Shown here: one piece after another, positions 1 to 19,156 of the stretch
Layout of the letters: each line of letters opens with the position of its first letter
Position numbering within the stretch: the first letter of the stretch is position 1
Virus record (IMG/VR): IMGVR_UViG_2548876862_000001
Coordinates: 1 to 19,156 of that record
Direction: 5' to 3' (one strand)
DNA: 19,156 nucleotides
Source: a virus
Lineage: Duplodnaviria; Heunggongvirae; Uroviricota; Caudoviricetes
Notes under the pieces: generated by a model
Databases searched by the model: none
Told to the model about the DNA's origin: nothing
The model's input: only the letters and a program-made list of their open reading frames with translations
Made by a program: the position numbers and the translations under genes

Positions 1-69
1 GGAATCGACAAGATAACCGCGCAGGTTAACTACCTGCAGGAGTACATCAGGACGCAATGCCTGAAATAA
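1..69 (+). CDS. 3' end of an upstream gene (partial, 22 codons, ...GIDKITAQVNYLQEYIRTQCLK); identity not established, by P22 synteny this would be the end of the lysis cassette
   Basis: Frame 1 is open from the window start to TAA at 67-69 and is followed by a terminator. Too short to assign. Confidence 0.35.
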   Translation, partial: GIDKITAQVNYLQEYIRTQCLK

Positions 70-101
70 ATTTTTTTGCAAATCACAAAGTCAATTTAAT
101 G

Positions 102-125
102 AGCCTCGCGATGCGGGGCTTTTTT
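102..125 (+). terminator. Rho-independent terminator
   Basis: Stem AGCCTCGC (102-109) pairs with GCGGGGCT (113-120), including one G-U pair, followed by TTTTT (121-125). Confidence 0.6.
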
Positions 126-268
126 ATGTCCGCAGTAAACGCGCATCTCACGCGCATATTAACGAGAGCCTTTCAGTAAGCGAGCCTGAGAAATGCCGTT
201 ATAGGTGGCGACCTCTCTCGGGCGGCTTTTCTGTGAGACAGGCTCACTTTCTAAAAGGTAAAGACGCT

Positions 269-793
269 ATGAATAATCATTCAGTTATTCCAGCCTTCGA
301 CTTCCGAGAAATGGTGCAAGCCAAAAACGGAGAGGTCGTTACCACATCCAGAAAAATTGCCAAGTACTTCGGCAAGCGACACGGTGATGTTCTCAGGAAA
401 ATCGAGCAGGTTAAGGCTGATTGCTCGCGTGAGTTTAGCCAACGCAATTTTGCGTCGGCTGATTATATCGATGAGCAGGGCAAGGTTCGCCCGATGTACA
501 GCCTGACGAAAGATGGCTGGATCATGGTTGTGATGGGGTTCACCGGGAAAGCTGCTGCGGCAATCAAGGAGAGCTATATCGCAGCATTCAACTGGATGGC
601 AGAGCAACTGAGCCGCCGCATGGCAATTGGCGAAGAAATGCAGCACCGCTACGCCATCAAAGAAACACGCTCAAAGCTGAAAGGTACGATCGGCAGTCGG
701 TTAATGAACGAACGGAAGAGAGAGAAGCGTGTCCTGGCTGTCGAGCATGAATACATTTTGCAGGTGACACAGCCTGAACTGCTGATTAATTGA
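269..793 (+). CDS. rha: Rha-family phage regulatory protein
   Basis: N-terminal region TSRKIAKYFGKRHGDVLRKIEQ and later YSLTKDGWIMVVMGFTGKAAAAIKESYIAAFNWMAEQL look like the Rha family by eye. ATG 269 has AAGG at 255-258; the ORF track starts at in-frame GTG 233, which lacks an SD. Position matches rha in P22-like genomes. Confidence 0.8.
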   Translation: MNNHSVIPAFDFREMVQAKNGEVVTTSRKIAKYFGKRHGDVLRKIEQVKADCSREFSQRNFASADYIDEQGKVRPMYSLTKDGWIMVVMGFTGKAAAAIKESYIAAFNWMAEQLSRRMAIGEEMQHRYAIKETRSKLKGTIGSRLMNERKREKRVLAVEHEYILQVTQPELLIN

Positions 794-897
794 AGATGTC
801 ATTACAAAGCCTATCTACGGGTGGGCTTGATAATGGCTTATACCCTGCACGGGATAACTTAACTGATATCCCTTTTAACGGATAAACGGAGCCAACA

Positions 898-1140
898 ATG
901 GCAGAGATTATTCCCATGACTGAAGAACAGAAATTCCAGTTAGAGATTTACAAGCTGGTCATGAACCAGAACGCAGCCGCAGAGGAAGCATTTCAGTTCA
1001 TTGGCACTGACGAACTGAAGCTTGAGCTATTCAAAATTCACTTCCAGTCAGGCGGCGCTAATTCAGATATCACGACCCGCACTATCGAAGCGGTGCGTAA
1101 ATCGAAGGAAGCGTTAGACCTGTTCACCACCGGAGCATGA
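898..1140 (+). CDS. Hypothetical 80-aa protein, orf80-like
   Basis: ATG 898 with GGAG at 888-891; 80 aa; sits between rha and gene 3 as I recall orf80 does in P22. Confidence 0.6.
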   Translation: MAEIIPMTEEQKFQLEIYKLVMNQNAAAEEAFQFIGTDELKLELFKIHFQSGGANSDITTRTIEAVRKSKEALDLFTTGA

Positions 1141-1141
1141 T

Positions 1142-1321
1142 GTGAGCCGCGTAATCAATTTGGGTAAGGAGAAGAAATTCCCAATTACTCAAGAGCTATA
1201 CGAGCGGCTTGAAAGCGTTATTCATGATTACGATGGTGAAATCAGTTTGTGTGAGGCGATTGGCACACTCGAATTGCTGAAGCAGTCACTGATTGAAAGC
1301 GCGAAAGAGTCATCAGCCTGA
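1142..1321 (+). CDS. Possible small protein, 59 aa, GTG start
   Basis: GTG 1142 follows GGAG (1132-1135) by 6 nt and begins right after the orf80 stop (1138-1140). Open to TGA 1319-1321; fills the gap to gene 3. Below the ORF-track size cutoff. Confidence 0.25.
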   Translation: MSRVINLGKEKKFPITQELYERLESVIHDYDGEISLCEAIGTLELLKQSLIESAKESSA

Positions 1322-1344
1322 AATAACAAATAAGTGAGATGAAT

Positions 1345-1833
1345 ATGGCGGCACCAAAGGGCAACCGATTTTGGGAGGCCCGCAGTAGTCATGGGCGAAA
1401 CCCGAAATTCGAATCGCCTGAGGCGCTGTGGGCTGCTTGTTGTGAATACTTCGAGTGGGTAGAAGCTAACCCGCTATGGGAGATGAAGGCGTTCTCGTAT
1501 CAGGGTGAAGTGATACAAGAGCCTATCGCCAAGATGCGAGCGATGACTATTACCGGACTCACTCTGTTCATTGATGTGACGCTTGAAACATGGCGCACAT
1601 ATCGCCTGCGAGAAGATTTATCTGAAGTCGTTACGCGAGCAGAGCAGGTCATCTACGACCAGAAATTCTCTGGCGCAGCCGCTGACCTTCTCAACGCTAA
1701 CATCATCGCCCGTGATTTGGGCCTCAAAGAGCAGTCGCAAGTTGAAGACGTAACACCTGATAAGGGAGATCGCGATAAGCGGCGCTCTCGTATCAAGGAG
1801 CTATTCAACCGTGGAACTGGACGCGATTCTTGA
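1345..1833 (+). CDS. 3: Terminase small subunit
   Basis: Translation from ATG 1345 ([46 protein letters not shown]...) matches my memory of P22 gp3 at 162 aa. The track start ATG 1339 abuts the SD-like GTGAG, so 1345 is preferred. Confidence 0.9.
1612..1639. other. Candidate pac site for headful packaging, inside gene 3
   Basis: GAAGATTTATCTGAAGTCGTTACGCGAG encodes ...[10 protein letters not shown]... in TerS. It closely resembles the P22 pac sequence as I recall it, and P22 pac lies inside gene 3. Confidence 0.5.
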
Positions 1834-3310
1834 TAACCTGAGCGACGAAGAGCAAATCGAATTGCTCGAGCTACTCGAAGAAGAAGAGAACTACCGGAAC
1901 ACACACCTGCTATATGAATTTACGCCATACAGCAAACAGCGTGAGTTCATCGACGCCGGGCATGACTATCCAGAGCGATGTTTTATGGCTGGTAACCAGC
2001 TTGGTAAGTCATTTACTGGTGCTGCTGAAGTCGCGTTTCACCTTACCGGGCGTTATCCGGGCACAAAAGGCTATCCTGCTGATGGTAAATATGGCGGTGA
2101 GTGGAAAGGTAAGCGTTTCTATGAGCCTGTTGTCTTCTGGATTGGCGGCGAGACAAACGAGACGGTAACCAAAACGACTCAACGCATCCTGTGCGGTCGT
2201 ATTGAAGAGAATGATGAACCGGGTTACGGTTCAATACCGAAAGAGGACATCATTAGCTGGAAGAAGTCTCCTTTCTTTCCGAACCTTGTTGATCATCTTC
2301 TGGTTAAGCATCACACGGCTGATGGCGTTGAAGATGGCATTTCAATCTGCTACTTCAAACCATACTCGCAAGGCCGTGCACGCTGGCAGGGTGACACAAT
2401 CCACGGCGTGTGGTTTGACGAAGAACCACCATACAGCATTTATGGCGAAGGGCTTACCCGTACCAACAAATATGGGCAATTCTCAATTCTGACGTTTACC
2501 CCGCTGATGGGGATGTCTGACGTTGTTACCAAGTTCCTGAAGAACCCCAGCAAGTCGCAGAAAGTGGTCAACATGACCATCTATGACGCTGAGCACTATA
2601 CCGAAGAGCAGAAAGAGCAAATCATCGCATCCTATCCCGAGCATGAGAGAGAGGCGCGTGCTCGCGGTATTCCTACGATGGGTAGCGGGCGAATCTTCCA
2701 GATACCGGAAGAGACGATTAAGTGTCAGCCGTTCGAGTGTCCTGATCACTTCTACGTAATTGGCGGGATGGATTTCGGATGGGATCACCCGCAGGCGCAG
2801 GTTCAGCTTTGGTGGGATAAGGACGCAGACACAATCTACGTTTCACGCGTGTGGAAGGCGAAAGAAAAAACAGCCGTTCAGGCGTGGGGAGCCGTTAAAT
2901 CATGGGCGCATAAAGTGCCAACTGCATGGCCTCATGACGGAAACCAGCATGAGAAGGGCGGCGGTGAGCAGCTCAAAGGGCAGTACGCGGACGCTGGTTT
3001 TATGATGTTGCAGGAGCATGCGACATGGCCTGATGGCGGTAATGCTGTTGAACCTGGCATCACTGAATTGCGCGACATGATGCTTGATGGTCGCTTCAAA
3101 GTATTCAACACCTGTGAACCATTCTTTGAGGAGTTCCGCCTCTATCACCGTGATGAAAACGGGAAAATCGTCAAGCTTAACGACGACGTTCTCTCAGCCG
3201 TTCGCTATGCATACATGATGCGCCGCTTCGCAAAAATGATGCGCGACATCAAAAAACCAAAAGAGAAAAAGATACCAGCCCCAATCAGGCCCATCGCACG
3301 GAGAACTTAA
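1811..3310 (+). CDS. 2: Terminase large subunit
   Basis: 499 aa, the P22 gp2 length. Walker A-like AGNQLGKS near the N-terminus. GTG start at 1811 with AAGGAG (1795-1800) upstream; overlaps gene 3 by 23 nt. Confidence 0.95.
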
Positions 3311-5470
3311 ATGGCCGACGAAAACAGACTCAATTCCATTCTGTGTAAGTTTGACGCGGACTGGATGGCGAGCGATGAAGCCAGAACCGAGGCGACAAAT
3401 GACCTGTATTTTAGCCGAGTGTCGCAATGGGATGACTGGCTATCAAACTACACGACCCTGCAATATCGCGGACAATTCGATGTTGTTCGCCCGGTGGTCA
3501 GGAAGCTGGTCGCAGAGATGCGCCGGAATCCTATCGACGTTCTCTTCCGACCAAAAGACGGAGCTAATCCTGATGCTGCCGATGTGCTGATGGGGATGTA
3601 TCGTACTGATATGCGCCATAACACGGCAAAAATTGCCGTTAACGTTGGCGTTCGTGAGCAGATAGAGTCCGGCGTTGGTGCATGGCGTCTGGTCACGCAG
3701 TACGAAGACAACGATCCAACAAGCAACAATCAGGTAATTCGACGCCTGCCAATTCATGAAGCCTGCTCACACGTCATATGGGACGCCAACAGCAAGCAGA
3801 TGGATAAGAGCGATGCTAAGCACTGCACGGTGATTAACGCCTTGTCACGCAATGGCTGGAAAGAGTTCGCAGAGGATTACGGTATTGATCCGGACACCTT
3901 ACCATCTTTCCAGAATCCGAACGATACATGGCTGTTTCCGTGGGTATCGAATGATGTCGTCTACGTCGCTGAGTATTACGAGGTCGAAGAGAAGAAAGAG
4001 AAGGTCTTCATCTACCGCGACCCGCTGACAGGTGAGCCGGTCAGCTATTACCAGCAGGATATCAAAGACGTCATCGACGACCTGGCTAATCGTGGATTCA
4101 TTAAGGTAGCAGAGCGCAAGGTGAAGCGTCGGCGTGTGTATAAGTCGATCATCACCTGCACGCAGATACTGAAAGACCGCGAGAAGATAGCCGGAGAGCA
4201 TATTCCAATCGTTCCAGTGTATGGCGAATGGTCATTCGCTGGTGACAAGGAGTGCTACGAAGGAGTGGTAAGGCTGACGAAAGACGGTCAACGCCTTCGT
4301 AACATGATCATGTCGTTCAACGCCGATATCGTTGCTCGTTCACCGAAGAAGAAACCTACCTTCTTCCCTGAGCAAATCGAAGGCTACGAATACATGTACG
4401 GTGGAAATGATGACTATCCGTACTATCTGCAGAACAGGACCGATGAAAACGGTAACGACCTGCCGATTGGTCCAATCTCCTACATGGAAAACCCTGAAGT
4501 GCCGCAAGCCAACGCTTACATGCTTGAGGCTGCCACCAACGCAGTGAAAGAGGTGGCTAGTCTTGGCGTGGATGCGCAGGCGGCAAACTCTCAGGTCGCT
4601 TTCGATACCGTCAATCAACTGAACATGCGGGCAGATCTTGAGACATACGTGTTTCAGGATAACCTGGCTACCGCAATGCGACGTGATGGCGAGATTTATG
4701 CCTCAATGGTCAACGATATTTATGACGTTCCTCGTCATGTAACGCTGACGCTTGAAGATGGAAGCGAGAAAGACGTTCAACTCTATGCGCAAGTTGTCGA
4801 TTATCAGTCCGGCAATGTGGTCACACTCAACGACATTCGCGGTCGCTATGAGTGCTATACGGACGTTGGGCCATCCTTCCAGAGCATGAAGGAACAGAAC
4901 CGCGCAGAGATTCAGGAGTTACTCACCAAGGTTCCGCAAGGTACTCCAGAGTTCCAGATGCTGATGCTGCAATACTTCACGCTGCTTGACGGTAAAGGCG
5001 TCGAGATGATGCGAGAGTACGCGAACAAGCAACTGGTGATGATGGGGCTGAAGAAACCAGAAACACCTGAAGAGATGGTACAGCAGGCTCAACAGCAGCC
5101 GCAGCAGCCATCAGCAGAGCAAATTCAGGCGCAGGGTATCCTTCTGCAAGGTCAGGCTGAATTGCTCAAGGCAGAGAACCAACAGGCGCAGATTCAGGTT
5201 GAAGCTGCCAAGGTTGAAGCCCAAAACCAACTCAACGCCGCGAAGATTGCAGAAATCTTCAACAATATGGACCTCGACAAGCAGGCAGAACTGCGTGAGT
5301 ACCTCAAGCTCGTAGGTCAATTCCAGCAACAGCGCAGCAAAGATGCTCGTGCTAACGCTGAGCTGCTTCTTAAAGATGCAGACCAGACTCATTCACAACG
5401 CATGGATTTCGCGAATCTTATGCGTCAAGTTCAAATCCCCTCCGGCGGAGTAGCCGAGACACCTCAATAA
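3311..5470 (+). CDS. 1: Portal protein
   Basis: 719 aa beginning [28 protein letters not shown], with a Gln-rich helical C-terminus. Strongly similar to P22 gp1 by recall. ATG directly follows the TerL stop. Confidence 0.95.
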
Positions 5471-5483
5471 GAGAGAGTTAATC

Positions 5484-6395
5484 ATGGACCAAACCACCGA
5501 CATTCAGGCTTCTGAAGAATTAACCCTGCCCGGCAATCATGCAGCGGCATCTGCTGATGGCTTAGTTGTCGATAATGCCAACGACAACGCAGGTCAGGAA
5601 GAAGGCTTCGAGATTGTCCTGAAAGACGATGAGAAACCAAAACAAGACCCGGCAACTAATGCTGAATTTGCCCGTCGCCGCATCGAACGCAAACGCCAGC
5701 GTGAGCTTGAGCAGCAGATGGAAGCGGTTAAGCGTGGAGAGTTGCCGGAGCACCTGCGGGTGAACCCTGAGTTACCAAAACAACCAGACCCTAACGATTA
5801 TCTTTCCGAAGATGCACTGGCTAAGTACGACTATGACCAGAGCCGCGCACTGGCTGCCTTCCAGCAGGCAAACAGTGAATGGCAGATCAAGGCTATGGAC
5901 GCACGAAGCCAGGCTGTCGCCGAGCAGGGTCGCAAAACTCAGGAGTTCACCCAGCAATCAGCGCAATACGTCGAGGCAGCCCGTAAGCACTACGACGCAG
6001 CGGAAAAGCTCAATATCCCTGACTATCAGGAGAAAGAGGATGCATTCATGCAACTGGTGCCGCCAGCAGTCGGTGCCGACATCATGCGCCTCTTCCCGGA
6101 GAAATCCGCTGCTCTCATGTATCACCTTGGTGCTAATCCTGAGAAGACACGCCAGTTGCTGGCGATGGACGGGCAATCCGCGCTGATTGAACTCACTCGA
6201 CTGTCAGAACGTTTAACTCTCAAGCCTCGAGCCAAGCCTGTTTCAGAAGCCCCGTTACCTGATGAACCCATTCAGGGACACGCTGTTGCTGCAAATATCT
6301 CTGCGATTGAAAAGCAGATGGAAGCGGCAGCAAACAAAGGGGATGTAGAGACGTACCGCAAGCTCAAGGCGCAACTGAATAAAGGAATTCGATAA
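5484..6395 (+). CDS. 8: Scaffolding protein
   Basis: 303 aa, the P22 gp8 length, acidic N-terminus and helical C-terminus. RBS GAGAGAG at 5471-5477. Lies between portal and coat. Confidence 0.9.
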
Positions 6396-7690
6396 TGGCA
6401 TTAAATGAAGGTCAACTGGTCACGTATGCTCTGGATGAAATCATCGAAACCGTCCAGAACCTGACGCCAATGGCGTCCAAAGTGACAAAATACACCCCTC
6501 CGGCAGAATCCATGCAACGTTCAAGCAACACCGTGTGGATGCCTGTTGAGCAGGAAGCGCCAACCCAGACTGGCTGGGATTTAACTGGCAACGCAACCGG
6601 GATTCTGGAACTCTCCGTGAAATGCAACATGGGCGATCCGGATAACGATTTCTTCGAGCTTCGTGCAGATGACCTGCGTGATGAGCGTTCTTACCGTCGC
6701 CGCATCCAGGCATCCGCCAAAAAACTGGCGAATAACATTGAGTCAGCGATTGCCAAACAGGCAACTGAAATGGGCTCGCTTGTTGTTCACGATACCCGAG
6801 CAATTGGTCCATCTACTGGCCTGTCTGGCTGGGATTTTGTGTCTGATGCAGAGCGCCTGATGTTCTCCCGTGAGCTAAACCGCGATATGGGCATCAGTTA
6901 CTTCCTGAACCCTGACGATTACCGCAAAGCAGGCCGCAACCTGGTAGATGGTGACATCTTCGGGCGCGTTCCTGAAGAAACGTATCGCAACGGTACTATT
7001 CAGCGTCAGATTGCTGGCTTTGATGAAATTCTTCGCTCACCGAAACTTCCGGCAGTTACCAAGTCAACCGCTACTGGTGTAACTGTGTCTGGAGCGCAGA
7101 AGTTTAAGCCGCAGGCATACACCCTTGATACCGATGGTAACAAGGAGAACGTCGACAACCGTGTTGCAACGGTGACCGTATCCTCCACCACCGGATTTAA
7201 GCGCGGCGACAAAATCAGCTTCACTGGCGTGAAATTCCTGTCTCAGATGGCGAAGAACGTGCTGACTGATGATGCTACTTTCTCAATCACCCGTGTGATC
7301 GATGGTACTCACATCGAAATCACGCCGAAGCCGATTGCGCTTGATGACGCGTCACTGACAAAAGAAGAGAAGGCTTACGCTAACGTAAACACCTCTCTTG
7401 CTGATACCACTCCGGTAAACGTTCTGAACGTGGCAACAACCACCGCTAATGTGTTCTGGGCTGATGACTCAATCCGTCTGCTGTCTCAGCCGATCCCGGT
7501 AACCCATGAACTGTTTGCTGGCATGAAAACGTCTTCCTTCAGCATTCCTGGTATTGGTGTTAACGGCATCTTCGCAACGCAGGGTGATATCAACACTCTG
7601 TCTGGTAAGTGCCGTATTGCTGTGTGGTATTCAGCATGTGCTGTACGACCAGAGGCAATTGGTGTTGGTCTGCCTAACCAGACCGCGTGA
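6395..7690 (+). CDS. 5: Major coat protein
   Basis: 431 aa beginning [20 protein letters not shown], ending ...[14 protein letters not shown]. Similar to P22 gp5 by recall. ATG overlaps the scaffold TAA (TAATG). Confidence 0.95.
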
Positions 7691-7696
7691 TAACCA

Positions 7697-7720
7697 GAGG
7701 GAGCTTCGGCTCCCTTTTTT
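7697..7720 (+). terminator. Rho-independent terminator after the coat gene
   Basis: GGGAGC (7699-7704), loop TTCG, GCTCCC (7709-7714), then TTTTTT (7715-7720). Confidence 0.7.
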
Positions 7721-7734
7721 ATCTGGAGACAAGC

Positions 7735-7971
7735 ATGACACACATGATCTTTCGTCATGGCGACATGAAGAAGTGGAAAGGCGTTGGCTACGACTTTGAA
7801 ATCGTGAAAGCCGAAGAGCTTCAGGAATATCTGGATGCTGGTTGGTTTTCACATCCTGATGACCTTTTGAAGGATGTTGCAGAGCCAGAGCCAGAGCCAG
7901 AAGAAAAACAGCGTAAAAAGCCTGGTCGAAAACCTAAGGCGGCAGCAGATGAACCTGACAACGAAGGGTGA
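7735..7971 (+). CDS. Small hypothetical protein, 78 aa, with EPEPEPEE linker and basic C-terminal tail
   Basis: ATG 7735 sits 5 nt after GGAGA (7725-7729), just downstream of the coat terminator. Stop TGA 7969-7971 overlaps the gene 4 start by 23 nt. Confidence 0.55.
7882..7899 (+). repeat. Tandem hexanucleotide repeat (GAGCCA)x3 inside the small ORF
   Basis: Read directly from the sequence; encodes EPEPEP in frame. Confidence 0.9.
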
Positions 7972-8449
7972 TTTAGTCCTTGCGGCATTACGTAAGCTCG
8001 GTGTGGCATCAAATGCCACGTTAACCGATGTCGAACCGCAGTCTATGGAAGACGGCGTCAACGACCTTGAAATGATGATGGCTGAATGGCTTGGAGGTGA
8101 TGCGTCACCTGGTATCAACGTTGGCTACATTTTCGCTGATGCAGATGTCGCTCCGGATCCTGGCGATGAGCACGGTTTGTCAAATAACGCTATCAATGCC
8201 GTCATTTTCAACCTTGCCTGCCGCATTGCTCCAGATTATGCGCTGGAAGCGTCTGCAAAACTTATAACCACTGCCAGATACGGGAAAGAGCGACTCGTCA
8301 AACTGTCTGCAATGGACAGAGCAAAAGCCGCTAAATGTAAGTCCGGTTATCCAAACCGTATGCCTGTTGGTAGCGGTAACCAGTTGGCGAAGTGGAACGG
8401 TTGGAATTACTTCCACCGAAAGGAACCTTGCGATAACGGGAGCGAATAA
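7949..8449 (+). CDS. 4: Tail accessory / head-completion protein gp4
   Basis: 166 aa from ATG 7949 ([33 protein letters not shown]...), the P22 gp4 length and N-terminus by recall. The track start 7874 is an upstream extension. Confidence 0.85.
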
Positions 8450-9868
8450 ATGCCGATTCAGCAACTTCCGCTTATGAAAGGTGTCGGCAAAGACTTTCGA
8501 AACGCCGACTATATCGACTATCTGCCAGTGAATATGTTGGCTACACCCAAAGAAATCCTTAACAGCAGCGGATATCTTCGCTCATTCCCGGGCATTGCCA
8601 AACGTTCTGATGTGAACGGTGTATCGCGCGGAGTCGAGTACAACATGGCGCAGAATGCTGTTTATCGCGTGTGTGGTGACAAGCTCTACAAAGGAGAAAG
8701 TGAAGTCGGTGATGTTTCCGGAAGTGGTCGTGTATCAATGGCTCATGGTCGGACATCACAGGCGGTAGGTGTTAATGGTCAACTGGTCGAGTATCGCTAT
8801 GATGGCACGGTTAAAACCGTCTCAAACTGGCCTACAGACAGCGGATTCACACAGTACGAGTTAGGTTCAGTTCGCGACATTACGCGCTTACGTGGGCGTT
8901 ATGCGTGGTCAAAAGACGGAACTGATTCATGGTTTATCACTGACCTTGAAGACGAATCGCACCCTGACCGATACAGTGCACAATATCGCGCAGAATCGCA
9001 GCCGGACGGCATCATCGGTATCGGGACATGGCGAGACTTCATCGTCTGCTTTGGTTCTTCGACGATTGAGTATTTTTCCCTGACTGGTGCAACCACCGTT
9101 GGTGCTGCTTTGTATGTCGCCCAGCCATCGCTGATGGTGCAGAAAGGCATTGCCGGAACCTACTGCAAAACGCCGTTTGCTGACTCGTATGCGTTCATCA
9201 GCAATCCGGCAACAGGTGCGCCGTCTGTGTATATCATCGGCTCCGGTCAGGTATCACCAATCGCCAGCGCGAGCATTGAGAAAATACTACGCTCCTACAC
9301 TGCTGATGAACTGGCTGATGGTGTGATGGAATCGCTGCGATTTGATGCGCATGAACTGCTGATTATCCATCTTACGCGTCACGTCCTCGTGTACGACGCA
9401 TCTTCAAGCGCCAATGGTCCGCAATGGTGTGTACTGAAAACAGGCCTGTATGACGATGTGTACCGCGCTATCGACTTCATTTACGAAGGCAATCAGATAA
9501 CGTGCGGCGATAAGCTGGAATCGGTTACCGGCAAATTGCAGTTCGATATCAGCAGCCAGTACGACAAACAGCAGGAACACCTGCTGTTTACTCCGTTGTT
9601 CAAAGCAGATAACGCCAGAGTTTTCGACCTTGAAGTTGAATCTTCAACTGGCGTTGCGCAGTATGCTGACCGCCTTTTTCTCTCTGCAACCACTGACGGC
9701 ATCAATTACGGGCGTGAGCAGATGATTGAGCAGAATGAACCGTTCGTTTACGACAAACGCGTTTTGTGGAAGCGAGTAGGGCGCATCAGGAAAAATGTCG
9801 GCTTCAAATTGCGCGTTATCACTAAGTCACCTGTCACTCTGTCAGGCTGCCAGATAAGGATTGAGTAA
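8450..9868 (+). CDS. 10: Tail accessory protein gp10
   Basis: 472 aa, the P22 gp10 length. ATG abuts the gp4 stop; GGGAG at 8438-8442. Synteny. Confidence 0.9.
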
Positions 9869-10569
9869 TGGTTGATTCATCACTGAATAATCCTGTCGCG
9901 GTTCAGGCTACGCGCCTTGATGCTTCAATTTTGCCACGCAATATATTCAGCCAGTCTTACATGCTGTATGTCATAAATCAGGGTGCTGATGTTGGCGCAA
10001 TTGCCGGGAAGGCAAATCAGGCTGGTCAGGGCGCTTACGATGCTCAGGTGAAAAACGATGAACAGGACGTCGAGCTGGCAGATCACGATGCAAGAATCAC
10101 CGCAAACACAAAAGCGATAAATCTCCTTGAGGTCAGGTTAACAACCGCCGAAGGGAAGATAGTCGTACTACGTAGCGATGTTGATTACTTGCTGGATGAG
10201 GTTATCGATATTCAGGCGCATCTGGTCACTGTTGACCAAAGACTGGATGGCGTAGAAAGCGATGTATCTGACATTAAGAGTGATTACGTATCGAAAACCG
10301 TAACCGAATCGCAGTCTCTTGCGTCACCGCTGGATGTAAAAACATCATATTCAGTTGATGGAATTCAGGTTGTTGGAGCAAGAAATACCGGATGGACTGC
10401 AGCCACAGGTACGCCACTTCTTGGCTCATTCAACGCTAACCAGTCATACACTGTCGGCACTACGTACACGCAATCCGAAGTCGCAGCTCTCGCTACAGGT
10501 TTGCAGCAGGCGCGGCAGCGTATTCTGGCGCTTGAAACAGCACTTAGATTACATGGGCTGATTGACTGA
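9868..10569 (+). CDS. 26: Tail needle protein gp26
   Basis: 233 aa, the P22 gp26 length. N-terminus [27 protein letters not shown] matches by recall, followed by a heptad-rich helical core. Start overlaps the gp10 stop. Confidence 0.85.
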
Positions 10570-11024
10570 TGATTACATTCAAACCAACGCGAAACATCGA
10601 CCTGATAGAAGCAGTAGGAAATCACCCTGACATTATTGCTGGAAGCAACAACGGTGATGGATATGACTACAAGCCTGAATGCCGTTACTTTGAGGTGAAC
10701 GTGCACGGTCAGTTTGGCGGCATTGTTTACTATCAGGAGATTCAGCCGCTGACATTCGATTGCCACGCCATGTACCTGCCAGAGATTCGCGGCTTCAGCA
10801 AGGAAATCGGGCTGGCGTTCTGGCGATACATTCTGACTAACACCACCGTTCAGTGCGTCACATCGTTCGCCGCACGCAAATTCCGCCACGGGCAGATTTA
10901 CTGCGCAATGATTGGCCTTAAGCGTGTCGGAACCATCAAGAAATACTTTAAAGGCGTGGATGACGTGACATTTTACAGTGCTACACGCGAAGAACTAATC
11001 GACTTCCTGAATCACGGGAGATAG
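10569..11024 (+). CDS. 14: gp14-like protein
   Basis: 151 aa in the gene 14 position between 26 and 7. Start overlaps the gp26 stop. Assignment is by synteny only. Confidence 0.65.
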   Translation: MITFKPTRNIDLIEAVGNHPDIIAGSNNGDGYDYKPECRYFEVNVHGQFGGIVYYQEIQPLTFDCHAMYLPEIRGFSKEIGLAFWRYILTNTTVQCVTSFAARKFRHGQIYCAMIGLKRVGTIKKYFKGVDDVTFYSATREELIDFLNHGR

Positions 11025-11026
11025 CC

Positions 11027-18362: not shown

Positions 18363-19156
18363 ATGACAGATTCAATAAATGCCAATGTTGTAGTGAGTAT
18401 GCCTTCGCAACTCTTCACTATGGCGCGTTCTTTTAAAGCCGTAGCTAATGGCAAAATTTATATCGGTAAAATTGACACTGACCCGGTAAATCCTGAAAAC
18501 CAGATTCAGGTTTATTTAGAGAACGAAGACGGCTCTCACGTTCCTGTATCGCAACCAATCATCATTAACGCTGCTGGATATCCGGTATATAACGGACAGA
18601 TTGCCAAATTCGTAACCGTGCAAGGCCATTCTATGGCTGTTTATGATGCGTATGGTGCGCAGCAGTTCTATTTTTCGAATGTGCTGAAGTATGACCCTGA
18701 CCAACTCAGGCAAGATCTTGCATCTCAAGGAGGTGTTAATCTGGTAAACGGAGCTATCTCACAGGAAGATCTTGTTTTGCAGTCGATCACAAAAATTCCA
18801 AGTTATGATAATTCTAACGTAGTCCAGGCGTGGCGCGATAGTGTTGCGACCTACGGGTATGTTTACTTCTCTAATCATTCAAAAAATCAGATGGTGTACA
18901 CCGTACCGTCTACAGCTGCTAACGCTTCTTTCCTTGCGAACAGTAAAGTAATCATTGATAAAAATGTCACCCTGAGATTCGACAGTGATCTGTACTCACT
19001 GTTTAAATCGTTGCAGTACGAGGGGGAGGGTACGTTTGAATTTACGCACCTGAACTTTAAAGCAACCGGTGGAGAAGTGGATTATCTGGCTAAGCAGGCC
19101 ATCCTCAACCGAAACCCTATTCGCATGAAGCGAGTGGAATGGTCAGATTGTAAAGT
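18363..19156 (+). CDS. 9: Tailspike protein, partial (3' end beyond the window): conserved head-binding domain plus divergent receptor-binding region
   Basis: ATG 18363 follows GGAG (18351-18354) by 8 nt; open to the window end. Residues 1-114 ([12 protein letters not shown]...[34 protein letters not shown]...[14 protein letters not shown]....NVLKYDPDQ) match the P22 gp9 head-binding domain by recall; the rest does not. Confidence 0.9.

What the first reader, a model, noticed from the sequence alone, without database searches (positions are those of the whole stretch)
18363..19156. Mosaic tailspike: P22-type head-binding domain joined to an unrelated receptor-binding region
Residues 1-114 match the P22 gp9 head-binding domain closely, ending at VLKYDPDQ. 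From about nt 18705 the sequence no longer matches the P22 receptor-binding domain as I recall it and the DNA becomes more AT-rich. This is the usual module swap that retargets tailspikes to a different O-antigen or capsule, so the host serotype should differ from that of P22.
Basis: partly seen in the sequence, partly recalled or inferred. Interest (0 to 1): 0.45.

Follow-up and report, generated by a model that had tools for sequence, protein, structure and literature searches.

The report
P22-type tailspike carrying an esterase module
The tailspike gene of this P22-like E. coli phage keeps the usual virion-attachment domain, but its host-recognition part is an uncharacterised esterase-type module found only in E. 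coli of serogroup O88, so the phage probably strips acetyl groups from the O88 surface sugar instead of cutting it.

Summary
An ORF starts at 18363 and runs off the window end (264 codons). Residues 1-114 are a P22-type head-binding domain (Pfam PF09008, E 3e-66), about 97% identical to HK620. Similarity to every known P22-like tailspike stops at VLKYDPDQ (nt 18704-18710). The claimed shift to AT-richness is not real (GC 42.4% before, 43.8% after).

The module-swap interpretation holds, but the new module is not a beta-helix glycosidase. Full-length alleles (745-746 aa) come from E. coli prophages that are identical or nearly identical over the in-window segment. They show a neck, a small N-domain, a lectin-like beta-sandwich, an SGNH/GDSL esterase domain and a C-terminal beta-sandwich. 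All four SGNH catalytic blocks are invariant across homologues down to 23% identity.

The same ~630-aa module is fused to at least four other virion adaptors. It occurs in 13 of 5,426 complete E. coli genomes, and all 13 are O88 (25 O88 genomes in total). It is under purifying selection.

Best reading: an O88 O-antigen-specific, probably deacetylating, tailspike that works like G7C gp63.1 but shares no detectable sequence similarity with it. This is a new member of a known kind and moderately interesting. Enzyme activity and substrate are inferred, not shown.

The parts
18351..18354 (+). Shine-Dalgarno-like GGAG, 8 nt upstream of the tailspike ATG
   Evidence: Read directly from the sequence.
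18363..18704 (+). Head-binding (virion adaptor) domain of the tailspike, aa 1-114, ending in VLKYDPDQ
   Evidence: Pfam PF09008, E 2.9e-66, full profile coverage. PDB Sf6 gp14 E 2e-65 and P22 gp9 E ~1e-49. About 97% amino-acid identity to HK620.
18705..18755 (+). Recombination junction and neck: [17 protein letters not shown] (aa 115-131). This is the first segment shared with the same module on other adaptors (LRxxLAxxGGVxLVNGA).
   Evidence: HK620 DNA similarity ends at 18710, and other relatives end at 18673-18718. Alignment A2 shows the module's similarity to PF18668-adaptor proteins beginning here. A helix is predicted at 112-127.
18780..19133 (+). N-terminal alpha/beta domain of the receptor-binding module (about aa 140-257), fold unassigned
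   Evidence: AF2 pLDDT is 84-93 in the full-length model and 77 when modelled alone. There is no significant PDB fold match (best 8opz, E 0.048) and no Pfam hit. It matches phrog_17606 positions 122-271. It always travels with the SGNH part in homologues.
19141..19156 (+). First residues of the lectin-like beta-sandwich domain. The gene is cut here by the window end. About 482 further codons (beta-sandwich, SGNH esterase, C-terminal beta-sandwich) lie outside the window.
   Evidence: DNA is 100% identical over 18705-19156 to E. coli PEC301, where the gene is 745 codons. P0001 (746 aa) differs at 2 of 264 residues. Domain layout comes from AF2.
17965..17986 (.). Bidirectional terminator-like hairpin between the antirepressor gene and the Arc/Mnt-like gene upstream of the tailspike. 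It bounds the immI-like region that precedes the tailspike.
   Evidence: Terminator scan. Arc domain in 17976-18311(-).

Best explanation
The ORF is the 5' third of the single tailspike gene of a P22-like (Lederbergvirus-type) temperate phage of E. coli. Its N-terminal 114 residues are the conserved trimeric adaptor that plugs the spike into the tail hub. At [15 protein letters not shown], recombination has joined this adaptor to a ~630-residue receptor-binding cassette. The cassette circulates among unrelated phage chassis.

The cassette contains a neck, a small N-domain, a lectin/CBM-like beta-sandwich, an SGNH/GDSL esterase domain and a C-terminal beta-sandwich. The SGNH catalytic residues in P0001 numbering are Ser453, Gly488, Asn516, Asp617 and His620.

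I infer that the spike binds the O88 O-antigen of E. coli and hydrolyses O-acetyl esters on it instead of cleaving the glycan chain. That would be receptor modification as shown for phage G7C gp63.1, and it would let the virion work down through the O-antigen layer to the outer membrane, where the needle and ejection proteins act.

Shown: the mosaic structure, the junction, conservation of the catalytic motifs, the esterase-like fold, purifying selection, and the exclusive association with O88.

Inferred: trimeric state, esterase activity, O-acetyl as the substrate, and absence of any glycosidase activity.
For: Mosaic and junction.

Full-length gene: recovered from identical or near-identical prophages.

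SGNH identity:
- Pfam Lipase_GDSL_2 spans residues 451-628 against profile positions 3-178 of 178. It is weak for this allele (E 8e-4) but reaches E 6e-14 among homologues, and 15 of 29 match.
- The invariant columns are GDST 451-454, G488, GTN 514-516 and D617/H620, across 29 homologues down to 23% identity.
- The AF2 model has pLDDT of about 85-97 over residues 140-746.
- Foldseek finds carbohydrate esterases built as beta-sandwich plus SGNH: CE2 2waa at 7e-9, PbeAcXE 7tog at 9e-9, YxiM, sialate O-acetylesterases and TesA (TM-score on target 0.67).
- Foldseek also finds galectin-like lectins for the sandwich and SGNH phage tail proteins, including the PP99 tail spike. Apart from matches to the head-binding domain of Sf6 and P22 tailspikes, there is no beta-helix tailspike match to the receptor-binding module.

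Modularity: the same cassette sits behind PF09008, PF18668, PF03906 and PF12571 adaptors.

Receptor:
- The cassette is found in 13 of 5,426 complete E. coli genomes, and all 13 are among the 25 that carry O88 wzy at 99% or more. The hypergeometric P is 4e-30, or 2e-17 for the seven non-clonal P22-like lysogens.
- The carriers span three phage chassis and at least two integration sites.

Substrate plausibility:
- The O88 cluster has two hexapeptide acyltransferase genes and no annotated aminotransferase.
- Several of these prophages carry AT3-SGNH O-acetyltransferase-type cassettes next to the spike gene.

Functionality: seven alleles are intact, and dN/dS is 0.11-0.14 for the divergent pairs.

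Precedent: G7C gp63.1, the epsilon15 petal domain and Klebsiella prophage SGNH receptor-binding proteins are active esterases (PMC13123978; bioRxiv 10.64898/2026.07.31.742079).
Against: - Only residues 1-264 are in the window. The esterase domain is inferred from near-identical alleles, not read from this sequence.
- This allele's Pfam GDSL score (20.4 bits) is below the gathering cut-off (32.9).
- No activity data exist for any member.
- I could not obtain the published O88 repeat-unit structure, so O-acetylation of O88 is inferred from gene content only.
- The O88 link is correlative, and prophage hosts are not always the adsorption hosts.
- A close homologue (90% identity) occurs in Enterobacter, so the recognised epitope may not be unique to O88.
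- The model is a monomer, so the trimer and the geometry of the active site were not examined.
- The N-domain (aa 140-257) has an unassigned fold, so a second activity cannot be excluded.
Confidence: 0.66

Rival explanations
1. This is a conventional depolymerase swap. The new module cleaves glycosidic bonds of a different O-antigen or capsule, as in P22, Sf6 and HK620, using the unassigned N-domain or the beta-sandwich. The SGNH domain would be accessory, as in epsilon15 gp20, which has both activities.
For: The N-domain motif ([18 protein letters not shown]...NVTLRFD, and DYGAKGDG...VRFPR in distant members) resembles the helix cap and first rungs of pectin-lyase-type beta-helices. The best, non-significant fold hits include beta-helix tailspikes (8opz E 0.048, 4mr0, 6tgf, 4xnf). 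Epsilon15 shows that esterase and endorhamnosidase activities can coexist (bioRxiv 10.64898/2026.07.31.742079).
Against: The confident AF2 model predicts no extended beta-helix anywhere. No glycosidase or lyase family appears in Pfam. There are no significant beta-helix fold hits to the module. The stub is only about 115 residues. The strictly invariant residues map to the SGNH blocks.
Confidence: 0.08
2. The module recognises the cell through its lectin-like beta-sandwich domains. The SGNH domain acts on something other than the O-antigen (acetylated capsule, colanic acid, ECA, or an outer-membrane lipid ester), or is mainly structural.
For: SGNH enzymes include lipases and lysophospholipases such as TesA, which is among the fold hits. 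In Klebsiella prophages, SGNH receptor-binding proteins were on average less K-locus-specific than beta-helix ones (PMC13123978). A 90%-identical homologue exists in Enterobacter.
Against: A non-O-antigen target does not explain the exclusive co-occurrence with the O88 wzy (13 of 13, with none in 5,401 other genomes). The top fold hits are carbohydrate esterases with the same beta-sandwich plus SGNH layout, not lipases. The catalytic blocks are invariant, so the domain is unlikely to be merely structural.
Confidence: 0.16
3. The O88 association reflects shared ancestry of the host strains (one clone that inherited a prophage), not receptor specificity. In that case the receptor remains unknown.
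For: SRY149, SRY157 and SRY206 are evidently one clone, with the same coordinates. Only 25 O88 genomes exist in the collection.
Against: The module sits on three different phage chassis: P22-like, an 800-aa L002 type, and a siphovirus-like prophage with tape measure and TipJ. The integration sites differ (argW-yfdC versus ybhB-bioA). Module DNA has diverged by up to 28%. The hosts come from pig, human, horse, chicken and cattle in at least seven countries.
Confidence: 0.05

Closest known systems
P22 gp9 / Sf6 gp14 / HK620 gp9 tailspikes (Lederbergvirus)
   Same: The N-terminal head-binding domain is homologous: PF09008, about 97% amino-acid identity to HK620, about 90% to Sf6 and about 70% to P22. 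The gene position is the same, at the end of the late operon after the immI-like region. The recombination junction is the same, at ...YDPDQ.
   Different: Those spikes carry a right-handed parallel beta-helix endoglycosidase. Here nothing after residue 114 is similar in sequence or fold, no beta-helix is predicted, and the enzymatic domain is an SGNH esterase.
Phage G7C gp63.1 esterase tailspike (PDB 4QNL)
   Same: It is a virion spike whose catalytic domain is an SGNH/GDSL esterase. It was shown experimentally to deacetylate, not cleave, the host O-antigen (as summarised in PMC13123978). This is the functional model I propose for the present module.
   Different: There is no detectable sequence similarity (best BLASTP E 1.3). 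The adaptor differs (PF18668). The domain order differs: in gp63.1 the SGNH domain (270-485) precedes a galactose-binding-like domain and the G7C_C domain, while here the beta-sandwich precedes SGNH. G7C also has a second receptor-binding protein (gp66), whereas a P22-like virion has only this spike.
Carbohydrate esterases with an N-terminal beta-sandwich plus SGNH domain (CE2 2WAA, PbeAcXE 7TOG, YxiM 2O14)
   Same: These are the best structural matches to the module. They have the same two-domain order (jelly-roll or lectin-like sandwich, then SGNH). Foldseek E is 7e-9 to 5e-7.
   Different: Identity is 9-13%. They are cellular, soluble enzymes acting on plant or other polysaccharides. They have no virion adaptor, no extra N-domain and no C-terminal sandwich.
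Salmonella phage epsilon15 gp20 tailspike with SGNH 'petal' domain
   Same: It is a podovirus spike carrying an SGNH esterase active on O-antigen acetyl groups (bioRxiv 10.64898/2026.07.31.742079).
   Different: In epsilon15 the esterase is an appendage on a beta-helix endorhamnosidase. Here no beta-helix or glycosidase is predicted.
SGNH-domain receptor-binding proteins of Klebsiella prophages, and the Pectobacterium phage PP99 tail spike
   Same: These are temperate-phage or podovirus receptor-binding proteins that rely on deacetylation rather than depolymerisation. Esterase activity was confirmed for two Klebsiella proteins and for PP99 (PMC13123978; PMC6989608). The PP99 spike appears among the BFVD fold hits.
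   Different: The adaptors, hosts and targets differ (capsule K-types, Pectobacterium O-polysaccharide). Only the SGNH fold is shared.

Membership tests
P22-like tailspike (gp9 family) | N-terminal head-binding domain (Pfam PF09008) | tested here: met
   E 2.9e-66 with full profile coverage. Matches PDB Sf6 and P22 head-binding domains.
P22-like tailspike (gp9 family) | Gene located at the end of a P22-type late operon, after the ejection-protein genes and the immI-like region | tested here: met
   The window matches the late operons of P22-like phages and prophages at 95-96% identity. Inj_translocase, SieA-like, Arc and antirepressor genes lie upstream.
P22-like tailspike (gp9 family) | Right-handed parallel beta-helix receptor-binding/endoglycosidase domain | tested here: not met
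   There is no sequence match after residue ~122. The AF2 model has no beta-helix. Apart from the Sf6 and P22 tailspike matches carried by the head-binding domain, Foldseek gives no beta-helix tailspike hits.
SGNH/GDSL hydrolase superfamily | Conserved blocks I (GDS), II (G), III (GxN) and V (DxxH), with catalytic Ser, Asp and His | tested here: met
   G451-D452-S453-T454, G488, G514-T515-N516 and D617/H620 are invariant in 29 homologues down to 23% identity. The Ser-Gly-Asn spacing (35 and 63 residues) is like that of E. coli TesA, whose numbers I recall from memory.
SGNH/GDSL hydrolase superfamily | Match to a curated family model above its gathering threshold | tested here: inconclusive
   This allele scores 20.4 bits on PF13472 against a cut-off of 32.9, although it covers the full profile. 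Fifteen of 29 homologues match at E of 1e-3 or better, with a best E of 6e-14.
SGNH/GDSL hydrolase superfamily | Three-layer alpha/beta/alpha flavodoxin-like fold | tested here: met
   AF2 pLDDT is about 85-97 over residues 445-645. Foldseek to TesA gives TM-score on target 0.67-0.68, and to the sialate esterase 7pzh 0.66. CE2 and PbeAcXE match at E ~1e-8.
SGNH/GDSL hydrolase superfamily | Esterase activity | not testable with these tools
   Needs a p-nitrophenyl acetate or polysaccharide assay.
G7C gp63.1-type esterase tailspike | Homology to gp63.1 domains (Pfam Gp63_3rd_G7C, G7C_GBD, G7C_C) or overall sequence similarity | tested here: not met
   Best BLASTP E is 1.3. None of those Pfam families hits P0001, whereas all of them hit gp63.1.
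G7C gp63.1-type esterase tailspike | Deacetylates the host O-antigen without chain cleavage, and this is required for infection | not testable with these tools
   Only circumstantial: the exclusive O88 association and acyltransferase genes in the O88 cluster.
O-antigen-specific receptor-binding protein (serogroup O88) | Occurrence restricted to hosts of one O serogroup, irrespective of phage chassis | tested here: met
   All 13 carriers are O88 out of 5,426 genomes, of which 25 are O88 in total. The carriers span three chassis and at least two integration sites.

The most novel reading that the evidence does not exclude
The esterase spike and the AT3-SGNH O-acetyltransferase cassette that sits directly behind it in several of these prophages may form a phage-borne 'eraser/writer' pair for O88 O-antigen acetylation. 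In this reading the prophage acetylates the O-antigen to shut out competitors. Its own spike, or that of relatives, removes the mark and so can still infect converted lysogens. The two functions would travel together between podovirus and siphovirus chassis as one host-range unit. A P22-like virion would then cross the O-antigen layer with no glycan cleavage at all.
Probability: 0.15. Interest if true: 0.65.

Novelty: new member of a known kind. Interest (0 to 1): 0.4.

Why it matters
P22, Sf6 and HK620 are the reference systems for how podoviruses get through the O-antigen layer, and in all of them the spike cuts the polysaccharide. A P22-type virion whose only spike is an esterase would give a clean comparison for that question. 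It would show whether deacetylation alone suffices for O-antigen traversal and LPS-triggered DNA ejection.

It would do so in a genetically tractable chassis with a defined serogroup. O88 has an NCTC reference strain that lacks the module. The work also assigns a probable specificity (O88) and a probable activity to a protein family currently labelled 'unknown function' (phrog_17606) or generically 'SGNH/GDSL hydrolase'. That is useful for phage host-range prediction and for O88-specific diagnostics or engineered spikes.

It extends to E. coli O-antigens the recent observation that SGNH esterases are common receptor-binding enzymes of temperate phages.

Tried and rejected
1. AT-richness as a marker of the swap: rejected. 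GC is 0.424 before the junction and 0.438 after.
2. Sequence search of the PDB with residues 115-745: no hit even at E 10. A profile of the in-window segment gave only a spurious sliding-clamp hit at E 0.0017.
3. tblastn of residues 115-264 against 50,697 phage genomes: no match.
4. tblastn of residues 265-746 against the same phage genomes: only 24-30% identical 'hypothetical' proteins in Aeromonas phiA047 and Enterobacter SABI and SonariX, plus a 59-aa fragment in ESCO9. No isolated phage carries this module.
5. Homology to G7C gp63.1: rejected at the sequence level.
6. Idea that the in-window N-domain is a truncated beta-helix cap: only suggestive. Foldseek's best hit is E 0.048, and the PF12708 match in one distant member is E 0.027. 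Left as inconclusive.
7. Looking up the O88 repeat-unit structure and its O-acetylation: the primary paper (Torgov et al. 1996, Carbohydr Res 283:223) is not held. The E. coli O-antigen review text held here does not give the structure.
8. Literature search for a P22-like or Lederbergvirus spike with an SGNH domain: nothing relevant found. That is absence in the held library only.
9. Casjens and Grose 2016 on P22-like prophage tailspike types could not be read.
10. Relatedness of the spike's SGNH domain to the SGNH domain of the downstream acetyltransferase cassette: none.

Full report
**1. Observation**

The window carries a P22-like (Lederbergvirus-type) late operon. It matches phages APC_JM3.2 and IME10 and many E. 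coli prophages at 95-96% identity. A related prophage is annotated with the same gene order: terminase, portal, scaffold, coat, gp4, gp10, ejection proteins, SieA, Arc-type regulators, antirepressor and tailspike. Pfam and PHROGs scans of the window's own ORFs confirm the ejection-protein translocase, the SieA-like protein, the Arc-like regulator and the antirepressors.

It runs to the last base of the window without a stop, giving 264 codons.

- Residues 4-114 match Pfam Head_binding PF09008 across the entire profile (E 2.9e-66).
- They also match the solved head-binding domains of Sf6 gp14 (E 2e-65) and P22 gp9 (E ~1e-49).
- Against HK620, the amino-acid identity is 0.89-1.0 in 19-residue blocks up to residue 114 and about 0.2 beyond. 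The DNA match ends at window 18710.
- All other relatives lose similarity between 18673 and 18718.

The junction at VLKYDPDQ | LRQDLAS is therefore real and sharp.

GC is 0.424 before the junction and 0.438 after it.

**2. Recovering the rest of the gene**

Residues 115-264 have no tblastn match in 50,697 phage genomes. At the DNA level, no phage record matches the tailspike gene beyond about nt 364 of the ORF.

In complete E. coli genomes, nine prophages carry the post-junction DNA at 97.6-100% identity. Strain PEC301 is 100% identical over 18705-19156. There the gene is 745 codons and lies next to intS and tRNA-Arg (argW).

A database protein, P0001 (746 aa), differs from the window's 264 residues at two positions. 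It is encoded in the same context. I used P0001 as the full-length proxy. Everything said below about residues beyond 264 rests on that proxy.

**3. What the module is**

Pfam gives a weak but full-length match of residues 451-628 to Lipase_GDSL_2. The E-value is 8e-4, and the score of 20.4 bits is below the 32.9-bit cut-off.

A search with residues 115-745 returned 87 homologues, almost all covering 96-100% of the query. So the whole ~630-residue block travels as a unit.

In an alignment of 29 homologues reaching 23% identity, the invariant columns include G451-D452-S453-T454, G488, G514-T515-N516 and D617/H620. These are SGNH blocks I, II, III and V. Fifteen of the 29 match the Pfam GDSL model on their own, with a best E of 6e-14.

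An AlphaFold2 model built on this alignment is confident from residue ~140 to 746, with pLDDT mostly 85-97. It shows:

| Residues | Element |
|---|---|
| 112-127 | helix (neck) |
| ~140-257 | alpha/beta N-domain |
| ~260-440 | beta-sandwich |
| ~445-645 | alpha/beta/alpha domain holding the SGNH blocks |
| ~655-746 | C-terminal beta-sandwich |

Foldseek against the PDB returns the Sf6 and P22 head-binding domains first. After those come two-domain carbohydrate esterases built as beta-sandwich plus SGNH:

- CE2 2waa (7e-9), PbeAcXE 7tog (9e-9), a polyvinyl-alcohol esterase, YxiM and SsfX3.
- Galectin-like lectins match the sandwich.
- Sialate O-acetylesterases and TesA match the SGNH domain (TM-score on target 0.66-0.68).

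Apart from those Sf6 and P22 tailspikes, which match through the head-binding domain, no beta-helix tailspike appears.

Against predicted viral structures, the hits are SGNH-bearing tail proteins. They include the Pectobacterium phage PP99 tail spike, which the title of its paper describes as a deacetylase.

The in-window N-domain modelled on its own (pLDDT 77) has no significant fold match. The best is the Acinetobacter phage APK16 tailspike at E 0.048, and G7C gp63.1 comes at E 0.86. It has no Pfam hit. Its sequence resembles a beta-helix N-cap, but that remains unproven.

**4. Modularity**

The same cassette is fused to several N-terminal adaptors:

- the P22 head-binding domain (PF09008)
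- the TSP1/gp66 N-terminal domain (PF18668)
- the T7 fibre N-terminus (PF03906)
- a tail-collar domain (PF12571)
- Calx-beta and YadA-stalk regions

Similarity among these proteins begins at the LRxxLAxxGGVxLVNGA motif, immediately after the P22-type YDPDQ. This is the classical adaptor/receptor-binding-domain exchange.

PHROGs holds a family, phrog_17606 ('unknown function'), that matches P0001 end to end. So the architecture has been sequenced before but not interpreted.

Among isolated phages, only 24-30% identical 'hypothetical' proteins exist. They are in Aeromonas phiA047 and Enterobacter SABI and SonariX.

**5. Receptor**

PEC301's O-antigen locus is annotated with 'O88 family' wzx and wzy. 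The O88 wzy occurs at 99% identity or more in only 25 of 5,426 complete genomes. All 12 genomes that matched the module by megablast are among those 25.

A more sensitive blastn search finds the module in 13 genomes, and all 13 are O88. They include XJ55, at 72% DNA identity. The hypergeometric probability is 4e-30 for the first 12 genomes, and 2e-17 for the seven non-clonal P22-like lysogens.

The carriers sit on three different phage chassis:

- P22-like
- an 800-aa type followed by lysis genes (602687, HN257, NADC1036)
- a siphovirus-like prophage with tape measure and TipJ (XJ55)

They use at least two integration sites, argW-yfdC and ybhB-bioA. Their hosts come from several animal species and countries. 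A purely clonal explanation is therefore unlikely.

I conclude that the module is specific for the O88 O-antigen. This is an inference from association, not a demonstration.

**6. Substrate and mechanism**

The O88 cluster contains two hexapeptide-repeat acyltransferase genes next to rfbBAC, an epimerase/reductase, manB and manC. No aminotransferase is annotated. This suggests O-acetylated sugars, but I could not read the published O88 structure.

By analogy with G7C gp63.1, which removes an O-acetyl group from LPS without degrading the chain and is required for infection (as summarised in PMC13123978), I propose that this spike binds O88 chains and deacetylates them. The epsilon15 esterase petal domain supports the same analogy.

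The module is functional in the evolutionary sense. Seven alleles are intact with identical length, and dN/dS is 0.11-0.14 for the divergent pairs.

**7. Comparison and membership**

The protein is a member of the P22-like tailspike family only through its adaptor and its genomic position. The defining beta-helix is absent.

It is a member of the SGNH superfamily by motifs and fold.

It is not a member of the G7C gp63.1 family. There is no sequence similarity, none of gp63.1's Pfam domains is present, and the domain order is different. It probably works like gp63.1 all the same.

SGNH receptor-binding proteins are now recognised as common in temperate phages (PMC13123978). I found no report of one on a P22-like chassis, but the held library is incomplete.

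**8. Side observation relevant to function**

In several carriers an acyltransferase cassette follows the spike gene on the opposite strand. It is AT3 (PF01757) plus SGNH.

- In SRY149 it is a fused 595-aa protein.
- In PigCaeca_1 and Z1322HEC0003 the SGNH part is annotated as a separate ORF, 79% identical to the C-terminal half of the SRY149 protein.
- XJ55 carries a distant version interrupted by IS5.

From my own knowledge, this is the architecture of O-antigen O-acetyltransferases of the OafA/OafB type. It also occupies the position of oac in Sf6.

PEC301, the P0001 contig, GPEC1240, A30, 602687 and HN257 lack the cassette. The pairing of a putative acetyl 'eraser' spike with an acetyl 'writer' conversion gene is suggestive but untested.

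**9. Verdict**

The module-swap interpretation is right in outline, but the swapped-in module is an esterase-type cassette, probably specific for O88.

This is a new member of a known kind (esterase tailspikes) and is moderately interesting. The main caveats are that two-thirds of the gene lies outside the window and that activity, substrate and oligomeric state are inferred.

Noticed in passing
L008:3422-4117(-) and 4810->(-); L009 same; L012:5428-7215(-); L011:7906-8589(-) and 10360-11424(-): An acyltransferase-3 (PF01757) plus SGNH cassette lies directly downstream of the esterase spike gene in several O88 lysogens. It is fused as a 595-aa protein in SRY149, annotated as separate ORFs in PigCaeca_1 and Z1322HEC0003, and is a distant version interrupted by IS5 in XJ55. 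It looks like an O-antigen O-acetyltransferase lysogenic-conversion module. PEC301, L003, GPEC1240, A30, 602687 and HN257 lack it.
   Followed up: partly
window 15521-16159 (-): A LexA/CI-like repressor (HTH_3 plus Peptidase_S24) is encoded in the immI-like region, between the SieA-like gene and the antirepressor genes. It is absent from the immI-like regions of the related prophages I looked at (L001, L003, L005), which carry Arc-family regulators and an antirepressor there.
   Followed up: no
window 16401-17132 (+) and 17170-17946 (+): There are two consecutive antirepressor-type genes. One has Bro-N plus P22_AR_C domains. The other matches phrog_1726 'anti-repressor' and has no Pfam hit. 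They are followed by a bidirectional terminator-like hairpin at 17965-17986 and an Arc/Mnt-like gene at 17976-18311(-).
   Followed up: no
window 14966-15457 (-): A SieA-like superinfection-exclusion gene (phrog_7745, E 7e-109) lies immediately after the last ejection-protein gene.
   Followed up: no
L010:3501-3677 (Escherichia phage vB_EcoM_ESCO9, OM386654.1): The last 59 residues of the spike (C-terminal beta-sandwich) match this Justusliebigvirus at 95% identity. The match overlaps a tiny 82-aa ORF annotated 'endo-N-acetylneuraminidase', just after a tail fibre gene. It looks like a recombination remnant, and it suggests that the C-terminal domain is itself exchangeable.
   Followed up: partly
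NZ_CP076267.1 (38,709-bp 'plasmid' of E. coli NADC1036), positions 2014-3666: The same esterase-module tail gene is present both on the NADC1036 chromosome and on a 38.7-kb record labelled as a plasmid. The plasmid record may be the excised, circular form of the prophage, which would mean an inducible phage.
   Followed up: no
L007:8539-9675: An ISEc1 transposase gene is inserted between galF and the first acyltransferase gene of the O88 O-antigen cluster in PEC301. An ISApl1 lies between ugd and wzzB.
   Followed up: no
L014:1-2752: In E. coli A30 the region upstream of the intact esterase spike gene holds an IS66 element, a truncated HicB-like gene and a 65-codon fragment of a second tailspike gene. 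This prophage appears to be partly degraded.
   Followed up: no
P0014: A protein 90% identical over the esterase module, but with a PF18668 adaptor, is named by NCBI as 'MULTISPECIES: SGNH/GDSL hydrolase family protein [Enterobacter]'. More distant members occur in Shewanella baltica, Pseudescherichia vulneris and Buttiauxella. The recognised epitope may therefore exist outside E. coli O88.
   Followed up: no
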